From an uncultured Candidatus Saccharibacteria bacterium (lineage in GTDB: Bacteria > Patescibacteriota > Minisyncoccia > Phycocordibacterales > DATDWN01): DNA of 64,000 bases. The stretch covers positions 75,923-139,922 of the forward strand of contig CAYRRP010000001.1 of the NCBI GenBank assembly GCA_964426735.1, in the 5' to 3' direction. This document shows positions 1 to 64,000 of this stretch, piece by piece. Made by a program: the position numbers and the translations under genes. Below the pieces are notes generated by a model. The model saw nothing but the letters and a program-made list of their open reading frames with translations, was not told the origin of the DNA and did not search any database. How positions within the stretch are numbered: position 1 is the first letter of the stretch; every line of letters starts with the position of its first letter.

Positions 1-48
1 GGAAGTATGTTTGGCGGAAAGTCAGCTCTTGTTGATCTAGGAAGATAA

Positions 49-1584
49 TCAAATCGCGTCAAACTTTGGAGCATTCCGTATAGAGTTCCTTTTCTCGATG
101 ATTCCTAGTTTCTCTCTACTACTTAAGTGATTGAGATCACGGTCATCTCTTGGTGGAAATACACCAAATGATACCGACCTATGATTATTCTCAATAACTT
201 TAGAAAGTAATATGGAAAAAGCATCAGCTAAGTCATCGTGTCTTTCCGAACCAAAACCAGTTAGTTGATTAATAAGTTGCTCTACTCCACTTTTAGGAAA
301 CAACACTTGACCACTTTCTATAAGAAAACTAACAGCACTCAATCTGTCATATTTGTCTCCCACAGAACGCACACCTACTACATTACAATTTTCTTTTTTG
401 AGATGTTCAATAATCGAAGCTTGATATCCGTTAGTTTCAACAAAGAGCTTGGGTCTATTAAGTACAGATGATATCATCTTAGCTTGCTCAATAGTTTCAA
501 GAGAAGTCAGTCGTTTGTTAACGATATTTGGTAGGATATATATTCTCAAGTTCTGTCCTCTACCTTGAACGATAGCAGGTATCATAGCAGTGTAGTCTGC
601 ACTATCTTTCAGTGATATAGCTAAATCAATACCAACTGCTCTATATGTATGGAAGTTATCAGGTGGAAGTACATCATATGATTGTATCCACCCTCTTTGA
701 ATAACCTGATCTTCTCTCTCAACAATTTGGAGTAGATATTCTCTCTGCCAAGCTAAAAGATTAAAGCATTTTGCTTTTTCCATTTGTATATCGTCATCAT
801 TTTGAAACTTGCCAGACCATAGAGGTATATTATTCTCATCAACAATAGGATATTCTCTAAAAATACTTTTTGAATTGTTATTTTCAAAGATACCCTTAAG
901 TCTCATGAGTAGAGAATCTTGGTGCAGTGGTGTACCAATGAAAATCATCCTTGTGTCTTTATCGCCAGCAGGTAACACATCACCCGTCAGCCACTCAAAC
1001 AGTTTATCTCTACTCTCTTGTGTTTTAACTGATTCAGAATCCTCTAGGTCGTCGCAAACAATTACATCGGGTCTATGTTGGTTGTGTCGTATACCTCTCA
1101 CACTTTGTTCTACTGACCCAATTGAGATTCTTGCTCCGTATTGAAGCAAGATGAGTGATTGAGCACCCCATTGGTTGTTCTCTTCCTTAAACGGACCAAG
1201 ATCACGACGTAGTTCATCGTTTTGCTCCAGTTCTTTCTTAATATTCATCAAGTGATTTTGAGCTTTACTCTGTGTCTTTCCGAGAATTAAGGGAAACTTC
1301 TTTTGTTGTTCTCCAAGTATAGACCAAATAACATATGACATAGTCACAATGGTACTCTTAGCACTTCCTCTAAAGGCAGTAATGACAAGATTTTGTATAT
1401 CCATATCTTCCGTTAACTGAAATATTTCTCTTTGAAAATCAGCAGTTCTGTATTTAACATAGTGTCTACCAAAGTAGTAGTGGAAAAACCAATAATGGCT
1501 TTTGCGAACCATTGCTACTCGAAAGGCTTTATCCTTTATCATTCTCTCTATTATCTTCTCCTCATCAGGATTTAGATTTGTCAT
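49..1584 (-). CDS. phage terminase large subunit (TerL), prophage remnant
   Basis: 511 aa. Walker A-like ITAFRGSAKSTIV and Walker B-like VIVCDDLED in the N-terminal half; C-terminal RNaseH-like nuclease half. Typical TerL architecture. Confidence 0.8.
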   Translation of the reverse strand: MTNLNPDEEKIIERMIKDKAFRVAMVRKSHYWFFHYYFGRHYVKYRTADFQREIFQLTEDMDIQNLVITAFRGSAKSTIVTMSYVIWSILGEQQKKFPLILGKTQSKAQNHLMNIKKELEQNDELRRDLGPFKEENNQWGAQSLILLQYGARISIGSVEQSVRGIRHNQHRPDVIVCDDLEDSESVKTQESRDKLFEWLTGDVLPAGDKDTRMIFIGTPLHQDSLLMRLKGIFENNNSKSIFREYPIVDENNIPLWSGKFQNDDDIQMEKAKCFNLLAWQREYLLQIVEREDQVIQRGWIQSYDVLPPDNFHTYRAVGIDLAISLKDSADYTAMIPAIVQGRGQNLRIYILPNIVNKRLTSLETIEQAKMISSVLNRPKLFVETNGYQASIIEHLKKENCNVVGVRSVGDKYDRLSAVSFLIESGQVLFPKSGVEQLINQLTGFGSERHDDLADAFSILLSKVIENNHRSVSFGVFPPRDDRDLNHLSSREKLGIIEKRNSIRNAPKFDAI

Positions 1585-1966
1585 GGTTTTGTGGAGGCAT
1601 AGCCAAAAGCAGAGCTTTCTTAATTAAGTCCTCTTGCTCTGGAGAGAGTGGTGCGTTCTGATTTTCCAGTTTTACTGTAGCTTCGACCTTTTCTCTGAAT
1701 TTAGGATTTCTGTGTCTTAACCAAAAACTGATAGCGTTCCAGTTTCTATCCTTAATGAGAGATAGAAGTTGATTCTCACTCATGTCATTAACCAAGGCTT
1801 CACCTTCAGACAAGGCAAGTTCCATTTCGTCTAGAAACTTTGGATCTTCCTTACGCCAACGGTAGATACTGTTTCTAGAGATATTTGTTTTCTCACATGC
1901 TACCTGAACTATGGGGATTTTACGGAGTTGTTCGAGGAAAGTATTCTTGATTTTATTCTTCTTCAT
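1565..1966 (-). CDS. terminase small subunit-like HTH protein
   Basis: 133 aa immediately upstream of TerL and overlapping it by a few codons. N-terminal HTH-like segment (ISRNSIYRWRKEDPKF), the usual TerS-TerL arrangement. Confidence 0.5.
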   Translation of the reverse strand: MKKNKIKNTFLEQLRKIPIVQVACEKTNISRNSIYRWRKEDPKFLDEMELALSEGEALVNDMSENQLLSLIKDRNWNAISFWLRHRNPKFREKVEATVKLENQNAPLSPEQEDLIKKALLLAMPPQNHDKSKS

Positions 1967-3233
1967 ATTTGTGAATTATCTTAGCTTTCTTTCCTGTAAG
2001 TAACTCAAATCGTTTGATAGCTAAATCACAAAATCGTGGTTCAAGTTCCACTGCATATACTCGTCGCTTTAACTGTTCCGCACATATCATAGTGCTAGAT
2101 GATCCAGCAAAGGAATCAAGAATGATGTCGCCAGGTTTAGTACACCGTCTAATCGCTTTCTCATGGAGCTTAGGGGGTTTACTCGTCGCATGCTCGTATT
2201 CTTTACCAGACAGTCGTTTTACAAACCACAAGTCCAAATGATCCAATGCTTCAGTTAGAAGATTGTTTCCAGTTGTGATTTCTTTGTTCATTACCTCATT
2301 AAGGTTCTGAATGTTTTTAGTAATGTATGGTTTGCCACGAACTCCGTATGTACATGGCTCGTAGCATTTGTTGAATGCCACAGTCGGTACTGGGTTCTGT
2401 GAGTTTTTGACCCACAAACAGACTCGTTTGTTTTCAATACCAAGTTCACGGTATATATCTTGGACGAATCCAATATATATTTGGTCCGACCAATAGAAGA
2501 TATGAGTATCTGGTTTAGATACAGACAGAGCATTAACCATGCTTTTTCTCAAGAACTCTTTGTATTCGACGTCTGTTCTGTTGTCGTTTACATTTCCACC
2601 ATAATTTTGTTTACCACCAATACCTCCGTTGTAATTGATTTTGATATTGTATACAGGATCGCTGTAAATCATTGACGCTTTCTCTTTGCCGAATAATTTC
2701 TTGAGAGAAGTTTGGTCTAATGAATCACCACAATAAAGCTTGTGACCTCCCATGAAAATCATATCTCCAAGTTTAGTTTTTGGTTTGGTGATTTTCTTGA
2801 GTTCAGCATCAACATCAAACTGATCATCTTCTGCTTCAAGGTTCTCCGACCAGATATCTTGGAGTTCATTCTTATCAAATCCAATATCAGTGAGTGTATC
2901 CATATCAAAGGATTTTAGTCCTTCAAAATCCCACTCACCATCGTTAGTGTTACTTTCGAGAGCGATTTTGTTTCTCTCGTCTTTGGTTAACTTGCGATTA
3001 GGAATGAGAACAGTAACTTCTTGTATACCAAGTTCAGTTAATGCTTTCTTTCTCTGGTTTCCCGAAAGTACTGTCCCATCTGTATCAATTTTGATGACAT
3101 CATGGAAACCACGTTGTTTGATACGATCCTTCAATTTCTCAAATGCTTCTTTAGTAATTTTCCTCGGATTGTTTCTCCAAGCTTTTAGAGACTTAACGCT
3201 CCGTTTTTCGGAACGCCATATTAATTTAGTCAT
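1953..3233 (-). CDS. ParB-like nuclease domain / DNA methyltransferase fusion (N6-adenine or N4-cytosine, beta-class motif order)
   Basis: 426 aa. N-terminal ParB-like domain, then MTase motif IV-like IYSDPVYN followed by motif I-like ILDSFAGSSST. Motif IV precedes motif I, as in the ParB-MTase fusions common in phages. Confidence 0.75.
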   Translation of the reverse strand: MTKLIWRSEKRSVKSLKAWRNNPRKITKEAFEKLKDRIKQRGFHDVIKIDTDGTVLSGNQRKKALTELGIQEVTVLIPNRKLTKDERNKIALESNTNDGEWDFEGLKSFDMDTLTDIGFDKNELQDIWSENLEAEDDQFDVDAELKKITKPKTKLGDMIFMGGHKLYCGDSLDQTSLKKLFGKEKASMIYSDPVYNIKINYNGGIGGKQNYGGNVNDNRTDVEYKEFLRKSMVNALSVSKPDTHIFYWSDQIYIGFVQDIYRELGIENKRVCLWVKNSQNPVPTVAFNKCYEPCTYGVRGKPYITKNIQNLNEVMNKEITTGNNLLTEALDHLDLWFVKRLSGKEYEHATSKPPKLHEKAIRRCTKPGDIILDSFAGSSSTMICAEQLKRRVYAVELEPRFCDLAIKRFELLTGKKAKIIHKYEEE

Positions 3234-3260
3234 GTTGTTTTAAGTTAGAACTGTTAAAAC

Positions 3261-3376
3261 AATTTAGGTCTCAGTTTAGGTGCAAACAAAAAACGGCACG
3301 AAATAGCGAGTTTAGATCAAATCTCGACCGATCTAAAACTCACACAATTTAGGTACCGTTTAGTTCCAGTTAGTTT
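3261..3376. repeat. iteron-like TTTAG(G/A)T repeats plus an 8-nt inverted repeat in the phage-module upstream region
   Basis: AATTTAGGT at 3261 and 3347, AGTTTAGGT at 3273, TTTAGATC(N12)GATCTAAA at 3311-3338, GTTTAGTT at 3358 and 3369. Lies between the divergent ParB-MTase gene and the 3490 gene. Confidence 0.5.
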
Positions 3377-3489
3377 CTTGCTATTACAAGTACCTGTAGT
3401 ATAGCTCTATGTGGGGAGGGGTCAAGTGGATAACTTTTATTAAATAGACCATTTCGTTATACAAGTCTTTAAAATGGTAAAATAGGCTT

Positions 3490-4797
3490 ATGTCGTCATT
3501 AGGACCAACGATCATTTTCGATAAGTCAGTACTTCAATCACTTAGTGAAGATGAGTCTGTTTGGCTTGATGCTTTTTATCATTCAATAATTACACCCCTA
3601 TTTTATGTGGAAACTCTAGCCGATTTGGCTAAGAAATCTGAATTAAGACCTGCGGAAGATACTGTTCGCATGATTGCAAACAAAGTACCTGAAATGGGTT
3701 CTAGCCCAAATACTCATCACAGAGAACTGGTAGTCGGTAATCTGTTGGGATATGAAGTTAGTAATTCTAGAAGACCAATTCTTAGCGGAGGTAAGAGATA
3801 TACCATGAATAATAAGATCGGTGTCGTTTTTGATGAACCTCCAGAAACTAAAGCTTTTCAACGCTGGCAAAAACAAGAGTTTAATGAACTTGAAAGAGAG
3901 ATTGCTTCACTATGGAGGCAAGCTCTTGCAGAATTTGACTATGATTATTATTTTAATTTAATCAGAGAAATTACTGGTTCAACATTTACAAAACCAAAAA
4001 ATATTGAGGAAGCATACGATATGGCTTCAAAGATAGTTCGTGGAGAAGGTGACAGGTATAAATTATTGATAATGGCTAGAAATTTATTCAACATAAGCGA
4101 TGCAGGTTTCAGAGAAATATTGAAAGGATGGAATAAAAGTGGAATGCTTTCTATAAGCCAATTCGCTCCATATGCGAGTCATGTATTAAAAGTTGATATC
4201 TTTTTTATATTATGTACTAGTTCAAGTCTCATTTCTAGAGATAGAAAAAGTAACAGAGCAGATATGGCTTATTTGTATTATCTACCATTCGCCAATATTT
4301 TTACTTCAAGCGACAATTTACACAAAAGAGTCACACCGTTATTTTTAGAATCAGATCAAAGATTTATTTATGGTCCTGATTTAAAAAAGGATTTATCAGA
4401 ATTAGATGAGCACTTTTTTAAATTAAAAACCGATGATGAAAAAAGAGGTGGGGTTTTTGGTTTTGCCTGGTATCCTCCAGACAACAGTAGATTTTTAACT
4501 ACTCAGATGTGGGACAACATGAGACCTAACTGGAGATTGAGTGATAATCCAATGAGACAAGAAAAAATAAAGCCTAAAAATCAAAAGGTTCCAGATGGAT
4601 TAAAGGAGCACATTAAGAATGCTTATGAACAAATAAAGGCACAAAAAGGGACTCCAGTCTCTCCAGAGTTTGACCTTGAGGAAGCAAATGATGTAATTGT
4701 AAAAAGGACGGTTAGGGGGAGAAAAGGTAAATGGCAACTATTTTCAGATGAGATGATGAACTCTAAAGAGAGACTAATGGATGATGATGCAGATTAG
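3490..4797 (+). CDS. hypothetical protein (435 aa), possibly prophage accessory
   Basis: Long ORF with complex composition and no motif I can name. Sits directly next to the prophage module. Confidence 0.55.
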   Translation: MSSLGPTIIFDKSVLQSLSEDESVWLDAFYHSIITPLFYVETLADLAKKSELRPAEDTVRMIANKVPEMGSSPNTHHRELVVGNLLGYEVSNSRRPILSGGKRYTMNNKIGVVFDEPPETKAFQRWQKQEFNELEREIASLWRQALAEFDYDYYFNLIREITGSTFTKPKNIEEAYDMASKIVRGEGDRYKLLIMARNLFNISDAGFREILKGWNKSGMLSISQFAPYASHVLKVDIFFILCTSSSLISRDRKSNRADMAYLYYLPFANIFTSSDNLHKRVTPLFLESDQRFIYGPDLKKDLSELDEHFFKLKTDDEKRGGVFGFAWYPPDNSRFLTTQMWDNMRPNWRLSDNPMRQEKIKPKNQKVPDGLKEHIKNAYEQIKAQKGTPVSPEFDLEEANDVIVKRTVRGRKGKWQLFSDEMMNSKERLMDDDAD

Positions 4798-4841
4798 TTA
4801 TTTGCGTTAGTCTATTTTTTCACTAATATACAAATATAACG

Positions 4842-5786
4842 ATGAAAAAGTATGAAGATATATTTGTGTCCACACCTAAACCCTTTCAAGAAATTGGGAG
4901 TAATTTTGTTATTTCTGGATTAGTTCCAGTCTCTTGGTTAAAAGATGAGTTTGGAACTTTTGATAATCGGTTATTTTTAGATCTAATTGATATTGATGGT
5001 ATAGCTTTTAGTTGTGACACAATCTTTCTTCCGAGAATTAACTGGTTATGGAGATTATTAAGGAAAGTACCGTTTGATGCTAATGTCCAGTTTAACCAAT
5101 TTAACCTCGGCTTCTTAGAAAAATCTCAAGGAAGAGTTACTATTAAAATTTCAGCAAAGATGGAGGATGATAAATCTGTTTATATACCACTAATCATTAA
5201 GGAGTTAGAGCCAGAAAATGGAGTAGATCTTGAAGTACTAGAAAAACATAAAACTGTCGGTAGTAGGATAAAGCAGTATAAACAAGATTTAAAAGATTAT
5301 TACAGACAACTTGAAGAAATCAGAAAAAGACGTGAAGTTAAAGATAATATTTTTGATGATGCAGAATCAAATAAATTTTCATACTCAGGAGACCTAAATT
5401 TTGCTCATGAAATTTTGAACATTTTAAATCAATCAGAAGAAAATTTCGAAGAGTATCTTTATAGTGAGGAGGACAAAGAAGAACAAAAGTTAGAGGAGAA
5501 ATATAAAGATGCAATTGCGTGGAGGGGACCACTTTTTCGTGGACTGGTTGCAAAATTTGGTCCATTTGAAATGAGAGTCTATAGTAATGACCATGATAAA
5601 CATTTCCATGTAATACATAAAAGTAAGGGCGTGAACGCAAGATTTTCTTTTCCTCAAATTGAACTGATGAACTATAAAAAATCTAGAAATACCATTGGAA
5701 GTAAAGAATTAAAAAAAATTTGTGAGTTTTGTAAACGACCAGAAATTTTTGAAAGATTAGAAAAAGAATTCAGTAAGAGACAATAA
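4842..5786 (+). CDS. hypothetical protein with C-terminal DUF4160 domain
   Basis: 314 aa. C-terminal ...RVYSNDHDKHFHVIHKSKGVNARFSF... matches the DUF4160 signature (NDHxPPHFH). An acidic coiled-coil linker separates it from an N-terminal beta-rich domain. Confidence 0.5.
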   Translation: MKKYEDIFVSTPKPFQEIGSNFVISGLVPVSWLKDEFGTFDNRLFLDLIDIDGIAFSCDTIFLPRINWLWRLLRKVPFDANVQFNQFNLGFLEKSQGRVTIKISAKMEDDKSVYIPLIIKELEPENGVDLEVLEKHKTVGSRIKQYKQDLKDYYRQLEEIRKRREVKDNIFDDAESNKFSYSGDLNFAHEILNILNQSEENFEEYLYSEEDKEEQKLEEKYKDAIAWRGPLFRGLVAKFGPFEMRVYSNDHDKHFHVIHKSKGVNARFSFPQIELMNYKKSRNTIGSKELKKICEFCKRPEIFERLEKEFSKRQ

Positions 5787-5824
5787 CGAGATTTATAAGT
5801 AAAGTGAAGTGATGATTGTCTGTA

Positions 5825-6130
5825 CTACCAACTTCTATTCCACCATGATCCGAATTTTCCAAAAAGAAGTAGGAAGAATCCCAGTATACTAATAGAAAGA
5901 CCCATGCCAGTCTTTGGATCACTAAACCCTAAAACTGAAAGCCATGCTAGAAAGTAATATCCTCCACCTATGAACATGAGCCAACCAAGAGCTATAGTGA
6001 CTTTCCACTTTTTTGATACTGTCTGAGCGCCGTCTACTCTAACAGTTGTTTTTGAATTACCAATTCCAAACAATGATAAAATCCATCCAGAGATGACTGC
6101 TATCACAATTCCACTAAGTATCTGATTCAT
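5825..6130 (-). CDS. small membrane protein
   Basis: About 100 aa with 3 predicted TM helices. The ORF track starts at TTG (6139); an ATG at 6128-6130 is the likelier start. Confidence 0.45.
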   Translation of the reverse strand: MNQILSGIVIAVISGWILSLFGIGNSKTTVRVDGAQTVSKKWKVTIALGWLMFIGGGYYFLAWLSVLGFSDPKTGMGLSISILGFFLLLFGKFGSWWNRSW

Positions 6131-6395
6131 AATAAGCAAAGAATACCGAGAGGGTGGTAAAAAGTAAAGTGACAGTCAGAAGTCTCTTTCAAGTGTCACT
6201 TTTGTCACTATTTGAAAAAATCAGTGTGCTCAAGACCCGTCGATATGATATTGTTAAATTAGCTAAATCCACCAATCTGGGCTTGACCGACCACGGTTCT
6301 AGCTCGAGTCGGCCAGCCAAGTCGAGCACAGCACGAGTTGTGTTATTTGTCAACAGCACTCGAGCGCTCAAGTTGCGTCGTCAATTTAATTTTTA

Positions 6396-7187
6396 TTGAA
6401 CTTTATGGAATCACTAAATAAAGCAATTGAGAACCTAAAGCTAAATAACGATGTAGACGCAGTTTTTCTCACAGGTTCGAACGCTATAAACCAATCAAAA
6501 TCATACAGTGATATTGATTTGGTGGTTATTCTGAAAGAAAACAAAAATAGTCTATATTCTCTATACAAATGGATTGATGGTATTTTTGCTGAAATTTTCT
6601 TTTTTGATTTGTCAGATATGCAAAGAATTGCTTCAGCAACAAACATTGATTCTGATAATTTCGATGCAATATTGTTTGATTGGATAAAAAAATCAAATAT
6701 ATATTTTGATAAATCTGGATTGGTTACAAATTTGAAATTGAAAGCTTTAGAAGTTGATACTTCACATGTTTCTGAAAAATCCAAAAAAGGTTATTGGCAA
6801 AGAATAAATCACAATTATATTGCTGATAAAAGATATTTTGATTCTGGAGATCAAATTTACCATGAAGCTCTGGAAATGAAATTATTCTATAGCATGGAAC
6901 AAGTTACCTGTGCTTATTTTACTCTACGAGATATACCGTGGAGAGGAGAGAAAAACGCTATTTTGTATATGAAAGAAAATGCAAAAGATTTTTACGAATT
7001 GTTTCAAAGCTATACTTCTGCAGTAACTCTACATGAAAGATTTAAGGCATATTCAGAAATGGTTGATTTGGTTTTTACCGATGAATATAAAAAATGGACA
7101 AAGGAGAATGAAATAATTCTTAAAAAAGATTTTTCTGTTGCAGAAAAGGATGATCTTGTTTCTATTTATGTAAAATCATTATTTTAA
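6396..7187 (+). CDS. nucleotidyltransferase-fold protein (aminoglycoside/minimal nucleotidyltransferase-like)
   Basis: 263 aa. N-terminal NTase motif GSNAINQSKSYSDIDLVVIL (hG[GS]...DhD), C-terminal helical domain. Confidence 0.6.
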   Translation: MNFMESLNKAIENLKLNNDVDAVFLTGSNAINQSKSYSDIDLVVILKENKNSLYSLYKWIDGIFAEIFFFDLSDMQRIASATNIDSDNFDAILFDWIKKSNIYFDKSGLVTNLKLKALEVDTSHVSEKSKKGYWQRINHNYIADKRYFDSGDQIYHEALEMKLFYSMEQVTCAYFTLRDIPWRGEKNAILYMKENAKDFYELFQSYTSAVTLHERFKAYSEMVDLVFTDEYKKWTKENEIILKKDFSVAEKDDLVSIYVKSLF

Positions 7188-7195
7188 AAAATAAC

Positions 7196-7678
7196 ATGCA
7201 AATAAAATCACAATTCACTGATAATGGGAATATAGCACAAGTGGTATATGAGGATTGTGACTCTTTTAACCATCTTTTATCAAAAAAAGTGACACAAGTA
7301 TACGCTATCTGTTTCCTAGATGACAAAATGCTAGTTGTTCACAATAAACATGCATGGGGTTTAGTTGGTGGTGGTCTTGAACCAAACGAAACATATGAAG
7401 AATGTTTGAAAAGAGAAATAAAAGAAGAATCAAATATGAGAGTTCTTTCTTTTGCACCTGTAGGTGCCCAAGAAGTTCAATTTGATGGCAAAATAATCTA
7501 CCAACTTCGTTATGCTTGCATCATTCATCCATATGGTGATTTTGTCTCTGACCCAGACGGAGATGTATCTGAAATTAAACTAATTGATTCAAAAGATTAT
7601 AAAGAATATTTTGACTGGGGTGAAATTGGAGAAAGAATCATAGAAAGAGCACTCGAACTTAAGAATAAATTAGCTTAA
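7196..7678 (+). CDS. NUDIX hydrolase (paralog 1)
   Basis: Nudix box GGGLEPNETYEECLKREIKEESN. Shares the C-terminal block PYGDFVSDPDGDxSEIKLID with the ORFs at 7686 and 11897. Confidence 0.8.
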   Translation: MQIKSQFTDNGNIAQVVYEDCDSFNHLLSKKVTQVYAICFLDDKMLVVHNKHAWGLVGGGLEPNETYEECLKREIKEESNMRVLSFAPVGAQEVQFDGKIIYQLRYACIIHPYGDFVSDPDGDVSEIKLIDSKDYKEYFDWGEIGERIIERALELKNKLA

Positions 7679-7685
7679 CAAAATC

Positions 7686-8180
7686 ATGGAAATAAAATCA
7701 CAATTTAAATCACGTAATGGAGAAATGGTTGATTACGTGTTCAGAGAAGGATTTGATCCGATGGGGGGATTAGATGGAAAAGTTCTGCAGGCTGTCCATG
7801 GTTTTTGTTTTTATGGTGACAAATTGGTAGTAGTATACGCAAATGATAAGGGGTATTGGACATTTCCAGGCGGTAGTATAGAACCCGGAGAAACATGGCA
7901 AGAAGCTACTACCCGAGAGATAAAAGAAGAATCAAATATGAAAGTGTTACATCAGGAATTGATTGGATATATCGATGTATATGAAAAAGACCGCACTATT
8001 CGACAAACCAGATCGTTTTGTATAGTTGAACCATACGGTGATTTCGTTTCTGATCCGGATGGAGATATTTCAGAAATAAAGTTGATTGACCCAAAAGACT
8101 ACGGACAGTATGTAAAATGGGGAGAAATTGGTGATCACATTGTGAAGCGAGCGATGGAAATGTTTGGAAAATATAAATAA
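7686..8180 (+). CDS. NUDIX hydrolase (paralog 2)
   Basis: Nudix box PGGSIEPGETWQEATTREIKEESN. About 50% identical to the neighbouring paralogs. Confidence 0.8.
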   Translation: MEIKSQFKSRNGEMVDYVFREGFDPMGGLDGKVLQAVHGFCFYGDKLVVVYANDKGYWTFPGGSIEPGETWQEATTREIKEESNMKVLHQELIGYIDVYEKDRTIRQTRSFCIVEPYGDFVSDPDGDISEIKLIDPKDYGQYVKWGEIGDHIVKRAMEMFGKYK

Positions 8181-8373
8181 AATTATGAAAGAAATTGAGA
8201 ATAATCTTATTTCAGCCCGTCAAAATATTTTGGATAAATTATTGAATTTCTTTCAAAATAAGGCTACTGAATGTCATGTTTTCGGATCCATAGCTAGAGG
8301 TGATACTGATGCATATAGCGATATGGATATTTTTTATGCTTCTTGGTTTTACATTCTCATTCACAACTCATAA
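8164..8373 (+). pseudogene. truncated minimal nucleotidyltransferase fragment
   Basis: 69 aa. Contains the NTase motif GSIARGDTDAYSDMDI but ends about 40-60 aa short of a complete MNT fold. Overlaps the upstream gene end. Confidence 0.4.
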
Positions 8374-8518
8374 AATCACTCATCCTATACACAGGATTAT
8401 TGCTGGTATAGCGGTCATTTTGTTTTTTACTTTTGTGTGGGTGATGCTGGCGACAGGATAATTGGACAGTCCATTTCTGACACCACCGTCAGGTGGTGTA
8501 TAGTAAAGTAGTCTACAT

Positions 8519-9118
8519 ATGAAATCAAAAATTTTAGAACTTGCATCATTGATTCTTGACTTTGGAAAAGTAGATCGAAAGACATCTCACCAAGATGGTG
8601 TTTATCCTGAATCTGATACGGACCATACTGTCATGCTTGGTATATTGGCACCATCTATTGCCGAGCGTTTATATCCAGATCTTGATCGAGGGCTTTTGGT
8701 GCAGTTTGCACTGATTCATGACCTGGTTGAAGTGCATACGGGAGACACACCAACACTTATCGGTGTAAGTGATGCATTTTTTGCAGATAAAGAAGCTCGA
8801 GAATATGACTCACTAAAGCGTATTGAAGAAATGTTTGGACCTGTATTTCCGTGGGTACATACTACGATAGAGCATTATGAACGCTTGGATACAAAAGAAG
8901 CTCGGTTTATAAAAACACTTGATAAAATTTTGCCGAAGCTTACTGTGATATTAAACCAGGGTGCTGGGCTCAAACGTCACGGACATATTACTAAAGATGA
9001 AGTAAAAAAGACTTTTGTTATCCAGAAGAAGAAGTTGGAGGGTATTGCTCATGATATGCCAGAACTACTTGAGCTCTGGCAACACTTTATGGATAAAGAG
9101 CTCGAATTTTTGGAATGA
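8519..9118 (+). CDS. HD-domain 5'-deoxynucleotidase (YfbR-like)
   Basis: H...HD...D metal-binding pattern (ESDTDHT ... LIHDLVEVHTGD), as in the YfbR/HD_3 family. Confidence 0.7.
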   Translation: MKSKILELASLILDFGKVDRKTSHQDGVYPESDTDHTVMLGILAPSIAERLYPDLDRGLLVQFALIHDLVEVHTGDTPTLIGVSDAFFADKEAREYDSLKRIEEMFGPVFPWVHTTIEHYERLDTKEARFIKTLDKILPKLTVILNQGAGLKRHGHITKDEVKKTFVIQKKKLEGIAHDMPELLELWQHFMDKELEFLE

Positions 9119-9152
9119 TACAAGTAATATATTTCTGGTATACTTTTCTCAT

Positions 9153-9587
9153 ATGCAAAAAATTAAAATCGAAACAATAATCAATGCTCCAGTAGCAAAA
9201 GTTTGGGAACACTGGAATAGTCCAGAAAGCATTAAAGGGTGGGCTTTTGCCAGTGATACGTGGGAATGTCCGTATGCGGAAAATGATGTAAAAGTGGGAG
9301 GTAGATTTTTGACTCGAATGTCCGCAAAAGACGGGAGCGCTTCTTTTGATTTTACCGGTACGTACACAGAAGTTGTTCCGTTTGAAAAAATCACATACAT
9401 AATGGATAAAGCTGATACTGAAGCAGAGCATAGAGAATGCGATATTATTTTTACTGATCTTGGAGACGGTACTACAAAAATAGAAGAAGAATTTTCTCCC
9501 GAAGAAGTAAATAGTGAAGATATACAAAGAGCCGGATGGTCTGCAATACTTGAAAACTTTAAAAAGTTTGTAGAAAACAAAGCATAA
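9153..9587 (+). CDS. SRPBCC (AHSA1/YndB-like) domain protein
   Basis: About 144 aa with a conserved VWEHWNSPE...W start typical of the Aha1/SRPBCC fold. Start taken at the ATG at 9153; the ORF track begins earlier. Confidence 0.5.
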   Translation: MQKIKIETIINAPVAKVWEHWNSPESIKGWAFASDTWECPYAENDVKVGGRFLTRMSAKDGSASFDFTGTYTEVVPFEKITYIMDKADTEAEHRECDIIFTDLGDGTTKIEEEFSPEEVNSEDIQRAGWSAILENFKKFVENKA

Positions 9588-9615
9588 CGTATTTGATAAT
9601 ATAGTTTGCTATACT

Positions 9616-10152
9616 ATGAGTATGGAAGAATTGCCTCAAAATAAAATAGAATTAGCAAGAGAGTTTGCTGACAGAAAATTTAGAGAAACAGGAATAGGAA
9701 ATCATTTTTTGGAAGTATGTCATATTTTACAAAATGATTTTGGAATTGATGATATAGATATCTTAACTGCAGGTCTCCTTCATGATACGTTAGAGGATAC
9801 GAGCGCTACATACGAAGAAATAGAAAGTATTTTTGGGAAAAATGTAGCTGATATGGTAGAAGAAGTAAGTCATCCAAAAAACTACACCGCTGAACAAAAA
9901 GTAGAATATTACGAAAAACTCAAACATATTTCATGGGGTGGAAAAATGATTAAGTTGGCAGATTTTAAATCCCACCTTAAGAGATTTATCGGAGCATTTA
10001 CAGGAGAGAATAACTTAAAGAAATTTACATATAATGAATATTGTCTGTATATTCGTGGTTTTCTAGAGAGTTGTGATGATTCTTCTGCTAAAGAAGAAGT
10101 AACTAATTTAAATGACAAGTTAGAAAGTTATATTATGGGGATAAACAAATAA
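9616..10152 (+). CDS. HD-domain phosphohydrolase, SpoT/Mesh1-like small (p)ppGpp hydrolase-like
   Basis: HFLEVCH ... LLHDTLEDT ... D motif set of the Rel/SpoT hydrolase (HD_4) domain. 178 aa. The promoter-like ATAGTTTGCTATACT directly abuts the ATG. Confidence 0.6.
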   Translation: MSMEELPQNKIELAREFADRKFRETGIGNHFLEVCHILQNDFGIDDIDILTAGLLHDTLEDTSATYEEIESIFGKNVADMVEEVSHPKNYTAEQKVEYYEKLKHISWGGKMIKLADFKSHLKRFIGAFTGENNLKKFTYNEYCLYIRGFLESCDDSSAKEEVTNLNDKLESYIMGINK

Positions 10153-10183
10153 AATGATCAAGTATTTTTCATATAAATAATTT

Positions 10184-10696
10184 ATGAAAATTCTTAGAAC
10201 CATCAGAGATGTAGATATAGGAAGTGGGCTTCAAGAGCCAGAGACTTTTCGTGAACGAAAAGCAAGTCGAGGAGTTATTTTTGATAAAGAAAATAAGGTT
10301 GCTCTCGTGTATTCTGCAAAGAATCAATATCATAAATTGCCAGGAGGGGGAGTAGGTGAGGGAGAAGATTTGGAAGTGGCTTTGCAACGAGAATTGATTG
10401 AAGAAGTTGGATGTAAAGTCGAGAGTATTGAGGAACTTGGAATTGTAGAGGAATATAGAAACAAAATTGGTTTGCATCAGATTTCATATGGTTATATAGC
10501 TCGGGTAGTCGAAAAAGGTACAGCTCAGTTAGAAGCAAATGAGGTTGAGGAAAAATATATCACAAAATGGTTTGATTTAGATGTTGCAATTGAAACTTTG
10601 GAAGCTGAATCAATCACGGATCATTATGATGGTAAGTTTATGTGGATGCGTGACATAACTTTTCTTAAGGAGGCAAGACAAACAAAGTGCAACTAA
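10184..10696 (+). CDS. NUDIX hydrolase
   Basis: Nudix box PGGGVGEGEDLEVALQRELIEEVG. Confidence 0.75.
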   Translation: MKILRTIRDVDIGSGLQEPETFRERKASRGVIFDKENKVALVYSAKNQYHKLPGGGVGEGEDLEVALQRELIEEVGCKVESIEELGIVEEYRNKIGLHQISYGYIARVVEKGTAQLEANEVEEKYITKWFDLDVAIETLEAESITDHYDGKFMWMRDITFLKEARQTKCN

Positions 10697-10714
10697 TTCA
10701 GGTATAATTTAAAT

Positions 10715-11239
10715 ATGGAAGAATTTATATCACCAGAACAAATTAAATTTCCTGAAATAGCTCAAGAAATTAATGAAATGGCTGAGGTTGACCAGAATAT
10801 GCGACAAAGAGAAATCGATGAGCCTGATTTTTGGGATGATTCAGTTGATAAGAAGAATACAGAGAGAATGAAAGAAATAGTTGGGGAAATAGGTTGGCCT
10901 TCAGTTTCAAGAGTTGGAAAGGAGGCTTCAATTGATGCGTGGTTATTGGTTCAGCATGCGGATCATGATGTGGAGTTTCAATCGTATTGTCTGTCTCTCA
11001 TAAATGAATTACCTACGGGTGAAGTCCGTGCTGAAGATATTGCACTTCTTACAGATAGGGTGCGAGTTAATTCAGGTCAACCGCAGGTTTACGGGACTCA
11101 ATTTAGACAAGTGGATGGAAAACATATTCCAAAGGATATTGAGGATATTGAAAATGTAAATGAAAGACGAAAAGCGGTAGGGTTAGATTCTTTAGAAGAG
11201 AATATCGAAAGAATGTATAAAAAGTATCCTTTAAAATAG
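10715..11239 (+). CDS. hypothetical protein (174 aa) inside the nucleotide-hydrolase island
   Basis: ORF with balanced composition, 18 nt after the upstream gene. No assignable motif. Confidence 0.5.
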   Translation: MEEFISPEQIKFPEIAQEINEMAEVDQNMRQREIDEPDFWDDSVDKKNTERMKEIVGEIGWPSVSRVGKEASIDAWLLVQHADHDVEFQSYCLSLINELPTGEVRAEDIALLTDRVRVNSGQPQVYGTQFRQVDGKHIPKDIEDIENVNERRKAVGLDSLEENIERMYKKYPLK

Positions 11240-11330
11240 GATTAAAGAAGTCAGGAGCTATTGTCACGGAGCAGAAAGTGGATTGGTTGTTATGTGCACA
11301 ACCTCCTTTATTAATTGGTATACTTACACT

Positions 11331-11891
11331 ATGAAAATATTTTTAGTGAGACACGGGGAAACCGAAGAAAACGTTGCAGGTCTTTTGATGGGGCAACATC
11401 AAGGAGTGTTGACTGAAAAAGGGAAAACTCAAGCAAGTGAGACTGCTGGTATGTTGAAGGATTATACATTTGCACACATCTATTCTTCCGATTTGAATCG
11501 GTGCGTAGATACTGCTGAAATTATTAAAGAGTTTCATCCTGATACACCTCTGACATTTACTAAAGATCTGAGGGAACGACATCTTGGGATTTTCCAGGGA
11601 CAACCTCACATATCTGTAGACTGGGAAGCGTTACCGGGTACTTGGGATGATAAGAAACCGGAAAATGGTGAGTCTGTGGCTGAGTTGAAAAAGCGAGCGC
11701 TAGATTTTATTGAATACCTCTACACAATTCATCCGAGCGAAAGTATATTGCTTATTTCTCATAATGGATGGATAAAACAAATTATTTCACATTTTTCTGG
11801 TGTGCCATCTAAGGAAGTGGGTAAGGTAGAAAATGCTCAGGTTATTGAAGTTGAAGTGGGTGAAAATCTAGAAGGGAAAATTTTGAACTAG
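11331..11891 (+). CDS. histidine phosphatase family protein (phosphoglycerate mutase-like)
   Basis: MKIFLVRHGETEEN (RHG catalytic motif) at the ATG at 11331. 186 aa. Confidence 0.75.
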   Translation: MKIFLVRHGETEENVAGLLMGQHQGVLTEKGKTQASETAGMLKDYTFAHIYSSDLNRCVDTAEIIKEFHPDTPLTFTKDLRERHLGIFQGQPHISVDWEALPGTWDDKKPENGESVAELKKRALDFIEYLYTIHPSESILLISHNGWIKQIISHFSGVPSKEVGKVENAQVIEVEVGENLEGKILN

Positions 11892-11896
11892 TATAT

Positions 11897-12385
11897 ATGC
11901 AAATCGTATCAACTATCACTAATAAACAAGGAGAGACTTTTAAATCTATCTATCATGAAGGTGAAAATCCTAATGAAAATTTAGATGGAGTTATTTTGCC
12001 TGGCTCAGGCGGACATTGTTTTTGTGGTGACAAGTTGGTAATTGTAAAATCCGGTAATGATTGGGGTTTTCCAGGGGGTGGAATTGAAAAAGGAGAGACA
12101 TGGCAGGATGCTGTCGCACGGGAGGTAAAAGAAGAAGCAAATATGAAAGTGGTACACCACGAGCTTATTGGCTACCAAGACTTTTTTATGAAAAAACACA
12201 CATTGCGCCATGTGCACTCTCTCTGTATTGTCGAGCCGTATGGAGACTTTGAATCTGATCCAGATAACGATATTACGGAGATAAAACTCATTGATCCGAA
12301 AGATTTTAAAGAATACATCAACTGGGGTGAAGTTGGTGATTATCTAATGAAACAAGCTTTGGAAATGAAAGATTTGATAAAATGA
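11897..12385 (+). CDS. NUDIX hydrolase (paralog 3)
   Basis: Nudix box PGGGIEKGETWQDAVAREVKEEAN. C-terminal block PYGDFESDPDNDITEIKLIDPKDF is shared with the 7196 and 7686 paralogs. Confidence 0.8.
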   Translation: MQIVSTITNKQGETFKSIYHEGENPNENLDGVILPGSGGHCFCGDKLVIVKSGNDWGFPGGGIEKGETWQDAVAREVKEEANMKVVHHELIGYQDFFMKKHTLRHVHSLCIVEPYGDFESDPDNDITEIKLIDPKDFKEYINWGEVGDYLMKQALEMKDLIK

Positions 12386-12512
12386 TTTGATTACTAAGAA
12401 CCCATCATTAGGTTTGTTTACTTAAATTTGTTGTCCAACAGAAAAATAATAGAAGTAAGAAAACGCTTGTGTTTTTAATAAAAAATGGTATTGTAAATTT
12501 TGAGGTGCTCTG

Positions 12513-12857
12513 ATGTTATATTACGAAAGTGCAGTACAATGTCCGCAAGAAGGAAGCTTGGGTGAATCTCTAGTTCAGGTTGTCTCAGAAGAAGACGGAG
12601 TCTATCTTATTGTTCTTCCGGACGGAGTCACTCCTGGGAGACGAGAAGCTGCAGAGAAGTTTGCAGAGGCAGTTGCGAACCTTCGTGCAAGAGCTCCTGG
12701 TTGTTCATTTTCTTTCACTCCGTTTGATTATGAGTCATCTAAGGAATCTAGCGGCGTCACATCGTGGCTAGCAGTTCGAGGACGTGTTTTGCCACGACGA
12801 TTGAGTTTGATGGATAGGATGCTGAGAGTACTTGCTCTACCGTCAGTGAGATATTAA
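12513..12857 (+). CDS. hypothetical small protein (GC-elevated)
   Basis: 114 aa. RBS GAGGTG 6 nt upstream. Own rho-independent terminator. Locally elevated GC. Confidence 0.4.
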   Translation: MLYYESAVQCPQEGSLGESLVQVVSEEDGVYLIVLPDGVTPGRREAAEKFAEAVANLRARAPGCSFSFTPFDYESSKESSGVTSWLAVRGRVLPRRLSLMDRMLRVLALPSVRY

Positions 12858-12862
12858 CTTAA

Positions 12863-12905
12863 CCGCCCGCGAGAGCCAAACGCTTTCGCGGGCGGCTTTC
12901 ATTTA
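12863..12905 (+). terminator. rho-independent terminator
   Basis: CCGCCCGCGAGAGCCAAACGCTTTCGCGGGCGG followed by a T-run. Confidence 0.75.
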
Positions 12906-12989
12906 TACGTAAAATATAACTTTGTTATAGGTTGCGATTGTAATTTTAAATAAAATACTGTAGAAATATACCTAGAAAGGGAAACATCC

Positions 12990-13301
12990 ATGGGTAGTAA
13001 TTATTATGCTAAAAGATTCGGCAAAGTGGTGTCTGCCACTGAAGATCAGGTGACTGAGATACTGCAGGTCAACACGAAAGCAGCTGCAGCAAAAGAGTAT
13101 GTTCTCCAGTGCATGCCGGAGGTCAGAATCAACAGAAATGAAGAAGTTTATTGCCCTTACGCAGCATGTGGAGCCCAACAATCTTCGCTCACGATCGGAA
13201 TTCATACGTGTCGAAACAGCAAGTGTGGCAGAATGTTTAGGGTGCCGGACACTGCCACCAATCGGCGGATCAGAAAAGAACTCCAACACGATAGGTTTTG
13301 A
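12990..13301 (+). CDS. small cysteine-rich (zinc-ribbon-like) hypothetical protein
   Basis: 103 aa. C-x4-C ... C-x4-C arrangement (CPYAACGAQ ... CRNSKCGRMF). RBS AAAGGGAAA. Own terminator at 13334-13367. GC-elevated. Confidence 0.4.
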   Translation: MGSNYYAKRFGKVVSATEDQVTEILQVNTKAAAAKEYVLQCMPEVRINRNEEVYCPYAACGAQQSSLTIGIHTCRNSKCGRMFRVPDTATNRRIRKELQHDRF

Positions 13302-13333
13302 CATCCTTTATTGTTGGCTCAAAGGTGGCTTTA

Positions 13334-13367
13334 ATCGGAGTTGTTTTGCAACAACTCCGATTTTTTG
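13334..13367 (+). terminator. rho-independent terminator
   Basis: ATCGGAGTTGTTTTGCAACAACTCCGAT followed by TTTTTTG. Confidence 0.75.
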
Positions 13368-13455
13368 TATTCGATATTTGCTACCCTCTATTTTCTCAAA
13401 CTTTGGTATTTTTTATAAATTCAAATCTAAACAAATAGTTTGCTATACTAACACC

Positions 13456-14055
13456 ATGAAAAAACAAGTTGTTGTTATCCATGGTGGAGATACATTTGAA
13501 AATTATGAGGCGTATGTCGATTTTCTAAAAAATTTTGAAATTGATCTTGAGAGATATAAGACAAGTAAAAATGATTGGAAGCCGTGGCTCAGGCAAAAAC
13601 TCGGAGAGGAGTATGAGGTTATATTGCCTACAATGCCAAACAAGACAAATGCACAGTTTGGAGAGTGGAAACTCTGGTTTGAGAAAATAATTCCACTGTT
13701 AAATGATCAGGTTGTATTGGTAGGGCATTCTCTCGGAGCGTCTTTTTTGGTTAAATATTTATCGGAAAATATATTTCCAAAAAAGATACAAGGTGTATTT
13801 CTCGTAAGCGGGGTTTTTGATACAGATTCGGAAGGGTATTTGTTGTGGAGTTTTGCATTACCAGAAAAGCTCGACTTGCAGACAGAACATATATACCTCT
13901 ATCACAGCAAAGATGATCCTGTTGTACCATTTTCTGCTCTTGGGGATTTTATGAATGTGTTACCTGGTGCTCATGCGAGAGTGTTTGAAGACAGGAGACA
14001 TATAAACCAAGAAGAATTTCCAGAACTCGCCGAAGATATTTTAAGTGTGGAATAA
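13456..14055 (+). CDS. alpha/beta serine hydrolase (RBBP9/YdeN family)
   Basis: VVVIHGGDT ... LVGHSLGAS (GxSxG nucleophile elbow) ... D/H pattern. TATACT-N6-ATG leaderless promoter arrangement. Confidence 0.7.
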   Translation: MKKQVVVIHGGDTFENYEAYVDFLKNFEIDLERYKTSKNDWKPWLRQKLGEEYEVILPTMPNKTNAQFGEWKLWFEKIIPLLNDQVVLVGHSLGASFLVKYLSENIFPKKIQGVFLVSGVFDTDSEGYLLWSFALPEKLDLQTEHIYLYHSKDDPVVPFSALGDFMNVLPGAHARVFEDRRHINQEEFPELAEDILSVE

Positions 14056-14069
14056 CATATATGTAATAT

Positions 14070-14330
14070 ATGAAAGATTTCAAACCAAAACATACTCCTT
14101 TTGTTGTGTTGGGTATACTGTCTCTCGTATGCTCGCGTATATTATTTTCATTGTTTAATGACCCTGAGGGTGCAAATCTACTTGTGGTTGTAGTAATGGC
14201 ATTGATTATGTATTTCTTGTCGCTGACTCCGTATATACTTGTGGCTTCACTCAATAGTCAGAGTAAATTTTTAGGTGGGATTTTGATTCAAATAGTATCA
14301 CTTGTCACTTTCTGGGTGTATTTAAAATAG
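14070..14330 (+). CDS. small membrane protein
   Basis: 86 aa with 2-3 TM helices. Confidence 0.4.
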   Translation: MKDFKPKHTPFVVLGILSLVCSRILFSLFNDPEGANLLVVVVMALIMYFLSLTPYILVASLNSQSKFLGGILIQIVSLVTFWVYLK

Positions 14331-14402
14331 GTTACGTATAGTATATAGAAGTGAGATAAGGTATTCCTATAAAATTAATATAACTTTGGTATACTTAAAT
14401 TC

Positions 14403-15275
14403 ATGTTCGTTATTCCTAAGAAAAAAAGTATACAAGTTGCTAGCATACTTTCTGTGGTAGTGTTTTTTTACCTGGTTATCGTAGTAGATGTATTTCATAT
14501 TATCGGTACAGCTGAGCAGTCCCAAGTGGGTACAGTGGCACTTTCTACTACACAACAAAGCGTGCCTCCAAGTGAACAAGATTTGCTTGGTAAGGCAGAA
14601 TTGAGTTATGCAGGAGGGACGATAGGGAGAAATAAAAATATTGAACTAGGTGCATCTTTGATTGACGGTACAGTTGTTTTTCCTGGAGAGGAATTTTCGT
14701 TTATTAAAGCGTTGGGAGAGGTTACTGAAGAAGGTGGTTTTAGTAATGAAAAAGTCTTTCTCAATGGTGAAGTAACAAAGGGGATTGGTGGCGGACTTTG
14801 TCAGGTATCAACAACTCTTTTCAGAGGCATACTTGAAGCTGGTTTTCCTGTAACCGAGCGGCACAATCATAGCTATACTGTTTCTCGATACGATGCTGGT
14901 CTCGATGCAACATATTCAGATCCTGGTGTTGATTTGAAATTTTTAAACGATATGAAGTATCCAGTGGTAGTGCGTGCAAAAACAGAAGAACAAAAAGTGG
15001 TTATTGAACTTCGTGGTATTTCTGACGGAAGAGTTGCGAGTACAACAGAACCAGAAATTATACATATCGTTGACGTACCACCTCCACGTATTGTTGCTAC
15101 CACCACCGTCTTTAAAAAAGGACAAGAATGTGTAAATAGTCCACAGATTGGCTATACCGCAAAGGTAGAATATAGTATTTTTTATCCAGACAATACAGTA
15201 AAAGAGCAAATCTTTTCTTCTACATATAAACCATTGCAAAGAATATGTTACGTGATGGCGACAAGTACGCAATAA
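14403..15275 (+). CDS. VanW family protein
   Basis: N-terminal TM helix and the VanW signature GGGLCQVSTTLF. Confidence 0.75.
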   Translation: MFVIPKKKSIQVASILSVVVFFYLVIVVDVFHIIGTAEQSQVGTVALSTTQQSVPPSEQDLLGKAELSYAGGTIGRNKNIELGASLIDGTVVFPGEEFSFIKALGEVTEEGGFSNEKVFLNGEVTKGIGGGLCQVSTTLFRGILEAGFPVTERHNHSYTVSRYDAGLDATYSDPGVDLKFLNDMKYPVVVRAKTEEQKVVIELRGISDGRVASTTEPEIIHIVDVPPPRIVATTTVFKKGQECVNSPQIGYTAKVEYSIFYPDNTVKEQIFSSTYKPLQRICYVMATSTQ

Positions 15276-15288
15276 TATAGACAATACT

Positions 15289-16119
15289 ATGATTAAAAAA
15301 ATACTACGAGTGGTGATTGTTGTTTGTGTAGGGGTTGTTGTGTGGTGTGTATTTTTGAAACCAGTGCCACTTACAGGGGATTGGCAAGAGCATCTCAAAA
15401 TAGCTTCAACTGCAGAATTTAATGGTGATACTGTTACCGTTAAGAATGTAAGAAATTTTAGGTATTACCCTCAGGAGAAAGATATGCATCCTGGATATTA
15501 TGATCGTACCTACAATCTCAATGAAGTAACACAAGTGTGGTATGTAGCAGAACCATTTAATGAAAATGAATCAGCAGCACATACATTTGTTTCTTTTGAA
15601 TTTAAAAATGGCGATTTTCTTTCTATTAGTATAGAGGCACGAAAAACAAAAGAACAAACATACAGTATTTGGAAAGGTTTTTTGCGTACGTATCCGCTTA
15701 TCTATATTGCTGCCGATGAACGAGACGTGATACTTCTTCGTGCAAATCTTCGAAAAGACAAGGTGTATGTATATCCAGTAAAATTTGAAAAACCAGAAAA
15801 TAGACGACTCTTGTTGGTAGATATGCTCACACGAATGAATGAACTTACTACAACAAAGCCTGCGTGGTATAACACATTATTTGCAAATTGTACGTCGAGT
15901 ATTGCGGGGCATGTAAATAAGCTCTCGCCAGGGCGCATTTCTATTTTCTCATGGGAACTCTGGCTCACCGCTTCTGCCGATGAGCTTGCACTTGAGCATG
16001 GACTACTTGATACTGATTTGTCTATTGAAAAAGCTCGTGAAAAATATTCAATCAATGAAACGTCTCTCAGGGTGGGGGATGTGCCAGAGTATTCCACAGA
16101 AATTCGAAAATTTAAATGA
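15289..16119 (+). CDS. DUF4105-like membrane-anchored protein
   Basis: N-terminal TM helix, about 270 aa, conserved NCTS motif region reminiscent of DUF4105 (Lnb N-terminal domain). Confidence 0.45.
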   Translation: MIKKILRVVIVVCVGVVVWCVFLKPVPLTGDWQEHLKIASTAEFNGDTVTVKNVRNFRYYPQEKDMHPGYYDRTYNLNEVTQVWYVAEPFNENESAAHTFVSFEFKNGDFLSISIEARKTKEQTYSIWKGFLRTYPLIYIAADERDVILLRANLRKDKVYVYPVKFEKPENRRLLLVDMLTRMNELTTTKPAWYNTLFANCTSSIAGHVNKLSPGRISIFSWELWLTASADELALEHGLLDTDLSIEKAREKYSINETSLRVGDVPEYSTEIRKFK

Positions 16120-16226
16120 TATACTTATTGTATATAAATAATTGTAATTTTATGGCAAAAGGAAACACACATACAAAAGAAAAAAAGAAACCAAAAAAGC
16201 CAAAGGCTAAATAGTCTGAAGCGACA

Positions 16227-16262
16227 AAAAACCTTCTCTGTTTAAAGAAAAGGTTTTTTGTT
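16227..16262 (+). terminator. rho-independent terminator
   Basis: AAAAACCTTCTCTGTTTAAAGAAAAGGTTTTTTG. Confidence 0.6.
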
Positions 16263-16273
16263 AGAATAGTTGC

Positions 16274-16840
16274 ATGTTTGATTTTATTGATCCGAAGACT
16301 ATATACACAATTATTCATGTGTTTGGGGCGATTTTAGGAGCCGGAGGGGCATTTGTGAGTGATGGTATGTTTTTTGACACTATCAAAGATGGAAGAGTGA
16401 CAAAACGTGAGCTTGATTTTATGAAGCTCGGAGGGAGGTTTGTGTGGACGGGGCTTTTTGTACTCCTTATATCAGGTATATTTCTTGTATCTACCGACCC
16501 TGCGCGTTATCTTGTATCAGATAAATTTATTGCTAAAGTTGTTATTGTTGCCGTGATTGTATTAAATGGAATTATATTTCATACTATTCATATTCCTCAT
16601 ATCAGAAATCATCTCGGTATTAAACTTAAAGAGTCAGAGACTTTTCTAAAAAAATCTTCATTTATCATGGCGAGTGGTGCACTCTCACTCGTCTCATGGG
16701 TGGTGACAGTAATCCTCGGAAGTCTTCGTCATGTTCCATACAATTACGCTGAAATATTGAGTGTGTATGTGGTGTGCGTGACAGTCGCTATTGTGGGGGC
16801 ATTGACTATGAAAAGAGTGGTGTTGCATATTAAAAATTAA
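16274..16840 (+). CDS. polytopic membrane protein
   Basis: 188 aa with about 5 TM helices. Confidence 0.5.
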   Translation: MFDFIDPKTIYTIIHVFGAILGAGGAFVSDGMFFDTIKDGRVTKRELDFMKLGGRFVWTGLFVLLISGIFLVSTDPARYLVSDKFIAKVVIVAVIVLNGIIFHTIHIPHIRNHLGIKLKESETFLKKSSFIMASGALSLVSWVVTVILGSLRHVPYNYAEILSVYVVCVTVAIVGALTMKRVVLHIKN

Positions 16841-16850
16841 AAAATTATGT

Positions 16851-17255
16851 ATGAAAGAAGATGCATTGTTTTATGTTGGACAGAAAGCATTTATTAAAAA
16901 AGGTGATGAAGTACTAGTGCTTGGAGATCCTGTTGAAGGACTCGATTACCCTGGTGGGAAAATTCAGGAAGGTGAATTTGATTTGGTAGAGTCATTAAAA
17001 AGAGAAGTAAGAGAAGAAACAGGGTTAGAGATTTCAGTTGGTGAACCTTTTGCAACATGGACAAATGTATTTCCTGCACAGCATCGCCTTGCAGGGAAGC
17101 GAGTATTTTTAGTGGGGTATAGATGTGGGTATGTATCTGGAGAAGTTCAGTTGAGTAACGAACATGATAAATTTTCTTGGGTTACAAAAGATAACTTTAA
17201 TACAGTAGATGATGGCACATCATATTTTGAAATTTTAAAGAAGTACTTTGCATAA
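16851..17255 (+). CDS. NUDIX hydrolase
   Basis: Nudix box PGGKIQEGEFDLVESLKREVREETGL. Confidence 0.75.
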   Translation: MKEDALFYVGQKAFIKKGDEVLVLGDPVEGLDYPGGKIQEGEFDLVESLKREVREETGLEISVGEPFATWTNVFPAQHRLAGKRVFLVGYRCGYVSGEVQLSNEHDKFSWVTKDNFNTVDDGTSYFEILKKYFA

Positions 17256-17544
17256 ATCTCAAACATTCACATTCACATCAGAAGTTTGGAAATGGCCGGG
17301 GTTTGCAGGGTGGCATTTTGTGACGTTATCAAAGAAAATATCCGCAGAGATTAAGAAAAATGGAAAGCCGTATGGTGCGGGGTTTGTGAAAGTGGAAGTG
17401 GTGGTGAGGAAGTCGACATGGACTACTGCACTTTTCCCACATAAAGATTCCGAGGGGTATCTTCTCTCAATCAAGAAAAAAGTCCGAGAAAAAGAAAATA
17501 TTTGGGAGGGAGATAAGGTGAACGTACGAATAACATTGGTGTAA
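17248..17544 (+). CDS. DUF1905 domain protein
   Basis: 98 aa. W..F..V...A ... V.V.V ... W.T.L.P...G ... EGD.V pattern typical of DUF1905. Confidence 0.5.
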   Translation: MHKSQTFTFTSEVWKWPGFAGWHFVTLSKKISAEIKKNGKPYGAGFVKVEVVVRKSTWTTALFPHKDSEGYLLSIKKKVREKENIWEGDKVNVRITLV

Positions 17545-17567
17545 AAACCTGGTATACTATTTCCATG

Positions 17568-17671
17568 ATCCCGTTAGAAATAACGGAAATCGATTGATGG
17601 TGGTATATTATTAACATATTAAATACATAGAGGAATTATAGATAGCTGTAATTTCCTATTTCTAACGGGAT
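17568..17671 (+). promoter_or_regulatory. long-range inverted repeat enclosing the 5' region of the FAD oxidase gene
   Basis: Left arm ATCCCGTTAGAAATAACGGAAAT (17568-17590) and right arm ATTTCCTATTTCTAACGGGAT (17651-17671). The right arm abuts the ATG at 17670. The promoter-like TGGTATACT at 17550 lies just upstream. Confidence 0.4.
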
Positions 17672-19328
17672 GACATCACAAGAAATCAAAGACGCACTTG
17701 CTCCATTACTTGAAGGAGATATTGATATAGAAGAAAAAACACTAACCATCTATTCGCGTGACGCGAGTCTCTTTGAGATCAAACCTCAGGTAGTGATTTT
17801 CCCTAAACATGCAAAAGATGTGGGGACGATTGTAAAATGGGTAAGCGAGAACAAACAAAAAGACCCAACTCTTTCTATTACCGCACGTTCTGGAGGTACT
17901 GATATGTCTGGTGGTTCTATCAACAATTCAATCATCCTCGATTTTACTCGCTATATGAATGCGATCAGAAGTGTGAAAGATAAAGTGGGTGTAGTAGAGC
18001 CGGGGTGCTACTATCGTGATTTTGAAAAAGAAACACTCAAACAAAATTGGCTTATGCCGTCGTATACTGCTTCGAGAGAGATTTGTGCAGTGGGAGGAAT
18101 GGTTGCAAACAATGCAGGTGGAGAGAATACGGTAAAGTATGGAAAAGTAGAAGAATTTCTCGCACACCTGAAAGTAGTATTTACCGATGGTAATGAATAC
18201 CTCATCAAACCAATAACATATACCGAGCTTGAGACAAAAGTGGCAGAGCAGGGCTTTGAAGGTTCACTCTATAAAAAAATCTGGGAGCTCATTTCACTTC
18301 ATAAAGAAAAGATAATGGCGGCTAAGCCAAATGTATCTAAAAATTCAGCGGGGTACTATATCTGGAATATTTGGGATGAAAAAACACAAACATTTGATTT
18401 GTGTAAATTAATCGTCGGTTCTCAAGGAACACTTGGTATCATTACCGAAATTGGTTTTAAACTTGTTGAAAAGCCTGCATATGGAAGTTTGCTTGCGATC
18501 TTCATGCCGTCTCTTGATCATCTACCGGAGATTGTAAATGAGGTAATGGTCTACAAACCAGATAGTTTTGAAACATATGACGATTATAGTCTGAAGCTTG
18601 CGGTAACATTCTTTTTTGATTTCTTTGCGCAGATGGGTTTTGTAGGTGCGGTCAAGCTTGGGCTTCAGTTTTTCCCTGAAGCACTTCTTATGCTTACTGG
18701 AGGTATTCCAAAGCTCACACTTCTCGTACAATTTACCGGTGACACAAAAGAGGATGTGCATACTCGACTTTCTGAACTCCAGAAAAAACTTGCCCATTTG
18801 AAACTAAAATCACGTATTACAAAAAGTCCAATTGAGGCAGAAAAGTATTGGGAGATTCGCCGACAAAGCTTCAATATGCTTCGTAAGCATGTGCACGGTA
18901 AACGCACTGCTCCATTTGTTGATGATATTATTGTAAAACCAGAACATCTTCCAGAATTTCTACCGAAAGTTGAAGCGATACTTGATAAAGCAAAACTCAT
19001 TTACACAGTAGCTGGACATGCAGGAGATGGAAACTTTCATATTATTCCGCTCATGGATCTCAATGCTCCGTATTCAGAAGATATTATTCTTGATATTGGA
19101 AAACAAATTTATGATTTGGTAGTTGAATATAAGGGCTCTATTACTGCAGAACACAATGACGGTATCGTGCGCACTCCGTATCTCGAGATGATGTATGGTC
19201 CTGAGATAATCGGTTTGTTCAAACAAACAAAAGAAATATTTGATCCATTATATATTCTCAACCCTGGTAAAAAAGTCGGCGGAACATTCGAAGATATTAG
19301 ACGAACACTTATTCGGAAGAATAACTAA
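17670..19328 (+). CDS. FAD-binding oxidoreductase (GlcD / D-lactate dehydrogenase-like FAD-linked oxidase)
   Basis: 552 aa. FAD-binding PCMH-type N-domain (ARSGGTDMSGGSI), C-terminal FAD-oxidase_C-like domain. Confidence 0.75.
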   Translation: MTSQEIKDALAPLLEGDIDIEEKTLTIYSRDASLFEIKPQVVIFPKHAKDVGTIVKWVSENKQKDPTLSITARSGGTDMSGGSINNSIILDFTRYMNAIRSVKDKVGVVEPGCYYRDFEKETLKQNWLMPSYTASREICAVGGMVANNAGGENTVKYGKVEEFLAHLKVVFTDGNEYLIKPITYTELETKVAEQGFEGSLYKKIWELISLHKEKIMAAKPNVSKNSAGYYIWNIWDEKTQTFDLCKLIVGSQGTLGIITEIGFKLVEKPAYGSLLAIFMPSLDHLPEIVNEVMVYKPDSFETYDDYSLKLAVTFFFDFFAQMGFVGAVKLGLQFFPEALLMLTGGIPKLTLLVQFTGDTKEDVHTRLSELQKKLAHLKLKSRITKSPIEAEKYWEIRRQSFNMLRKHVHGKRTAPFVDDIIVKPEHLPEFLPKVEAILDKAKLIYTVAGHAGDGNFHIIPLMDLNAPYSEDIILDIGKQIYDLVVEYKGSITAEHNDGIVRTPYLEMMYGPEIIGLFKQTKEIFDPLYILNPGKKVGGTFEDIRRTLIRKNN

Positions 19329-19339
19329 TTATAAAAATT

Positions 19340-20275
19340 ATGTCTAAGTACTTAGTCACTGGAGGGGCGGGATTTATTGGGTCTAATATTGTGAAAAGGC
19401 TTGTGGAGATGGGTGAGGAAGTAAGAGTGCTTGATAATCTGGTTACAGGAAAAAAAGAAAATCTACAAGGTTTATTTGAAAAAATTGAGTACATAGAGGG
19501 TGATTTTACGGACATAGATGTTGCAAGAAAAGCGGTACTTGATGTTGACTATGTATTACATCAAGGAGCAATACCTTCGGTACCTCGTTCAGTTGATAAC
19601 CCGATCCAAACCAATAATGCTAATATTTTAGGAACATTGAATATGTTAGTTGCATCACGTGATGCTCAAGTAAAGCGTTTTGTGTACGCAGCGTCTTCAG
19701 CAGCATATGGAGACTCACCGACAATGCCTAAAGTAGAAACAATGCCAACGGCTCCTAAATCACCATATGCAATTCAAAAATTAACTGCTGAGCAGTATTG
19801 TCAAAACTTTTTTACTTTATATGGACTTGAAACGGTATGTCTGAGGTATTTTAACGTATTTGGTCCACAACAGGATCCATCTTCTGTGTATTCTGCAGTT
19901 ATTCCATTATTTATTAAAAAGATGATGATAGGTGAAGCTCCTGTTATTTATGGAGATGGGACAACGTCTCGAGATTTTACCTATGTTGATAACAATGTCG
20001 ATGCAAATATATCCGCATGTATATCAGGAAAAGAGTGTGCTGGCGAAGTTATTAATATCGCGTGTGGTTACGAAATATCTCTTAATGAATTGGTGGAAAA
20101 GATAAATATACAACTTGGAGTACATGTTAATCCTATATACAAGGAAGAAAGAAAAGGAGACGTAAAACATTCACTTGCTGATATTACCAAAGCAAAAAAT
20201 CTGCTCAATTATACGCCACGCGTGAATTTTGATGAAGGATTAAGAAAAACTATTGAATTTTATAAACATAATTAG
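19340..20275 (+). CDS. NAD-dependent epimerase/dehydratase (UDP-sugar 4-epimerase-like SDR)
   Basis: GGAGFIGSN Rossmann motif and YxxxK catalytic pair (PYAIQK). 311 aa. Confidence 0.8.
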   Translation: MSKYLVTGGAGFIGSNIVKRLVEMGEEVRVLDNLVTGKKENLQGLFEKIEYIEGDFTDIDVARKAVLDVDYVLHQGAIPSVPRSVDNPIQTNNANILGTLNMLVASRDAQVKRFVYAASSAAYGDSPTMPKVETMPTAPKSPYAIQKLTAEQYCQNFFTLYGLETVCLRYFNVFGPQQDPSSVYSAVIPLFIKKMMIGEAPVIYGDGTTSRDFTYVDNNVDANISACISGKECAGEVINIACGYEISLNELVEKINIQLGVHVNPIYKEERKGDVKHSLADITKAKNLLNYTPRVNFDEGLRKTIEFYKHN

Positions 20276-20290
20276 GAATTAAATGGTGAT

Positions 20291-21574
20291 TTAAGTAAGT
20301 TGCTTGTGTAGTTTGTATATATCTCCAGCTCCTAGTGTAATAATTACAGTATTTTCGGCACATTCCTGGATCTTTTCTTGCGCATCCTCAAAAGTTTTTA
20401 CAAGAAAAGCTTTTTTTCCTGGAATACTTTTTACAAGCATTTCTGAAGTGATAGATGGGTCAAATTCTTCACGTGATGCATAAATTGGCAAAATATAAAT
20501 TTCATCCGCAAGATCGAATGATTGAGAAAATCCTTTCAAGAGTGATTTAGTTCTACTGAACAGATGAGGTTGAAAAAAGACTACCTTTTTCATGCTAGGG
20601 TGTTTCTCTTGAAGCCCCTGAAGGACAGCTTTTATTTCTGTAGGGTGATGGGCATAGTCATCATAGAGAAGTGCTCCGTTTTTTGTTTTTCCATGAAAAT
20701 CAAAACGTCTCCATGTTCCATTAAACTGTGCGAGAGAATTTTCGATCACTGTAGTATCAACAGCAAGGAAGTGTGCGATAGCTTGTGCCACGGCAGCATT
20801 CTGTTGATTATGTAAACCAGGTGCTTTAAGTAGTCTTTGTGTATTAATGTATGAAGTGTAATCAATGATTGTACAACATAAACCATCTAAAACAGGAATA
20901 AGTTTTGGGTCAGATGGGTTACAAATGATCGCTCCTGATCTTGGGACTCGGAGGGCAAGTTCTCTGAAAGCTGACTGTATGTCCGCAAGGTCTCTATAAT
21001 AATCTAAATGATCTGTATCAATATTGGTGATAGCAAGAACAGTTGGGTAAAGGTTTAAAAAAGATCGGCGGTATTCACATGCTTCTACTATAAAATAATT
21101 ACTTCGCCCAACAATGAGGTTACTCTCAGAGTCTTTCATAAGACTACCAACAATGACAGTGGGGTCAAGTGAAGAATCTATACATATTTTTGCAAGCATT
21201 GCAGTACTTGTGGTCTTTCCGTGTGTACCAGAGATTGCGATGGTGCACATATCTTTTGAGATAAGTGCAAGCATTTGAGGATATGTTTTTGTTGGAATAT
21301 TATGTGAATGAGCTCGCAATAACTCAGGGTTGTTTTCAGGAATAGCAATTGTGTGTACGACTAAATCAACATCGGCACCAATATTTTCTTCAGTTTGTCC
21401 AGCAAAAATCTGTATCCCGAGTGCAGTAAGTTGATCAGTAACATGAGAAGTGTTTATATCAGAACCTGTCACAATTTTACCTGAGACATGCATGAGTCGA
21501 GCGATGGCAGATATTCCGATTCCGCCAATGCCAATAAAGTGAACCTTTTTGATTTGATTGAGATCTATTTCCAT
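20291..21574 (-). CDS. murC: UDP-N-acetylmuramate--L-alanine ligase
   Basis: GIGGIGISAIARLM N-terminal Rossmann motif and P-loop GTHGKTTSTAML. 427 aa. Confidence 0.9.
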   Translation of the reverse strand: MEIDLNQIKKVHFIGIGGIGISAIARLMHVSGKIVTGSDINTSHVTDQLTALGIQIFAGQTEENIGADVDLVVHTIAIPENNPELLRAHSHNIPTKTYPQMLALISKDMCTIAISGTHGKTTSTAMLAKICIDSSLDPTVIVGSLMKDSESNLIVGRSNYFIVEACEYRRSFLNLYPTVLAITNIDTDHLDYYRDLADIQSAFRELALRVPRSGAIICNPSDPKLIPVLDGLCCTIIDYTSYINTQRLLKAPGLHNQQNAAVAQAIAHFLAVDTTVIENSLAQFNGTWRRFDFHGKTKNGALLYDDYAHHPTEIKAVLQGLQEKHPSMKKVVFFQPHLFSRTKSLLKGFSQSFDLADEIYILPIYASREEFDPSITSEMLVKSIPGKKAFLVKTFEDAQEKIQECAENTVIITLGAGDIYKLHKQLT

Positions 21575-22917
21575 TTTTTTATGATACGTATGAACTGATC
21601 ATTTCGATCATATTCATTCTTAAATAAACCAAATGATGCAAACCCAGGGCTAAACAATATAACGTCTCCTCTTGTTGCGTGTGTAAGCGTATATGCAACA
21701 GCTTTTTTTAACCCATCTACTTCGATATATCTAGTGTGTAGATTCTTTTTTAATATATCTGTCCCAGTACCAGGAAGGAGAATGCTTTGCACGGAGTGTT
21801 TTTGTATGGTTTTAGATAGTGTTGTAGTATCCAGACCTTTGTTTGAACCACCGAGAATAAGGGTGATGTTACTTTTAGGATATCTATAGGAAACCGCTTT
21901 GATTCCAGCGATAGTGGCTTCTGGTGTTGTTGAGTTATTGTCATTGATGATGTGGATACCTGAGACAGTGTGAAGATGTTGTAGCCTCCCTTCAAGACCA
22001 GTAAATGAACGTAATGCCTTTTGTATTGATGAGTCGTCTAATCCACATTTTTTTGCGACTGTATATGCATATGAAGCATTACGGATATTATGTTCCCCAA
22101 AAATATGCATAGGAGTATTTGAAACTTTTGAAATAGTTGGCGTGTATATATTACTTTGTATAGTGTTTGGTAGTAATGCACGCATGGTTTTATTTGTTAC
22201 TAACACATCGTCTTTTTTCTGGAATATACATATATTTGATTTATCTTTAAGATATATTTTCATGTCATTCTTATAATAGTTCATATGATCAGGCATAAGA
22301 TTTGTGAATACTGCAATGTTGGGAGAAATTTTTTCATCCCCAAATCCTTGGCATTGCCATGAGTCAAGTTCGAGCACTACAAAATCTCCAGATGAAACTT
22401 TTGATAGTAAAGGAAGAGTCGCTTTCATTCGCATATTACCACCTAAATGTACTTTAGAGCCTAGTTTTTTCTCATTACTTTTGAGTAGGTGGTACGTAAT
22501 AGCTGTGGTCATAGACTTACCTCGTGTACCTGTAATGCCAATAAGCGTAATATCAAGTTTTGTGTCATATATGATACGAGCAAACAATGAGGCGTCCATC
22601 ACAACAGGAATATTCTGTGCGCGAGCATGAGTGATGTACGGTGAATCAATCGGTACTCCTGCCGCTTTAACAACAATATCTACTTTTTCGAAATCTTCTA
22701 TTTTGTGTGTACCAAGCACGTATCGAATATTTTTGTATTTTTTGAGTGCCTGAAGGGAAGTTTCAAGTTCAGTTTTGTTTTTTAGATCAGTTACGGTGAG
22801 TTCTGCACCACAATCTGCAAGAAAAGATGTGACTTGTAAACCACGACCAAGGACGCCAAGTCCCATAATGGTAATCTTTTTATTTTTAAATCTAGATATA
22901 TATAAATTTTTATTCAT
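21565..22917 (-). CDS. murD: UDP-N-acetylmuramoylalanine--D-glutamate ligase
   Basis: GLGVLGRG N-terminal motif and P-loop ITGTRGKSMTTAI. Overlaps the murC start by 10 nt. Confidence 0.9.
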   Translation of the reverse strand: MNKNLYISRFKNKKITIMGLGVLGRGLQVTSFLADCGAELTVTDLKNKTELETSLQALKKYKNIRYVLGTHKIEDFEKVDIVVKAAGVPIDSPYITHARAQNIPVVMDASLFARIIYDTKLDITLIGITGTRGKSMTTAITYHLLKSNEKKLGSKVHLGGNMRMKATLPLLSKVSSGDFVVLELDSWQCQGFGDEKISPNIAVFTNLMPDHMNYYKNDMKIYLKDKSNICIFQKKDDVLVTNKTMRALLPNTIQSNIYTPTISKVSNTPMHIFGEHNIRNASYAYTVAKKCGLDDSSIQKALRSFTGLEGRLQHLHTVSGIHIINDNNSTTPEATIAGIKAVSYRYPKSNITLILGGSNKGLDTTTLSKTIQKHSVQSILLPGTGTDILKKNLHTRYIEVDGLKKAVAYTLTHATRGDVILFSPGFASFGLFKNEYDRNDQFIRIIKKWK

Positions 22918-22921
22918 ATGG

Positions 22922-24367
22922 TTACTGTTTTTCTACTTCCTCTTTGTCTGAGAAATGCGTCGTATGGTCAGAGAATATCTGATATTGCTCATGACCTTTA
23001 CCAGCAACAACAACGATGTCACCAGCTTGTGCGTGAGTAAATGCGTGGGCGATGGCAAGAGATCGGTCGGGAATACAGATATATTTTTTTTCTGAGGGTA
23101 TATCTTTAATCATGTCTTTTAATATATCTTCAACTGACTCACTTCGAGGGTTATCAGAAGTAAAAATTGATATATCAGATAATGTACTTGAGATAACACC
23201 CATCGGACTTCGTTTCCCTTTATCACGATCACCACCACAACCGATCACAGTGATGATTTTTGTGTGTAGATTTGATATTTGTCTCAATGTAGAGAGTATG
23301 TTTGAAAGGGCGTCCGGTGTATGTGCGTAGTCGATTACAGAATATACACCAGACTTTGATTTTAGAAATTCAAGTCTTCCAGATGGAGGAGTGAGTTGAG
23401 TAATCGTTTCGAGTAAAGTGTTTTTAGGAATTCCTAAGAGGATGCTTGCTCCATATATGCCAAGTATGTTGTATGCATTAAAAATACCAGTAAGTTTTGA
23501 GAAGCATTCTTCATTGTTGATTGAAAGAAGCAGTCCTTCAAATGACTGATTGATTATCTTACCTGTAAATTCTGAGTGAGTTGTATTGTTAAGCGAAAAA
23601 TAATATTCTTTTGCCCGTGTATCATTAAGCATCTCTACTGAATATGGATCATCTGCATTTGCAAGAGCAAAAGAATGTTTTGATAGATTGTCAAAAAGTT
23701 CTTTTTTGGCACGAGCATATGCATCAAGAGTTTTGTGGTAATCGAGATGGTCATGAGTAAGGTTTGTAAATATTGCTCCGGTGAAAAAAAGACCATACGT
23801 TCTTTTTTGATGTATTGCGTGAGATGAGCACTCCATGAATGCATGTGTGCATCCTTTCGAAACTGCATATGCAAGAAAGGAATTTAAGGTAATGGGATCT
23901 GGAGTTGTGTGCGTTGCGGGAAATACTTCATCGTTAATTTTATTTTCTATTGTTGATAAAAGAGCAGTGTTATATCCAAGTATACGGAAGGTCTTAAAAA
24001 GCAAGGTGGCTGTTGTTGTTTTTCCATTTGTTCCAGTTACTCCGATTACTTTTAGTTTTTCTGAAGGATTGTTGTAAAAATTTTTAGCGATTTGGGCAAG
24101 AGCGATTCGAGCATCTCTGACTTGAATATATACTACCCCTGAAGTTTCCATAGGTGGTTTATTTTCTGAGATGATCACCGTGGCGCCTTTCTGAGTTGCT
24201 TCACGTATAAAAGTGTTACCATCTCTTAAAGTGCCCGTTAGAGCGATAAATAGTGATTGAGGTTGTGCTGTTCGAGAATCAATAGAAAGAGATGATATGT
24301 ATATATCAGTGATAGTGTTACTTTGTATGGTTTCAACTTCTTGCAAAAGATCAGTTAGTTTTTTCAT
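22922..24367 (-). CDS. murE: UDP-N-acetylmuramoyl-L-alanyl-D-glutamate--2,6-diaminopimelate ligase
   Basis: P-loop GVTGTNGKTTTATLL. A DNPR motif (TSDNPRSE) indicates meso-DAP specificity. Start probably at MKKLTDLL. Confidence 0.9.
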   Translation of the reverse strand: MKKLTDLLQEVETIQSNTITDIYISSLSIDSRTAQPQSLFIALTGTLRDGNTFIREATQKGATVIISENKPPMETSGVVYIQVRDARIALAQIAKNFYNNPSEKLKVIGVTGTNGKTTTATLLFKTFRILGYNTALLSTIENKINDEVFPATHTTPDPITLNSFLAYAVSKGCTHAFMECSSHAIHQKRTYGLFFTGAIFTNLTHDHLDYHKTLDAYARAKKELFDNLSKHSFALANADDPYSVEMLNDTRAKEYYFSLNNTTHSEFTGKIINQSFEGLLLSINNEECFSKLTGIFNAYNILGIYGASILLGIPKNTLLETITQLTPPSGRLEFLKSKSGVYSVIDYAHTPDALSNILSTLRQISNLHTKIITVIGCGGDRDKGKRSPMGVISSTLSDISIFTSDNPRSESVEDILKDMIKDIPSEKKYICIPDRSLAIAHAFTHAQAGDIVVVAGKGHEQYQIFSDHTTHFSDKEEVEKQ

Positions 24368-24368
24368 T

Positions 24369-25889
24369 TTAAAATTCATTAAGAAGAGATACATCTGCAC
24401 CGATTGAGTTCAATCGTTCGGCAATATTTTCGTATCCGCGATTAATAGCATATACATTACGAAGAATGGAAGTTCCTGTGGCACCAAGCATTGCAACAAG
24501 GATGATCATTGATGGACGAAGAGCGGGTGGGCATACCACTTGTGTCGCGTGTAGAGGTGTGGGTCCGTTAATAAATACCCTATGAGGGTCAGCGATAATA
24601 ATGTCGCTACCAAGACGGTTTAATTCATTGAAATAGATTGCTCGGCTTTCCCACATCCAGTCATGAATAAGGGTGGTACCTTTTGCCTGAGTTGCGATAG
24701 GTACAAAGAAGGGCAGATTGTCTGAATTTATGCCCGGGTATGCAGATGCATGAATCTTATCTTTTAATGCGGTAAGTTTTGAAGGATACACTGTTATATC
24801 ACATAGTTTGGTGTATCCATTTTTTGCTACATAGAGAGGTCCTTCTGTGTATTTCATTCCCATTTTTTCAAGCTTTAGTATCTCCAGAGAAAGAAAATCA
24901 ATTGGACATCGTGTGATGGTAAGTTTTGATTTTGTAACGAGTGCTGCGGCAATAAACATCATTGATTCGGTAGGGTCTTCACTGTTCCAATATTCAATTG
25001 GTTTATTTATCTCGCTTATTCCATGAATAATAAGTGTACTTGTGCCAATTCCTTCAATCTTCACTCCGCATTGTTTAAGAAAAAAACACACTTCTTGTAC
25101 CTGATAATTTGGTGGAGTAAAACGAAGAGTGGTAGTACCTGGAATAAGTGCAGAAGCAATAAGAAGGTTTTCTGTAGCTGTGTCTGAAGCTTCAAATAAT
25201 ACAATATCCGCGGGCTGTAGCTTCTTAGTTATTATTTCATAATGTGTTTGTTTGGTGGCTATATGTGCACCGAGCGACTCAAGTCCGTATCGATGGGCGG
25301 CGATTGTTCGTTGCCCCATTTTACATCCACCTGCATGTGGTATTGTAAAATTTTTTTCGTGATGTATGAGTGCACCAATAAGCATAAGTACTGATCGTAT
25401 GCGTGTTGAATTTACGGCACGTAATTTTTCTACAGAAAATTTTTTGGGAGGTTGGATGCGCACCGTATTTTTATCCACCCAGTCAATTTTAACGCCAATA
25501 CACTCAAATATTTCAATAATGCGACTGATTTCCTCAATCCGAGGGATGCCGTGGAGTGTTGTTGTGTTTTTGTTGAGGAGGGAAGCGCAAAAAAGACCAA
25601 GCGCACCATTTTTAGATGTGTTGGTTTGTATTGATCCTGATAACGTTTTTCCTCCTGTAATCTTAAAATCATCTGTAGTGTTCTCTACTTTTACAATCGT
25701 TTTACCAAGAATGGTACTTATTTTAGAAAGTAAATCTGCAGTTAGGTTTTGATCGCCTTTTTCTATTCGAGCAACGGCACTCTGAGAAGTTTTTAGTTTT
25801 TTTGCGAAATCTCCTTGTGTCAAACCTGCATCCTCACGCATTTGTTTAATAATCATCCCTATTTTTTCCATGCTTTTTTGTTGAGACAT
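24369..25889 (-). CDS. murA: UDP-N-acetylglucosamine 1-carboxyvinyltransferase with N-terminal XRE-type HTH domain
   Basis: 506 aa. Residues about 10-70 form an HTH_XRE fold (MREDAGLTQGDFAKKLKTSQSAVARIEKGDQNLTADLLSKISTILG). The remainder is canonical MurA (SKNGALGL; active-site Cys in HAGGCKMGQRTI). Confidence 0.85.
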   Translation of the reverse strand: MSQQKSMEKIGMIIKQMREDAGLTQGDFAKKLKTSQSAVARIEKGDQNLTADLLSKISTILGKTIVKVENTTDDFKITGGKTLSGSIQTNTSKNGALGLFCASLLNKNTTTLHGIPRIEEISRIIEIFECIGVKIDWVDKNTVRIQPPKKFSVEKLRAVNSTRIRSVLMLIGALIHHEKNFTIPHAGGCKMGQRTIAAHRYGLESLGAHIATKQTHYEIITKKLQPADIVLFEASDTATENLLIASALIPGTTTLRFTPPNYQVQEVCFFLKQCGVKIEGIGTSTLIIHGISEINKPIEYWNSEDPTESMMFIAAALVTKSKLTITRCPIDFLSLEILKLEKMGMKYTEGPLYVAKNGYTKLCDITVYPSKLTALKDKIHASAYPGINSDNLPFFVPIATQAKGTTLIHDWMWESRAIYFNELNRLGSDIIIADPHRVFINGPTPLHATQVVCPPALRPSMIILVAMLGATGTSILRNVYAINRGYENIAERLNSIGADVSLLNEF

Positions 25890-25895
25890 ATGTTT

Positions 25896-25968
25896 GTGGA
25901 TAAGTAATTAGATATATCATATATGATATATTATTATTTACAACAAAAGGTAACTGTGGATAATTAAA
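25896..25968. promoter_or_regulatory. murA/murB divergent promoter region with operator-like repeats
   Basis: Direct repeat TGTGGATAAGTAA (25896-25908) and TGTGGATAATTAA (25956-25968) flank a palindrome GATATATCATATATGATATAT (25911-25931). Confidence 0.5.
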
Positions 25969-25972
25969 AAAT

Positions 25973-26857
25973 ATGAACATTCAAAAAGATATTATTCTTG
26001 CGCCATACACTACATACCATATCGGCGGGCCAGCGGATTATTTTGTGGTAGCTCACACAAAGCATCAGTTGTCAGAGGCAATTACATATGCTCGAAAAAA
26101 TAAAATGCCGTATTTCGTACTTGGGTCAGGAGCAAATATTTTATGTTCTGATAAAGGGTTTAGAGGTTTGGTGATAAAAAATGAAGCACACAATTTTTAT
26201 TTTAAAGATAGTACTTTGGTTGCAGAAAGTGGTGCAACGATCGCTTCACTTATACAAAAAAGTTTGGAGAAAAATTTATCAGACCTTGAACATTTTGCAG
26301 GTATACCAAGTACAGTGGGTGGAGCACTGTGGCAAAACCTTCATTTTCTTTCACCTGATCGTAAGGAAACAGTTTTTATTGAGACTGTTCTAGAGTCAGC
26401 GGAAATTATGGATGAATCAGGAGATATTTTTGTAGTAGATAAAGATTTTTTTGAGTTTGGGTACGATAAAAGTATCTTGCATACACGGAATTTAGTTGTT
26501 CTCGAAGCAAAATTTAAACTTGAGTATAAAGATAAAGAAAGAATCAAAAGACAGGTAGAAGATAATTTAAAATGGAGAAATGATAAGCAGCCACCTGTCG
26601 AACTTTTTCCTTCGTGCGGGTCAGTGTTCAAGAAAATAGAAGGAGTGGGAGCAGGAAGACTTATCGATCAAGTGGGTTTAAAAGGTTTTCGAGTCGGAGG
26701 AGCGCAAGTCTCAGAGAAGCATGCAAATTTTATTATAAATACAGGAGATGCAACCGCAAATGACGTTATGAGTGTTATCGGTTTCATCAAAGAAAAGGTA
26801 CTTAAGGAAACAGGGTATACACTTGAGACCGAGATTAGTTTTATTGGGGAGTTTTAA
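25973..26857 (+). CDS. murB: UDP-N-acetylenolpyruvoylglucosamine reductase
   Basis: FAD-binding N-domain (GGPADYFVV) and C-terminal SCGSVFKK motif. 294 aa. Confidence 0.9.
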   Translation: MNIQKDIILAPYTTYHIGGPADYFVVAHTKHQLSEAITYARKNKMPYFVLGSGANILCSDKGFRGLVIKNEAHNFYFKDSTLVAESGATIASLIQKSLEKNLSDLEHFAGIPSTVGGALWQNLHFLSPDRKETVFIETVLESAEIMDESGDIFVVDKDFFEFGYDKSILHTRNLVVLEAKFKLEYKDKERIKRQVEDNLKWRNDKQPPVELFPSCGSVFKKIEGVGAGRLIDQVGLKGFRVGGAQVSEKHANFIINTGDATANDVMSVIGFIKEKVLKETGYTLETEISFIGEF

Positions 26858-27763
26858 TTATTTTTTAATTAGTGAAGATGCTGTTTCCATACACCAACTT
26901 TTAAAAATATCTTTTAATGAAAGATTTGCTCCTGCGACCATTTTTGGAATTAATGAAGTGTTCGTCATCCCAGGTATTGTATTGATTTCTAAAAAGTAAA
27001 CTTTATTTTCGTTGGTGACGATAAAATCTGATCGTGATATATGACGAACTTCCAGGTGTGTATGGATCAGTAGAGCTTGTCGTTGTAACTCTTGTGTAAG
27101 AGAGTCAGGTATTTCAGCAGGGCATACTTCTGTCGCTAGTTTGTCAGGATTATATTTACTCTCAAAATCAAAAAAAGTATTTTTGGGAATAATTTCAATT
27201 ACAGGTAATGCAAATACCTTACTATCATAGTCTAGAATCCCTACAGTAAATTCTCTCCCTTTAACTGGTTCTTCTATAAGAAATTTAAGATGAGAATTTT
27301 CTACTAACAACTCATTCATCTCTTCTTGGGTGGTACATAGTTTTGAAGCAACTGATGATCCTCCTAGTCTTGGTTTAACAAAAGCAGGGAATGTTCCGGA
27401 TAGCTCTTTTGGGGATAAAATACCAAGAGAGCTAAGAATTTCTTTTGTGTATTTCTTATCTATTGTAATAGAATGAGTGGTTGTGTTGGAAAATAAAAAA
27501 GGGATTGCTAGAGACTTTAGTAGTGCTTGTAATGTTCCATCTTCACCTCCTTCACCGTGGATAATAGGAATAGCGAGATTAAAGGTCTGTGCACACTTTA
27601 GAAATTTATCTTGATCTTCAGGAAATGTAAAAAGCTCAGTTTCTGCAAAATCAATAAGATCTTGAATGTTTCGAGCAGATCTAATAGAAACCTCACGTTC
27701 ACCAGTCTCTCCTCCAGTTATTAGTGCTATTCTCATAAGCTTTAATAGTAACAAATTTTGCAA
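26858..27763 (-). CDS. ddl: D-alanine--D-alanine ligase
   Basis: MRIALITGGETGEREVSIRSA N-terminus; ATP-grasp fold with EINTIPGMTNTSLIP near the C-terminus. Confidence 0.85.
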   Translation of the reverse strand: MQNLLLLKLMRIALITGGETGEREVSIRSARNIQDLIDFAETELFTFPEDQDKFLKCAQTFNLAIPIIHGEGGEDGTLQALLKSLAIPFLFSNTTTHSITIDKKYTKEILSSLGILSPKELSGTFPAFVKPRLGGSSVASKLCTTQEEMNELLVENSHLKFLIEEPVKGREFTVGILDYDSKVFALPVIEIIPKNTFFDFESKYNPDKLATEVCPAEIPDSLTQELQRQALLIHTHLEVRHISRSDFIVTNENKVYFLEINTIPGMTNTSLIPKMVAGANLSLKDIFKSWCMETASSLIKK

Positions 27764-27840
27764 AGTTGGATAGTAATCTAAAAGAGTAAAGTTGGGAATA
27801 CCCTTTCGGCAAGTCGTTTTTTGTGTTACTCTACAGACTT

Positions 27841-29337
27841 ATGTCAAAAGACGAGGTAATACTTCGATTTGAAAAAGTTAGTTTTCAGTACGAGCCAAAT
27901 AAACCTATTTTAGATGAGGTGTCATTTTCTGTACGTAAAAATTCAAAAATTACGATCATGGGTCAAAATGGTGGTGGAAAAAGCACAACCTTTGGAATGA
28001 TTACGGGCACTATCAAACCTGAAGAAGGGCAAATTTTCAAAACAGCAGGACTGACGATTGCACTTTCTCGTCAAGTCATTCCTCGAGACGAACTAGACCT
28101 CACTGTGCGTGCATTTTTTGAAAAAGCATTTGCTGATGCAGCAAAAGCTGGACTTCGCAAAGATGCAGGGAAAATTTATGACATTGATCCTCGTATTGAT
28201 GAGGTGCTTGAAGTAGTAAACCTCAAAGGTCATGAGAAAATGCACGATCGTATTATTCGTACATTTTCTGGTGGTCAGCAGGCACGCCTCCTCCTTGCCT
28301 CAGCACTTATCCAAGATCCAGATCTCCTTCTTTTGGATGAGCCTACAAACAATCTTGATAAAGCGGGAATCGAACATCTCACTTCATTTTTGAAAGCGTA
28401 TAAAAAAACGGTAATAGTCATTTCCCACGAAGCTGATTTTCTCAATGCCTTTACTGACGGGGTGCTCTATCTCGATGTGTTTACAAAAAAAATTGAGCAG
28501 TATGTCGGTAACTATTTTGATGTGGTGCGACAGATTGCGGTACAGGTAGAAAAAGAAAACAGAAAGAACGCTCAACTCGAAAAGGAAATTCAAGCAAACA
28601 AAGACAAAGCAAACTTCTTTGCAAACAAAGGAGGTCAGATGCGCCTCGTAGCTCGTCGGATGCGTGACAAAGCAGAAGAGCTTGAGGAAAGTATTGTTGA
28701 TACTCGAAGAGAGGATAAGACAATTAAACCATTTAAAATTCCTGCACCTGTGCAAAACGGAGATATTCTTACAATTACAGAATTTTCAACAATAAGTCCA
28801 AAAACTCATAAACCGGTCAAGAGAAAAACAGATGTAGTTCTTCGAAAAAATCAACATCTTCTTTTGAAAGGTCCAAACGGTATTGGAAAAAGTACACTTC
28901 TTGAGTCAATTGCTTCAGGTAAAAATCCGGGGGCGATGATAGCACCAGGGGTAACGGTGGGGTATTACAGACAAGATTTTTCAACACTCAACTTTGATGA
29001 TACAGTCAGAGAATCCCTTATGTCTGTAATGAAAGAACATAGAGAAGAAACAATGCGCGCTGTAGCTGCAGGATTTTTGATTACAGGTGATCTGGTGAAT
29101 GCAAAGATTGGCAGTCTTTCTGAAGGACAGAAAGGACTTGTTGCGTTTGCACGACTTGTGCTTCAACAACCAAACCTCCTTATCCTCGATGAGCCGACAA
29201 ATCATATCAACTTCCGCCACATCCCCGTTATTGCAGAAGCGCTCAATACTTATGAGGGAGCAATGGTAGTGGTGAGTCACGTACCAGAATTTGTAGAAAA
29301 GATTCGTATTGATGAAATCCTTGATCTCGAAAAATAA
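27841..29337 (+). CDS. ABC-F family ATPase (two tandem ABC domains, no TMD)
   Basis: Walker A GQNGGGKST and KGPNGIGKST. Signatures LSGGQQARL and LSEGQKGLV. Charged inter-domain linker. Confidence 0.8.
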   Translation: MSKDEVILRFEKVSFQYEPNKPILDEVSFSVRKNSKITIMGQNGGGKSTTFGMITGTIKPEEGQIFKTAGLTIALSRQVIPRDELDLTVRAFFEKAFADAAKAGLRKDAGKIYDIDPRIDEVLEVVNLKGHEKMHDRIIRTFSGGQQARLLLASALIQDPDLLLLDEPTNNLDKAGIEHLTSFLKAYKKTVIVISHEADFLNAFTDGVLYLDVFTKKIEQYVGNYFDVVRQIAVQVEKENRKNAQLEKEIQANKDKANFFANKGGQMRLVARRMRDKAEELEESIVDTRREDKTIKPFKIPAPVQNGDILTITEFSTISPKTHKPVKRKTDVVLRKNQHLLLKGPNGIGKSTLLESIASGKNPGAMIAPGVTVGYYRQDFSTLNFDDTVRESLMSVMKEHREETMRAVAAGFLITGDLVNAKIGSLSEGQKGLVAFARLVLQQPNLLILDEPTNHINFRHIPVIAEALNTYEGAMVVVSHVPEFVEKIRIDEILDLEK

Positions 29338-29383
29338 TTAGTGTAACCCTCTATATTGGCAAATTTAGTTGTTGAACTATAGA

Positions 29384-29416
29384 AAACAAACTCTCGGAAA
29401 TGAGAGTTTGTTTTCT
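29384..29416. terminator. bidirectional rho-independent terminator
   Basis: AAACAAACTCTCGGAAATGAGAGTTTGTTT, flanked by an A-run upstream and a T-run downstream. Confidence 0.7.
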
Positions 29417-29421
29417 ACCTA

Positions 29422-29694
29422 CTATAATCCATGATGCTCCTTTTCTCTGATTTTCTCTATTGCATCAAACGCTTCCTTTTCTTCTTTCACTTTATTTTCT
29501 TCCTCCATTCTTCGATGTTTTCGTTCTTCCTTATGAGCAAGAGGCTCATGGCGTTTTTTTATGCGAGTATGACCATGCTTTTCTCCCGAATGTTTGTGGT
29601 GTGTAAAAAAATTATATAGAGTAAATTTTTTTGTAATTGTATCAATTATTTCCATATACCGATATAACTCTAACGCAATAATGTGTGTATACAT
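29422..29694 (-). CDS. His/Lys-rich small hypothetical protein
   Basis: 90-aa ORF, highly charged and His-rich (HHKHSGEKHGH...). Terminator directly downstream. Start uncertain. Confidence 0.35.
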   Translation of the reverse strand: MYTHIIALELYRYMEIIDTITKKFTLYNFFTHHKHSGEKHGHTRIKKRHEPLAHKEERKHRRMEEENKVKEEKEAFDAIEKIREKEHHGL

Positions 29695-29777
29695 ATATTT
29701 GTTAATTAATTGGTAAAGGACTAAACAAACTCACTTTAAGTATATCACTTTGATATTTTCTGGTACTATATGCATAT

Positions 29778-30284
29778 ATGAAAAAACAGGTTGTAGTGAA
29801 CGATAAGATTCAAAAAGGCTATACATATACACTTTCTGAGCCAATTGGTAAAAATTTTGATCCAGTGTTCAAGCCAGATTTGACTCCACAAGAGATGCTT
29901 GAGCTCGGAGTATTTGGTGGAAAGTATATGACTGACTGCAGGGATGAATTCCCAAAACAATGGTTTACGCATGCCAAACTTTCTCCAGAAAAAAAAGACC
30001 CTTCACTTAATTTTTTTGGAGTTGATGCGAGTCAGTCGCGCGAAGAGTGGCAGAAAAAAAGGTGGATGCATAAAGATGATCCACGAGGGTGGTTCCAGTG
30101 GTACTGTAGATATTATATGGGTCGTCGAATGCCTGTCGAAGACCAGCGTCAGATCAAGCGATGGAGAGCGATGGTGCGCCATATGTCACAAATACAAAAC
30201 AATTGCCGTGCTGGAGATTTCTCGTGTCATACCAAACAGCGACAAGCACTTCTCCATTGGGCATATGACAGTCGAAAAATGTAG
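29778..30284 (+). CDS. hypothetical protein (168 aa)
   Basis: Leaderless-type -10 box upstream. Trp/Arg-rich core GWFQWYCRYYMGRR and an RQALLH (Rx4H) segment. No family assigned. Confidence 0.5.
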   Translation: MKKQVVVNDKIQKGYTYTLSEPIGKNFDPVFKPDLTPQEMLELGVFGGKYMTDCRDEFPKQWFTHAKLSPEKKDPSLNFFGVDASQSREEWQKKRWMHKDDPRGWFQWYCRYYMGRRMPVEDQRQIKRWRAMVRHMSQIQNNCRAGDFSCHTKQRQALLHWAYDSRKM

Positions 30285-30296
30285 TATAATTTATAT

Positions 30297-30734
30297 ATGA
30301 AAAAAATTTTAATTATAGGTGTCTTAATAGTATGTATTGGAGGTGGAATAGTTGTATTATTCAAACAAAAAAATACACCACCGCAAGCAGTTATAAATCC
30401 TGGTCCAATGCAGTATAAAGATTTGGTATATATAGAAGCACCTTTTTCTGGTACAAAAGTGACGAGTCCATTGGTGGTTTCCGGGCGTGCACGAGGGAAC
30501 TGGTATTTTGAAGCGTCATTTCCAGTAAAACTTTTAGATGGTAATGGAAATCAAATTGTAATTGCTCCTGCACAAGCCCAAGGGGATTGGATGACTACAG
30601 ACTATGTGCCTTTTTCTGTGACGCTGACCTTCCCAACACCAGCAACTGCCACAGGTACCCTTATTTTGCAAAAAGACAATCCTTCAGGAGAACCTCAGTT
30701 TGATGATTATGTCTCAATCCCAGTAACTTTCTAA
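30297..30734 (+). CDS. Gmad2 immunoglobulin-like domain protein, membrane-anchored
   Basis: N-terminal TM helix. SPLVVSGRARGNWYFEASFPVKLLDGNGN...YVPFSVTLTF matches the Gmad2 (PF10648) pattern. Confidence 0.6.
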   Translation: MKKILIIGVLIVCIGGGIVVLFKQKNTPPQAVINPGPMQYKDLVYIEAPFSGTKVTSPLVVSGRARGNWYFEASFPVKLLDGNGNQIVIAPAQAQGDWMTTDYVPFSVTLTFPTPATATGTLILQKDNPSGEPQFDDYVSIPVTF

Positions 30735-30735
30735 C

Positions 30736-30756
30736 TACATAGGGGTACCCTATGTA
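30736..30756. repeat. 21-nt near-palindrome TACATAGGGGTACCCTATGTA (copy 1)
   Basis: Sits immediately after the Gmad2 stop codon. One of three copies in this window. Confidence 0.8.
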
Positions 30757-30771
30757 CCAATAAAACAATCA

Positions 30772-31368
30772 ATGAATAACAAGAAAGTTTCTTTTACTGT
30801 TTCAGTATTCCTTGTATTATTTCTGTTACTCTCAAAATACATAGGGTACCCCTATGTAAAAGAGATGCGATCTCAAGTGTCAGCTATAGTACAGGCTCAA
30901 GTTGAGGCAGAGAATGTTTCAACAACAACTCCTGTATATCCCATAAAGACTGAAGATTTGTATGTTGTCTCACGTGTAGTGGATGGAGATACGATTGAAG
31001 TGATTCGCGATAACGTGAAGGAAAAAGTACGCTTGATTGGTGTTAATACTCCAGAGACTGTGGATCCACGAAAAAAAGTGGAGTGTTTTGGAAAAGAAGC
31101 CTCTGCTCATGCGAAAGAAATATTACTTGGTCAAAAAGTGAAACTTGTGTCTGATGATACTCAAACAAAATACGATAAGTACGGTAGACTTTTGGCGTAT
31201 GTATACACAGACGATGGGCTATTTATAAACAAACACATGATCAGTGAGGGGTATGCGTATGAGTATACCTACAGAGTGCCGTATCTTTTTCAAAATGAAT
31301 TTAAAGAAGCTCAAGTAAAAGCTCAAACTCAAGGGAAGGGTTTGTGGAGAGCGGGAATGTGTGAGTAA
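30772..31368 (+). CDS. secreted/membrane-anchored thermonuclease (SNase-like)
   Basis: N-terminal signal/TM segment. VVDGDTIEV ... RLIGVNTPET ... matches the staphylococcal nuclease catalytic core. Palindrome copy 2 lies inside its N-terminal coding region (YIGYPYV). Confidence 0.8.
   Translation: MNNKKVSFTVSVFLVLFLLLSKYIGYPYVKEMRSQVSAIVQAQVEAENVSTTTPVYPIKTEDLYVVSRVVDGDTIEVIRDNVKEKVRLIGVNTPETVDPRKKVECFGKEASAHAKEILLGQKVKLVSDDTQTKYDKYGRLLAYVYTDDGLFINKHMISEGYAYEYTYRVPYLFQNEFKEAQVKAQTQGKGLWRAGMCE
30838..30858. repeat. 21-nt near-palindrome (copy 2, inverted orientation of copy 1)
   Basis: TACATAGGGTACCCCTATGTA, the reverse complement of copies 1 and 3. Embedded in nuclease codons 23-29. Confidence 0.8.
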
Positions 31369-31394
31369 AACTGAGTGATGCAAGGTGATTGAAC

Positions 31395-31445
31395 TATTAC
31401 GGTACTATTGACAGATAGTAAAATAATAGTACGCTACTATAGTAC
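31395..31445 (+). promoter_or_regulatory. operator-like inverted repeats upstream of the 31482 gene
   Basis: TACTAT-N6-ATAGTA followed by ATAGTA-CGC-TACTAT (GGTACTATTGACAGATAGTAAAATAATAGTACGCTACTATAGTACT). Downstream gene uses a GTG start with a GGAG RBS. Confidence 0.45.
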
Positions 31446-31481
31446 TGATCTTTTTAATTCAAAAAGCCGAGGAGAATGTAA

Positions 31482-32138
31482 GTGCTAAAATTAACCTGGA
31501 AAGATGTTCCGAACTTTGCGTTCAAGATTCATGTTCAATTGTTTGTCCGTAAGGCGACGTATGAACATGGGAGTCTCAAGAAACTGGCGACGGATATTTC
31601 TAATCGCTACTTGAAGGGGAAAGACTTCGAGTTGATGGTGCAAACCTATCTCGATATCTGCTGGACGATTGACGGCATCAAGACAAAAACCATTGGCACG
31701 GCAGCACCAATTACTCGAAGTAATACACTCATGCAAGCAATTGCAATGGTGTATATGAACGAGAACCCTGTTACTATTGAGCAGTGTGATCAGATCAACC
31801 GATTCGCAGAGAAATGTAAAAACAGCTCAGTGAGTATTCATAATTGGTTTTTCCCCAAGGTCTACACTCTCTGGATGTATGCAAGTTATGCGAGTCAGAT
31901 CAATGATTTTGCGCGCAATCTCGTTGTTGATCCTCAAATAGACGAATCAACGCTCGCATTCCTTTACGAATCTATGAAAGGTGTTGGGGCAGAGATCAAC
32001 GAAATAGTTACTGAACTGTCAATGCTTCGGAAATATGGTGTGAAATCTTCATTCTTTCAGGATGGGATGTTGCATGGTCCGGATGAGGCATGGGTCTTTA
32101 CTGATTTTCATGAACTCATTCCTCAAATTTCTGAATGA
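31482..32138 (+). CDS. hypothetical protein (218 aa), GC-elevated cassette gene 1
   Basis: GTG start with a GGAG RBS at -11. About 42-48% GC against about 30-38% for the surrounding genes. No recognisable motifs. Confidence 0.5.
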   Translation: MLKLTWKDVPNFAFKIHVQLFVRKATYEHGSLKKLATDISNRYLKGKDFELMVQTYLDICWTIDGIKTKTIGTAAPITRSNTLMQAIAMVYMNENPVTIEQCDQINRFAEKCKNSSVSIHNWFFPKVYTLWMYASYASQINDFARNLVVDPQIDESTLAFLYESMKGVGAEINEIVTELSMLRKYGVKSSFFQDGMLHGPDEAWVFTDFHELIPQISE

Positions 32139-32147
32139 CGTCAGTTT

Positions 32148-32840
32148 ATGCCCTCAATTCCACTTGCGGTCGTGAGCCTTTCTAACAAGAGCGATCTCAC
32201 TGAGATTGGTTTTACCACCAAGCTTCATGAGAGTGGTATAGGAAAAATGTCCGGCGCCGGTTCACTATTTACAACCCGCGGATTCATGCATATCGATAGT
32301 AAAGGTGAACTTGACACTTCACCCGGTCTCGGCCTTATGCCTGTTCGAGAAATTTTCGAAAGGCATAACAAGGTTGCATTTTATGAGACCTTACGTTTCG
32401 TGCATGCCATTCGTCTTTACGATTTAGTTGTACCTATAACCACGGTCTCACAGATGCCTCAACCCCTCGTTCCTAAAGGTATTCTCGATCGGCTAAAAGG
32501 TGTCTTGAACAAGAAGCATCTTTTGCAGCTTGACCTTATCATTCCGCGTGTGCGCACTCTCGAGAACGTCGATCAGCTCATTCGTGAGTTGGAAGACGAG
32601 ATCGAGAAAGCAGATACGGAAACCATGGTACGCACGAAACGCGAACTACGACGTCACGAAGTGATCTACCATGTTCGTAGACTTCCCAAAGGTAAGCATC
32701 CAACTGCAGAAGCGCGAGCGCGTGCAGCTGAGTACAATATCGTACTTGCAGATGACGAAACCTTTGTGAAGCCTCACGAGCGTGGTGAAGGTAGTCTTGT
32801 AAAAACACTTCATCAGGCAGTGGTACGCCAGGGTAAGTAG
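32148..32840 (+). CDS. hypothetical protein (230 aa), GC-elevated cassette gene 2
   Basis: Starts 9 nt after gene 1, so an operon is likely. About 48% GC. Charged C-terminal half. No recognisable motifs. Confidence 0.5.
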   Translation: MPSIPLAVVSLSNKSDLTEIGFTTKLHESGIGKMSGAGSLFTTRGFMHIDSKGELDTSPGLGLMPVREIFERHNKVAFYETLRFVHAIRLYDLVVPITTVSQMPQPLVPKGILDRLKGVLNKKHLLQLDLIIPRVRTLENVDQLIRELEDEIEKADTETMVRTKRELRRHEVIYHVRRLPKGKHPTAEARARAAEYNIVLADDETFVKPHERGEGSLVKTLHQAVVRQGK

Positions 32841-32856
32841 CTGTATTTTCATAGGT

Positions 32857-32886
32857 AGGCCCCGCAAAACATCGCGGGGCTTTTCT
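32857..32886 (+). terminator. rho-independent terminator
   Basis: GCCCCGCAAAACATCGCGGGGC followed by TTTTCTG. Confidence 0.75.
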
Positions 32887-32892
32887 GTATAC

Positions 32893-32912
32893 TACATAGG
32901 GGTACCCTATGT
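32893..32912. repeat. 21-nt near-palindrome (copy 3, same orientation as copy 1)
   Basis: ACTACATAGGGGTACCCTATGT lying between two convergent terminators. Confidence 0.8.
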
Positions 32913-32915
32913 GTT

Positions 32916-32958
32916 ATTAAAAAGAAAGCCACCCGAGAAGCAGGGCGCTTTCGGGTGG
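32916..32958 (-). terminator. rho-independent terminator (minus strand)
   Basis: CCACCCGAGAAGCAGGGCGCTTTCGGGTGG with a T-run on the minus strand. Confidence 0.65.
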
Positions 32959-32979
32959 TTACAAGTGTCAGCTAGCAAG

Positions 32980-33285
32980 CTAGCCAAATACTTTTTTGTT
33001 GAACACACTCAGTGTCCAAAGTGTCAGGCCGACTGCCCACACCATCATGCCCGCAATTGGGCCGTGATGTTGTGTGATAGGCCACGACAGAACAAAAAGT
33101 CCTGCACCAATTAGACTTGCGCAAAATAGGCTTGTTTCGCGTATGGTGCTCAGGGTCAGAATGAGTGCAACAGTTGCGGTTACGGTTGGGGCTAGTTGTT
33201 CAGCAAGTTTGAGAAAAAGCCCGAATATCACCAGGGCGTAGGTTAGAAACCCAAGTCCTTGGAGCCAGTCAATTAGGTTTTTCAT
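32980..33285 (-). CDS. small membrane protein (GC-elevated)
   Basis: 101 aa with 3 TM helices. Own terminator. Confidence 0.45.
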   Translation of the reverse strand: MKNLIDWLQGLGFLTYALVIFGLFLKLAEQLAPTVTATVALILTLSTIRETSLFCASLIGAGLFVLSWPITQHHGPIAGMMVWAVGLTLWTLSVFNKKVFG

Positions 33286-33542
33286 GGGGGTCTGTGGTTA
33301 CAATACCACCTATTTTTCATATATGTCAATGATTTTTATTGACAAAATATACAAGAGGTGCTATACTTCTTGGGTAACTAAATCTCATTTTTCTCAGGAG
33401 GTTTCTCTCTGCGCAACGCGCTTTATTGAAAAATTCGAGACCATTTCGCGGTTTGTGTTAAATTAAGCGAAAAAGTTATAAGGGCTCGAATCCTTCAGTA
33501 AATATACAATTCAGTATATTTCTATTAAGTAAAAATATATAT

Positions 33543-34817
33543 ATGTATTCAGAAAGACCTCAATCAAGAGGAAGTAATTTTTCACGACCATCTGCAGGTG
33601 GATATCGAGGAGCGCGACCAAGTTTCGGCTCACGTCCATCTTTTGGTTCTCGTGGAGGTTCACGATTTGCACCACGTCGCCAAGCAGGCAGACGAGGACA
33701 GTCAACTTTCAATGATATTTCTCGTTTCGTAAATAAAGCAACAAAAGCTGAAGAAGTGGAGGTATTCGTACCAAAGCATGCTTTTAGTGATTTTGCGATT
33801 CACGAAGCGCTTAAAGCGGTTATTCTCAAAAAAGGATATACGACTCCAACTCCGATCCAGGATACGTCAATTCCTCACATTTTAGCCGGTCTAGATGTGG
33901 TGGGTATTGCAAACACCGGTACCGGAAAGACAGCTTCATTCCTTATCCCTCTCATTCACAAAGTGATGATTGGTATTATGGCAAAGCGCAATGAGCAGGT
34001 GCTTATCGTCGCTCCGACACGTGAACTCGCAATTCAAATTGATGCTGAATTTAAAAAATTCACTGATGGTTTAAATTTGTATTCAGTGTGTGTAGTTGGT
34101 GGTGCTCCAATCAACAAACAGATCCGCGAACTCCGCTCTCATAATGATTTTATCATCGGGACTCCAGGACGTATCAAAGATTTGATGGAGCAGGGATATA
34201 TTAATCTTTCAAAATTTAACACAATCGTACTCGATGAAGCTGACCGAATGCTTGATATGGGATTTGTGGGTGATATGCGCTTTATGATGGCTAAGATGCC
34301 ACAAGTGCGACACACACTTTTCTTCTCAGCGACTCTGTCAAAAGAAATCGAACAGTTGATTGGGGAGTTTCTCAACAATCCAGTGCGAGTATCTGTAAAG
34401 ACACGAGATACGTCAAAAAATATTGACCAAGACGTGGTACGAACAGGTGGAAAGGATAAGCTCGATGTACTTCACGATATTTTGAATCAGCCAGAATGTG
34501 ACAAAGTCATTATTTTCGGACGAACAAAACATGGAGTAGAAAGACTTTCTGAAATGCTCGCAAAACGAGGTTTTAAAGCAGATGCGATCCATGGTGACAA
34601 AAATCACACTGGACGACAGCGAGCGTTGACCAAGTTTAAAGAAAACCAGGTGCAGATTCTTGTGGCAACAGATGTTGCTGCTCGAGGACTCGACATTCCA
34701 AACGTTTCTCATGTGATCAATTACGATCTTCCGTCAACGTACGAAGACTATGTTCACAGAATCGGACGAACCGGCCGCGCAGGGAAACCAGGAAAGGCCC
34801 TTACGTTTATCGACTAG
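33543..34817 (+). CDS. DEAD-box ATP-dependent RNA helicase with N-terminal RG/S-rich tail
   Basis: Q-motif, GTGKTASFLIP (motif I), DEAD, SAT, HRIGRTGRAG (motif VI). The N-terminal 60 aa is Arg/Gly/Ser-rich. Confidence 0.9.
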   Translation: MYSERPQSRGSNFSRPSAGGYRGARPSFGSRPSFGSRGGSRFAPRRQAGRRGQSTFNDISRFVNKATKAEEVEVFVPKHAFSDFAIHEALKAVILKKGYTTPTPIQDTSIPHILAGLDVVGIANTGTGKTASFLIPLIHKVMIGIMAKRNEQVLIVAPTRELAIQIDAEFKKFTDGLNLYSVCVVGGAPINKQIRELRSHNDFIIGTPGRIKDLMEQGYINLSKFNTIVLDEADRMLDMGFVGDMRFMMAKMPQVRHTLFFSATLSKEIEQLIGEFLNNPVRVSVKTRDTSKNIDQDVVRTGGKDKLDVLHDILNQPECDKVIIFGRTKHGVERLSEMLAKRGFKADAIHGDKNHTGRQRALTKFKENQVQILVATDVAARGLDIPNVSHVINYDLPSTYEDYVHRIGRTGRAGKPGKALTFID

Positions 34818-34825
34818 TAAAACTT

Positions 34826-34930
34826 CCACATTTGGCAAATTTCTTTGTCGAGCGTCGGTAAAATAATTCTCAACGTACGTTAGTACGTTTCCAATTATTT
34901 TCCTAGCTCTTCGCGAACTTTGCTCAAATC
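34826..34930 (+). repeat. ~105-nt intergenic repeat, copy A
   Basis: TTGGCAAATTTCTTTGTCGAGCGTCGGTAAAATAATTCTCAACGTACGTTAGTACGTTTCCAATTATTTTCCTAGCTCTTCGCGAACTTTGCTCAA. Internally palindromic (GAAAATAATT...AATTATTTTC). Confidence 0.75.
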
Positions 34931-34952
34931 TGAAAGTTTTAGGGTTACAACA

Positions 34953-34978
34953 AAAAACCGCCAGGGCGGTTTTTTGCT
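34953..34978 (+). terminator. rho-independent terminator
   Basis: AAAAAACCGCCAGGGCGGTTTTTTGC. Confidence 0.8.
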
Positions 34979-35027
34979 TGGTATAGATTTCCCAGACATC
35001 ATTTATAACTTTTGCTATACTTATTTC

Positions 35028-36206
35028 ATGGAAGGAGCACCAACATCACATTCGGAACGAATATCTGATCGATCTGAAAAGTATCGGGAAATTAGAGAAA
35101 GAATGCGAGAAACTGTCCCTGATGGCGCAATGATATTTGGCGAAGAGGCTCTTGCTGATATAGATATAAATCGAAAAATAGTTAAAGATATAGATGATGA
35201 TCTTGCTGAAGAAACGAATGAAGAGAAAAAAGAAAAATTACTTGACCATAAAATCTTTTTTGAAGGCTGCTGTAAAAAGAGACTCTCGGAGCTTAAAACT
35301 GATATAGAAGATCGGGCCGCTATCGATGCACTACCTTTTTTTGAAACGATATCAACCTCTCCGCATATTGAAAAGTTAGTCAAAGATGAATTGCCGTTGA
35401 TTAAAAAATTGAGCAAGTATGATGCAATTACGCTCTTTGTGTGTACAGTGAATAAAGATATTCCAGATCAATTATTTGAAGAGATGGTGCGGACATATGT
35501 AAACTTTTGGGAGAAAAAGCAGGAAGAATTTCATGAAAAGGCACCGTACATGTTAGCTGAATTTAAAGAAAAAACACTGCAGGCTATAAAAGAAAATAAA
35601 CTACCTATTACTCAAGAGTTATTAGAAGAAAGAATGGATGATACCAGAATCTATTTAGCAGATGCAATGTCTATAGGAGATTGTACGAATGGAGATTATA
35701 GTGTTAAAGAAGGTGTGGTGAGAGTTGCTTATAGAGATGATGAAGAAGCCCAGGAGAAAACTGTCTTTCATGAAATGGTGCACGCACTTTCAGGGCGAAC
35801 AGTAAGACTCAGGAGCGGAGACCTAGATCATCAGCGGAATGGTTTAGTTTTTTGGGTTTATAACAGCAAAGGTAATAAAAGCGGTAAACAATTCAGGTGG
35901 CTAAATGAAGCTGTAACTGAAGAAATTACCATTGAACTTTTGGGAATAGAACCTGAAGATGCTGCATATCCTCGAGAACGAAGGTATCTTCAGGAACTCT
36001 ACAATCAAGGTGTCTCTAAAGAATTGGTTTATGGAGCTTATTTTGAAAATTATGATCCTGATTCTCAAGAAAAAGTTCCTAAATGGAAGGAATTAGTTCG
36101 TCTTATTAAGGATACACATCCAGAAATACCTGATGATAGGGGTGGTGTGGAATACATAAAAAAAGTAGAAGAGGAAATTAAACGAAGGAAAGGTGGTTCT
36201 AACTGA
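35028..36206 (+). CDS. HExxH-motif hypothetical protein (putative metallopeptidase-like)
   Basis: TATACT-N6-ATG leaderless arrangement at 35016-35030. Motif VFHEMVHALSGR; acidic N-terminal third. About 393 aa. Confidence 0.5.
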   Translation: MEGAPTSHSERISDRSEKYREIRERMRETVPDGAMIFGEEALADIDINRKIVKDIDDDLAEETNEEKKEKLLDHKIFFEGCCKKRLSELKTDIEDRAAIDALPFFETISTSPHIEKLVKDELPLIKKLSKYDAITLFVCTVNKDIPDQLFEEMVRTYVNFWEKKQEEFHEKAPYMLAEFKEKTLQAIKENKLPITQELLEERMDDTRIYLADAMSIGDCTNGDYSVKEGVVRVAYRDDEEAQEKTVFHEMVHALSGRTVRLRSGDLDHQRNGLVFWVYNSKGNKSGKQFRWLNEAVTEEITIELLGIEPEDAAYPRERRYLQELYNQGVSKELVYGAYFENYDPDSQEKVPKWKELVRLIKDTHPEIPDDRGGVEYIKKVEEEIKRRKGGSN

Positions 36207-36244
36207 TCCTATTTCAAAAGTACGTTTTGTGGGATAATAGATAT

Positions 36245-36937
36245 ATGCAAAAAATATTAATTGGGTTTTGTTTTGGGTTGCTTTTGGTGCTTGGGGGTGT
36301 TTTGTATTTTCGTGCGGACAAGCTTCAGGTAGCAGAACTCACTACAAATACTATTGAGACAGATTTCTATACTATAAAAGTTACCCAACCGAAAAACGCA
36401 GAAAAGGATTTTCCTGAGATTTTTGCTGTAACAAAAAATGCGATTACAACATTTGAAAAACAATATGGAAACTTGAGCCCTGAAGATATCGAAACTCTTG
36501 GTCTCGGAGGAGATCGTATCTATGACTTACAAATAGATACCACAGTTGCTACTTCTTCGAAGACAGTTTCGTATATTTTGACGTTATACGAATTTACTGG
36601 AGGTGCGCACGGTAATACTGCAGTGAAGACATTTACGTATGATAAAGACAATACATTCATCGATGAAAAGAAATTGTTTGGAGAAAATAACTGGCGACCA
36701 GTGGTGTCCGATATTACCTATGCGTATTTGAAAGAAAAATTAAAAGAAAACACAACCGATGAAGCTCTCAGAGAGGGGACAAAACCTGAGGGAGAAAATC
36801 TATCCACCTGGTATCTCAAAGGTGATGATGTGATCTTTATATTCGGGCAATATCAAATCGGCGCGTATGTGCTTGGTATTCAGGAGGTACCAATATCTCG
36901 TGAAAAATTGAGTGAAGTTTTATTAATTAACAACTAA
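36245..36937 (+). CDS. DUF3298/DUF4163 (RsiV-like) domain protein, membrane-anchored
   Basis: N-terminal TM helix and the LYEFTGGAHGNT signature of DUF3298. Confidence 0.55.
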   Translation: MQKILIGFCFGLLLVLGGVLYFRADKLQVAELTTNTIETDFYTIKVTQPKNAEKDFPEIFAVTKNAITTFEKQYGNLSPEDIETLGLGGDRIYDLQIDTTVATSSKTVSYILTLYEFTGGAHGNTAVKTFTYDKDNTFIDEKKLFGENNWRPVVSDITYAYLKEKLKENTTDEALREGTKPEGENLSTWYLKGDDVIFIFGQYQIGAYVLGIQEVPISREKLSEVLLINN

Positions 36938-36951
36938 AATAAAGAAGTTAC

Positions 36952-37058
36952 GCAATTGAGCAAAGTTCTAGGCAGGCTAGGAAAATAATTGTAGGCGTAC
37001 TCGTTGTACGATGGAAATTATTTTCAGTAGCCTAACAACGAAATTTGCCAAGTGCGGA
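36952..37058 (-). repeat. ~105-nt intergenic repeat, copy C (inverted relative to A and B)
   Basis: The reverse complement aligns to copy A at about 80% identity over about 105 nt (TTGGCAAATTTCgTTGT ... AAAATAATT ... CGTAC ... AGTACG ... CAATTATTTTCCTAGC ... GAACTTTGCTCAA). Confidence 0.75.
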
Positions 37059-37073
37059 AGTTCTAGAAAACAT

Positions 37074-37598
37074 ATGGAGAAAGCTGTATTTGGAGGGGGC
37101 TGTTTCTGGTGTGTGGAAGCTGTGTTTAAAATGCTCAAAGGTGTGAGTGAGGTGTATCCAGGATACGCCGGAGGTACGGTGCCGAATCCAACTTACGAAC
37201 AGGTATGCACGGGAGATACCGGACATGCTGAGGTGGTAGTGGTGGAGTATGATCCTTCAGTTATTAAATATACAGATTTAATGACGGTGTTTTTTGCAAG
37301 CCACAATCCGACCGAGAAAAACAGGTAGGGGGCAGATGTGGGGACTCAGTACCGCTCTGTGATTTTCTATACAACAGAACGGCAAAAAGAAGATGCCTTC
37401 GCGTACATTAAGGAAATAGAGAGTGTGGGTGGAGGTAAGCCAATAGTCACTGAAGTAGAGCCTTTGACCGAAGTATATAAAGCAGAGGATTACCATAAAG
37501 ATTATTTAGCAAATCATCCATCCGCACCGTATTGTCAGATTGTTATTGAACCAAAACTCGACAAAGTAAAAGAGCGATTTGCAAAACTAATAAAATAG
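37074..37598 (+). pseudogene. msrA: peptide methionine sulfoxide reductase MsrA interrupted by an in-frame TAG
   Basis: [12 protein letters not shown] catalytic-Cys motif. ...[25 protein letters not shown] continues in the same frame. The TAG (37326-37328) replaces the conserved Gln (CAG) of the NRQGNDVGTQYRS block. Confidence 0.7.
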
Positions 37599-37690
37599 GC
37601 GAACTTCTTTGTTGGACGTCGGCAATTTGATTGTCATCGTACATTAGTACGCCTCCAATCAAATTCCTTGTCCGCCTCGAATTTCATCCT
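37597..37690 (+). repeat. ~105-nt intergenic repeat, copy B
   Basis: TAGGCGAACTTCTTTGTTGGACGTCGGCAATTTGATTGTCATCGTACATTAGTACGCCTCCAATCAAATTCCTTGTCCGCCTCGAATTTCATC. About 70% identical to copy A without gaps. Confidence 0.7.
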
Positions 37691-37713
37691 ATTTAATTAG
37701 TTTTGCTAGTGAC

Positions 37714-38121
37714 ATGTATAAATTAAATAATATAAAAACTATGGAAATTGACGAAGAAGAGTTGAAAGCAAAGCTTACTCCAGAGGAGTATAAGGTGTTG
37801 CGAGAAAAGGGAACTGAAGCTCCGTTTTCAGGTGCACTGTTGCATGATGAGCGAAGTGGTATGTATACATGCAAAGTGTGTGGGCAAGAACTTTTTGCCT
37901 CAGATGCAAAATTTGATTCAGGTACTGGTTGGCCAAGTTTTGATCAGGCTATACCGGGGAGTGTGGTAGAAACAGAAGATGTGTCGCATGGAATGTCTCG
38001 AACAGAGATTACGTGTTCACAATGTGGATCACACTTGGGGCATGTGTTTAATGATGGACCGACTGTTACAGGAAAGAGGTATTGTCTTAATTCAGTGTGC
38101 TTAGACCTAAAGGTCAAATAA
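37714..38121 (+). CDS. msrB: peptide methionine sulfoxide reductase MsrB
   Basis: Two CxxC zinc knuckles (CKVCGQ, CSQCGS) and the catalytic region [10 protein letters not shown]. Confidence 0.85.
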
Positions 38122-38678
38122 CGGCTCTGGTCTTTTTCACCAATCTCATCGTCTAAAATTAAAAAATACTCCTCACCTTACAAAAAGTAAGGCTCGTCAT
38201 ATTTTTAAATTTTATACGCGACCTTGGCGAAAAATCCACAGAGTGTGGTTATATGGCTTAGGATAAAGATAAAGTTATCCACCTGTGCGTATTTGCGATT
38301 AACCTAACTGTTAGGTAGTATATATGTATACAAAAATACCCACATTGTTGGACTAGATACGGTTGGTATAACAGCTTATCGATAAGTCTTAAGTGAGTTT
38401 TTCGGTCACCAGTTATACCAAATAGGATGGGATTGTATCTAGCCCAATAACAAGGGTATTTTTGCTTTGTTAATTTTACCTTATGGTGCTTAAAAAAGTT
38501 TGCAAAAAACAGTGGAAAACCCCTCTTTCTTCCCACCGCGATACAAAAGCAAACTGATGTAAAATATTGCATCAAATAATGGCTTCGATTAAAGCTTTTT
38601 TAGAACTTTATTTTACTACAACATATTTTTAGGAGAAAACATCTTTCCTTTTTAATTTTTTATGTTGTTTTAGTAAAA

Positions 38679-39974
38679 ATGAAATTAGAATTCATGTGTT
38701 TTGCTATAATGTTGTCTATGCAAGACTCAGGAATTCCTCTCGACATCGTCTTTTCTGTTAGCGAATATCTCGATGCGTTAAATCGCTCGCTTAAGAGTGT
38801 GCGGGCAAAAATACTCGGTGAAGTTTCAGGGATACAGGAGTATCCAGGGCGGAGTTATCTTTATTTTTCAATCAAAGACAAAAAGGATGGAAGTACAGCA
38901 AAGTGCTTCATGTGGAAGCAGGACTACAAAAACTCCGGAGTGTTGCTCGAAGAAGGGATGGAAATGATGATCACTGCATATCCAAATGTCTACAAACCAA
39001 ACGGAGGAATGACACTTCAAGTGGAGAGTGTGGAGCTTGTGGGGGAAGGTGCCCTGAAGATTGCATATGAAAAGCTTAAAGCACAGCTCGAAAAGGAAGG
39101 ACTTTTTGATGAAGCAAACAAAAAAGCACTTCCACTTCTCCCGCACCGTATCGGTATTATTACCTCAAAGAGTGGTGCAGTGATAAATGATTTCCTTTCA
39201 AATATTGGTAAGTATGGTTTTGAGCTTTTGTTTGTTGATTCAAAAGTGGAGGGTGAAGGTGCGGTCAAAGATCTTCTCTCTGCTCTCCGTACGCTCTACA
39301 CACAAAAGGTGGATGTACTCATACTGATGCGTGGAGGAGGTTCCCTAGAGTCATTTCAGGCTTTTAACAACGAGTCTGTGGTACGTGCAGTATCAAAGTT
39401 TAATGCGCCTGTGATTACCGGTATTGGGCACGACAAAGATGTTCCACTTATTTCTTTTGTGTCTGATAAAAATGTATCTACTCCCACTGCAGCAGCAAAT
39501 CTTTTAAACACCGGATGGAAAGAATCATTTCACGAGGTAACTTTAGTAGAAGAAAAAATACTTGGACGATTTGAAAAGCTCTTGCAAAATAATCGGTATG
39601 AATTGGAAAATGCAGAGCGTATAATTGAAGATAGTTTCTATACGGTATTTGAAAGGTTTAAAGAATATAGGGAAATACTTGTGCGGTCGCTTAAAGATGT
39701 AGGTAATACGATAGAGCGAATGAGCGAACAGATTAAAGAAGCACAGTATCGTATTATCCGAGGGTTTACAGAAGATGTAGAAAGAAAAAAAGATACAGTC
39801 GAACAATATGAAAAACTATTGATTCAGCAAAATCCAGAGCGACAACTCAAGCTCGGATGGAGTATTACGAGAAACAAGAATGGTCAGGTGGTACGAAGTG
39901 TGAAAGATGTGAAGAAAGGAGATGAGCTTGTGGTTTCGGTTTCAGATGGGATTATTCATACAATAACTAACTAA
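38679..39974 (+). CDS. xseA: exodeoxyribonuclease VII large subunit
   Basis: N-terminal OB-fold (SVSEYLDALNRSLKSV...ILGEVSG) and the catalytic core GIGHDKDVPLISFVSD...STPTAAAN. 431 aa. Confidence 0.8.
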   Translation: MKLEFMCFAIMLSMQDSGIPLDIVFSVSEYLDALNRSLKSVRAKILGEVSGIQEYPGRSYLYFSIKDKKDGSTAKCFMWKQDYKNSGVLLEEGMEMMITAYPNVYKPNGGMTLQVESVELVGEGALKIAYEKLKAQLEKEGLFDEANKKALPLLPHRIGIITSKSGAVINDFLSNIGKYGFELLFVDSKVEGEGAVKDLLSALRTLYTQKVDVLILMRGGGSLESFQAFNNESVVRAVSKFNAPVITGIGHDKDVPLISFVSDKNVSTPTAAANLLNTGWKESFHEVTLVEEKILGRFEKLLQNNRYELENAERIIEDSFYTVFERFKEYREILVRSLKDVGNTIERMSEQIKEAQYRIIRGFTEDVERKKDTVEQYEKLLIQQNPERQLKLGWSITRNKNGQVVRSVKDVKKGDELVVSVSDGIIHTITN

Positions 39975-39978
39975 TATA

Positions 39979-40194
39979 ATGAAAAAAACAGATTCAAAAA
40001 AGACGAATGATATCGGAGATATGCTCAAGAGACTCGGTGCGATTGTGTCCTGGTTTGAGTCTCAAAAAGAAATGGATGTAGAAAAAGCCCTTGAGCAAGT
40101 GAAAGAGGGTGTGATGCTGATTAAAGATTCAAAAGAACGTCTCAAGGAAATTGAAAATGAGTTTAAAGAAATTAAGAAGAGTATTGAAGATTAG
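39979..40194 (+). CDS. xseB: exodeoxyribonuclease VII small subunit
   Basis: 71-aa helical protein 4 nt after xseA; the LE.V..G helical pattern of XseB. Confidence 0.65.
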   Translation: MKKTDSKKTNDIGDMLKRLGAIVSWFESQKEMDVEKALEQVKEGVMLIKDSKERLKEIENEFKEIKKSIED

Positions 40195-40195
40195 G

Positions 40196-40224
40196 AAAAA
40201 AGAGGCCAAGCGGCCTCTTTTATT
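40196..40224. terminator. bidirectional rho-independent terminator
   Basis: AAAAAAGAGGCCAAGCGGCCTCTTTTATT. Confidence 0.8.
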
Positions 40225-40387
40225 CTTCCAGATCGTCGTCGGGAAGAAAACAAATAGTGCATTCTCGAGTGAGTTTTTTCCCAGTAGGGTGATTTGGCGG
40301 TTCAAGTAGACGCTTCAGCGTGTATTGTTTACAAACAGTACAGTATTCGCTGGTTGAACCTCGAAAGATTGCAGATTCTACAGACAC
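40220..40387 (-). CDS. unlisted small C4 zinc-ribbon protein (55 aa, GTG start)
   Basis: Strong SD GAGGAGG 8 nt upstream of a GTG. Encodes VSVESAIFRGSTSEYCTVCKQYTLKRLLEPPNHPTGKKLTRECTICFLPDDDLEE with CxxC-x24-CxxC. Stop codon runs straight into the terminator hairpin. Absent from the ORF track (under 60 aa, non-ATG start). Confidence 0.45.
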   Translation of the reverse strand: MSVESAIFRGSTSEYCTVCKQYTLKRLLEPPNHPTGKKLTRECTICFLPDDDLEE

Positions 40388-40416
40388 TGTAGATACCTCC
40401 TCTTAATAACCTATAC

Positions 40417-41463
40417 CTATCTCAACAATTCGTCAATTTTTGCTGCCACAATAAAGTCGTTGTCAGAGAGTCCTTTGATGGCATGTGTAGTGAGTACGAT
40501 CTTCACTTTATTGAAATCAAACAGGTGTAGATCTGGGTGGTGATTTTCAACATCTGCAATATGAGCCACTCTATTTACAAAGCGCATTGCCTCTCGAAAG
40601 TTTGTAAATTGTACAATCTTTTCAATATGCTTATCTTCAACAAGTACCCATTGATTGATTTGTTCAAGAAGGATCTCATTTTGTTCGTGGGTGAGTGGTG
40701 CAACACCTCCTTCGCACGGTACACATTCTTTTTGTGCAAGAGGATTCACTGGTTCGAAATGCTCGATAGGGATACCGTTGCGTACGGGAGCATTTTTAAT
40801 AATATCAATAATCTCATCCTCATTATCAGTAATAGTAAAGAGTGTTAGATCTTCTGGTTCAATAGTCTTTCTAAACAACAACTCTTTTTTCATTGTTTCA
40901 TACATTTCATCCCAGAATTCATGTCCCACAAGAATAATAGGTACTCGTTCGATTTTTTTTGTTTGGACAAGAGTTACTACTTCAAAAAATTCATCAAGTG
41001 TACCAAAACCTCCCGGGAAAAAGATATATGCTTCTGCTGCAAAAGAAAGACATACTTTACGGCTAAAGAAGTAATAAAAATCAAGATGTTTCGTAAGGTA
41101 AGGATTTACAATCTGTTCTCGAGGGAGTTGGATGGTAAGTCCGGCTGACTCTCCGCCAGCTTCAAATGCCCCTTTGTTTGCTCCTTCCATAATACCGGGT
41201 CCTCCACCAGTGACGATTGCGTAGTTGAGTTCTTTTGCAATACGAAATGCAAGTGCTTCGGCTTTTTTATAAAATATATTATCGGGACCAAGATTTACTC
41301 CGCCAAAAAAAGTCACTGACCGTGGAAGATCTTCAAGAAAACTAAAACCTTCTTTAAATTCTCGGCTAATTAAAGAAATGCGCTCGTGTGCAGCGGCATG
41401 CATTTCTTTTTTTGTTAATGTTTTGAATTCTGTTTTTTCGCGGATTATTTTTTTTTCACTCAT
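40417..41463 (-). CDS. LOG-family (TIGR00730) nucleotide phosphoribohydrolase fused to pterin-4a-carbinolamine dehydratase (PCD/DCoH) domain
   Basis: 348 aa. N-terminal LOG motifs GGGPGIMEG and PGGFGTLDE. The C-terminal about 95 aa carries the PCD signature ENHHPDLHLFDFNKVKIVLTTHAIKGLSDNDFIVAAKIDEL. Confidence 0.75.
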   Translation of the reverse strand: MSEKKIIREKTEFKTLTKKEMHAAAHERISLISREFKEGFSFLEDLPRSVTFFGGVNLGPDNIFYKKAEALAFRIAKELNYAIVTGGGPGIMEGANKGAFEAGGESAGLTIQLPREQIVNPYLTKHLDFYYFFSRKVCLSFAAEAYIFFPGGFGTLDEFFEVVTLVQTKKIERVPIILVGHEFWDEMYETMKKELLFRKTIEPEDLTLFTITDNEDEIIDIIKNAPVRNGIPIEHFEPVNPLAQKECVPCEGGVAPLTHEQNEILLEQINQWVLVEDKHIEKIVQFTNFREAMRFVNRVAHIADVENHHPDLHLFDFNKVKIVLTTHAIKGLSDNDFIVAAKIDELLR

Positions 41464-41553
41464 AAGAGTATTGTACCTTGAGCAAGTCCATAAAGTCTAT
41501 AAAGTCAAAAGTCCATCAAGTCATGATGCATATGCATTTACTTTAGACTTTTT

Positions 41554-42294
41554 TTAAAGACCTAAAGAATTTAGAAAAGTTTCTCTTTCTTCGTTGACAA
41601 TTTCTCGATACTGTCCGGGTTTTGTATCATTAAGAAGAATATTTTGAACGCGCACTCGTTTGAGATCGATGACAGTGTAGCCGAGCTTTTCGGTCATGCG
41701 GCGGATTTGTCGGTTTTTACCTTCAGTCATGGTGATAGAGAAAGTTGCTTCTTTGATTTTCTTCATTTTGGTTGGTCGAGTGACATATGGTTCTTGTTTA
41801 CTGCCGATATCGACACCTTCTGCCATGTTACGCAAAAAACCAGGAGTGAACTTTTTGTTGACGGTCACCACATATTCTTTTTCGTGGTTTTTGTCGGGGT
41901 TCAAGAGTCGGTCAGTGATGCGCCCATCATTGGTGAGTATGATAAGTCCATATGAATCTTTGTCGAGACGTCCGACAGGGAATACTCGAGTGCGATAATG
42001 TACCGCGTCAACAATTTCTTGATCGTCTCCTTGTGCGTTTGAGCTCACCATTCCTTTTGGTTTGTTGTATGCAAGATATACATACTGGTTTGGTTTGCGT
42101 TTTTGACTCACAACCACTACATCTGCTTCGGTAACTTTGTCTCCAAGTGCCGCTTTTTTACCGTTTATAGTGACTAAGCCCTTGGTTATAATGTCGTCCG
42201 CTCCGCGTCGAGTAGCGTAACCTTTGTCAGCCAGATATTTATTGATACGAATAGTTTTTTGTTCCATATACTTCACTATAGCACTATATTTCAA
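41554..42294 (-). CDS. pseudouridine synthase, RsuA/RluB family
   Basis: N-terminal S4 domain (RINKYLADKGYATRRGADDIITKGLVTING) and catalytic PVGRLDKDSYGLIILTNDG. Start may be at MEQKTIR. Confidence 0.8.
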   Translation of the reverse strand: MKYSAIVKYMEQKTIRINKYLADKGYATRRGADDIITKGLVTINGKKAALGDKVTEADVVVVSQKRKPNQYVYLAYNKPKGMVSSNAQGDDQEIVDAVHYRTRVFPVGRLDKDSYGLIILTNDGRITDRLLNPDKNHEKEYVVTVNKKFTPGFLRNMAEGVDIGSKQEPYVTRPTKMKKIKEATFSITMTEGKNRQIRRMTEKLGYTVIDLKRVRVQNILLNDTKPGQYREIVNEERETFLNSLGL

Positions 42295-42307
42295 ATTTAA
42301 ATATGGT

Positions 42308-42775
42308 ATGATGTTTGGTATGAGAACACTAAAAAGAAACGAATGGATTGCTGTTTCAGTGTCTTTATTTGTAATCGGATTCTTTTTTCTCTTTGGAGAA
42401 AATATATTAAGTATTATAAATCGAAATGAGTCTTCTTATTCAAAAAATATGAATACATCAGAAATTATTATTGAAGATACAGTTGTTGGTACAGGACAGG
42501 AAGCATTGCCTGGTCGCCAGGTGACTGTGGAGTACACAGGAAAATTTACCAATGGAAAGGTGTTTGATACATCAGTGGGACGAGGACCTTTTTCATTTGT
42601 GTTAGGTGCGGGACAGGTGATACAGGGATGGGATAAAGGAGTGGTAGGTATGAAGGTGGGTGGCAAACGGATGCTCACTGTACCGCCTGAATATGGATAT
42701 GGGGCAAATGATTATGGTCCGATTCCAGGAGGATCAACACTTGTGTTTGAGGTTGAGTTGCTTGGAGTAGAATAA
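42308..42775 (+). CDS. FKBP-type peptidyl-prolyl cis-trans isomerase, membrane-anchored
   Basis: N-terminal TM helix and the FKBP core VTVEYTGKFTNGKVFDTS...FVLGAGQVIQGWDKGVVGMKVGGKRML. Confidence 0.85.
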   Translation: MMFGMRTLKRNEWIAVSVSLFVIGFFFLFGENILSIINRNESSYSKNMNTSEIIIEDTVVGTGQEALPGRQVTVEYTGKFTNGKVFDTSVGRGPFSFVLGAGQVIQGWDKGVVGMKVGGKRMLTVPPEYGYGANDYGPIPGGSTLVFEVELLGVE

Positions 42776-42783
42776 GACAAGTT

Positions 42784-42812
42784 GAAACCCGCTCTAGGCG
42801 GGTTTCTTGTTG
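42784..42812 (+). terminator. rho-independent terminator
   Basis: GAAACCCGCTCTAGGCGGGTTTCTTGTT. Confidence 0.75.
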
Positions 42813-43094
42813 AGAGGGGAACGATTTTTCAACCCCGCGTTCCAAGACGATACCCACCATTTTTCTTGGTTGCCTTTCCGAAGGGTTTGTTTGGAGGGGC
42901 AGTCTCTTCACTGATGGGTGGTTCGGTTTTGAGCTTACTCTTGAGGGAGATACCTACAGTAAATCCAATCAAGATGATAAGTGACATGGCACCCCAAAAA
43001 TCAAAAGCCATCTTAAGGGGATGGGTTGGATGGGGTGTTTTTGTTTGAGCAGAAATCGTAGCTTGGTGCAAGGAGCCTCCTGCTAAAAATCTAA

Positions 43095-44342
<1,248 letters not shown>

Positions 44343-44618
44343 TATAATTTAAAACAACACGCATAAACTTTTGGTAAAGTTTTGCTATGCTCGCCAATCA
44401 AGAAAAATAATTGACTTCTGACGGCTACCTTCTCGCAAACTCGTCGAGGAATACCTCTCCTCAAACAGTGCTTCAGGTTGCGCCGTCTCTGATGAGTACA
44501 TCAGGCAGTCGTTATTTTCTAATTGGCTGTGCAATGTTGTTTTTAAATTACATTAAAATAAACTGAATGCTGTTGCAATTATTTTGAGATTGTTTTATTC
44601 TAAATTCAGGAGGTGTAT

Positions 44619-44826
44619 ATGCGAATTGATTTTCGCAAATGGAATGGTTCTTGAACGAAGGGAGGTGGTAAACCTACGGCACACCTCCTGTGTGCTGGCG
44701 GGTGAAATCCCGCAAAGATGAATATTGAGGAAAGGGGAAGGTGGAGGAGGTGAAATTGCTATCCCTGTAGCTTTTATCACCTCCTTTCACATCATTCTCG
44801 TAGACGGCATATGCCGTTTTTTCTTT
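44619..44826 (+). promoter_or_regulatory. structured leader upstream of uvrB: SD plus 11-codon ORF, GC-rich hairpins, intrinsic terminator
   Basis: AGGAGGTG-N5-ATG encoding MRIDFRKWNGS (44619-44654). Then hairpins GGAGGTG...CACCTCC (twice) and GGCGGGTGAAATCCCGC. Ends with ACGGCATATGCCGT plus a T-run at 44803-44826, 44 nt before the uvrB start. Confidence 0.45.
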
Positions 44827-44869
44827 TGCATGCTCTGTATTTAAATTGTTCACGTGGTATAGTAATCTC

Positions 44870-46993
44870 ATGTCAGAGGTCTTTAAACTTAAAAATGACT
44901 ATCTCCCTGCAGGAGACCAACCAAAAGCGATTGAATCGCTTGTTTCTGGTGTAAAAAAGGGTCTCAGACACCAGACCTTGGTGGGTGTTACAGGTTCAGG
45001 AAAGACTTTTACAGCGGCAAATGTGATTGCCCAAATCGGTAAACCGACTCTCGTAATCGCTCACAACAAAACTCTCGCCGCCCAGCTCGCCCAAGAGTAC
45101 CGAGAGTTTTTCCCAGACAATGCAGTGCATTATTTTGTATCCTACTACGACTACTATCAGCCAGAGGCCTACATGCCGACGACCGATACCTTTATTGAAA
45201 AAGAAGCGACAATCAATGAAGAGATTGAGCGTCTTCGACACGCATCGACCCAAGCACTCCTCACTCGTAAAGATGTGATTATCGTTGCGTCCGTATCGTG
45301 TATTTATGGTCTCGGAAGTCCCATTGAATACGAAAAAGTAAATATGAAGATAGAGCAAGGAATGAAAATCACTCGTGCGGACTTTATTCGTCGCCTTGTC
45401 GATATTCATTTTGAGCGTACTCCTGCTGACCTCACACCAGGAAGTTTTCGTGCGCTTGGTAACACGGTGGAGATCATGCCTGTGTCAGAAAAGATTGTCT
45501 TTCGTATTGAACTTTCACCAGATGGTATTACTGAAATATTAAAACTCGATCCAGTGACTCGTAGTGTACTTGAAACGGTACGTGTATTTTATCTTTTCCC
45601 CGCAAAGCACTTTATCAGTAGCAAAGAAGCGTCAGAAAAAGCATTTAAGACTATCAAAGCAGAGCTCGCATCTCAGCTCAAAAAATTTGAAAAAGAAGGA
45701 AAAGTTCTCGAAGCGGAGCGTATCAAGCGCCGCACCACTTATGACCTCGCCATGATCAAGGAAATGGGATACTGCAGTGGTATTGAAAACTATTCACGAC
45801 ACTTTTCAGGTAAACTTCCTGGAGAAGCTCCTGATACTCTCATTTCATATTTTCCACACAATGCGGATGGTACTCCAGACTTTTTGACGATTATCGATGA
45901 GTCACATGTGACCGTACCTCAGCTTGGTGGTATGTATGCCGGTGATGCGTCACGAAAAGAAACATTGGTAAACTTTGGTTTTCGTCTTCCGTCTGCAAAA
46001 GATAACCGCCCGCTTAAGTTTGAAGAATTTGAAAAAAGTGTAGGGCAAACTATATATACAACAGCAACACCGAGTGTGTATGAAAAGGAAAAGAGTCAAA
46101 ACATGGTTGAACAGGTGATTCGTCCGACAGGACTGACTGATCCGTTGGTTGAAGTACGACCGGTTATTGAAAGAGGAAAATATAAAGGACAGATTTTTGA
46201 TTTGATTGCAGAAGCAGAAAAAGAAATCAAAAAAGGTGGGCGCGTGATTGCAACCACGCTCACTAAAAAAATGGCAGAAGACCTGACTGAATTTCTGAAA
46301 GAGAAAAAAATAAAAGCAGAGTATATTCATAGTGATATTAAAACTATTCAGCGTATTGAAATCCTCACTGAGTTTCGTCGAGGAACATTTGATGTGATAG
46401 TGGGAGTAAACTTGCTTCGAGAAGGACTCGATCTTCCAGAGGTAACGTTGATTGGTATTTTGGATGCGGATAAAGAAGGTTTTCTTCGTTCTGAGACTGC
46501 ACTTGTGCAGATTATTGGGCGTGCAGCACGAAATGTGGAGGGGCGAGTGATTTTGTATGCAGACAACATGACCGGTTCTATGGAGCGAGCGATGGCAGAG
46601 ACTAAGCGTCGTCGAGATATTCAGATTGCATATAATACAAAACACGGTATTACTCCAAAAACAATCATTAAACAAATCAAAGATATTACCGATCAGTTGC
46701 AGTCAAAACACGACAAGACAGTACTTGGCATGATTGCGTTTGATCAGAAAATGATGGGAGGTGAAGCGAAACTCACACGCAAGGGAATTGAAAAATTGAT
46801 CAAACATAAAGAGCGTCAGATGCAGGCTTCGGTAAAGATACTCGACTTTGAAACTGCGGCACTCTTACGCGATGAGCTCAAAAAACTGATAGAAATGAAA
46901 GAGAGTAAAGCTGATATAGAAGTGAAAGCCGAAGATTTTAGTGTAGTGATCAAACCAGAGCTTGGAGTTCCTGGTAAAAAGAAAAAAGGCTAA
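44870..46993 (+). CDS. uvrB: excinuclease ABC subunit B
   Basis: Helicase motifs (VTGSGKTFTAANVIAQ), a beta-hairpin region and a C-terminal UVR domain. TATAGT-N6-ATG leaderless arrangement at 44858-44872. Confidence 0.9.
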   Translation: MSEVFKLKNDYLPAGDQPKAIESLVSGVKKGLRHQTLVGVTGSGKTFTAANVIAQIGKPTLVIAHNKTLAAQLAQEYREFFPDNAVHYFVSYYDYYQPEAYMPTTDTFIEKEATINEEIERLRHASTQALLTRKDVIIVASVSCIYGLGSPIEYEKVNMKIEQGMKITRADFIRRLVDIHFERTPADLTPGSFRALGNTVEIMPVSEKIVFRIELSPDGITEILKLDPVTRSVLETVRVFYLFPAKHFISSKEASEKAFKTIKAELASQLKKFEKEGKVLEAERIKRRTTYDLAMIKEMGYCSGIENYSRHFSGKLPGEAPDTLISYFPHNADGTPDFLTIIDESHVTVPQLGGMYAGDASRKETLVNFGFRLPSAKDNRPLKFEEFEKSVGQTIYTTATPSVYEKEKSQNMVEQVIRPTGLTDPLVEVRPVIERGKYKGQIFDLIAEAEKEIKKGGRVIATTLTKKMAEDLTEFLKEKKIKAEYIHSDIKTIQRIEILTEFRRGTFDVIVGVNLLREGLDLPEVTLIGILDADKEGFLRSETALVQIIGRAARNVEGRVILYADNMTGSMERAMAETKRRRDIQIAYNTKHGITPKTIIKQIKDITDQLQSKHDKTVLGMIAFDQKMMGGEAKLTRKGIEKLIKHKERQMQASVKILDFETAALLRDELKKLIEMKESKADIEVKAEDFSVVIKPELGVPGKKKKG

Positions 46994-47065
46994 AACATTT
47001 TTTACTAAAAATGTTCACCCGACCAACTGTACTCATTTGGTTTAGGGGAAGAAAAAATAATAGAT

Positions 47066-47095
47066 AGGCGCTTTCGGGCGCCTGTTGTTTTTTGT
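47066..47095 (+). terminator. rho-independent terminator
   Basis: AGGCGCTTTCGGGCGCCTGTTGTTTTTTG. Confidence 0.75.
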
Positions 47096-47131
47096 ACAAA
47101 AATACGGCATAGTGTTTCAGGAGGAAAGGAA

Positions 47132-47629
47132 ATGCGATTTGTTGTATCATACCGATTTGTGAGACATGCGGATATCAAAAAGATGGGAAAAAGATATTTT
47201 AAACTCTTGCCCTTATGGGTTCAGAATGCGTTAAAACCTCAATCTGTGATAATAATCGCTCCTTCATCAGATGATGCGGAGCGTATCAAAAAAAGTGGAA
47301 GTATCCGGCATAACGAAAAAGTTTTCACGGTTGTATTTGGAAACGATATCAAAGGTGCATATGTGGAATTGTTTACACAGATAATCAAATGTTCTATTGA
47401 TATTGATCCTCAGCGACGCCAACTGTTTCATCGTTATGTGCAGAATTTATATGATCCATGTGGTTTTTTGCAGAAAAAAGATGTTGCTTCTGCACTTTAC
47501 ACGCATCTTACGTTGTATCTTTTGCGGAATGATGAATTCTTGAATCGAAACGAAGAGCGTCGCGTATTGTGTGAGGAGATTGTACGAGATATCAATGCTC
47601 TCGTGCTTCCGTACGGCGCCCTACAATAG
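47132..47629 (+). CDS. hypothetical protein (165 aa) between uvrB and uvrA
   Basis: Strong SD CAGGAGGAAAGGAA before the ATG. The terminator hairpin includes its stop codon. Confidence 0.5.
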   Translation: MRFVVSYRFVRHADIKKMGKRYFKLLPLWVQNALKPQSVIIIAPSSDDAERIKKSGSIRHNEKVFTVVFGNDIKGAYVELFTQIIKCSIDIDPQRRQLFHRYVQNLYDPCGFLQKKDVASALYTHLTLYLLRNDEFLNRNEERRVLCEEIVRDINALVLPYGALQ

Positions 47630-47641
47630 GGCGCCGTTTTA
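47612..47641 (+). terminator. rho-independent terminator
   Basis: ACGGCGCCCTACAATAGGGCGCCGTTTT. Confidence 0.75.
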
Positions 47642-47725
47642 TGTACAAAACATTGATGTAATGGTATGATACATGGATTAATTTATACATACCCTAGAGC
47701 CCGTTTTGCGGGCCCGTTTACGTAT

Positions 47726-50425
47726 ATGAAAGACAAAAAAACACACAAACCAGAGGCTAAACCTACAGAAGTAGGTCGCCCGACTCCCGTGGAACGGGAG
47801 TTTAGGGATAAGATTATCGTGCGAGGTGCACGGACACACAATCTCAAAAATATAACCGTGGAAATGCCACGGGGTACGATGAACGTATTTACCGGACTCT
47901 CAGGGTCAGGTAAGTCATCTCTTGCATTTGATACGATTTTTGCAGAGGGTCAGCGTCGATACGTAGAGTCTCTTTCTTCATATGCACGTCAGTTTTTGCG
48001 TCAAATGCAAAAGCCAGATGTAGATGAGATTGTAGGACTTTCTCCTGCTATCTCGATCGATCAAAAGTCTCGCTCAAACAATCCTCGTTCGACCGTGGCT
48101 ACTATCACAGAAATCTACGACTATCTTCGTATCTTGTATTCACGTATTGGCCATCCACACTGTCTTGTGTGTGGTGATGAAATTAAAAAACTTTCAAATG
48201 AAGAGATTAAAAATTTTCTTTTAGAGAAAATTGCCCTTCAAAAGACAGCCTTCAAAAAAGTACGCACAGAGAAAAAAGTGCCGATGCCTATGTATGCAGA
48301 GATTTTCGCGCCGATTGTTCGAGGACGAAAAGGTGAATACTATCAGCTCCTCTATGACCTTCTTGGAAAGGGGTATTCTCATGTGCTCGTGGACGGCAAA
48401 CGATATGCGCTTCGTGAACGTATCGAACTTTCAAAAACAAAACGTCATGACATTGATGTGCTTGTGGACAGTATCAGTATCTTAGATTTTTTGGATAATG
48501 AAGCGGATGCACAAGAACGTCTCGCCGAGTCCCTCGAAAAAGCACTCGAAGAATCAGAGGGTTTGGTGAAGGTGCTTTTCCGTGATATGGGTCGCGAGCA
48601 AGATGAAAAGGATTATAAACCAGAAGAGGTTTTCATGTCCTCAAAACTTTCGTGTCCAAAAGATGGATACTCATATCCAGAAGTAGAGCCACGACTTTTT
48701 TCATTCAACTCTCCCTACGGTGCATGTCCAGAGTGTAACGGTCTTGGTACGCGACACTTTTTTGGTAATGAACAGTGTCCAAAATGTAACGGTGCACGAC
48801 TTCGAGAAGAAGCGCTTCATGTGCTTATTGGCAAGAAAAATATTGTCGATTTTGTGGCACTTTCAATCAAAGATGCAAATGAATTTCTTGAAACTCTCAA
48901 GCTTTCTGATCGAGAAAAAAATATCGCGAAAGTGGTACTTAAAGAAATCAAATCTCGCATTGATTTTATGGTAAATGTGGGTATTGAATATTTGTCGCTT
49001 GACCGTCGTGCACACACACTATCGGGTGGAGAAGCTCAGCGTATTAGACTCGCGTCTCAGCTCGGTTCTGGGCTTGTGGGGGCACTCTACGTGCTCGATG
49101 AGCCGACGATCGGTCTCCATTCTCGGGACAATGACCGCCTTATTCAGACATTACTCAACCTTCGTGATCTTGGAAACACCATCATTGTCGTGGAACATGA
49201 TGAGGATACTATTTTTGCATCAGATTATATTGTTGATATCGGACCGGGTGCAGGTGTGCATGGTGGAAATGTGGTGGTAGCAGGATATCTCGACGAGCTC
49301 GTCACTGCAAAGAAAAATACATCAGGATCTATTACACTCGATTATTTGCGTGGGGACAATTTTGTAGAAGTGCCAGAAAAAAGACGAGATACTCCAAAAG
49401 GTGAAATTCAAATCAGAGGAGGGAAAGTCTTTAATATTAAAAATCTTAATGTGGATATTCCACTTGGGAAGTTTGTGTCAGTGACCGGAGTGTCTGGTTC
49501 AGGGAAGTCTTCGTTTGTGTATGAGATTGTACATAAGAATCTCCTTGCTCGCCTTGAGCGAAAGTATCGAAGTGCAGAAACTTTCAATGCAAAGAGTTTT
49601 ACAGGAACCGAATATCTCGGACGAGCTATCTTGATCGACCAGAGTCCGATCGGCCGTACACCACGAAGTAATCCTGCAACATACACCGGTGCATGGACAT
49701 TTATCCGCGATCTTTTTGCTGAGACAGCAGAGGCACGAGCACGAGGATGGAAATCAAGTCGCTTTTCTTTCAATGTGAAAGGTGGACGATGTGAGACGTG
49801 TCAGGGAAATGGAGAGATTGAAGTAGAAATGCACTTTTTGCCTACTGTGTACGTACCATGTGATGTATGTAAAGGAAAACGCTTTATGAAAGAAACGCTT
49901 GATGTGAAGTACAAAAAGAAAAATGTGTATGATGTACTTGAAATGACTATAGAGGAGGCGCTTGCGTTTTATGAAGATATTCCTGCTATCTATGATCGCT
50001 TGAAGAGTTTGAGTGATGTAGGACTTGGATACCTCAAGCTCGGACAGTCTGCAACCACTCTCTCAGGAGGAGAGGCACAACGTGTGAAGATTTCTTCGGA
50101 GCTTTACCGTCCACACCTACAGAAAACAATATATCTTTTAGATGAGCCAACGATCGGTCTGCACTACGAAGACGTAAAAAAACTTATTGAGATTTTGCAA
50201 AAACTGGTAGATAAAGGAAATACAGTGGTGGTGATTGAGCACAATCTTGACCTGATCAAGTCATCAGACTATGTGATCGACATCGGTCCTGAAGGTGGAG
50301 CAGGCGGAGGAAATATTGTGGCAAAAGGAACTCCTGAAGAAGTAGCAAATGTTGAAAAGAGTTATACAGGGAAATATCTGGCAAAAGTGTTGAAGGATTA
50401 TAGAAATCGGAAGAATAGAGACTAG
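47726..50425 (+). CDS. uvrA: excinuclease ABC subunit A
   Basis: Two ABC modules ([15 protein letters not shown] with [14 protein letters not shown], and [13 protein letters not shown] with [15 protein letters not shown]) and zinc-finger Cys clusters. N-terminal extension. The ORF track starts at 47666; the ATG at 47726 is the likelier start. Confidence 0.9.
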
Positions 50426-50449
50426 AGGTTAGAAGTTAGAGATAAGAAA

Positions 50450-50485
50450 AAGCGGGCCCCACAGTGATGTGGTGCCCGCGTTTCG
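50450..50485. terminator. bidirectional terminator (stronger on the minus strand)
   Basis: GCGGGCCCCACAGTGATGTGGTGCCCGC. On the minus strand it is followed by CTTTTTCTT. Confidence 0.6.
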
Positions 50486-50487
50486 GG

Positions 50488-50787
50488 TTAGTTGTTTTTA
50501 TACCCAAGTATTACCTCGGATACGTATTTTGTTGCCGATGGGTACCGGGACTCGGCAGCCATCTTGCGAAATCTCCACAACTCATCCTCAGTTAGTCTTA
50601 CGGCTATCTGGTGGTTCCTAACCGCCTCCGGTTTGTCCGGATCTTTAATCCGGGTTTTCCTTTCCCCACAGACGAGTTTCCGGATGTACTCGGAGACCGT
50701 ACGGCACCCGACGTGAGGTAAAAGGGCCTTTATTTGAGCATGTTCTCTTGGTGTGGTACGTACACACACCATGTAGGTTCTGTTCAT
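50488..50787 (-). CDS. MobC-like mobilisation/RHH-type protein (GC-rich, foreign)
   Basis: Two tandem segments of the V-R-T/L-T-x-E ... SEYIR pattern (VCVRTTPREHAQIKALLPHVGCRTVSEYIRKLV and IAVRLTEDELWRFRKMAAESRYPSATKYV). About 50% GC. Confidence 0.4.
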   Translation of the reverse strand: MNRTYMVCVRTTPREHAQIKALLPHVGCRTVSEYIRKLVCGERKTRIKDPDKPEAVRNHQIAVRLTEDELWRFRKMAAESRYPSATKYVSEVILGYKNN

Positions 50788-50832
50788 AGGTAACTCCTGA
50801 GTACTTTATACCACGCTATAAACTTAAGTCAA

Positions 50833-51060
50833 CTACCTCTGCCCAACGCCTTCTCTAAATCCTCGGATTCCTTCTAGAAGGTTTTTGTCCGATTCTGTGT
50901 GTTGTTTGACAAACCAGCGTGCTGTTAGATAACAACAAGCTCGACCTCCTCGAAACAAAGTCTCAAGGATTAGTGTTTCTATGGATCCATTGTTTTTACT
51001 AGCAAGAGTGGAGAGCATCTCCATTTGCTCGTCAGAAAGATTAAGCGTCACTTGTGGCAT
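50833..51060 (-). CDS. ribbon-helix-helix (CopG-like) small protein
   Basis: MPQVTLNLSDEQMEMLSTLASKNNGSIETLI matches the beta-strand-helix-helix pattern. RBS GAAGGG 6 nt upstream of the ATG at 51060. The ORF track extends further upstream. Confidence 0.4.
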   Translation of the reverse strand: MPQVTLNLSDEQMEMLSTLASKNNGSIETLILETLFRGGRACCYLTARWFVKQHTESDKNLLEGIRGFREGVGQR

Positions 51061-51096
51061 TTGGCACCCTTCTTTTTTTAGAGTATAATACTTCCC

Positions 51097-52413
51097 ATGA
51101 CTCGTCAATCCCTTATCGAATCAATCAAAAAGTTTCCAGAGACACCAGGGGTGTACTTCTTTACCCGACGCTTAGGTAATCCTAAGCGTTTAGGGTTGGA
51201 GTCAGACCCTAAATCACCGCGAATACGTAATAACCAGGTAAAGATTTTATACATCGGCAAGGCCACCTCTCTCCGCGACAGAGTGCGAAGCTATTTTTCC
51301 AACGATATTGCAGTCACTCGAGGTCCAAAGATTGTTGGCATGCTTGAGGAGTGTACAGATATTACGTTTGAAAAAACAGACTCAGTGCTTGAAGCACTTC
51401 TCCTTGAGGCTCACTTAATCAAAAAATATCAACCAGAATACAACACCAAAGAAAAGGATAATAAAAGTTTTTATTACGTTGTCATAACAAAAGAGGATTT
51501 CCCTCGAGTACTTTTGGTACGTGGGCGAGATATTCTCGTAGGGGCACTATCGACCAAGAAAAAAATTGATTACACGATCGCTCATTCATTCGGACCGTTT
51601 CCTTCAGGGCAGACACTTCGCGATGCACTTGGTCTTATTCGCAAAATTTTTCCATTTCGAGATAAATGCGTACCATGTGCAGATGAAAAATGTAAACCGT
51701 GTTTTAACCGACAGATCGGACTTTGTCCTGGTGTGTGTACGGGAGAAATTTCACAAGAAGCATACGGTGCCACTATCAAACACATCATCCGTTTTTTAAA
51801 TGGTGAGAAAAAAGCGATTGTAAAAGACCTGGAAAAACAAATGAAGGTTCTTGCGAAAGCACAAAAGTTTGAAGAAGCGGGAGAGTTGAAAAAGCAGATA
51901 TTTGCCCTGACACATATTCACGATGTATCACTCATTAAAGAAGAAAACTTTGAAGCAAAAGCCCCTTCTGGTTTTCGTATCGAATCATATGATATTGCAC
52001 ACATGTCAGGACAAAACATGGTGGGTGTAATGACGGTGCTTGAAGATGGGCAGATAGAAAAAGGGGAGTATCGTAAATTTAAAATACAACACAATACAGG
52101 TGCAGATGATACAAAAGCACTCAAAGAGGTGATTACACGCCGTCTTGGGCACAATGAGTGGCGATTGCCACAGCTTATTGTTGTTGATGGCGGTGTTGCT
52201 CAAAAAAAAGCAATTGAACGTGTGCTTAAAGAAAATATGGTAGGGATTCCGGTGGTCTCTGTGGTAAAAGATGAACGACATAAGCCAAAAGAAATTTTAG
52301 GGGACAAAAAATATTTGAAATATGAGAAAGAAATCTTGCTTGCCAATGCAGAAGCACATCGGTATGCGATTGGTTTTCATAAAATGTTGAGAAATAAAGG
52401 AATGCGAGGGTAG
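51097..52413 (+). CDS. uvrC: excinuclease ABC subunit C (short form lacking the C-terminal HhH2 domain)
   Basis: GIY-YIG (GVYFF...ILYIGKATSLRDRVRSYF), UVR domain (KAQKFEEAGELKKQIFAL) and an RNaseH-like endonuclease domain (ESYDIAHMSGQNMVGV...YRKFKIQ). Ends after this, about 160 aa shorter than canonical UvrC. TATAAT-N7-ATG. Confidence 0.85.
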   Translation: MTRQSLIESIKKFPETPGVYFFTRRLGNPKRLGLESDPKSPRIRNNQVKILYIGKATSLRDRVRSYFSNDIAVTRGPKIVGMLEECTDITFEKTDSVLEALLLEAHLIKKYQPEYNTKEKDNKSFYYVVITKEDFPRVLLVRGRDILVGALSTKKKIDYTIAHSFGPFPSGQTLRDALGLIRKIFPFRDKCVPCADEKCKPCFNRQIGLCPGVCTGEISQEAYGATIKHIIRFLNGEKKAIVKDLEKQMKVLAKAQKFEEAGELKKQIFALTHIHDVSLIKEENFEAKAPSGFRIESYDIAHMSGQNMVGVMTVLEDGQIEKGEYRKFKIQHNTGADDTKALKEVITRRLGHNEWRLPQLIVVDGGVAQKKAIERVLKENMVGIPVVSVVKDERHKPKEILGDKKYLKYEKEILLANAEAHRYAIGFHKMLRNKGMRG

Positions 52414-52455
52414 TAGTCTATTTCTGTTTTGTTTCCGCTAAAATTTTTTCTCCCT

Positions 52456-52487
52456 GTCCCGCGCCATTTGGTGCGGGATTTTCTTTT
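52456..52487 (+). terminator. rho-independent terminator
   Basis: CCCGCGCCATTTGGTGCGGG followed by ATTTTCTTTT. Confidence 0.75.
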
Positions 52488-52562
52488 GCACAAATACTTC
52501 GAAACAAAAAAATGAAAGGGTAAACTATACAGAGCACTTGGTACGCATGATATAATCTTTAC

Positions 52563-53528
52563 ATGAATACATCACCGATCAGAGTTGCAGTGTTACGGGG
52601 AGGACCATCTCATGAATACGATGTCTCATTACGTACGGGAAGTGAAGTGTTGAAACATTTACCTCCACAGTATAAAGGGATTGATATACTAATCGATAGA
52701 GATGGTGTGTGGCACATGAACGGCACACCAAAATCTCCCGAGAAAATTTTCCCACACATCGATATTGTATGGAATGCTCTCCACGGACACTTTGGTGAAG
52801 ATGGAAAAATCCAACATATACTCGAAATGCATGGTATACCACATACAGGATCTTCTGTGTTACCGAGTGCACTTGGAGTAAATAAAGTATTATCTAAAAA
52901 TGTGTTCGCAAAATACGGTATTCGCACACCACACTCTATTGCTGTACATAAAGATGAGATGTCGAATGCAAAAATACATGAAATATTTACGACACTTCCA
53001 CATCCTGCCATCGTAAAACCTGCGTCCGGCGGATCATCACTTGGTGTAAAAGTGGTACAAACCATTCCCGAACTTATTGAAGCACTTGAAGAAGCATTTG
53101 CATATGGAGAAAAGGTTGTTGTTGAAGAATACATCACTGGACGCGAAGCTACGTGTGGTATCATCTCAGGTTTTAGAGATGAAAATCTCTATGCGCTTCC
53201 TGTGCTTGAGGTAAAAAAACCAGATGGACTTTTACATCATACGTTTGATCATAAGATGGAGGGAGGAGTCGAGTTTGACCATATGAGTCTGACCGCACTC
53301 GAAAAAGCAGAAGCAAAGCGTGTAGCGATGCTTGCACATAAAGCTCTCGGACTCTCACATTATTCTCGCTCAGATATGATCGTACATCCAAAACGAGGAG
53401 TCTTTTTGTTAGAAGTAAATAGTCAACCAAGTCTGAAGGATGGAAGTTCGTTTGCACACGGACTTGAACATATCGGAAGCTCACTTTCTCAATTTTTGGG
53501 ACATGTGCTCGGAAGGGTGACAATATAA
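52563..53528 (+). CDS. D-alanine--D-alanine ligase family ATP-grasp protein (second copy)
   Basis: RVAVLRGGPSHEYDVSLRTGSEV N-terminus, ATP-grasp core and EVNSQPSL motif. TATAAT-N6-ATG. Only about 25-30% identical to ddl at 26858. Confidence 0.75.
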   Translation: MNTSPIRVAVLRGGPSHEYDVSLRTGSEVLKHLPPQYKGIDILIDRDGVWHMNGTPKSPEKIFPHIDIVWNALHGHFGEDGKIQHILEMHGIPHTGSSVLPSALGVNKVLSKNVFAKYGIRTPHSIAVHKDEMSNAKIHEIFTTLPHPAIVKPASGGSSLGVKVVQTIPELIEALEEAFAYGEKVVVEEYITGREATCGIISGFRDENLYALPVLEVKKPDGLLHHTFDHKMEGGVEFDHMSLTALEKAEAKRVAMLAHKALGLSHYSRSDMIVHPKRGVFLLEVNSQPSLKDGSSFAHGLEHIGSSLSQFLGHVLGRVTI

Positions 53529-53550
53529 TACATACATAGGCATTGTGTGA

Positions 53551-53592
53551 AAAAAGAGCGATGGACAAAGTTGTCCCTCGCTCTTGTTTTGT
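53551..53592. terminator. bidirectional rho-independent terminator
   Basis: AAAAAAGAGCGATGGACAAAGTTGTCCCTCGCTCTTGTTTTGTT. Confidence 0.7.
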
Positions 53593-53997
53593 TCACCAGA
53601 CAATGCCTTCCTTCTGGAAAACATCAATAGTGTCTCTTTGCTGTCTCCAACAATCATGGATTGCCTGAGACTGTCTCTTCATGGCGCCGATTCCGCCCGG
53701 CTTCGTGGTCCACAGCACTGCACCGAATTTACATTTGTAGTTGCCAGGATGAAATGGTGCGGATTCACTTTTTTGATCCAGATTCTTTATCTGGACATAC
53801 CGCAAATTGTCGGCGGTCACTTGCAGTTTTTTTGCGTACTGGTCTACGCAATCCCAATGAGCTAGCCGTTTCTTTTCCTGAGAACGGTTCGGGTCTTTTA
53901 CGTTGAAAACGTACAAGCCATTTTCGCACGTATATTCCTTTGTCTCACCGAACACAACCCCAGCCGCAGCCAGGGCAATTACTAGTATGAAGAACAT
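53593..53997 (-). CDS. secreted cysteine-containing small protein (GC-elevated)
   Basis: 134 aa with a signal peptide-like N-terminus and 4 Cys. About 47% GC. Confidence 0.45.
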   Translation of the reverse strand: MFFILVIALAAAGVVFGETKEYTCENGLYVFNVKDPNRSQEKKRLAHWDCVDQYAKKLQVTADNLRYVQIKNLDQKSESAPFHPGNYKCKFGAVLWTTKPGGIGAMKRQSQAIHDCWRQQRDTIDVFQKEGIVW

Positions 53998-54080
53998 CAG
54001 GTGCCTCCTATGAATAGTATACCTAAACTAAAATATGTATATCAAGTTATAACGTGGTACAAGATATAATAAATACCGTG

Positions 54081-54455
54081 TCATCCGTTCAGTGTAAACA
54101 AATATACGCCGACAATAATAGCGACGATACCGTAAGTGATGAAGAATCGTCTTGATTTTTTGATAGCAATTTCACTCAGTAATTTCGGTGCAAAAATATA
54201 TACAATTCCTTTGAGTCCAACAAGCCATGCAAAGATTGTCACAATCATTCGCCATGACCCATCCCAGATGCTGTATGGTATAAGATACATTGAAGAGAGA
54301 AAGATGAGAATCACACCTGTCAGATACATAGTTGCCGGATGATCAAAGAAGTCTTTTAAAAGATGAGGGATGCTCTTGCGCTTAAAGATTATAAAGAATC
54401 CACTCATAATCAAATACACAGAAAGTATTTTTAAGGTAATCAATGTGGTATCCAT
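54081..54455 (-). CDS. membrane protein
   Basis: 124 aa with 4 TM helices. Confidence 0.45.
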   Translation of the reverse strand: MDTTLITLKILSVYLIMSGFFIIFKRKSIPHLLKDFFDHPATMYLTGVILIFLSSMYLIPYSIWDGSWRMIVTIFAWLVGLKGIVYIFAPKLLSEIAIKKSRRFFITYGIVAIIVGVYLFTLNG

Positions 54456-54532
54456 AATATATGACTAGTTATTAATATAATAATTGTATACTTGATGGGG
54501 TGTAAAGCAAAAGGTGCATGTTCCGTGGTAGG

Positions 54533-54976
54533 TCATGCACCCTGTTTTGGTTTGCGATATATAAATATAAGATAGTTAAGTGATGCGATACCACCACAAA
54601 GAAGAATAATGGTGATCAGTATGTCAGGGACCTGAAAACCAAGGTGCTTGAGTTGCTCTACGACAAAAGGCTTGTAATCCCAACCTTGAGCGTATCCGGG
54701 ATGTGCGAGTTCTCTCAAATATCCTGATATAAGAGACAAGGGGCATCTAAAGCTGAAAAGCAGATTTAAGAGGAGGGTGTTTGCTACAAAAACACGGTGG
54801 ATAAATACAAAACGAGGACATTCTTTCTTTGAAACAAAGAAGCCAATAGTCCAATATGTTTTTATAACAAAATGGATGACATCCACAAGGAGAGCGAGGA
54901 TAGTGTATATCATTAAGGAACCTTTCTGTGAAAAGTTTAACATAAAAGAGTGTGTGCCTGATAAGGTGTAACTCAA
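54533..54976 (-). CDS. DUF2784-like membrane protein
   Basis: TM helices and an FRCPLSLISGYLRELA (CPLT-like) motif. Confidence 0.4.
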   Translation of the reverse strand: MSYTLSGTHSFMLNFSQKGSLMIYTILALLVDVIHFVIKTYWTIGFFVSKKECPRFVFIHRVFVANTLLLNLLFSFRCPLSLISGYLRELAHPGYAQGWDYKPFVVEQLKHLGFQVPDILITIILLCGGIASLNYLIFIYRKPKQGA

Positions 54977-55009
54977 ATTGTGTGGGGATATGTAAAAAAG
55001 ACCTGCACT

Positions 55010-55336
55010 TCATGTGCAAGCCTTTTTGTTATCGGTTCCCTCAGTGATACGTGCGTAGTGACACCCATCATTTGGGGTCAGTCCCCAGATGATTCTCCAT
55101 CCTCGCTCCTCCCACCATTCTTCAGCGCGCTGGGTTACATATCGGTTCCACTCCTCCATGCGTTTTCTGGTGTTTTCGTGGGGATTGTTGAGGTGGATTA
55201 CCAGATCCGTCGGCGGGCTTATTCTAAGCCATTCATTTTTCCAGGTTTTTACCAGTTCTACATATTCACTAAAGTATATGTCGAACTGAGATTCTTCTTC
55301 GGCCATATTATATCTCTCCTCTGATGAGTGTAGCAT
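55010..55336 (-). CDS. hypothetical protein
   Basis: 108-aa acidic, Trp-rich ORF. No match. Confidence 0.4.
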   Translation of the reverse strand: MLHSSEERYNMAEEESQFDIYFSEYVELVKTWKNEWLRISPPTDLVIHLNNPHENTRKRMEEWNRYVTQRAEEWWEERGWRIIWGLTPNDGCHYARITEGTDNKKACT

Positions 55337-55392
55337 GGGGGATAAAATTTACAAGAAAAGACCGCCCGATGAGGGGCGGTCTCTTTGAGGGG

Positions 55393-55611
55393 TTAGTTGG
55401 ACGTGAGGAAGCGTTTAAAACTCCAAAGCGCTAGAAATATCCCAAAAACGAATACGCTTGTTTTAAACACTGTCATGAAATCATAACACGGGATGGGCAC
55501 CCCGACGATGACAAACACTCGCCAAGCAAATGTTGCCACAAATGACATAAAAAATACAAAAACGAAAAACCGTATTATTGACATGCTCTTTCTCCTATAT
55601 AAATAAAACAT
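55393..55611 (-). CDS. small membrane protein
   Basis: 72 aa with 2 TM helices. Confidence 0.35.
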   Translation of the reverse strand: MFYLYRRKSMSIIRFFVFVFFMSFVATFAWRVFVIVGVPIPCYDFMTVFKTSVFVFGIFLALWSFKRFLTSN

Positions 55612-55688
55612 ATTTATATAATTATGTCAATTTTATAACAGAAAACCCGCACAAGATACGAACGGGTATTTCCGTCCGCTGGTGCGGG

Positions 55689-56141
55689 CTAGTTTGCTTT
55701 GAGAGCAGCATGGATGGCCTGGAGCAGATTATCAAATCTGTATTCTTTCCTACAGTGTGAGACGTTTGGCATTTCGAAGGTAGAAGAGTCGATACATTCC
55801 TTGTCATTGCCAGTGAAGAAAATGACTGGCATATTCATACCCTCACTCCGCATCCACCTGAGCAGTCTTTCACCACCATCATGATTATCCCATTTCTTTG
55901 CCAGCCCAGGAAATTGGGCGGATATCTGCACAAGGTCTGCTTCCAGCGTTGCTGATTGTCCAATAAGTGGGAGAAGTTGTTCCATAATGACGACAGTCGC
56001 TCCTCTGTTGAAGTCTTGGTTTGAGATAAAACTTCCGGCACCTCGGAAAGCTTGGATAGTTGCCGACGGGAACTGATCTTGAAGTGTTTCCTTCATAGGT
56101 TCACTATCAAAATGGTCAGGTTCAACAATGACTAAGGTCAT
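55689..56141 (-). CDS. receiver-fold-like protein with non-canonical acceptor (possible pseudo-receiver)
   Basis: MTLVIVEPD ... VVIMEQLLP ... VIFFTG follows the receiver beta1/beta3/beta4 pattern, but with E where the phospho-acceptor Asp is expected. Start at the internal Met (ORF track extends to 56240). Confidence 0.3.
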   Translation of the reverse strand: MTLVIVEPDHFDSEPMKETLQDQFPSATIQAFRGAGSFISNQDFNRGATVVIMEQLLPLIGQSATLEADLVQISAQFPGLAKKWDNHDGGERLLRWMRSEGMNMPVIFFTGNDKECIDSSTFEMPNVSHCRKEYRFDNLLQAIHAALKAN

Positions 56142-56328
56142 AGTATTTGATTTTCTCCTATAGGTATTTATATAGGAAAATAGGGAAGTGTCAATAAATC
56201 CTACAGGAATCTCTCCTGCAACTTTTTCTCGCCGTCGCATGGAAAATTTTGGGCATCAGACTTGCGACATTGTTGTATTAAAATAATATAATTAGGAAAG
56301 CCACGGGAGCATGTGCTTTCCGTGGCAT

Positions 56329-56646
56329 CTATGTTGTACAGTAGTCTGGATGTTTGTTACTGACACGCCATCCGAGCTTGTTGAACTCATGGTTTTTGGG
56401 GATGTAACCATCCCAGGCGACCAATGTGAAGTTTTTGCAGTAGGTGGATTCAATTACCTTACCACAACGGACGTTATCCTCAGTTATCTCTAATCCTGGC
56501 AGGAGTTCCTTCATCTCTGCTACCAGTTCACGGTAGGCCTTCAGGGTCTCAGGGGTGTAACCGCGAAGAAGATGAATATTTGCCCACACATGAGTGTCCG
56601 TCGGCTGAAAATCCCGACGGATAAAAATATTTTTATGAATTGACAA
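56329..56646 (-). CDS. hypothetical protein
   Basis: 105 aa, about 46% GC. No match. Confidence 0.4.
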   Translation of the reverse strand: MSIHKNIFIRRDFQPTDTHVWANIHLLRGYTPETLKAYRELVAEMKELLPGLEITEDNVRCGKVIESTYCKNFTLVAWDGYIPKNHEFNKLGWRVSNKHPDYCTT

Positions 56647-56844
56647 TTTGGTGTACCTCTATATAAATATAATCATACATAAATAAATATGTCAAGTATT
56701 ATAGATCGTACAGGGTACTCTTCCTATTTTTTGATTCGTCGTCACTTATCAAAAAAAGGACGCAGATTCGCGAAAACCGCTGGGGCGGTCGTAAACCGCG
56801 AATCCGTTCGAGTCCTGACGCAAAGCTCTGCTTTGCTTAGAGTC

Positions 56845-56872
56845 CACAAACAAAAAACGCCTCGCGGCGTTT
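56845..56872 (-). terminator. rho-independent terminator downstream of tRNA-Ala
   Basis: On the minus strand: AACGCCGCGAGGCGTT followed by TTTTTTGTTTG. Confidence 0.75.
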
Positions 56873-56878
56873 CGTTTG

Positions 56879-56951
56879 TGGACCGTACAGGACTCGAACC
56901 TGCCACCCCATCATTGCAAATGATGTGCTCTACCAGATGAGCTAACGGCCC
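56879..56951 (-). tRNA. tRNA-Ala (anticodon UGC)
   Basis: Minus-strand GGGCCGTTAGCTCATCTGGTAGAGCACATCATTTGCAATGATGGGGTGGCAGGTTCGAGTCCTGTACGGTCCA. G3:U70 Ala identity pair, D-loop AGCTCA..GGTAGAGC, T-loop GGTTCGAGTCC, anticodon loop TTTGCAA. CCA not encoded. Confidence 0.85.
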
Positions 56952-57013
56952 AATAATGAAGACTTATACATAGTATCAAAACCAACTTAAAAATCAAATA
57001 GGTCGTATGAGGT

Positions 57014-57040
57014 ATAAAAAATGCCGTGCAGTTGCACGGC
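57014..57040 (-). terminator. rho-independent terminator (minus strand) upstream of tRNA-Ala
   Basis: On the minus strand: GCCGTGCAACTGCACGGC followed by ATTTTTTAT. Suggests a minus-strand transcript ending here, within the ORF-free 56952-57427 region. Confidence 0.6.
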
Positions 57041-57651
57041 CGTGGTGGAAGTTTAGCCTTACAGTTATAAACCTAACTCACATGCAGGGATGAGAAAGGG
57101 AATTGGCTGCCAAGAGGAGGTTCTTGGTGTATACGTAACTGGTTATTCGATCCAGCTACGTCTTACACAAAGCTAAGCTTCCATTCATGGATTATACAGT
57201 AGTATATTGTTTTAGCAAGAACACGTGTATAGATAGAAATACTTGCATTATGTAAATGGTATGGTATTATATATGTGTAGGATTGCTCATTGAAATCTCG
57301 TTACAGGAACCTCATTTCTTCTTTTTCGATCAGATATGGTCGCAAGGGAAGAGAGGGGTAGCCTGGCGATTAGCTGGCGTACTATGCTTGTCCGCATAGT
57401 ATACTGTCCTTCTCATAGAACACGAATATGAAAATATTCTCTGTTTTTGGATTAGGTTTGCTGATTGTCATGCTTCAGTTCCTAACTCCCGAGATTTTCT
57501 CTGGATTTGAGAACACACTCCTCGTGTTCTTTCAGACCATCCAGACTATATTGGCACAAAGCCAATCTGCGATGACTGCAGGGTTCATACCTCCGCAGAT
57601 GCCGCAGTAATACACAGAAACCAGATTGGGATACTACATCCATCTGGTTTT

Positions 57652-58113
57652 TTGCTGTATGCTATATATATGATTCATGCACTTGATTTTCTTATTATTA
57701 GATTCTGTCGAAGTATGGCGGAGCCATTGTCTCGATTTGGATTGTTTGTAGTATTTTTTTGGTTTGGTGCACTCAAGGTTCTCGGTCTTTCTCCTGCGAG
57801 TCCACTTGTACAAGCGCTTTTTGAACATACGATACCGGTGATGCCTTTTTCATTATTTATTATTATTTTCGGAGTGCTTGAGATGTTGATCGGGGTGATG
57901 TTCCTTCTTCGTGGTGCTGAGCGTGCAGTGATACCACTTCTCTTTTTTCATATGGCAACAACTATCATGCCACTGTTTTTGCTTCAGTCAGTCACATGGT
58001 CTGGGTTTCTTATCCCAACGCTCGAAGGTCAATACATCATTAAAAATATTCTCATTATTGCGGCAGCAATCGGTATTGCGTCACATCTTCATCCACTCAA
58101 GAAAATTAATTAA
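57652..58113 (+). CDS. DUF417 (YkgB-like) inner membrane protein
   Basis: 153 aa with 4 TM helices and an ...FFWFGALKVLG...GVLEMLIGVMFLL pattern. Confidence 0.5.
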   Translation: MLYAIYMIHALDFLIIRFCRSMAEPLSRFGLFVVFFWFGALKVLGLSPASPLVQALFEHTIPVMPFSLFIIIFGVLEMLIGVMFLLRGAERAVIPLLFFHMATTIMPLFLLQSVTWSGFLIPTLEGQYIIKNILIIAAAIGIASHLHPLKKIN

Positions 58114-58768
58114 ATCTATATCGCACAAGCGTCCACACACCTCGCAATGCATCAATTGCTCTGATTTTCTTGCCCTCTGTGTGAGTTCGAGGGTGATATG
58201 AAATCGGTATTTCAATAATAGTCTTTTGTCGAAGAAGAATTTTTGCAGTGATTTCTGCTTCAATCTCAAAACCATTTGATACGAGATCTAGTTGTCGGGC
58301 GAGGTGAGAAGGTAGTATTTTATAACATGTATAAATATCGTAGAGGGTACTACCATAGAGTAGATTACAGAGAGATGAAAGGATATAGTTTGCGATACGG
58401 TTGAGGATGTATCCTTGGTTGCGTGAACGTTTGCCGTATATCACCATATCAGGACGAGTAATCGAAGACCAGAGCGTATGAAGTGTTTCAGGTAGGTATT
58501 CTAAATCTGCATCTTGAATTGCAATATAGTCTCCTGAAGCGTGGGATAGACCATGACGTACAGCACTTCCTTTTCCCTCATTTTCTTTGCGGATATAAAA
58601 AACAGTTTGAGAGGCGAGGTGTGATGCGATCTCTGGTGTACGATCTGTTGATCCATCATCGATGATGAGTATTTCATGTTCTGTGTGTGAAAATGCGCTC
58701 TGTACATGAAGTACTACATGCTCGAGAGTGTTTTCTTCGTTATATACAGGAATAATAATTGAAAGCTT
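58106..58768 (-). CDS. family 2 glycosyltransferase (DPM1-like)
   Basis: MKLSIIIPVYNEE ... ILIIDDGSTDRT ... QDADLEY carries the GT-A DxD motifs. Confidence 0.8.
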   Translation of the reverse strand, partial: KLSIIIPVYNEENTLEHVVLHVQSAFSHTEHEILIIDDGSTDRTPEIASHLASQTVFYIRKENEGKGSAVRHGLSHASGDYIAIQDADLEYLPETLHTLWSSITRPDMVIYGKRSRNQGYILNRIANYILSSLCNLLYGSTLYDIYTCYKILPSHLARQLDLVSNGFEIEAEITAKILLRQKTIIEIPISYHPRTHTEGKKIRAIDALRGVWTLVRYRFN

Positions 58769-58772
58769 CATA

Positions 58773-60341
58773 TTATTCTGTAACACTAAACATACTTTTT
58801 GGAAGTTCGTATTGTGTAATTAACTGATTGTTCTTTTCTACACGTTTAAGAAAAATAATTGTAAAATCATCCACATATACCGGTGCCCAAAGAGGATTTT
58901 TGATAAGTGTGATAAGGAATGTTTGTGCCCATGGAGTGCTGTCGAGTCTATAAAACCACACTGCATTGAAATTATATTCTTTTGATTTTTCTTCCCATAC
59001 TGCAGGATTTTCTTGCATTGGTTTGTATGTATCAAAAAAGAATGACTCGGGGTATACCTCAGGTCTATTGTCGACAAATACTTTTTCTTTTCGTTCTGGA
59101 GTAAAGAGGCTAAAAATAAGTAGTCCGCCGATGTCATAGTTTGAAAAGAAAGGACCCTCTATCTGATGTGTTTTTACAAATAACGCAGAATCAGCATTTC
59201 GTGGATATAATCCAAAACCCCAACGAGATGATCCAGGAAGGCGATCATTGAATCGAGCAAAAATACACACGATAAGGAAAAGAGAAATAATAATTGACCA
59301 TGCCCATGCGGTAGAGGCATCTTTTCCATGAGATGTTTCATCTTTTTTGTAGAGAAGATGAATAAGAGTTCCAAGGAAAGGAAGTAATATGAGTCCAAAT
59401 AAAGTGAGGTGTCTAATACCGAAAAAACTTAATCCTCCAAATGCGAGCGTGATAATACCCAATGCAACAGGAAATCGTTTAACGCCTGTGTGTATACATA
59501 CAACAATACTGAGTATGCTTGCAATCAGTGCAGATAGTTTCCACCACAAAAAGTTTGGGTTAATGAAGTTGAGCGTTTGAAGAAAAGAGATGGATTGGTT
59601 TTCTGCTACCATGTATCCATAATTTTCAAAAATCTTGAATGGGTAGAGTGCTCCAGAAAGTCCATATGGACTTATCAAAAGACCTATTCCACAGAGGAGT
59701 ATGATTAATAAAAACATTTTTACTTTTTCCCAGTCTTTTCGCAGTAAACTTTCACATAAAAAAGTGCCAACAAGTAGTGGACCTAAGATTGCGTAAATGT
59801 GAATGTTGATCCAAAACACACTAAGTACAGGAAGAATGTAGAGGTAGGTTTTCTTTAGTTTATCATCATTAAATCTAATAAGGATATACAGAAAGATTGC
59901 AATAAAAAGATAACTCAAACCTTCAGGGCGAATCTCACTTCGTTCGGCAATCAGTGGTATGAGAAATAGGGATAGTGGGATAGTTATGTAAAGTGGTATT
60001 TTTTTTGAAACAAGAGAAAAAAGAATAAGAAAAGTAAGTATGAGTGTGCAGATGTATGAGAGTGACAGTCCTGTCCAACCAAACATGCTATACGTGAGAT
60101 ATGCAATAATACCGTACCCCCAGTGGTGGTTGATGAAGGGAAAATCAGGAAAAGTGAAAGAGAAAAAGTTGGTATGGAGAAGTGCAGAGCGAGATACGGC
60201 GTATTCTTTTGCGTGCAAAAGCACCTCGCCATTTTTAATATGTCTACCGATATCTGCTGCAGGGAGATTGATCTTTTGAACTAAAAATATTCCCAAAAAA
60301 ACCGAAAGGATAAGCGCGACAATAAGAGTGCTTTTCTTCAT
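58773..60341 (-). CDS. polytopic membrane protein, putative GT-C-type glycosyltransferase/mannosyltransferase
   Basis: About 520 aa with 10 or more TM helices and a soluble C-terminal domain. Translationally coupled to the downstream GT2. Confidence 0.5.
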   Translation of the reverse strand: MKKSTLIVALILSVFLGIFLVQKINLPAADIGRHIKNGEVLLHAKEYAVSRSALLHTNFFSFTFPDFPFINHHWGYGIIAYLTYSMFGWTGLSLSYICTLILTFLILFSLVSKKIPLYITIPLSLFLIPLIAERSEIRPEGLSYLFIAIFLYILIRFNDDKLKKTYLYILPVLSVFWINIHIYAILGPLLVGTFLCESLLRKDWEKVKMFLLIILLCGIGLLISPYGLSGALYPFKIFENYGYMVAENQSISFLQTLNFINPNFLWWKLSALIASILSIVVCIHTGVKRFPVALGIITLAFGGLSFFGIRHLTLFGLILLPFLGTLIHLLYKKDETSHGKDASTAWAWSIIISLFLIVCIFARFNDRLPGSSRWGFGLYPRNADSALFVKTHQIEGPFFSNYDIGGLLIFSLFTPERKEKVFVDNRPEVYPESFFFDTYKPMQENPAVWEEKSKEYNFNAVWFYRLDSTPWAQTFLITLIKNPLWAPVYVDDFTIIFLKRVEKNNQLITQYELPKSMFSVTE

Positions 60342-60365
60342 ATATATAGTATACAATATGAGGAT

Positions 60366-61580
60366 ATGAATATTCCAACTCAAATTATTATTTTCGGCAT
60401 TACTGGAGACCTTTCACAGAAGAAAATCCTCCCTTCGCTCTTTAGTTTGTATATTGAGGGACTGCTCCCTAAAAAGCTGGTCCTCACTGGTTTTTCTCGA
60501 CGAGATTTTTCAAAGAGTGATATTGAGGATTTTGTGCGAGGTGTATTGCCTGAGCATGAAAAAAGAGAAGACTTTGTAAAACTTTTTTCATATGTGCAAG
60601 GGGATTTTTCTTCGCTTGATTCGTACATGAGGTTGCTGGAGCAGGTCGACGCTCACGATATCGATTTTATGCAATGTTCAAACAAACTGTACTATCTATC
60701 CGTATCACCTCAATACTATGCCCATATTTTCTGCTTACTCAAAGAATCTGGTTTGAGTTTTCCTTGTGGAGGAGATCTTGGATGGGCACGCATACTAGTG
60801 GAAAAACCATTTGGTTCACATAAAGAATCTGCAGAGGCGCTCAACGTGCTTGTAGAAGAGCTTTTTTTGGAGCAGCAGGTGTATCGTATCGACCACTACA
60901 TGGCGAAAACATCACTTCAAAAAATTATTGAATTTCGCAAGAGTAATACATACAAAGAAAAATGGAACAGTGAGTATATCAAAGAAATTAACATTGATTT
61001 ACTAGAAACTGCAACGGTTGAAAATCGGGGAGAGTTTTACGATTCGCTCGGGGTGGTATACGACGTGGGGCAAAACCATATCTTGCAAATGATTGCACTT
61101 GCGGTGCGTCCATTAAAGGATAATGAGACAGCTGATGAAGTACAAAAAGCCAGGGAGAATGTGTTTGAGTCACTATCTGTTGATGTAAAAAACGCGCAAA
61201 GAGCTCAGTACGAAGGTTACAAAGAGCACAAAGGAGTTAAGAATGATTCTGATACGGAGACATATATTGATGTGACTTTGCACTCCTCGCTTCCTGCGTT
61301 TGCTGGCGTGCCGATACGAGTGCGCTCCGGCAAAGCTCAACCAAAGTCTTTTACGGCGGTGACGGTGGTTTGGAAAGATGGGACAGAAACAGTATTTGAA
61401 ACGCCAGCATCGGAGAGTAATGAAGCATACAAAAAAGTATTGCTCGATTGTATGAATGGAGACCAGACTGTCTTTACTTCAGGAAAGGAAGTAGAACTCG
61501 GGTGGCATATTGCGGAAGAGGTGAAAAAAGTGATACAACAAAAACCACTTGAGGAATATCAAGTGGGAAAAATGCTATAA
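60366..61580 (+). CDS. glucose-6-phosphate dehydrogenase family protein (short)
   Basis: N-terminal IFGITGDLSQKKILPSLFSL (G6PD NADP site) and YRIDHYMAKTSLQ (RIDHYLGKE-like active site). 404 aa, shorter than canonical Zwf. Confidence 0.6.
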   Translation: MNIPTQIIIFGITGDLSQKKILPSLFSLYIEGLLPKKLVLTGFSRRDFSKSDIEDFVRGVLPEHEKREDFVKLFSYVQGDFSSLDSYMRLLEQVDAHDIDFMQCSNKLYYLSVSPQYYAHIFCLLKESGLSFPCGGDLGWARILVEKPFGSHKESAEALNVLVEELFLEQQVYRIDHYMAKTSLQKIIEFRKSNTYKEKWNSEYIKEINIDLLETATVENRGEFYDSLGVVYDVGQNHILQMIALAVRPLKDNETADEVQKARENVFESLSVDVKNAQRAQYEGYKEHKGVKNDSDTETYIDVTLHSSLPAFAGVPIRVRSGKAQPKSFTAVTVVWKDGTETVFETPASESNEAYKKVLLDCMNGDQTVFTSGKEVELGWHIAEEVKKVIQQKPLEEYQVGKML

Positions 61581-62384
61581 GTATTTTTCAATATTCTTTT
61601 TGTGCTCCTCATATGTCTTCGCACAGTGTATTTTCTTTTTCTTGTCGTGGAGGTAAAACATACAGCTTGTCTTTTGAGGATTGTATGCAGCTTCGAGAGC
61701 AGCAAGTCCAGGGTTTGCTATCGGTGTAGGAGGTAAACTTTTGTTTTGATATGTGTTGTATGGAGATACAATATATTTATCTTCTGACTTTACTTGAGGC
61801 CACCACAAATCCTCATCTCCCTTTGCATACTGAAGTGTTGCGTCCATTTGAAGTTTCATTCCAGCAAAAATACGATTCCAAATAATTCCTGAAATCAGAC
61901 GCATGTCACTTTTGCCACCCGCTTCACGTTGGATGATAGAAGCAACAATCAAAGCAGTATCTTCATTGAGGATTGTAGTGTTTTTACTTCGTTTGATTTC
62001 TTTTGTTTTTTTATCAAATGCTTTGATCATCATCTCACTCACTTCTTCTGGTTCAGCATCTTTCATAATCATGTAATTTTGTGGAAAATAAAATCCTTCA
62101 GAAGTTTTTTTTCCGAGTGCAATATGTGCGTTTAAAAAATCTTCTTTATCTTGCTCATCCCACCCAAGTTTTGCTCCGACTGATTCAGCCACTTGTTCTT
62201 TGCGCCATCCTTCTTGAATATAGATCATTCGTACCGAAGGGTTTGCGAGGTTTTGATAAAAAGAGAGTGATGCAAGCTCAGAAAAAGGTATGTGATAATA
62301 ATGAAGAAGATATCCGAGTGCGATAAGAGGTATAAAAGGAAATATAAAAAAATATGGAACTTTTTTAATACGAAAAGGTCGTTT
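61575..62384 (-). CDS. mltG: endolytic murein transglycosylase MltG (YceG-like)
   Basis: N-terminal TM helix; ASIIQREAG; SPYNTYQNKSLPPTPIANPGLAALEAA. Confidence 0.75.
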   Translation of the reverse strand, partial: KRPFRIKKVPYFFIFPFIPLIALGYLLHYYHIPFSELASLSFYQNLANPSVRMIYIQEGWRKEQVAESVGAKLGWDEQDKEDFLNAHIALGKKTSEGFYFPQNYMIMKDAEPEEVSEMMIKAFDKKTKEIKRSKNTTILNEDTALIVASIIQREAGGKSDMRLISGIIWNRIFAGMKLQMDATLQYAKGDEDLWWPQVKSEDKYIVSPYNTYQNKSLPPTPIANPGLAALEAAYNPQKTSCMFYLHDKKKKIHCAKTYEEHKKNIEKYL

Positions 62385-62429
62385 CATGGCTTTGAAATAG
62401 TATACTAAGTATAGTATAGTAGTCTGCAT

Positions 62430-62660
62430 ATGTCACTAAAAACATTTTTTTTAAAGAAGATGCTTTCATCAAAAATGAAAGGTGTTCCACAAGCAGAGCA
62501 AGATAAGATATTTGATATGATTGAAAAAAACCCAGATCTTTTCCAGAAGATTGGTGTTGAAGTACAAGAAAAGATGCAGAAAGAAGGGAAGGATCAAATG
62601 CAGGCTGCGATGGAGGTGATGCAGAAACATAAAGACCAACTCCAAGGTCTCATGAAGTAG
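62430..62660 (+). CDS. small helical hypothetical protein
   Basis: 76-aa Lys/Gln/Met-rich ORF. Low confidence. Confidence 0.3.
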   Translation: MSLKTFFLKKMLSSKMKGVPQAEQDKIFDMIEKNPDLFQKIGVEVQEKMQKEGKDQMQAAMEVMQKHKDQLQGLMK

Positions 62661-62876
62661 GAATTTTAAATTTGGTAAATTTCGTTGTTGGAATTCATTC
62701 AAATTTAAAATCCTTAGTAGCCTATTTCTCGTCGAATTTTTCTTAAATAGTAAACTTTGTAGGATTCAAAAAAGATCAAAAATAATCGAGGTTTGTAGGC
62801 CTCACAAAAAACCACTCTTGAACGGAGTGATTTTTTATATCCGAATGCGCTATCCACACCTATTTTCGTTGACGGT

Positions 62877-62888
62877 GAACAAGTGTTC
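62877..62888 (+). promoter_or_regulatory. LexA (SOS) box, Cheo-type GAAC-N4-GTTC
   Basis: GTGAACAAGTGTTCAC is a perfect 16-nt palindrome. It lies about 50 nt upstream of the small ORF that is translationally coupled to lexA. Confidence 0.6.
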
Positions 62889-62936
62889 ACCTATGATAAT
62901 GATATACAAGAAACGCATAATAATTATAAAAACCAT

Positions 62937-63144
62937 GAGTAAACAAAATTTTGAAAAAGCATTGCGAGATGAACTAGAAGTTTTGAATGAGACGATCGAT
63001 CGAAAGATTATCAAAGGTCTTTCGTATGCCGCTGAAGCTCGTCGACACAAAGCGATTCTTTCTCAGATACTTGAGATACGACGCCGAGACAATCGTTCAA
63101 GCTGGTTCTTGCGATCACTTGGGTTTACTTCATTTTTATTCTAA
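62937..63144 (+). CDS. small SOS-regulated protein upstream of lexA (candidate cell-division inhibitor)
   Basis: 69 aa (MSKQNFEKALRDELEVL...RSSWFLRSLGFTSFLF) with a hydrophobic C-terminus. Stop overlaps the lexA ATG (TAATG). LexA box upstream. Confidence 0.4.
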
Positions 63145-63707
63145 TGAATTCATATAAAGATAAAATTTTTGCTTTTTACGGGCGATACAAACGGATGCCA
63201 AACTATCAAGAGATCATGGATCTTGTTGGTTTCAAATCCAAAAATGCAGTGTATAAACTCATCAATAAACTTATTGATGAAGGGGTCGTGACAAAAGACT
63301 CAAAGGGTAAGCTTGTACCCACACGAATGTTTGATGAGGTGCCACTTTTAGGTCTGGTGGAGGCAGGTTTTCCTACTACAGCTGATGAAGAAGTACTTGA
63401 GACTCTCTCACTTGATAACTATCTCATCAAACACAAAGAGTCCACCTATCTTCTTGAAGTTAAAGGTGATTCGATGATTGAAGAAGGTATTAAGGAAGGT
63501 GACCTTGTTATCGTGGAGCGAAGGGGGGATGCTAAAGAGGGAGATATTGTAATTGCAGAAGTCGATGGTGGATGGACGATGAAATATTACAAGAAAAAAG
63601 GAAACCAAGTCTACCTCATGCCTGCCAACAAAAACTACAAACCCATCTATCCAGAATATGATCTCAAAATCGCCGCGATTGTGAAGGGAGTAATTCGTAA
63701 GTACTAA
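63144..63707 (+). CDS. lexA: LexA repressor
   Basis: N-terminal winged HTH and a C-terminal S24 peptidase domain with GDSM (Ser nucleophile) and the catalytic Lys in TMKYYKK. Self-cleavage site region LGLVEAGFP. Confidence 0.85.
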   Translation: MNSYKDKIFAFYGRYKRMPNYQEIMDLVGFKSKNAVYKLINKLIDEGVVTKDSKGKLVPTRMFDEVPLLGLVEAGFPTTADEEVLETLSLDNYLIKHKESTYLLEVKGDSMIEEGIKEGDLVIVERRGDAKEGDIVIAEVDGGWTMKYYKKKGNQVYLMPANKNYKPIYPEYDLKIAAIVKGVIRKY

Positions 63708-63708
63708 A

Positions 63709-64000
63709 ATGAAAAAAGATTTTGATAAGTGGAACGAGGTTAAAAAGAAGACTGAAGCAGAACAGCCAAGGTTGTATACCGTGAGAGAAATCTGGTGGTG
63801 TAGATTTGGACTAAATATTGGGACAGAGCAGGATGGTAAGGGTGAATGGTATGTGAGGCCGTGCATTATCTTGAGAGGATTTGGTCCAGATGCATGTCTT
63901 GTTGTTCCTCTCACCACATCTCCACGTAAACATGTCTTAAGAATATCATTGGGTAAAATCAATGGAGAAAAAGCGAATGCGAACCTTTCTCAGATAAGAG
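63709..64000 (+). CDS. PemK/MazF-family toxin-like protein (3' partial at window end)
   Basis: REIWWCRFGLNIGTEQDGKGEWYVRPCIIL...VVPLTTS resembles the Kid/PemK/MazF mRNA interferase core. Truncated by the window end. Confidence 0.5.
   Translation, partial: MKKDFDKWNEVKKKTEAEQPRLYTVREIWWCRFGLNIGTEQDGKGEWYVRPCIILRGFGPDACLVVPLTTSPRKHVLRISLGKINGEKANANLSQIR

What the first reader, a model, noticed from the sequence alone, without database searches (positions are those of the whole stretch)
44343..44869. About 500-nt gap before uvrB holds a structured GC-rich leader with an 11-codon ORF and an intrinsic terminator
Between tgt and uvrB there is a strong SD (AGGAGGTG) 5 nt before an ATG encoding MRIDFRKWNGS (44619-44654). 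Three GC-rich hairpins follow; two are built on GGAGGTG/CACCTCC and so could alternatively pair with the SD. Then comes a perfect terminator ACGGCATATGCCGT plus T-run only 44 nt upstream of the apparently leaderless uvrB start. The layout (leader peptide, alternative SD/anti-SD hairpins, terminator) resembles a transcription-attenuation or riboswitch-like control element, or an independent small RNA. That is unusual in front of a nucleotide-excision-repair gene.
Basis: seen in the sequence. Interest (0 to 1): 0.5.

Follow-up and report, generated by a model that had tools for sequence, protein, structure and literature searches.

The report
Conserved mini-ORF small RNA gene
The gap before uvrB in this candidate-phyla-radiation bacterium holds a self-contained, evolutionarily conserved small gene, not a uvrB control leader: it has its own promoter, a strong ribosome-binding site, a 7-23-codon reading frame, a folded RNA carrying ribosome-binding-like motifs and its own terminator, and its function is unknown.

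Summary
The window comes from a Patescibacteria (Paceibacteria) genome. Nine close relatives (Tgt 88-95% identical) have silent sites that are almost saturated (38-58% identity). All nine carry the same unit between tgt and uvrB:
- a promoter (TTGCAA-17-TATTCT);
- a strong Shine-Dalgarno (SD) site plus ATG;
- a mini-ORF, with a D-F-R-K-W core in six of them;
- a G-rich SD-like site masked in a hairpin;
- a second purine-rich SD-like run;
- a long hairpin;
- a conserved intrinsic terminator.

A 42-nt block is 41/42 identical in two relatives. Three relatives keep GGRGGTGATCCAG exactly and three more differ by one base. This motif is the complement of the universal 16S rRNA 3' tail.

The unit matches no Rfam family and is single-copy. 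It is not tied to uvrB. uvrB has its own deeply conserved leaderless promoter (TGnTATAGT, 6 nt, ATG), other small genes lie between the unit and uvrB in some relatives, and no conserved antiterminator exists.

Most genes in the window lack SD sites (3 of 57 have one) and many look leaderless, so three GGAGGTG motifs within 220 nt stand out.

Best reading: an autonomous small gene combining a short ORF and a small RNA that works through ribosome binding. That mechanism is inferred, not shown.

The parts
43137..44342 (+). tgt (tRNA-guanine transglycosylase) coding sequence; upstream neighbour
   Evidence: ORF. Homologues are 100-60% identical and carry Pfam PF01702. Synteny with uvrB holds in 109 loci.
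44365..44388 (+). AU-rich hairpin AAACUUU-UGGU-AAAGUUU with a U-rich tail; probable tgt terminator
   Evidence: In L161 the stem reads AAAUCGC / GCGAUUU. Both arms changed and pairing is kept.
44420..44520 (.). Second, separate structured element ('region A') of unknown strand and function, bracketed by the inverted repeat 44346-44360 / 44536-44551
   Evidence: Fold z = -2.6 on the + strand and -3.75 on the - strand. It is 87% identical to L161, although 4-fold sites in tgt are only 54% identical. No Rfam match.
44573..44601 (+). Inferred promoter of the small gene: -35 TTGCAA (44573-44578), 17-nt spacer, -10 TATTCT (44596-44601)
   Evidence: It matches 8 of 12 consensus positions, which is below the scan threshold. 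TTGCAA is invariant in 7 relatives, and the 40-nt region is 35-38/40 identical in L002, L004 and L166. Inferred from conservation, not mapped.
44608..44615 (+). SD1: AGGAGGTG, probably at or within a few nt of the RNA 5' end
   Evidence: An SD-like motif followed by ATG 4-10 nt later is kept in 9 of 10 close relatives.
44619..44654 (+). Mini-ORF of 11 codons plus TGA: MRIDFRKWNGS
   Evidence: Orthologous mini-ORFs run 7-23 codons. The core x-F-R-K-W varies only at third codon positions (TTT/TTC, CGC/CGT, AAA/AAG) in window, L002, L162, L164 and L166, with TGG replacing the Phe codon in L004 and AAA replacing the Trp codon in L168.
44660..44669 (+). SD2': GGGAGGTGGT, an SD-like site with no start codon after it, 5 nt after the stop codon
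   Evidence: Predicted duplex with the canonical 16S 3' tail is -22 kcal/mol, against -12 to -14 for an ordinary SD. The orthologous site reads GGRGGTGATCCAG exactly in L001, L003 and L004, and with one substitution each in L165, L166 and L012 (L164 has a one-G-shorter run).
44661..44697 (+). Bistable hairpin region. P2a pairs GGAGGUG (44661-67) with CACCUCC (44682-88). P2b spans 44677-44697 with loop CUCCU.
   Evidence: Energies are -25.3 versus -26.2 kcal/mol. The block 44675-44716 is 41/42 identical in both L002 and L162.
44698..44713 (+). P3 hairpin GCGGG-UGAAAU-CCCGC
   Evidence: A short hairpin of different sequence sits at the same place in L001 (ACGGGU/ACCCGU), L003 (UUCCC/GGGAA), L164 (CCAC/GUGG) and L012 (UGCC/GGCA).
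44727..44753 (+). SD3: purine-rich run GAGGAAAGGGGAAGGTGGAGGAGGTGA. Its 3' half forms the 5' arm of P5.
   Evidence: The orthologous motif is GAAAGGAGG or AAGGAGGTG in all relatives. It is not followed by a conserved start codon or ORF.
44735..44799 (+). P5 long hairpin. Its 3' arm ATCACCTCCTTTC (44776-44788) is identical to the canonical 16S rRNA 3' tail sequence.
   Evidence: Pair list. A hairpin is present in every relative. The helix base pairs in 87% of alignment cells, with one-sided G-C/G-U/A-U changes only.
44789..44802 (+). Conserved AU-rich linker (CACATCATTCTCGT) between P5 and the terminator
   Evidence: Aligned. The relatives read CUUUUCAUAUCAUU.. before A(G/A)ACGGC.
44803..44827 (+). 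Intrinsic terminator: stem 44803-08 / 44813-18, loop AUAU, then TTTTTTCTTTT
   Evidence: Conserved in 8 relatives, with three stem pairs changed on both sides (for example L162 ACGCC/GGCGU).
44855..44872 (+). uvrB's own extended -10 (TGGTATAGT, 44855-44863), 6 nt, then ATG (44870): a leaderless start
   Evidence: The same geometry is found in at least 44 of 119 related loci and at many other genes of the window.
44870..46993 (+). uvrB coding sequence; downstream neighbour, not part of the unit
   Evidence: tblastn identity to relatives is 65-95%. Pfam UvrB domains are recorded in relatives.

Best explanation
Positions 44573-44827 are an autonomous, lineage-specific small gene lodged between tgt and uvrB.

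The sequence and its conservation show the following.
- A conserved promoter.
- An RNA of about 215 nt that starts almost directly at a strong SD.
- A translatable mini-ORF: 11 codons here, 7-23 in relatives.
- A folded, purine-rich 3' part with two further SD-like sites, SD2' and SD3, that are not followed by ORFs.
- Anti-SD-like pyrimidine arms that can mask those sites.
- A constitutive intrinsic terminator.

The mechanism below is inferred.
- A ribosome loads at SD1 and translates the mini-ORF.
- When it reaches the stop codon it covers or melts the hairpin that masks SD2. The C-rich partner lies inside the ORF or right after it in six relatives. In the window SD2' itself lies 5 nt after the stop.
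- That switches a bistable helix and changes which 16S-tail-complementary or 16S-tail-like segments are exposed.
- The RNA therefore works through contact with the 16S 3' tail of the ribosome. The contact could protect the RNA itself, as a ribosome-bound 5' stabiliser does, or hold 30S subunits.

It does not control uvrB. uvrB is transcribed as a leaderless mRNA from its own promoter, and the terminator insulates that promoter from the unit.

The RNA, rather than the peptide, is the most conserved product.
For: - **Conservation.** The same architecture sits between tgt and uvrB in L001-L004, L162, L164, L165, L166 and L168/170/171. Four-fold sites in tgt are only 38-58% identical, yet a 42-nt block is 41/42 identical in L002 and L162 and the promoter is 35-38/40 identical.
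- **Translation signals.** SD plus ATG at 4-10 nt is kept in 9 of 10 close relatives. The F-R-K codons vary only at third positions.
- **16S complementarity.** GGRGGTGATCCAG is exact in L001, L003 and L004. In L165 and L166 the single change would still give a G-U wobble with the 16S tail. L012 has a one-base mismatch and L164 a one-G-shorter run. In the first 80 loci the motif occurs only inside these units. Predicted duplexes with the canonical 16S tail are -22 to -32 kcal/mol, against -12 to -14 for normal SDs.
- **Masking helix.** The helix that masks SD2 keeps pairing through changes on both arms, for example L004 versus L164 (sequences). In the window the two alternative structures are within 1 kcal/mol.
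- **Structure counts.** For the terminator and the base of P5, 88.5% of cells pair, against 47-75% in slid controls. Four pairs show changes on both sides.
- **Copy number.** The unit is single-copy and occurs only at the orthologous site in 1.2 Mb searched.
- **RNA over peptide.** L168/170/171 have lost the ATG (now ATA) and the Trp codon but keep SD1, SD3, P5, the linker and the terminator.
- **Genomic context.** Only 3 of 57 gene starts in the window have an SD, and 23 of 57 look leaderless.
- **Independence from uvrB.**
Against: - No transcript data exist. The promoter matches only 8 of 12 consensus positions, and the transcription start is inferred.
- The 16S rRNA of this organism was not available. 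Complementarity is to the universal bacterial 3' tail, which is general knowledge rather than a test made here.
- The peptide is not conserved across the whole clade. L001 and L165 share GLP(D/E)P, and L003 is unrelated.
- The third-position pattern is equally synonymous in one antisense frame (H-L-R), so it does not by itself prove + strand coding.
- SD2 takes two different forms and topologies: GGTGATCCAG with an upstream C-rich partner, or GGTGGTAA with a downstream partner. In L168 it is absent.
- Purine-rich and pyrimidine-rich arms of any stable hairpin in an AT-rich genome will look somewhat like SD and anti-SD.
- Covariation in P5 is one-sided only.
- What the RNA does after binding a ribosome is unknown.
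Confidence: 0.6

Rival explanations
1. A plain micro-protein gene. The 7-20-residue peptide with the core (I/V)-D-F-R-K-W is the only functional product, for example a signalling or ribosome-acting peptide. The downstream hairpins only stabilise and terminate the mRNA.
For: SD plus ATG is conserved. The F-R-K(-W) codons change only at synonymous third positions in window, L002, L162, L164 and L166. After the core, K-W-F-(P/L)-stop recurs in L002, L162 and L164.
Against: - The peptide is replaced by unrelated sequences in L001, L165 and L003.
- It is lost in L168/170/171 (ATA instead of ATG, Trp changed to Lys) while the RNA modules persist.
- The non-coding 42-nt block and the GGTGATCCAG motif are more strictly conserved than the peptide.
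- No receptor, exporter or processing gene lies nearby.
Confidence: 0.15
2. The unit is a cis-acting leader of uvrB: a leader-peptide attenuator or riboswitch-like element whose terminator is conditionally read through into uvrB.
For: A leader ORF, alternative SD/anti-SD helices and a terminator 44 nt before uvrB all lie on the same strand.
Against: - uvrB has its own conserved extended -10, 6 nt before the ATG, and no SD. A read-through transcript would present an internal AUG without an SD.
- 350-700 nt, in L002, L162 and L003 with other promoter-ORF-terminator units, separate the unit from uvrB in L002, L162, L003 and L168.
- tgt-uvrB spacers range from 2 to 3097 nt, and most lack the unit.
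- No conserved antiterminator exists; the candidate UACGGCA fails to co-vary in L162.
- No Rfam leader or riboswitch matches.
- The unit shows no special complementarity to the uvrB 5' end: z from -1.25 to +0.5.
Confidence: 0.05
3. A protein-titrating or protein-regulated RNA of the CsrB/RsmZ kind. Several GGA-containing SD-like sites (SD1, SD2, SD3) bind a CsrA-type regulator rather than the ribosome.
For: - The 219-nt unit holds seven GGA motifs, two of them in probably single-stranded contexts (SD1 and GAGGAAAGG).
- True csrA homologues exist in this bacterial group, directly after uvrB in L026 and L080.
- The minimal L168 version keeps two GGA sites about 35 nt apart.
Against: - No csrA was found in the 64-kb window or in the close relatives' loci.
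- The csrA leaders of L026 and L080 show the classical GGA-in-hairpin-loop sites (GACGC-AGGAU-GCGUC). The unit has none of these; its GGAs lie in stems or linkers, and the P3 loops lack GGA.
- This reading does not explain the conserved extension GAUCCAG, which fits the 16S tail.
Confidence: 0.1
4. Not a + strand RNA gene at all. Either it is a small protein gene on the - strand (61- and 65-codon ORFs, 44595-44780 and 44674-44871), or it is neutral or repeat-derived (MITE/REP-like) GC-rich spacer DNA.
For: - The - strand is pyrimidine-rich and therefore poor in stop codons. Stop-free runs of 60-89 codons occur in several relatives.
- The - strand folds even better than the + strand.
- An inverted repeat brackets the neighbouring region A.
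Against: - Antisense frames are not kept. The runs are only 30-54 codons in L165, L004 and L168; unit lengths differ by non-multiples of 3; no conserved start exists; and only the 12 nt opposite FRKW are shared.
- The terminator is unidirectional, with its T-run on the + strand only.
- There is no second copy in the window or in 1.2 Mb of loci.
- Conservation of 41/42 against about 50% at silent sites excludes neutrality.
Confidence: 0.04

Closest known systems
Leader-peptide (ribosome-mediated) attenuators such as ermC/ermB, cat and trp leaders, and short arrest peptides such as PepNL (14 aa; PMC11890864)
   Same: A very short ORF with a strong SD. A conserved C-terminal peptide core in one sub-clade. 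RNA helices whose pairing would change when a ribosome sits at the end of the ORF. A downstream intrinsic terminator.
   Different: No regulated gene is attached. uvrB has its own leaderless promoter, and other units intervene in relatives. No terminator/antiterminator alternative exists. The peptide is not conserved clade-wide. Arrest was not tested.
Ribosome-dependent 5' stabilisers (STAB-SD of cry3A; the strong SD of B. subtilis hbs mRNA that blocks RNase J1, PMC5737220)
   Same: A strong SD-like sequence at or near the RNA 5' end. Additional SD-like sites have no ORF behind them, so their role would be ribosome or 30S binding rather than protein synthesis.
   Different: Those elements protect a downstream protein-coding mRNA. 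Here nothing but a structured RNA of about 170 nt follows. The presence of RNase J in this genome was not tested. The complementarity of SD2 (10-17 nt) is far longer.
icaR mRNA of Staphylococcus aureus: an anti-SD-like UCCCCUG motif in the 3' UTR pairs with the SD of the same mRNA (PMC3868564)
   Same: The same molecule carries SD sequences and downstream C/U-rich anti-SD-like segments (CACCUCC at 44682; AUCACCUCCUUUC at 44776) able to mask them.
   Different: icaR encodes a full-size repressor. Here the ORF is 11 codons, and the anti-SD-like arms mostly pair with internal SD-like sites (SD2', SD3), not demonstrably with SD1.
Retained strong SD on rpsU (bS21) in the SD-blind Bacteroidia, used for autoregulation through availability of the 16S 3' tail (PMC9976891, PMC13000453)
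   Same: In a genome that rarely uses SDs (3 of 57 starts here), an unusually long SD complement marks one special locus. That suggests regulation through the state of the 16S 3' tail.
   Different: This is a different phylum. The gene here is not a ribosomal protein. Sequestration of the anti-SD in Patescibacteria ribosomes is unknown, and many genes here are leaderless instead.
CsrB/RsmZ-type GGA-repeat sponge RNAs
   Same: A small, terminator-ended RNA with several GGA/SD-like motifs. csrA exists in related genomes.
   Different: The GGA motifs are not displayed in hairpin loops. No csrA was seen near the unit. The conserved GAUCCAG extension is unexplained by CsrA binding.

Membership tests
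Ribosome-mediated transcription attenuator (trp/erm type) | Short leader ORF with a translation start | tested here: met
   SD1 plus ATG plus 11 codons. SD plus ATG is kept in 9 of 10 close relatives.
Ribosome-mediated transcription attenuator (trp/erm type) | Mutually exclusive antiterminator and terminator helices coupled to ribosome position | tested here: not met
   The only upstream match to a terminator arm (UACGGCA, 44676-82) is about 120 nt away and does not co-vary with the changed terminator of L162. The L004-type units lack it. The bistable helix does not involve the terminator.
Ribosome-mediated transcription attenuator (trp/erm type) | The regulated gene is co-transcribed directly downstream and depends on read-through | tested here: not met
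   uvrB has its own conserved leaderless promoter. 350-700 nt, in L002, L162 and L003 with further small units, intervene in L002, L162, L003 and L168.
Known riboswitch or cis-regulatory RNA family (Rfam 15) | Covariance-model match at or near the gathering score | tested here: not met
   No hit in the gap at gathering threshold. The best sub-threshold hit is 27.7 bits against a gathering score of 50 (sRNA71, driven by the hairpin plus terminator). There are no hits in 25 related loci.
Rho-independent (intrinsic) terminator | GC-rich hairpin directly followed by a U-run, conserved with compensatory changes | tested here: met
   Three stem pairs changed on both sides across relatives, and 91.7% of cells pair.
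Dual-function small RNA (sORF-bearing sRNA such as SgrS, RNAIII or SR1) | Own promoter and terminator delimiting a short transcript | tested here: inconclusive
   Both elements are conserved in sequence and position. No transcript ends are available.
Dual-function small RNA (sORF-bearing sRNA such as SgrS, RNAIII or SR1) | Translated small ORF | tested here: inconclusive
   SD/ATG conservation and a third-position substitution pattern support it. The pattern is also synonymous in one antisense frame, and the ATG is lost in L168.
Dual-function small RNA (sORF-bearing sRNA such as SgrS, RNAIII or SR1) | Base-pairing with target mRNAs | not testable with these tools
   Only 64 kb of the genome is available. 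There is no special complementarity to the uvrB 5' end.
CsrB/RsmZ-type protein sponge | Multiple GGA motifs presented in hairpin loops | tested here: not met
   In the predicted folds the GGAs lie in stems or linkers. The P3 loops are UGAAAU, AGC and AUCCUA. Compare the loop sites in the csrA leaders of L026 and L080.
CsrB/RsmZ-type protein sponge | CsrA encoded by the same genome | tested here: inconclusive
   csrA is present in L026 and L080 but was not found in the window or in the close relatives' loci, which cover only part of each genome.
STAB-SD / ribosome-bound 5' stabiliser | SD-like sequence near the 5' end that acts without needing a downstream gene | tested here: inconclusive
   SD1 lies about 7 nt after the inferred -10. 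SD2 and SD3 have no conserved start codon behind them. The 5' end and RNA half-life are not measurable here.
MITE/REP-type repeated element | Multiple dispersed copies | tested here: not met
   One copy in the window and only orthologous copies in 1.2 Mb of loci.

The most novel reading that the evidence does not exclude
The RNA is a ribosome-directed regulator of a kind not yet described. It would be a small RNA carrying a 10-17-nt complement of the whole single-stranded 16S rRNA 3' tail (GGRGGUGAUCCAG, predicted -22 to -32 kcal/mol). Exposure of that complement would be gated by translation of a 7-23-codon ORF on the same molecule. By occupying the anti-SD of 30S subunits, the RNA would shift the balance between the few SD-led genes and the many leaderless or SD-less genes of this Patescibacteria lineage.
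Probability: 0.12. Interest if true: 0.8.

Novelty: new variant of a known kind. Interest (0 to 1): 0.45.

Why it matters
- **Annotation.** The result removes a tempting but wrong label, 'attenuator of a DNA-repair gene'. It shows instead that uvrB in this clade is a leaderless gene with its own deeply conserved promoter.
- **A testable candidate.** No regulatory RNA of candidate-phyla-radiation bacteria has been characterised experimentally, to my knowledge. This is a concrete, conserved candidate with defined ends, motifs and natural variants.
- **Translation initiation.** Three strong SD-like sites sit in one 220-nt RNA, one of them complementary to the whole 16S 3' tail, in a genome where about 5% of genes have an SD and about 40% look leaderless. 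That gives a direct handle on how such organisms use, or spare, the anti-SD.
- **If the peptide matters.** The DFRKW core would be one of the shortest conserved bacterial ORF products.

Tried and rejected
- **Rfam.** Searches of the window (gathering threshold), of the gap (E up to 10) and of 25 related loci found nothing relevant.
- **tRNA and tmRNA.** ARAGORN found only tRNA-Ala at 56878-56951.
- **Metagenome scan with Tgt.** It returned only relatives at 73% identity or less, which lack the unit.
- **Viral contig scan.** The conserved 39-nt block gave no hit.
- **16S 3' end.** A search among the fetched loci found none, so complementarity could not be checked against this lineage's own rRNA.
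- **Longer ORFs.** No longer or frameshifted ORF is conserved on the + strand. The antisense ORFs are not conserved.
- **MAFFT alignment of whole units.** It was too poor for structure work. RNAalifold on the 3' module recovered only part of P5 and the terminator.
- **Covariance model.** The model R1 confirmed the orthologues and weakly picked up L008 (E about 7e-4), but found no extra copies.
- **T-box idea.** GGGUGGUAACC resembles the T-box motif. I rejected it because there is no stem I or specifier, no terminator overlap and no Rfam hit, and the motif is replaced by GGTGATCCAG in other relatives.
- **prfB-like frameshift idea.** AGGGGGUGA occurs in L001. I rejected it because stop codons and spacing are not conserved.
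- **Pairing with uvrB.** Complementarity of the unit to the uvrB 5' end is not above shuffles.
- **CsrA sponge.** Considered after finding csrA in L026 and L080, but the hairpin-loop GGA sites are missing.
- **Literature.** Searches for SD, anti-SD or small RNAs in Patescibacteria returned nothing specific.
Full report
**Observation**

- tgt ends at 44342 and uvrB starts with ATG at 44870, so the gap is 527 nt.
- AGGAGGTG lies at 44608-44615. The ATG at 44619 opens MRIDFRKWNGS, which stops with TGA at 44652-44654.
- Three GC-rich hairpins follow.
- The palindrome ACGGCATATGCCGT (44804-44817) is followed by TTTTTTCTTTT. The consensus scan calls it a terminator.
- The unit folds better than shuffles, with z = -3.95.
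- Three of the seven GGAGGTG on the + strand of the whole 64-kb window lie in this 220-nt stretch, which is also the densest GGAGG spot in the window.
- The first hairpin is bistable. GGAGGUG (44661-67) can pair with CACCUCC (44682-88) at -25.3 kcal/mol. Alternatively, hairpin 44677-44697 forms with CUCCU in its loop at -26.2 kcal/mol.

**Organism and relatives**

Tgt-based searches place the window in the Patescibacteria (Paceibacteria, Zambryskiibacteria-like). tgt-uvrB synteny holds in 109 fetched loci, but the spacer ranges from 2 to 3097 nt.

Close relatives (Tgt 88-95% identical) came from the genome scan (L001-L004) and from Tgt homologues traced to their contigs (L161-L171). Between these genomes, four-fold degenerate sites in tgt are only 38-58% identical. 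Any well-conserved non-coding stretch is therefore under selection.

**What is conserved**

L001-L004, L162, L164, L165, L166 (partial) and L168/170/171 all carry the same unit after tgt. The modules are as follows.
- **Promoter.** A -35 TTGCAA that is invariant, 17 nt, then TATTCT/TAATCT/TAATAT. The 40-nt region is 35-38/40 identical in L002, L004 and L166.
- **SD1 and start.** A strong SD about 7 nt after the -10, then ATG 4-10 nt later.
- **Mini-ORF.** It runs 7-23 codons.
- **SD2.** A G-rich SD-like site with no start codon behind it.
- **P3.** Usually a short hairpin.
- **SD3.** A purine run, GAAAGGAGG or AAGGAGGTG.
- **P5.** A long hairpin with a purine-rich 5' arm and a C/U-rich 3' arm.
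- **Linker.** An AU-rich stretch, CUUUUCAUAUCAUU.
- **Terminator.** A(G/A)ACGGC..GCCGUUUUUUU.

In the window, the block 44675-44716 is 41/42 identical in both L002 and L162.

A profile of the 3' module finds only these orthologous copies in 1.2 Mb, and none elsewhere in the window. A covariance model gives the same result and weakly detects the more distant L008.

On the model-fitted alignment, 88.5% of cells pair, against 47-75% when partners are slid. Four pairs changed on both sides, three of them in the terminator. The P5 base varies on one side only.

The helix that masks SD2 keeps pairing although both arms differ between relatives. The arms are ACCCUCUCCCUAC/GUAGGGAGGGGGU in L004, CCCCUUCCUGUUC/GAACAGGAAGGGG in L164 and CCCCCUCUC/GAGAGGGGG in L165 (sequences).

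No Rfam family matches in the window or in 25 relatives.

**The mini-ORF**

The peptides are:

| Locus | Peptide |
|---|---|
| window | MRIDFRKWNGS |
| L166 | MVDFRKW |
| L164 | MVDFRKWFP |
| L162 | MKKIKHFRKWAPEKWFP |
| L002 | MNGPIGFRKWAPEPSRKWFL |
| L004 | MRTCIIVEWRKW |
| L001 | MMSRGLPDPNAERG |
| L165 | MVFGLPEPPLCTRLYESGEGVVQ |
| L003 | MKTFTVEVIQKIR |

In the FRKW group the core codons differ only at third positions: TTT/TTC, CGC/CGT and AAA/AAG. This fits coding constraint.

There is a caveat. The same changes are synonymous in one antisense frame (H-L-R). That antisense frame has no conserved start, length or flanking sequence, whereas the + strand ORF has a conserved SD, ATG and stop.

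L168/170/171 have ATA in place of ATG and Lys in place of Trp, and they lack SD2 and P3. They still keep the promoter, SD1, SD3, P5, the linker and the terminator. The RNA is therefore the most persistent product.

**The SD-like sites**

- SD2 reads GGRGGTGATCCAG exactly in L001, L003 and L004.
- L164 has a one-G-shorter run before GGTGATCCAG.
- L166 (GATCTAG) and L165 (GGTGGTCCAG) differ by changes that would still give G-U wobbles with the rRNA.
- L012, a 68%-Tgt relative, has GGGGGCGATCCAG followed by AAGGAGGTG at the same roughly 30-nt spacing.
- The window, L002 and L162 have GGGRGGTGGTAA instead.

GGAGGTGATCCAG is the exact complement of the universal bacterial 16S 3' tail, CUGGAUCACCUCC. 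That is established knowledge; this lineage's own 16S could not be retrieved. Predicted duplexes are -22 to -32 kcal/mol, against -12 to -14 for SD1 or a canonical SD.

In the window, the 3' arm of P5 is ATCACCTCCTTTC, identical to the tail itself.

The C-rich partner of SD2 lies inside the mini-ORF (L001, L165, L002) or begins 1-3 nt after its stop (L004, L164, L166). In the window, SD2' starts 5 nt after the stop. A ribosome finishing the ORF would therefore unmask or cover SD2. This step is inference.

**Context**

Of 57 crude gene starts in the window, 23 have a -10-like hexamer ending 4-9 nt before the start codon (background 12%). Only 3 have an SD-like 5-mer (background 2.6%). Leaderless starts are ordinary here and strong SDs are rare. 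The cluster of SD-like sites is therefore notable, and the leaderless uvrB is not.

**Why it is not a uvrB leader**

- uvrB has TGGTATAGT (44855-44863) 6 nt before its ATG. TATAGT, 5-8 nt, start codon is found in at least 44 of 119 related loci, across very different spacers.
- A read-through transcript would carry the uvrB AUG internally, without an SD.
- In L002, L162, L003 and L168/170, 350-700 nt lie between the unit's terminator and uvrB; in L002, L162 and L003 they hold further promoter-ORF-terminator units.
- No conserved antiterminator exists.
- The unit RNA has no special complementarity to the uvrB 5' end.

**Most likely working**

Shown by sequence and conservation: this is an autonomous small gene under purifying selection, with translation signals, maskable SD-like and anti-SD-like segments and a constitutive terminator.

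Inferred: ribosome loading on the mini-ORF remodels the downstream helices, and the RNA acts by binding the 16S 3' tail. The effect could be self-stabilisation, as with the ribosome-bound strong SD of hbs mRNA (PMC5737220), or retention of 30S subunits.

The internal anti-SD-like arms recall the 3'-UTR/SD pairing of icaR (PMC3868564). A single strong-SD locus in an SD-poor genome recalls rpsU in Bacteroidia (PMC9976891, PMC13000453).

I put 0.6 on the core claim (an independent sORF/sRNA gene acting through the ribosome, not on uvrB) and about 0.3 on the specific gating mechanism.

**Rivals**

- A peptide-only gene: 0.15.
- A CsrA-type sponge: 0.1. csrA occurs after uvrB in L026 and L080, but the unit lacks loop-displayed GGA sites.
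- A uvrB attenuator: 0.05.
- An antisense gene, or a neutral or repeat-derived element: 0.04.

**Novelty**

This is an undescribed, lineage-specific RNA/sORF family. It belongs to a known general kind (an sORF-bearing small RNA with SD/anti-SD switching), but has one unusual feature: an extended, conserved complement of the whole 16S 3' tail in a largely SD-less, leaderless genome.

Noticed in passing
window 44343-44572: The first 230 nt of the gap are a separate conserved element. It is 87% identical to L161 over 120 nt, although silent sites in tgt are 54% identical. It holds an AU-rich hairpin after tgt with compensatory changes (44365-44382). It also holds a structured region of about 100 nt (44420-44520) that folds well on both strands and is bracketed by the inverted repeat 44346-44360 / 44536-44551. 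No Rfam match; strand and function unknown.
   Followed up: partly
whole window (gene starts listed): Translation signals are unusual. 23 of 57 gene starts have a TAnnnT hexamer 4-9 nt upstream, which looks leaderless. Only 3 of 57 have an SD-like 5-mer: 31482, 47132 and 53997 (- strand).
   Followed up: partly
window 47132-47629 (+) and 53593-53997 (-): The few SD-led genes are hypothetical proteins with no Pfam match. The 165-aa ORF between uvrB and uvrA starts after TTTCAGGAGGAAAGGAA, which resembles the 5' end of the small gene (TTCAGGAGGTG).
   Followed up: partly
L026 4921-5112; L080 7656-7823: True csrA homologues lie directly downstream of uvrB in two more distant relatives. Their leaders carry classical GGA-in-hairpin-loop sites (GACGC-AGGAU-GCGUC; GAC-AGGGAU-GUC), which suggests CsrA autoregulation in Paceibacteria.
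   Followed up: partly
L002 5850-6230; L162 4700-5400; L003 5430-5750: Between the small gene and uvrB these relatives carry extra promoter-SD-ORF-terminator units. They encode GC-rich, Pro/Ala-rich peptides of about 35-60 aa (for example MYKCHSATMSPPETSS...). The tgt-uvrB spacer looks like a hot spot for small genes.
   Followed up: no
L010 5230-5690; L017 2150-2570; L070 5560-5940: Other relatives have two different conserved structured RNAs in the same spacer. One is an element of about 90 nt (GGUGGGUGAUG...CUACCCACC). The other is a long closed hairpin of about 190 nt (GGAACACGGUUGGA...UCCAACCGUAGUUCC) that is reminiscent of 6S RNA in shape. Neither matches Rfam.
   Followed up: no
window 44628-44630 and the orthologous codon in L164, L166 and L162: The codon before F-R-K-W is GAT, GAT, GAT or CAT in 4 of 7 units. 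These are NAU codons, read by queuosine-modified tRNAs, and the unit lies next to tgt, which makes that modification. This is probably coincidence, because L002, L004 and L168 have GGT or GAA there.
   Followed up: no
window 44727-44734 with 44819-44826: The purine run GAGGAAAG (start of SD3) can pair with the terminator's U-tract and so extend the terminator helix. Its significance is unknown.
   Followed up: no
L174/L175 3960-4300: A relative at 73% Tgt identity has an analogous but non-homologous unit in the same spacer. It has AAGGGAGGT plus ATG plus 17 codons, then GAAGAAAGGAGAAG plus ATG plus 6 codons, then hairpins and a terminator. The SD-led mini-ORF style recurs beyond the family described here.
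   Followed up: no

What the first reader, a model, noticed from the sequence alone, without database searches (positions are those of the whole stretch)
50426..51096. GC-rich MobC-like and RHH gene pair inserted between uvrA and uvrC
The uvrA-uvrC spacer holds two minus-strand genes at about 48-50% GC. The first is a 99-aa protein with two tandem V-R-(T/L)-T-x-E...SEY(I/V)R segments, characteristic of MobC-type mobilisation or RHH proteins. The second is a 75-aa ribbon-helix-helix protein (MPQVTLNLSDEQMEML...). This looks like the accessory module of a mobilisable plasmid or integrative element, stranded inside an otherwise conserved repair locus. It is evidence of past conjugative DNA traffic, which is rare and notable in ultrasmall-genome lineages.
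Basis: partly seen in the sequence, partly recalled or inferred. Interest (0 to 1): 0.5.

Follow-up and report, generated by a model that had tools for sequence, protein, structure and literature searches.

The report
Fast-evolving RHH gene island between uvrA/uvrC
The two small genes between uvrA and uvrC are real DNA-binding-type (ribbon-helix-helix) genes, but they are one version of a fast-evolving small-gene island that a whole group of related ultrasmall bacteria carries at this spot, not a stranded plasmid fragment.

Summary
Both minus-strand ORFs exist exactly as described. ORF99 (50488-50787) passes Pfam's thresholds for NikA-like and MobC_2. Both of its halves independently match the RHH domain, so it is a tandem, probably single-chain, RHH protein. 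ORF75 (50833-51060) fits no curated family. It belongs to a tiny new family (about 4 members among 1.8 billion cluster representatives) whose N-terminus looks RHH-like only at sub-threshold level.

The "insertion / stranded mobilisation module" reading is not supported. At least ten related Patescibacteria assemblies (UvrA 98-99.5% identical) carry small genes at this site, framed by the same conserved promoters and terminator. Three cassettes are combined differently: a NikA-like RHH, an ORF75-type protein and a 2-TM peptide. A species with only 64% UvrC identity also has a NikA-like gene there.

The cassettes evolve fast (dN/dS 0.2-0.6, against 0.01-0.08 in the flanks). No relaxase, integrase, T4SS gene, att repeats, nick motif, or plasmid/phage homologue was found.

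The high GC is real only for ORF99 (GC3 0.55, z 3.6) and is shared by all NikA-like alleles.

Most likely these are chromosomal, autoregulating DNA-binding proteins. Their promoters interlock with the uvrC promoter.

The parts
47666..50425 (+). uvrA, the conserved left flank
   Evidence: 919-aa ORF. UvrA_inter and ABC domains in the identical Logan contig. 98-99.5% amino-acid identity to relatives; dN/dS 0.01.
50452..50479 (.). Bidirectional intrinsic terminator hairpin (GCGGGC...GCCCGC) between the convergent uvrA and ORF99 genes; conserved in all relatives
   Evidence: Fold dG -24.7 kcal/mol, z -4.06, 0 of 200 shuffles as good. Aligned and conserved in L004-L006, L059, L063, L064, L066 and L125, together with the preceding (CAC/AAC) TAA CCCGAAA.
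50488..50787 (-). ORF99: tandem NikA/MobC-type ribbon-helix-helix protein ('N' cassette, window-specific two-domain allele)
   Evidence: Pfam NikA-like E 1.9e-11 (44.3 bits, 2 stretches) and MobC_2 29.8 bits. AGGAG 7 nt before the ATG. GC3 0.55. Identical gene in two Logan samples.
50656..50781 (-). RHH module 1 of ORF99 (residues 3-44)
   Evidence: NikA-like 30.1 bits when scanned alone. 25.0 bits against an HMM of the relatives' RHH domains. AF2 secondary structure E2-11, H13-26, H33-40.
50497..50619 (-). RHH module 2 of ORF99 (residues 57-97), replacing the helical tail found in all relatives
   Evidence: NikA-like 18.2 bits and MobC_2 17.9 bits when scanned alone, both sub-threshold. 21.8 bits against the relatives' HMM. 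AF2 gives E59-66, H67-79, H83-87 but then a strand at 89-97, so the fold is unconfirmed.
50803..50832 (-). Promoter-like site of ORF99. The -35 TTGACT abuts the ORF75 stop codon, and the 8-bp palindrome ACTTAAGT (50822-50829) overlaps the -35: candidate operator.
   Evidence: Consensus scan TTGACT-18-TAAAGT. It is homologous to TTGACTTTAAGTC, the centre of a roughly 47-bp near-palindrome upstream of the N gene in six relatives. Operator function is inferred.
50833..51060 (-). ORF75: member of a new small family ('C' cassette), with an RHH-like N-terminus (residues 1-38) and a conserved G(R/K)ACC ... (H/W)TES C-terminal part
   Evidence: No curated family matched. Homologues P0009 (45% identity, E 3e-12) and P0011 (41%) were found among 1.84 billion representatives. 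Invariant columns are listed. P0009 lies at the same site in L064. dN/dS 0.58 with dS like the flanks.
50867..50896 (-). Island of near-identity (28 of 30 nt between window and L064) inside the otherwise ~50% identical ORF75. It encodes HTESDKNLL and contains GACAAAAACC, which also ends the 2-TM peptide gene of other genomes.
   Evidence: Sliding identity, codon view, L059 sequence. Its meaning is unexplained.
51080..51108 (-). Candidate promoter of ORF75, TTGACG-17-TACTCT. The -35 lies in uvrC codons 3-4. It sits back to back with the uvrC promoter.
   Evidence: Read from the sequence. The block 51077-51106 is 30/30 identical to L064. The same TTGACG...TATACT block precedes the RHH gene of L066. 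Promoter activity is inferred.
51061..51089 (+). uvrC promoter TTGGCA-17-TATAAT. The -10 ends 7 nt before the ATG, so the mRNA is probably leaderless.
   Evidence: 11 of 12 consensus matches. TATAAT is invariant in the four-genome alignment.
51097..52413 (+). uvrC, the conserved right flank
   Evidence: GIY-YIG, UvrC_M and UvrC_RNaseH domains. 88-92% identity to relatives; dN/dS 0.04-0.08.

Best explanation
The uvrA-uvrC spacer of this Patescibacteria (CPR) lineage is a fixed chromosomal site holding a modular, fast-evolving island of small genes. The window carries one of its variants.

ORF99 is the resident 'N' gene, a NikA/MobC-superfamily RHH DNA-binding protein. In this genome the usual helical oligomerisation tail has been replaced by a second RHH module. 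One polypeptide probably supplies both halves of the DNA-reading beta-ribbon, as in F TraY. ORF75 is a second small protein of a new family ('C'), probably also RHH at its N-terminus.

I propose that both act as sequence-specific transcriptional (auto)regulators, not as working relaxosome parts. ORF99 would bind the palindrome over its own -35. The ORF75 transcription unit starts from a promoter interlocked back to back with the leaderless uvrC promoter, so occupancy there could couple the island to uvrC expression.

Shown: family membership of ORF99, its two-module make-up, positional conservation of the island, the conserved regulatory DNA, the fast protein evolution, and the absence of mobilisation genes nearby. 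Inferred: DNA binding, the operators, autoregulation, the link to uvrC, and the single-chain fold.
For: Family and architecture:
- ORF99 passes the Pfam NikA-like and MobC_2 thresholds.
- Both halves match RHH profiles independently.

Fixed site, vertical inheritance:
- N genes lie between uvrA and uvrC in L004, L005, L006, L059, L062/63, L064, L124 and the more distant L066.
- C genes lie there in L064, L124 and L125.
- Cassette orders differ between genomes: C-N, P-N, N, P-C and P.
- Every N gene, including ORF99, shares the same last codon, stop, CCCGAAA and hairpin. The N promoter core TTGACT(T)TAAGT is shared.

Rate of evolution:
- Window against L064: flanks are about 90% identical in DNA. 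Identity drops to about 45-55% exactly within the two coding regions.
- The dS of ORF75 (1.03) equals that of the flanks (0.48-1.15), so it diverged in place. Its dN/dS is 0.58, against 0.01-0.04 in the flanks.
- Same-type N pairs have dN/dS 0.19-0.41.

Protein and operator change together: five N types with the beta-strand (I/V)NFR(V/L/I)(S/D) keep the same near-palindromic promoter. The window allele has different strands (VCVRTT, IAVRLT) and a changed promoter flank.

Nothing mobile nearby. No plasmid, phage or defence homologues.

Precedents:
- MobC of RA3 autoregulates its own operon (PMC4175270).
- F TraY is a monomer holding a whole RHH dimer fold in one chain (bioRxiv 10.1101/2024.12.19.629322).
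- A related NikA-like protein, P0008, sits at the head of a Wza/Wzc polysaccharide-export operon, which is a regulator-like context.
Against: - No binding or expression data exist.
- The RHH assignment of ORF75 rests on sub-threshold hits only (hhalign probability 10.9%).
- GC3 is high in all N alleles (0.43-0.55, against 0.29-0.42 in housekeeping genes). A simple vertical history does not explain this, and it could reflect repeated import of alleles.
- ORF99 against the L064 N gene has dN 1.1 with saturated dS, so allele replacement rather than in-place divergence is possible for this cassette.
- Only 64 kb of the genome was visible, so a relaxase elsewhere cannot be excluded.
- A regulator whose sequence turns over this quickly is unusual.
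Confidence: 0.55

Rival explanations
1. One reading: the pair is the leftover accessory module (two RHH genes) of a mobilisable plasmid or integrative element that inserted between uvrA and uvrC and lost its relaxase.
For: ORF99 belongs to relaxosome-accessory families. Two adjacent RHH auxiliary genes upstream of a relaxase are a known layout, as in pLS20 Aux1/Aux2 (PMC5675868). ORF99 has the highest GC3 of the window. A terminase and a DNA methylase at 49-3233 show that mobile DNA does enter this genome.
Against: The site is occupied by homologous cassettes, with conserved promoters and terminator, in about ten related assemblies and in a species with 64% UvrC identity. The dS of ORF75 equals that of the flanks. 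There is no relaxase, integrase, att repeat or nick motif and no plasmid or phage homologue. An ancient mobile origin of the N family cannot be excluded, but it would predate this clade.
Confidence: 0.1
2. ORF99, with or without ORF75, is a working DNA-transfer accessory factor. It would act in trans with a relaxase or with the chromosomal, mostly relaxase-less T4SS of Patescibacteria encoded elsewhere, perhaps on an oriT-like site in the spacer.
For: Family membership. Patescibacteria widely carry a T4SS with a coupling protein, while known relaxases are rare and 'very different relaxases' may remain undiscovered (PMC12102498). The spacer holds conserved palindromic DNA. TraY-like single-chain architecture.
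Against: No T4SS, coupling-protein or relaxase gene lies in the 64 kb. There is no nick motif. L125 lacks the N gene altogether and L008 has only the peptide, so N is dispensable. The conserved palindrome coincides with a promoter.
Confidence: 0.1
3. The island is a strain-specific conflict module (toxin-antitoxin-like, immunity or exclusion). RHH proteins would act as antitoxin/regulator, and the 2-TM peptide or the ORF75 C-terminal part would act as effector. Diversifying selection and recombination would keep it variable.
For: Modular shuffling of three cassettes. dN/dS is 5 to 50 times that of the flanks. N alleles between types are saturated. The ORF75 profile's weak top hits include the ParD antitoxin and an anti-CRISPR protein. 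P0009 hits DUF6290 and the L064 N gene hits TacA1 weakly.
Against: No recognisable toxin was found and there is no PADLOC hit. The peptide and N genes are separated by a terminator and have their own promoters, unlike type II TA operons. No pairwise dN/dS exceeds 1.
Confidence: 0.15
4. The ORFs are decaying or non-functional reading frames in a permissive spacer.
For: Very small families; ORF75 dN/dS is 0.58; other Paceibacteria-type genomes hold unrelated ORFs or nothing in this spacer.
Against: ORF75 and P0009 are both exactly 75 codons with no indel despite about 44% nucleotide divergence. The family has invariant motifs. N genes are intact in every genome, with RBS, promoter and terminator. 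ORF99 passes the Pfam thresholds.
Confidence: 0.05

Closest known systems
NikA (R64) / Pfam NikA-like PF21983 and MobC_2 PF19514 relaxosome accessory proteins
   Same: ORF99 matches above the curated thresholds. It has the RHH N-terminal pattern beta-strand, helix, helix. It is a small basic protein.
   Different: No relaxase or oriT is adjacent. It lies at a fixed chromosomal site between repair genes, has two RHH modules, and has no detectable plasmid homologue by tblastn.
F-plasmid TraY (single-chain RHH; VirC2 is a second example, from my own knowledge)
   Same: Two RHH modules in one polypeptide, which would form a pseudo-dimer without a partner (for TraY; for ORF99). The roughly 15-18-residue linker is similar to the 15-residue linker of engineered single-chain Arc (my own knowledge).
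   Different: No sequence match to TraY or any solved RHH in the PDB sequence search. The fold is unconfirmed. ORF99 is not part of a tra operon.
MobC of plasmid RA3 (IncU)
   Same: A relaxosome-family RHH protein that also represses its own promoter (PMC4175270). This is the mode of action proposed here.
   Different: RA3 MobC is co-transcribed with the nic relaxase gene. Here the gene stands alone.
PcfF (pCF10) and Aux1/Aux2 (pLS20)
   Same: N-terminal RHH plus a C-terminal helical oligomerisation part, which is the architecture of the relatives' N genes. Two adjacent RHH genes, as with ORF75 plus ORF99 (PMC6514445, PMC5675868).
   Different: Those proteins sit next to oriT and a relaxase and are essential for conjugation. 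None of these partners is present here.
Arc / ParD / CopG-type RHH repressors and antitoxins
   Same: ORF75-family residues 1-38 align in register with Arc (MPQVNLRW...) and ParD. They are small proteins with autoregulatory potential.
   Different: The matches are not significant (E 0.5-1). ORF75 has a conserved Cys-Cys / (H/W)TES C-terminal part not known from these families. There is no toxin partner.

Membership tests
NikA-like / MobC relaxosome accessory proteins (ORF99) | Sequence match to the family profile above the curated cut-off | tested here: met
   PF21983 44.3 bits (cut-off 27) and PF19514 29.8 bits (cut-off 27.5). NCBIfam MobA/MbpA/TraJ equivalogs are all far below their cut-offs.
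NikA-like / MobC relaxosome accessory proteins (ORF99) | Encoded next to a relaxase gene | tested here: not met
   The neighbours are uvrB, uvrA, uvrC, ddl and tgt. None of the 29 largest ORFs of the window is a relaxase, T4SS or integrase gene. The rest of the genome was not visible.
NikA-like / MobC relaxosome accessory proteins (ORF99) | Adjacent oriT with a nick site | tested here: inconclusive
   No match to MOBP, MOBQ, MOBV or MOBF nick cores in 50126-51400, apart from one 1-mismatch hit to a degenerate 8-mer. oriT sequences are too diverse for a negative result to be decisive.
NikA-like / MobC relaxosome accessory proteins (ORF99) | Carried on a plasmid, ICE or mobilisable element | tested here: not met
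   Fixed chromosomal position in about ten assemblies. No att-like direct repeats. No plasmid or phage tblastn hit.
Ribbon-helix-helix fold (ORF99) | Beta-alpha-alpha fold whose strands pair into a two-stranded ribbon | tested here: inconclusive
Single-chain tandem RHH (TraY/VirC2 type) | Two RHH modules in one polypeptide | tested here: met
   Two Pfam stretches. Halves scanned alone score 30.1 and 18.2 bits. Against an HMM built from the relatives only they score 25.0 and 21.8 bits.
Single-chain tandem RHH (TraY/VirC2 type) | Sequence homology to TraY or VirC2 | tested here: not met
   The PDB sequence search finds no RHH protein at E up to 10.
RHH superfamily, Arc/ParD/CopG (ORF75) | Significant profile match to an RHH family | tested here: inconclusive
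   ORF75 itself: no Pfam or NCBIfam family. Family profile against PDB: Arc E 0.51, ParD E 0.65, in register. P0009: DUF6290 E 4.6e-4 and NikA-like E 0.033, both below cut-off. hhalign against the N family: E 0.0028, probability 10.9%.
RHH superfamily, Arc/ParD/CopG (ORF75) | N-terminal strand followed by two helices | tested here: inconclusive
   AF2, pLDDT 54.4: coil 1-9, H10-22, H27-37, then two more helices. This is compatible, but the confidence is low.
Type II toxin-antitoxin module | Co-transcribed toxin gene next to the RHH antitoxin | tested here: not met
   There is no toxin-family hit and no PADLOC hit. In relatives the neighbouring peptide gene has its own terminator.
Integrated mobile element | Empty site in close relatives, plus an integrase and flanking repeats | tested here: not met
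   All close relatives have the site occupied by homologous cassettes. There is no integrase and no flanking repeats.

The most novel reading that the evidence does not exclude
The uvrA-uvrC island could be a strain-identity or conflict locus of these ultrasmall bacteria. Recombining cassettes (NikA-like RHH, ORF75-type RHH-CC protein, 2-TM peptide) would be kept diverse by selection. The NikA-like proteins might serve as DNA-recognition adaptors for the relaxase-less Patescibacterial T4SS, or as exclusion factors against incoming DNA. The window's allele would then be a naturally evolved single-chain RHH.
Probability: 0.1. Interest if true: 0.7.

Novelty: new variant of a known kind. Interest (0 to 1): 0.35.

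Why it matters
It corrects a tempting misreading. A hit to a "mobilisation" family, plus high GC, in a CPR genome is not by itself evidence of conjugative traffic. Here the gene is a long-term chromosomal resident.

It also identifies three things that can be tested:
- A modular, fast-evolving small-gene island at a fixed site, framed by highly conserved regulatory DNA.
- A natural tandem (probably single-chain) RHH derived from a normal dimeric one, useful for studying how such proteins arise.
- A new micro-family (ORF75 type) with a conserved Cys-Cys motif.

The back-to-back arrangement with the leaderless uvrC promoter suggests a possible local control of excision repair in organisms that cannot yet be cultured.

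Tried and rejected
1. The word-indexed protein search with each ORF found only the ORF itself. tblastn with ORF99 and ORF75 against the relatives' spacers found nothing. The homologous cassettes only appeared by reading the spacer ORFs, by a profile search and by the exhaustive phmmer search.

2. I first thought the C-terminus of ORF75 was read-through past the stop of a degraded 2-TM peptide gene, because both share GACAAAAACC / 'DKN'. I rejected this because P0009 conserves HTESDKNLL within an intact 75-aa homologue.

3. I first argued that the cassette divergence exceeded any neutral expectation and so required allele replacement. Codon analysis showed that flank dS is already 0.5-1.15 and that ORF75's dS matches it. 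In-place fast evolution therefore suffices for ORF75 and for same-type N pairs. Replacement remains possible only between N types.

5. The viral-contig scan found nothing for the ORF75 family. It could not be run for the N family because the alignment had no conserved stretch.

6. PHROGs and PADLOC gave nothing for the window proteins.

7. Nick-site motif scan: nothing meaningful.

8. There is no paralogue of either gene elsewhere in the 64-kb window.

9. The 18-aa insertion in UvrC has no other copy in the window.
Full report
OBSERVATION

The interval 50426-51096 is exactly the spacer between uvrA (47666-50425, +) and uvrC (51097-52413, +). It holds two minus-strand ORFs: ORF99 (50488-50787) and ORF75 (50833-51060, starting MPQVTLNLSDEQMEML).

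ORF99 has an AGGAG 7 nt upstream of its ATG and a promoter-like TTGACT-18-TAAAGT. It is followed by a strong hairpin at 50452-50479 (dG -24.7 kcal/mol, z -4.06) that also ends uvrA.

The stated GC of 48-50% holds for ORF99 only.
- ORF99: 49.0% GC. This is z 2.4 among 300-bp windows, and the GC-richest 300-bp stretch of the whole 64 kb lies here. GC3 is 0.55, above all 56 longer ORFs, z 3.6.
- ORF75: 43.9% GC and GC3 0.355, which is ordinary for the window.

WHAT THE PROTEINS ARE

ORF99 passes Pfam's gathering scores for NikA-like (PF21983, 44.3 bits, E 1.9e-11, two stretches) and MobC_2 (PF19514, 29.8 bits). NCBIfam equivalogs for MobA, MbpA and TraJ are matched only far below their cut-offs.

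Scanned separately, the N-terminal half scores 30.1 bits and the C-terminal half 18.2 bits on NikA-like. Against an HMM built only from the relatives' domains, the halves score 25.0 and 21.8 bits over the same profile positions. ORF99 therefore consists of two RHH modules (residues about 3-44 and 57-97) joined by a linker of about 15 residues.

ORF75 fits no Pfam, NCBIfam, PHROGs or PADLOC family. An exhaustive phmmer search of 1.84 billion representatives found two true relatives: P0009 (75 aa, 45% identity, E 3e-12) and P0011 (80 aa, 41%). The three share MP..L..E...L, then T.F, G(R/K)ACC and (H/W)TES.

The family profile's best PDB matches are the Arc repressor and ParD, aligned from residue 1 to 38, but with E of only 0.5-0.65. 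P0009 hits DUF6290 (E 4.6e-4) and NikA-like (E 0.033) below threshold. AF2 gives coil 1-9 followed by helices 10-22 and 27-37, at pLDDT 54. An RHH N-terminus is plausible but not proven.

THE SURROUNDINGS CHANGE THE INTERPRETATION

The genome is a Patescibacteria (CPR) member, judged from the record titles of the nearest loci. The order uvrB-uvrA-uvrC is conserved widely in its relatives.

In the nearest species (UvrA 98-99.5% identical, UvrC 88-92%) the same spacer also carries a minus-strand NikA-like RHH gene. It is too diverged to be found by tblastn.
- L004: 89 aa, NikA-like 27.9 bits.
- L005: 96 aa.
- L006: 99 aa (all three).
- L059: 101 aa; L062/L063: 104 aa.
- L064 and L124: 100 aa, 33.9 bits.
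- L066, a species with only 64% UvrC identity: a 72-aa NikA-like gene, 27.3 bits.

All of these have one RHH domain plus a helical tail. Only the window allele has a second RHH module.

Next to uvrC there is a second slot. It holds a 56-62-aa two-TM peptide ending in KNRP in L004, L059 and L062/63. It is empty in L005 and L006. It holds an ORF75 homologue in L064 and L124. In L125 the order is peptide, then ORF75 homologue, then terminator, with no NikA-like gene. L008 has only the peptide.

More distant relatives have anything from 0 to 3.7 kb of unrelated ORFs in this spacer, including a 314-aa ORF in L009 that looks like an IS30-type transposase by eye (not profile-tested).

The regulatory DNA is conserved while the coding DNA is not. 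Between the window and L064 the flanks are about 90% identical. The blocks 51077-51106 and 50434-50493 are 28-30 of 30 identical. Identity falls to about 45-55% exactly between the start and stop codons of the two ORFs.

Every N gene, ORF99 included, ends with (CAC/AAC) TAA CCCGAAA followed by the hairpin. Six relatives share the promoter ACTTATTTACAACATACTTGACTTTAAGTC(T/C)AGTAAATGTTAATAAGTA, a near-palindrome centred on GACTT-T-AAGTC over the -35. The window keeps TTGACTTAAGT (palindrome ACTTAAGT, 50822-50829) but has different flanks.

The relatives also share the beta-strand (I/V)NFR(V/L/I)(S/D), whereas ORF99 has VCVRTT and IAVRLT. Protein and putative operator therefore differ together.

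The uvrC-proximal gene (ORF75 here, the RHH gene in L066) is preceded by TTGACG-17-TACTCT. Its -35 lies in uvrC codons 3-4. This site is back to back with the uvrC promoter TTGGCA-17-TATAAT, whose -10 ends 7 nt before the uvrC ATG.

RATES OF EVOLUTION

By the Nei-Gojobori method:
- uvrA: dN/dS 0.01 (dS 0.48).
- uvrC: dN/dS 0.04-0.08 (dS 0.69-1.15).
- ORF75 against P0009: dN 0.59, dS 1.03, ratio 0.58, with both ORFs exactly 75 codons and no indel.
- Same-type N pairs: ratio 0.19-0.41, with dS like the flanks.
- Peptide: ratio 0.42.
- ORF99 against the L064 N gene: dN 1.11, dS saturated.

The cassettes are therefore old residents that diverge very fast in place. Replacement of whole alleles by recombination is possible between N types, but it is not required elsewhere.

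GC3 is raised in every N allele (0.43-0.55, against 0.29-0.42 for housekeeping genes). The compositional anomaly is thus a family trait and not a mark of recent arrival in this genome.

TESTS OF THE MOBILE-ELEMENT IDEA

- No relaxase, T4SS, coupling-protein or integrase gene lies within ±8 kb or among the 29 largest ORFs of the window.
- There is no paralogue of either gene in the window.
- There are no flanking direct repeats.
- No known nick core was found.
- tblastn found no match in 72,556 plasmids or 50,697 phage records.
- The viral-contig scan found no relative of the ORF75 family.

The literature reports that Patescibacteria commonly carry a chromosomal T4SS but rarely a relaxase (PMC12102498). 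This leaves a small chance of an unconventional transfer role.

MECHANISM PROPOSED

ORF99 is a sequence-specific DNA-binding protein. Its two RHH modules probably form the DNA-reading ribbon within one chain, as shown for F TraY. The most likely role is repression of its own promoter at the palindrome over the -35, as MobC of RA3 does for its own operon (PMC4175270).

ORF75 is probably a second small DNA-binding regulator. Its transcription unit is interlocked with the uvrC promoter, so the island and uvrC may influence each other. The genome has its own LexA-like gene at 63144-63707, so the island is not a replacement for LexA.

These functional steps are inferences. What is shown is the family membership, the architecture, the conservation pattern, the rates of evolution and the absence of mobilisation partners nearby.

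VERDICT

The family guess is right for ORF99 and plausible for ORF75. The reading as a stranded plasmid module is not supported.

What is there is a variant of a known kind: chromosomal RHH regulators of the NikA/MobC superfamily. It has three unusual features: a fixed, modular, fast-evolving island; a natural tandem RHH; and a new micro-family. Interest is moderate.

Noticed in passing
window 49-3233 and on to about 12400: A terminase large subunit (49-1584, Terminase_6C) and an N6/N4 DNA methylase (1953-3233) are followed by a run of same-strand small and medium ORFs with low GC (28-39%; GC3 0.20-0.33). This looks like a prophage or phage-derived region.
   Followed up: partly
window 51167-51226 (inside uvrC): The window's UvrC has a unique in-frame 18-aa insertion (LGNPKRLGLESDPKSPRIRNNQVK region) between GVYFF and ILYIGKA of the GIY-YIG domain. 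All relatives lack it. The inserted DNA consists of two perfect 8-bp hairpin palindromes (CGCTTAGG..CCTAAGCG and TTTAGGGT..ACCCTAAA). No other copy exists in the window.
   Followed up: partly
window 51061-51099: The uvrC -10 box TATAAT ends 7 nt before the ATG, with no Shine-Dalgarno sequence, and it is invariant in relatives. uvrC is probably translated from a leaderless mRNA.
   Followed up: no
window 50867-50896: A 30-nt island is 28/30 identical between the window and L064 inside the otherwise ~50% identical ORF75. It contains GACAAAAACC, the same string that ends the 2-TM peptide gene in L004 and L059. It may be a recombination junction or a DNA-level constraint.
   Followed up: partly
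window 63144-63707: A 187-aa LexA-like protein: an N-terminal region that looks like a DNA-binding (wHTH-type) domain by eye, then VPLLGLVEAG and a Peptidase_S24 domain with GDSM. The genome therefore probably has an SOS repressor.
   Followed up: no
window 24369-25889: An HTH_3 (Xre-type) DNA-binding domain is fused to the N-terminus of an EPSP-synthase/MurA-type enzyme, inside a mur gene cluster. This is an unusual domain fusion.
   Followed up: no
window 26858-27763 and 52563-53528: There are two D-Ala-D-Ala ligase paralogues in the window, one in the mur cluster and one directly after uvrC.
   Followed up: no
window 53593-53997: A 134-aa minus-strand ORF with a signal-peptide-like N-terminus has the second-highest GC3 of the window (0.519) and no Pfam family on record.
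   Followed up: no
L060 8001-8258 (P0008): An 85-aa NikA-like/RHH protein related to the island's N genes overlaps the start of a Wza (Poly_export) - Wzc polysaccharide-export operon in another organism. This is a chromosomal, regulator-like context for this family.
   Followed up: partly
L009 5007-5951; L010 4075-6005; L014 5436-5858 and L015 5418-5858; L017 5537-5920 and L030 5551-5937: In more distant Paceibacteria-type genomes the uvrA-uvrC spacer holds other cargo: a 314-aa ORF that looks like an IS30-type transposase by eye (not profile-tested), several small membrane proteins, and two unrelated conserved ORF families of 127-146 aa. The spacer is a recurrent landing or retention site for small accessory genes.
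   Followed up: no

What the first reader, a model, noticed from the sequence alone, without database searches (positions are those of the whole stretch)
62860..63707. Cheo-type LexA box controls a small ORF translationally coupled to lexA: candidate SOS effector
A perfect palindrome GTGAACAAGTGTTCAC (GAAC-N4-GTTC, the Gram-positive-type LexA operator) lies upstream of a 69-codon ORF. That ORF's stop overlaps the lexA start codon (TAATG). The small protein (MSKQNFEKALRDELEVLNET...SSWFLRSLGFTSFLF) has a hydrophobic C-terminus and no recognisable family. Small LexA-controlled proteins next to lexA are often SOS cell-division inhibitors (SulA, YneA, ChiZ analogues), and this is a candidate in a lineage where none is defined. 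I saw no other full LexA box by eye upstream of uvrA, uvrB or uvrC; only a GTTCAC half-site precedes uvrB.
Basis: partly seen in the sequence, partly recalled or inferred. Interest (0 to 1): 0.5.

Follow-up and report, generated by a model that had tools for sequence, protein, structure and literature searches.

The report
LexA-controlled small protein gene beside lexA
In a group of tiny uncultured bacteria (Patescibacteria), the DNA-damage repressor gene lexA is almost always paired with a conserved, unannotated 69-residue protein gene under the same LexA operator, so this protein is a strong but untested candidate for a damage-response effector in a lineage where none is defined.

Summary
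GGTGAAC-AAGT-GTTCACC (62874-62891) fills the 17-nt spacer of a TTGACG/TATGAT promoter. A 69-codon ORF (62935-63144) ends in TAATG, which overlaps the start of a genuine lexA (63144-63707).

The ORF is a real gene. Half of its differing codons are synonymous, against 6-10% in the other frames. It defines a family of about 312 clusters with no Pfam, NCBIfam, PHROG or PDB relative.

In 36 of 36 species-level genomes, and in 4 of 4 distant representatives, it lies next to lexA. It is usually upstream of lexA, once downstream, and once divergent. The operator arms are invariant in 40 sites that carry 31 different spacers. The motif occurs once per locus in 355 kb, and it also precedes a Y-family polymerase gene elsewhere.

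The protein is a basic helical hairpin with a 14-residue aromatic C-terminal motif. That motif is too short to span a membrane, so the protein is not a YneA/SosA-type membrane inhibitor and not SulA.

A DnaA-box-like TTATCCACA is also conserved just upstream of the -35.

Function is untested. My best guess is an SOS/replication-stress checkpoint effector (about 0.4). The main rival is a LexA/RecA modulator. The family is a new variant of a known kind and of moderate interest.

The parts
62813..62836 (+). Terminator-like hairpin plus T-run that closes the upstream unit. It insulates the lexA operon promoter.
   Evidence: CACTCTTGAACGGAGTG then ATTTTTTATA. A hairpin plus T-run, with different stem sequences, precedes the promoter in part of the related loci.
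62850..62858 (+). DnaA-box-like 9-mer CTATCCACA (consensus TTATCCACA in relatives), 10 nt upstream of the -35. It is an inferred second regulatory site.
   Evidence: A perfect TTATCCACA lies within 80 nt upstream of the operator in 33 loci. There are 59 perfect copies in 291 kb of family loci, against about 2 expected and 5 in 742 kb of unrelated DNA. That DnaA is the binding factor is an inference from the canonical DnaA-box consensus.
62869..62874 (+). -35 hexamer TTGACG
   Evidence: TTGAC abuts the operator in nearly all of the 40 sites.
62874..62891 (+). LexA operator GGTGAAC-AAGT-GTTCACC (core GAAC-N4-GTTC at 62877-62888), occupying the promoter spacer
   Evidence: and the Y-family polymerase promoter in L126.
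62892..62897 (+). -10 hexamer TATGAT
   Evidence: TATAAT or TATACT starts 1 nt after the operator in 28 of 40 sites.
62935..63144 (+). Small ORF of 69 aa: a basic helical hairpin with the C-terminal aromatic motif WFxRSFxFxSxFxF. It is the first gene of the operon and founds an unannotated protein family.
63144..63707 (+). lexA (187 aa), whose start codon overlaps the small ORF's stop (TAATG)
63709..64000 (+). PemK/MazF-like toxin gene, starting 1 nt after the lexA stop and cut by the window end (127 aa in L001). It is probably the third gene of the operon in this strain only.

Best explanation
The region is an autoregulated lexA operon. Its first gene encodes a previously unannotated small protein that is specific to Patescibacteria.

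Shown or strongly supported:
1. One sigma-70-type promoter carries a Gram-positive-type LexA operator (GTGAAC-N4-GTTCAC) in its spacer. LexA bound there would block RNA polymerase.
2. The 69-aa ORF is translated and is under purifying selection.
3. In this clade, lexA translation is coupled to the ORF (TAATG, with no Shine-Dalgarno sequence before lexA).
4. The ORF and lexA stay adjacent across the whole family, whatever the gene order.

Inferred:
5. When DNA damage activates RecA, LexA (Ala-Gly site and Ser/Lys dyad intact) cleaves itself. The operon is then derepressed and the small protein rises together with new LexA.
6. The small protein is the lineage's SOS/replication-stress effector. 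It is a strongly basic antiparallel helical hairpin that binds a partner. Its 14-residue C-terminal aromatic amphipathic helix, which has a Ser/Thr-rich polar face and ends in Phe or Leu, takes it to the membrane periphery or into a partner's groove, and may also serve as a degradation tag. The most likely outcome is a delay of cell division or of replication until repair is finished.
7. The conserved TTATCCACA next to the -35 adds an input from DnaA, so the operon would respond to replication status as well as to damage.

Confidence differs by step. Steps 1-4 are about 0.9. Step 5 is about 0.8. Step 6 (the checkpoint role) is about 0.4. Step 7 is about 0.4.
For: Operator:
- Single site in the window.
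- 40 sites with invariant arms and 31 different spacers.
- Once per locus in 355 kb, always at this promoter.
- A symmetrical variant, GTGTAC-N4-GTACAC, sits at the same position in L052.
- The same motif lies directly before a Y-family polymerase gene in L126.
- The box and -10 are visible even in mis-called N-terminal extensions of distant family members (the 'GERSFTYT' peptides).

lexA:
- TIGR00498 above its cut-off. Catalytic and cleavage residues are kept.

Coding:
- Differences at codon positions 1/2/3 are 8996/6109/16731.
- 10081 synonymous against 9786 non-synonymous differing codons in frame, against 6-10% synonymous in the other frames.
- 37 close homologues and 312 clusters at E<=1e-3.

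Linkage:
- 36 of 36 species loci, with unrelated flanking genes.
- The order is lexA then ORF in L044.
- The two genes are divergent in L050/L051, next to a different type of LexA.
- Distant representatives P0100, P0175 and P0150 are also next to an S24 LexA.

Protein:
- AF2 gives a hairpin, H3-27 and H32-68, with pLDDT 86-98 over the first 50 residues.
- Net charge about +5.8.
- The C-terminal motif W-F-x-[RK]-S-[FL]-x-[FL]-[VA]-S-x-F-x-F lies 12-14 aa from the end in most of the 137 of 186 members that carry it.

Precedents:
- Small SOS inhibitors encoded next to lexA (PMC6851548, PMC6051672).
- Sda, a helical-hairpin checkpoint protein driven by DnaA boxes (PMC10730256).
- Joint DnaA and LexA control of E. 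coli uvrB (PMC6015884).
Against: - There is no functional evidence of any kind, and no homology to any characterised protein.
- The tail is too short for a transmembrane anchor. The protein therefore differs from every characterised Gram-positive-type SOS division inhibitor.
- The gene lies upstream of lexA and is translationally coupled to it. The protein must therefore be made whenever LexA is made, including in undamaged cells. That is awkward for a potent inhibitor unless it is unstable or weak.
- At least one related lexA with the same operator has no small ORF upstream (L073).
- The factor that binds TTATCCACA is not identified. No dnaA gene or origin lies in the DNA held. The motif also precedes other promoters.
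- The rest of the LexA regulon in this genome is unknown. Only 64 kb was available.
Confidence: 0.42

Rival explanations
1. The small protein is an accessory factor of the SOS switch itself. It would bind LexA (or RecA) and tune operator binding or self-cleavage. It is made in fixed proportion to LexA because the two act together.
For: - Adjacency to lexA is kept in three different gene arrangements, and next to two LexA types.
- Stop/start overlaps of 1 or 11 nt in several clades imply coupled synthesis.
- The gene sits upstream of lexA, so basal expression is obligatory.
- A strongly basic hairpin could sit on DNA beside LexA.
- Precedents: the small phage protein gp7 binds LexA, enhances DNA binding and blocks cleavage (PMC4551915). 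recX and dinI are RecA modulators under SOS control (established knowledge).
Against: - No similarity to gp7, DinI, RecX or PsiB. None appears among PDB profile hits up to E=10.
- A conserved aromatic amphipathic C-terminal motif is not expected for a DNA-bound co-repressor.
- Adjacency to lexA is also typical of yneA, sosA, divS and chiZ, whose products do not bind LexA.
- L073 has this LexA type and operator without the ORF upstream.
Confidence: 0.25
2. The protein is a nucleic-acid-binding hairpin related or convergent to the C-terminal hairpin of ribosomal protein bS20. After damage it would act on rRNA/ribosomes or on DNA, for example by slowing translation or binding at the origin.
For: - The only PDB sequence hits of the family profile are bS20 chains. 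The motif iDrkiikGLsYarEArRHK aligns with vDRqaaKGLihknkAaRHK (E=0.15).
- E. coli bS20 finds the small ORF in almost every locus by tblastn.
- Net charge is about +5.8.
- The fold resembles the tRNA-binding arm of seryl-tRNA synthetase.
Against: - The similarity is not significant: hhalign probability 15%.
- No member of 116 matches Pfam Ribosomal_S20p.
- B. subtilis and Thermus bS20 do not hit the ORF.
- The N-terminal helix of bS20 is absent.
- Helical hairpins match many unrelated proteins.
Confidence: 0.1
3. The ORF is a toxin-like or purely cis-acting element. It would be either a small membrane-active toxin induced by SOS (as TisB or HokE are), or merely an upstream ORF whose translation delivers ribosomes to lexA.
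For: - It has a hydrophobic C-terminus.
- It is under SOS control.
- lexA has no Shine-Dalgarno sequence and overlaps the ORF stop.
- A MazF-like toxin gene follows lexA in five loci.
Against: - The protein sequence, not just the reading frame, is conserved over 312 clusters, with invariant polar residues.
- The gene also occurs downstream of lexA, divergent from it, or 120-215 nt away, where coupling is impossible.
- The body is hydrophilic and basic, and the tail is too short for a pore-forming helix.
- No PADLOC, PHROG or toxin family was matched in the libraries searched.
Confidence: 0.06

Closest known systems
YneA (B. subtilis), SosA (S. aureus), ChiZ (M. tuberculosis), DivS (C. glutamicum): small LexA-regulated division inhibitors encoded next to lexA
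   Same: It is small and lineage-specific, lies directly beside lexA, and shares the lexA operator region. In one lineage (L050/L051) it is divergent from lexA, as those genes are. No two of these families are homologous to each other either.
   Different: It has no transmembrane helix and no LysM domain. It is usually co-transcribed with and upstream of lexA rather than divergent. Its C-terminal aromatic amphipathic motif replaces an N-terminal membrane anchor. Its activity is untested.
SulA in the lexA-sulA operon of Pseudomonas (cytoplasmic FtsZ inhibitor degraded by Lon)
   Same: It is co-transcribed with lexA under the lexA operator, and it is a soluble protein whose C-terminus could be a protease tag. 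The Pseudomonas operon structure and the Lon degradation of SulA come from established knowledge and were not checked here.
   Different: There is no SulA domain. It has 69 aa against about 160. The fold is a helical hairpin rather than alpha/beta. The gene order is reversed, with the small gene first.
Sda (B. subtilis replication/damage checkpoint protein)
   Same: It is a helical hairpin of 46-70 aa whose promoter carries DnaA boxes (PMC10730256). Here, a DnaA-box-like TTATCCACA is conserved at the promoter.
   Different: There is no sequence similarity (hhalign probability 2%). Sda targets the sporulation kinase KinA, which has no counterpart in the role expected here. Sda is not next to lexA and has no LexA box.
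GIL01 gp7 (small phage protein that binds LexA)
   Same: It is a small protein that is functionally coupled to LexA (PMC4551915).
   Different: gp7 is encoded by a phage. The family described here is absent from viral contigs and from PHROGs. No sequence hit to gp7 appeared in the PDB profile search.
Cheo box, the Gram-positive LexA operator (CGAAC-N4-GTTCG)
   Same: It has the same GAAC-N4-GTTC core and the same position over the promoter of lexA itself.
   Different: The flanks are GT/AC (GTGAAC...GTTCAC) rather than C/G. A sub-lineage has the symmetrical variant GTGTAC-N4-GTACAC. The published Patescibacteria motif (Sanchez-Osuna et al. 2017, Environ Microbiol 19:3465) could not be read here.

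Membership tests
LexA operator of the GAAC-N4-GTTC (Gram-positive/Cheo) type | Inverted repeat GAAC-N4-GTTC | tested here: met
   62877-62888. The arms extend to 7 bp.
LexA operator of the GAAC-N4-GTTC (Gram-positive/Cheo) type | Overlaps the promoter of an SOS gene, typically lexA itself | tested here: met
   It fills the 17-nt spacer of TTGACG/TATGAT. The same layout is found in 40 sites.
LexA operator of the GAAC-N4-GTTC (Gram-positive/Cheo) type | Arms conserved and spacer free across species; the motif is also found at other SOS genes | tested here: met
   31 different spacers on invariant arms. One site per locus in 355 kb. A Y-family polymerase promoter carries it in L126.
LexA operator of the GAAC-N4-GTTC (Gram-positive/Cheo) type | Bound by the cognate LexA | not testable with these tools
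   Needs EMSA or footprinting.
LexA repressor | Winged-helix N-terminal domain plus S24 domain with an Ala-Gly site and a Ser/Lys dyad | tested here: met
   TIGR00498 at 131 bits, above the 111 cut-off. The alignment to E. coli LexA keeps AG, S and K.
Membrane-anchored SOS division inhibitors (YneA/SosA/ChiZ/SidA type) | LexA-controlled; for YneA, SosA, ChiZ and DivS, also adjacent to lexA | tested here: met
   Control by LexA is inferred from the operator.
Membrane-anchored SOS division inhibitors (YneA/SosA/ChiZ/SidA type) | Single transmembrane helix | tested here: not met
   The longest uncharged run in the last 30 aa has a median of 9. Only 1 of 185 members reaches 18.
Membrane-anchored SOS division inhibitors (YneA/SosA/ChiZ/SidA type) | LysM or other extracytoplasmic domain (YneA, ChiZ) | tested here: not met
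   No Pfam domain in any of 116 members.
Membrane-anchored SOS division inhibitors (YneA/SosA/ChiZ/SidA type) | Blocks division when overproduced | not testable with these tools
   Needs an experiment.
SulA | SulA domain (Pfam PF03846) | tested here: not met
   No SulA chain appears among the PDB hits.
Ribosomal protein bS20 | Match to the Ribosomal_S20p profile; three-helix protein with a basic N-terminal helix | tested here: not met
   No Pfam match in 116 members. hhalign probability is 15%, over the last hairpin only.
Sda / YnzC (small helical SOS or replication-checkpoint proteins of Bacillus) | Sequence homology | tested here: not met
   hhalign probabilities are 2.4% and 0.3%.
DnaA box | 9-mer TTATCCACA (at most 1 mismatch) conserved at a regulated promoter | tested here: met
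   Window copy CTATCCACA at 62850-62858. Perfect copies lie upstream of the operator in 33 loci, an enrichment of about 25-fold.
DnaA box | Bound by DnaA; the same motif clustered at oriC of the same genome | not tested
   No dnaA gene or origin lies in the DNA held.

The most novel reading that the evidence does not exclude
The small protein is the principal output of a minimal SOS system in reduced Patescibacteria genomes. It would be a checkpoint protein under joint LexA and DnaA control. Its free C-terminal aromatic helix (W-F-x-R-S-F...F-COOH) would act in one of three ways:
- docking on highly curved membrane;
- mimicking a short linear motif such as the FtsZ C-terminal peptide;
- mimicking a clamp-binding motif.

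In any of these ways it would stall division or replication through a mechanism not seen in known SOS inhibitors.
Probability: 0.15. Interest if true: 0.75.

Novelty: new variant of a known kind. Interest (0 to 1): 0.55.

Why it matters
Patescibacteria (the candidate phyla radiation) make up a large share of bacterial diversity. Most are uncultured, and nothing is known about how they link DNA damage to the cell cycle.

This work provides:
- a concrete candidate gene that is easy to synthesise (69 aa);
- a defined operator, GTGAAC-N4-GTTCAC;
- a possible second input, a DnaA-box-like site.

All three can be tested directly in vitro and in surrogate hosts. If the protein is a checkpoint effector, it adds a structurally new class (soluble basic hairpin plus C-terminal aromatic helix) to the set of non-homologous SOS inhibitors. 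If it is a LexA partner, it would be the first chromosomal, lineage-wide LexA accessory protein. In either case, an unannotated family of about 300 clusters would gain a functional context.

Tried and rejected
Family and structure searches
- Pfam, NCBIfam and PHROGs gave no family for the small ORF.
- The PDB profile search gave only a sub-threshold bS20 hairpin match. I followed it up with tblastn and hhalign and rejected it as homology.
- Sda and YnzC showed no similarity.
- Foldseek against the PDB returned only generic helical hairpins, with no E<=0.001.
- The AlphaFold database library was not available.

RNA
- Rfam found no known RNA in 62300-64000 or in the long 5' leaders of relatives. 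There are no tRNAs near the downstream motif.

Readings considered and rejected
- Transmembrane anchor: rejected on run length.
- Phage or mobile origin: rejected. No viral contig carries the family, the flanks are chromosomal housekeeping genes, and the two TTATCCACA copies flanking the operon face the wrong way for terminal repeats.
- The lexA locus lying at the replication origin: rejected for this window, because GC skew is positive from about 4 kb to the end of the window (negative only in the first 4-kb bin).

Attempts that failed or gave little
- A metagenome scan with the broad alignment A2 failed for lack of a conserved stretch.
- The DNA-pattern scan of metagenomes gave mostly chance hits. 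About 13 of the 120 loci had promoter context.
- The key prior paper on the Patescibacteria SOS network is not held, so I could not check whether the motif or the ORF was already noted there.
- I did not attempt a fused small-protein/LexA structure prediction. The tool reports no inter-chain contacts and accepts only unmodified sequences.
Full report
**1. What is in the sequence**

- The sequence GGTGAAC-AAGT-GTTCACC lies at 62874-62891.
- A 69-codon ORF runs from the ATG at 62935 to the TAA at 62142-63144 region, that is 63142-63144.
- A 187-codon ORF starts at 63144, so stop and start share one base (TAATG).
- The core GAAC-N4-GTTC occurs only once in the 64-kb window. By itself this is not above chance (1.14 expected).
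- The 18-mer is above chance (0.03 expected).
- The box is not a perfect palindrome. The arms are perfect and the central four bases are not.
- The box exactly fills the 17-nt spacer between TTGACG (62869) and TATGAT (62892-62897). This is the best promoter-like site in the region.
- A terminator-like hairpin (62813-62829) precedes the promoter.
- No Rfam family matches the region.

**2. The downstream gene is a genuine lexA**

- It passes the NCBIfam equivalog TIGR00498 (131 bits against a cut-off of 111) and Pfam Peptidase_S24.
- It aligns with E. coli LexA residues 25-197.
- The Ala-Gly cleavage site (VEAGFP), the catalytic Ser (GDSM) and the Lys (TMKYY) are all kept.
- RecA-stimulated self-cleavage is therefore plausible.

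**3. The palindrome behaves as a LexA operator**

- I collected related loci by exact protein look-up and by a scan of one genome per species (36 loci).
- GTGAAC-N4-GTTCAC with at most one mismatch occurs exactly once per locus in 355 kb, always at this promoter.
- Across 40 sites the arms never change, while the four central bases take 31 different values.
- TTGAC abuts the box on one side. TATAAT or TATACT starts one base after it on the other.
- One sub-lineage carries the symmetrical variant GTGTAC-N4-GTACAC at the same position (L052). Such a change is expected when a dimeric repressor and its site drift together.
- I also scanned metagenome contigs for GGTGAAC-N4-GTTCACC. Most of the 120 hits were chance matches in GC-rich coding DNA or in terminator hairpins.
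- Among the hits with promoter context were 11 lexA loci and a low-GC contig (L126). In L126 the box lies directly before a Y-family polymerase gene (Pfam IMS, 1.8e-43). That is a classical SOS gene.
- In the window itself no other site exists. The next best matches have at least 2 mismatches and are fewer than chance.
- None lies upstream of uvrA (47666), uvrB (44846), uvrC (51097) or xseA (38679).
- Physical binding by LexA remains untested.

**4. The small ORF is a real, conserved gene**

- It has 37 homologues at 56-100% identity. The only name given by any source is 'hypothetical protein' from a Candidatus Zambryskibacteria genome.
- A profile search of 1.84 billion cluster representatives finds 312 clusters at E<=0.001 and 103 at E<=1e-10.
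- Over the first 45 codons of 37 loci, differences fall 8996/6109/16731 on codon positions 1/2/3.
- In the annotated frame, 10081 differing codons are synonymous and 9786 are not. In the other two frames only 6-10% are synonymous.
- Record titles place the family in Zambryskibacteria, Taylorbacteria, Paceibacterota, Minisyncoccia and other Parcubacteria/Patescibacteria.
- It is absent from viral contigs and from PHROGs.

**5. Linkage to lexA**

- In all 36 species-level loci the ORF lies next to an S24 LexA, although the flanking genes differ.
- The usual order is operator, small ORF, lexA. Spacing ranges from an 11-nt overlap to about 215 nt.
- In L044 the order is operator, lexA, small ORF.
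- In L045 and L046 one unrelated gene is inserted between them.
- In L050/L051 the ORF is divergent from a different, 212-aa LexA type. This is the arrangement of yneA, sosA, divS and chiZ.
- Distant representatives (E about 1e-9 to 1e-12) are linked in the same way.
- Mis-called N-terminal extensions of further members translate the operator and -10 as 'GE.xFTYT'.
- One lexA with the same operator lacks the ORF upstream (L073), so the pairing is very frequent but not obligatory.

**6. What the protein looks like**

- AlphaFold2 on the 37-sequence alignment gives an antiparallel helical hairpin (helices 3-27 and 32-68). Block-mean pLDDT is 86-98 over the first 50 residues and 52-59 over the tail.
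- Invariant or nearly invariant residues across 116 diverse members are E13, N18, I21, D22, I25, G28, Y31 and H38. The consensus is EL..LN..ID.KII.G.SY..EARRHK.LL.
- The body is strongly basic, with a mean net charge of +5.8 over 50 residues.
- After a variable basic linker comes a defined motif, W-F-x-[RK]-S-[FL]-x-[FL]-[VA]-S-x-F-x-F. It is present in 137 of 186 members, mostly 12-14 residues from the C-terminus. The protein ends in Phe or Leu in 134 of 185.
- The longest uncharged run has a median of 9 residues, and only one member reaches 18. The tail therefore cannot span a membrane.
- On a helical wheel, the bulky residues (positions 1, 2, 6, 8, 9, 12, 13) form one broad face. Ser, Thr, Gly and one Arg form the other. 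This is my own reading of the consensus.
- That pattern suits an in-plane membrane helix, a peptide that docks into a partner's groove, or a protease tag.
- No characterised family matches:
  - Pfam and NCBIfam;
  - PDB by sequence, where only a sub-threshold bS20 C-terminal hairpin match appears (E=0.15; hhalign probability 15%);
  - PDB by fold, where only generic hairpins appear;
  - Sda and YnzC.

**7. A second conserved promoter element**

- A 9-mer identical to the canonical DnaA box, TTATCCACA, lies upstream of the -35. The window copy is CTATCCACA at 62850-62858.
- In the loci I measured it sits about 9-10 or about 18 nt from the -35.
- Perfect copies lie within 80 nt upstream of the operator in 33 loci.
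- The family loci hold 59 perfect copies in 291 kb. About 2 are expected, and unrelated metagenome DNA holds 5 in 742 kb.
- The element stays with the small ORF's promoter even where lexA is divergent (L050).
- In several loci the other copies lie 6-18 nt upstream of TTGAC -35 boxes of other promoters.
- The two perfect copies in the window lie in the divergent promoter region between an HTH_3::MurA-like gene and murB.
- GC skew is positive from about 4 kb to the end of the window, so the locus is not at the origin.
- I infer a trans-acting factor, most simply DnaA. No dnaA gene or origin was available to test this.
- Joint DnaA and LexA control has a precedent at E. coli uvrB (PMC6015884). 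A DnaA-box-driven helical-hairpin checkpoint protein exists in Bacillus (Sda, PMC10730256).

**8. Interpretation**

The firm part is this. The region is an autoregulated lexA operon whose first cistron encodes a new Patescibacteria-specific small protein. That protein must rise whenever LexA is inactivated.

For function I favour an SOS/replication-stress checkpoint effector (about 0.4), for three reasons:
- Small, lineage-specific, non-homologous proteins encoded beside lexA are the usual way bacteria couple damage to division (PMC6051672, PMC6851548, PMC4211646).
- The divergent arrangement in L050 reproduces the classical layout.
- The DnaA-box-like site points to replication status as a second input.

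The protein does not meet the structural definition of the YneA/SosA/ChiZ class (no transmembrane helix, no LysM domain) or of SulA. It would therefore be a new variant, not a member of those families.

The main rival (about 0.25) is a modulator of LexA or RecA. This rival best explains the obligatory co-synthesis with LexA and the persistence of the pairing next to two LexA types. The phage protein gp7 shows that a very small protein can do this (PMC4551915).

A nucleic-acid or ribosome-binding role (about 0.1) rests on a non-significant bS20-like motif and on the charge. A toxin or a mere leader ORF is unlikely (about 0.06), given the conservation of the sequence and the variable gene order.

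**9. Novelty and limits**

- The operator type and lexA autoregulation are ordinary.
- New here are an unannotated family of about 300 clusters, its near-constant pairing with lexA, its architecture, and the conserved DnaA-box-like site.
- The 2017 comparative study of the Patescibacteria SOS network could not be read. It may already describe the motif or the operon.
- Only 64 kb of this genome was available, so the size of the regulon is unknown.
- Every functional statement is inference.

Noticed in passing
window 62850-62858; also 25895-25903(-) and 25955-25963(-); related loci L005-L053: The DnaA-box consensus TTATCCACA is conserved upstream of the -35 of the small-ORF/lexA promoter, about 9-10 or about 18 nt away in the loci I measured. 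It also lies 6-18 nt upstream of the -35 of other promoters in several loci. It is about 25-fold enriched in these loci. The binding factor is not identified.
   Followed up: partly
window 24372-25889 (-) and the intergenic region 25890-25972: A MurA/EPSP-synthase-family gene carries an N-terminal HTH_3 (XRE) domain. Its divergent promoter region with murB holds two perfect TTATCCACA boxes and a 20-bp perfect palindrome, ATATATCATATATGATATAT. This may be a self-regulating enzyme-repressor fusion.
   Followed up: no
window 63709-64000 (continues in L001 6775-7158); also L012, L014, L036, L039: A PemK/MazF-like toxin gene starts 1 nt after the lexA stop, with no recognisable antitoxin gene. The same arrangement recurs in five loci, some of them distant. 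It would be an SOS-induced orphan toxin.
   Followed up: partly
L001 7160-7260 (minus strand; just beyond the window's right end); similar in L012 and L014: A convergent promoter (TTATCCACA-6 nt-TTGACA-17 nt-ATAATT) points into the 3' end of the toxin gene. It is followed by a short transcript with UUCG- and GAAA-type hairpins (GGCTTCGGCC, CCCTCGAAAGAGGG). No Rfam or tRNA match was found. It is possibly an antisense or small RNA.
   Followed up: partly
L012 2810-2960 and L016 2450-2600: An insert of about 125 nt is shared by these two otherwise dissimilar loci. It lies between the LexA-controlled promoter and the small ORF, and it is absent from the window. It is an unknown leader or a miniature mobile element, and it contains a GAACT...AGTTC inverted repeat. 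L018 and L019 also have leaders of about 190 nt, but of different sequence.
   Followed up: partly
L052 2445-2476 (and L053): An operator variant, GTGTAC-GAGC-GTACAC, sits at the same promoter position. The change is symmetrical in both arms, which suggests co-drift of LexA and its site. L045 has a half-changed site, GTGTAC-ACTC-GTTCAC.
   Followed up: no
L126 6784-6801: GGTGAAC-AACT-GTTCACC lies directly before the start codon of a Y-family (IMS) DNA polymerase gene in a low-GC metagenome contig. dinB-like genes therefore belong to the same regulon in relatives.
   Followed up: yes
L073 386-1009: A lexA (197 aa) has the same operator and promoter, but its start codon lies only about 13 nt after the -10 and no small ORF lies upstream. 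The pairing is not universal, and this mRNA may be leaderless.
   Followed up: no
window 62898-62934 and the equivalent region in relatives: A conserved A-rich stretch follows the -10 (ATA[CT]A/ACAA[GA]A, for example GATATACAAGAAAC). There is no Shine-Dalgarno sequence before the small ORF or before lexA. The meaning for transcription start or translation initiation is unknown.
   Followed up: no
window 62430-62660 (+): A 76-aa ORF lies between mltG/yceG and the lexA operon and is conserved in position in L009 and L011. It has a weak NCBIfam match to the cell-division regulator GpsB (E=0.014, far below the cut-off).
   Followed up: no
L045 3364-3735 and 4617-4988; L046 4375-4746: Copies of a 123-aa gene (MQNSNSKFKSDLRQRCY...) flank lexA in GC-rich relatives. 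From memory it resembles the four-helix-bundle proteins encoded in 23S rRNA intervening sequences. One copy separates the small ORF from lexA.
   Followed up: no
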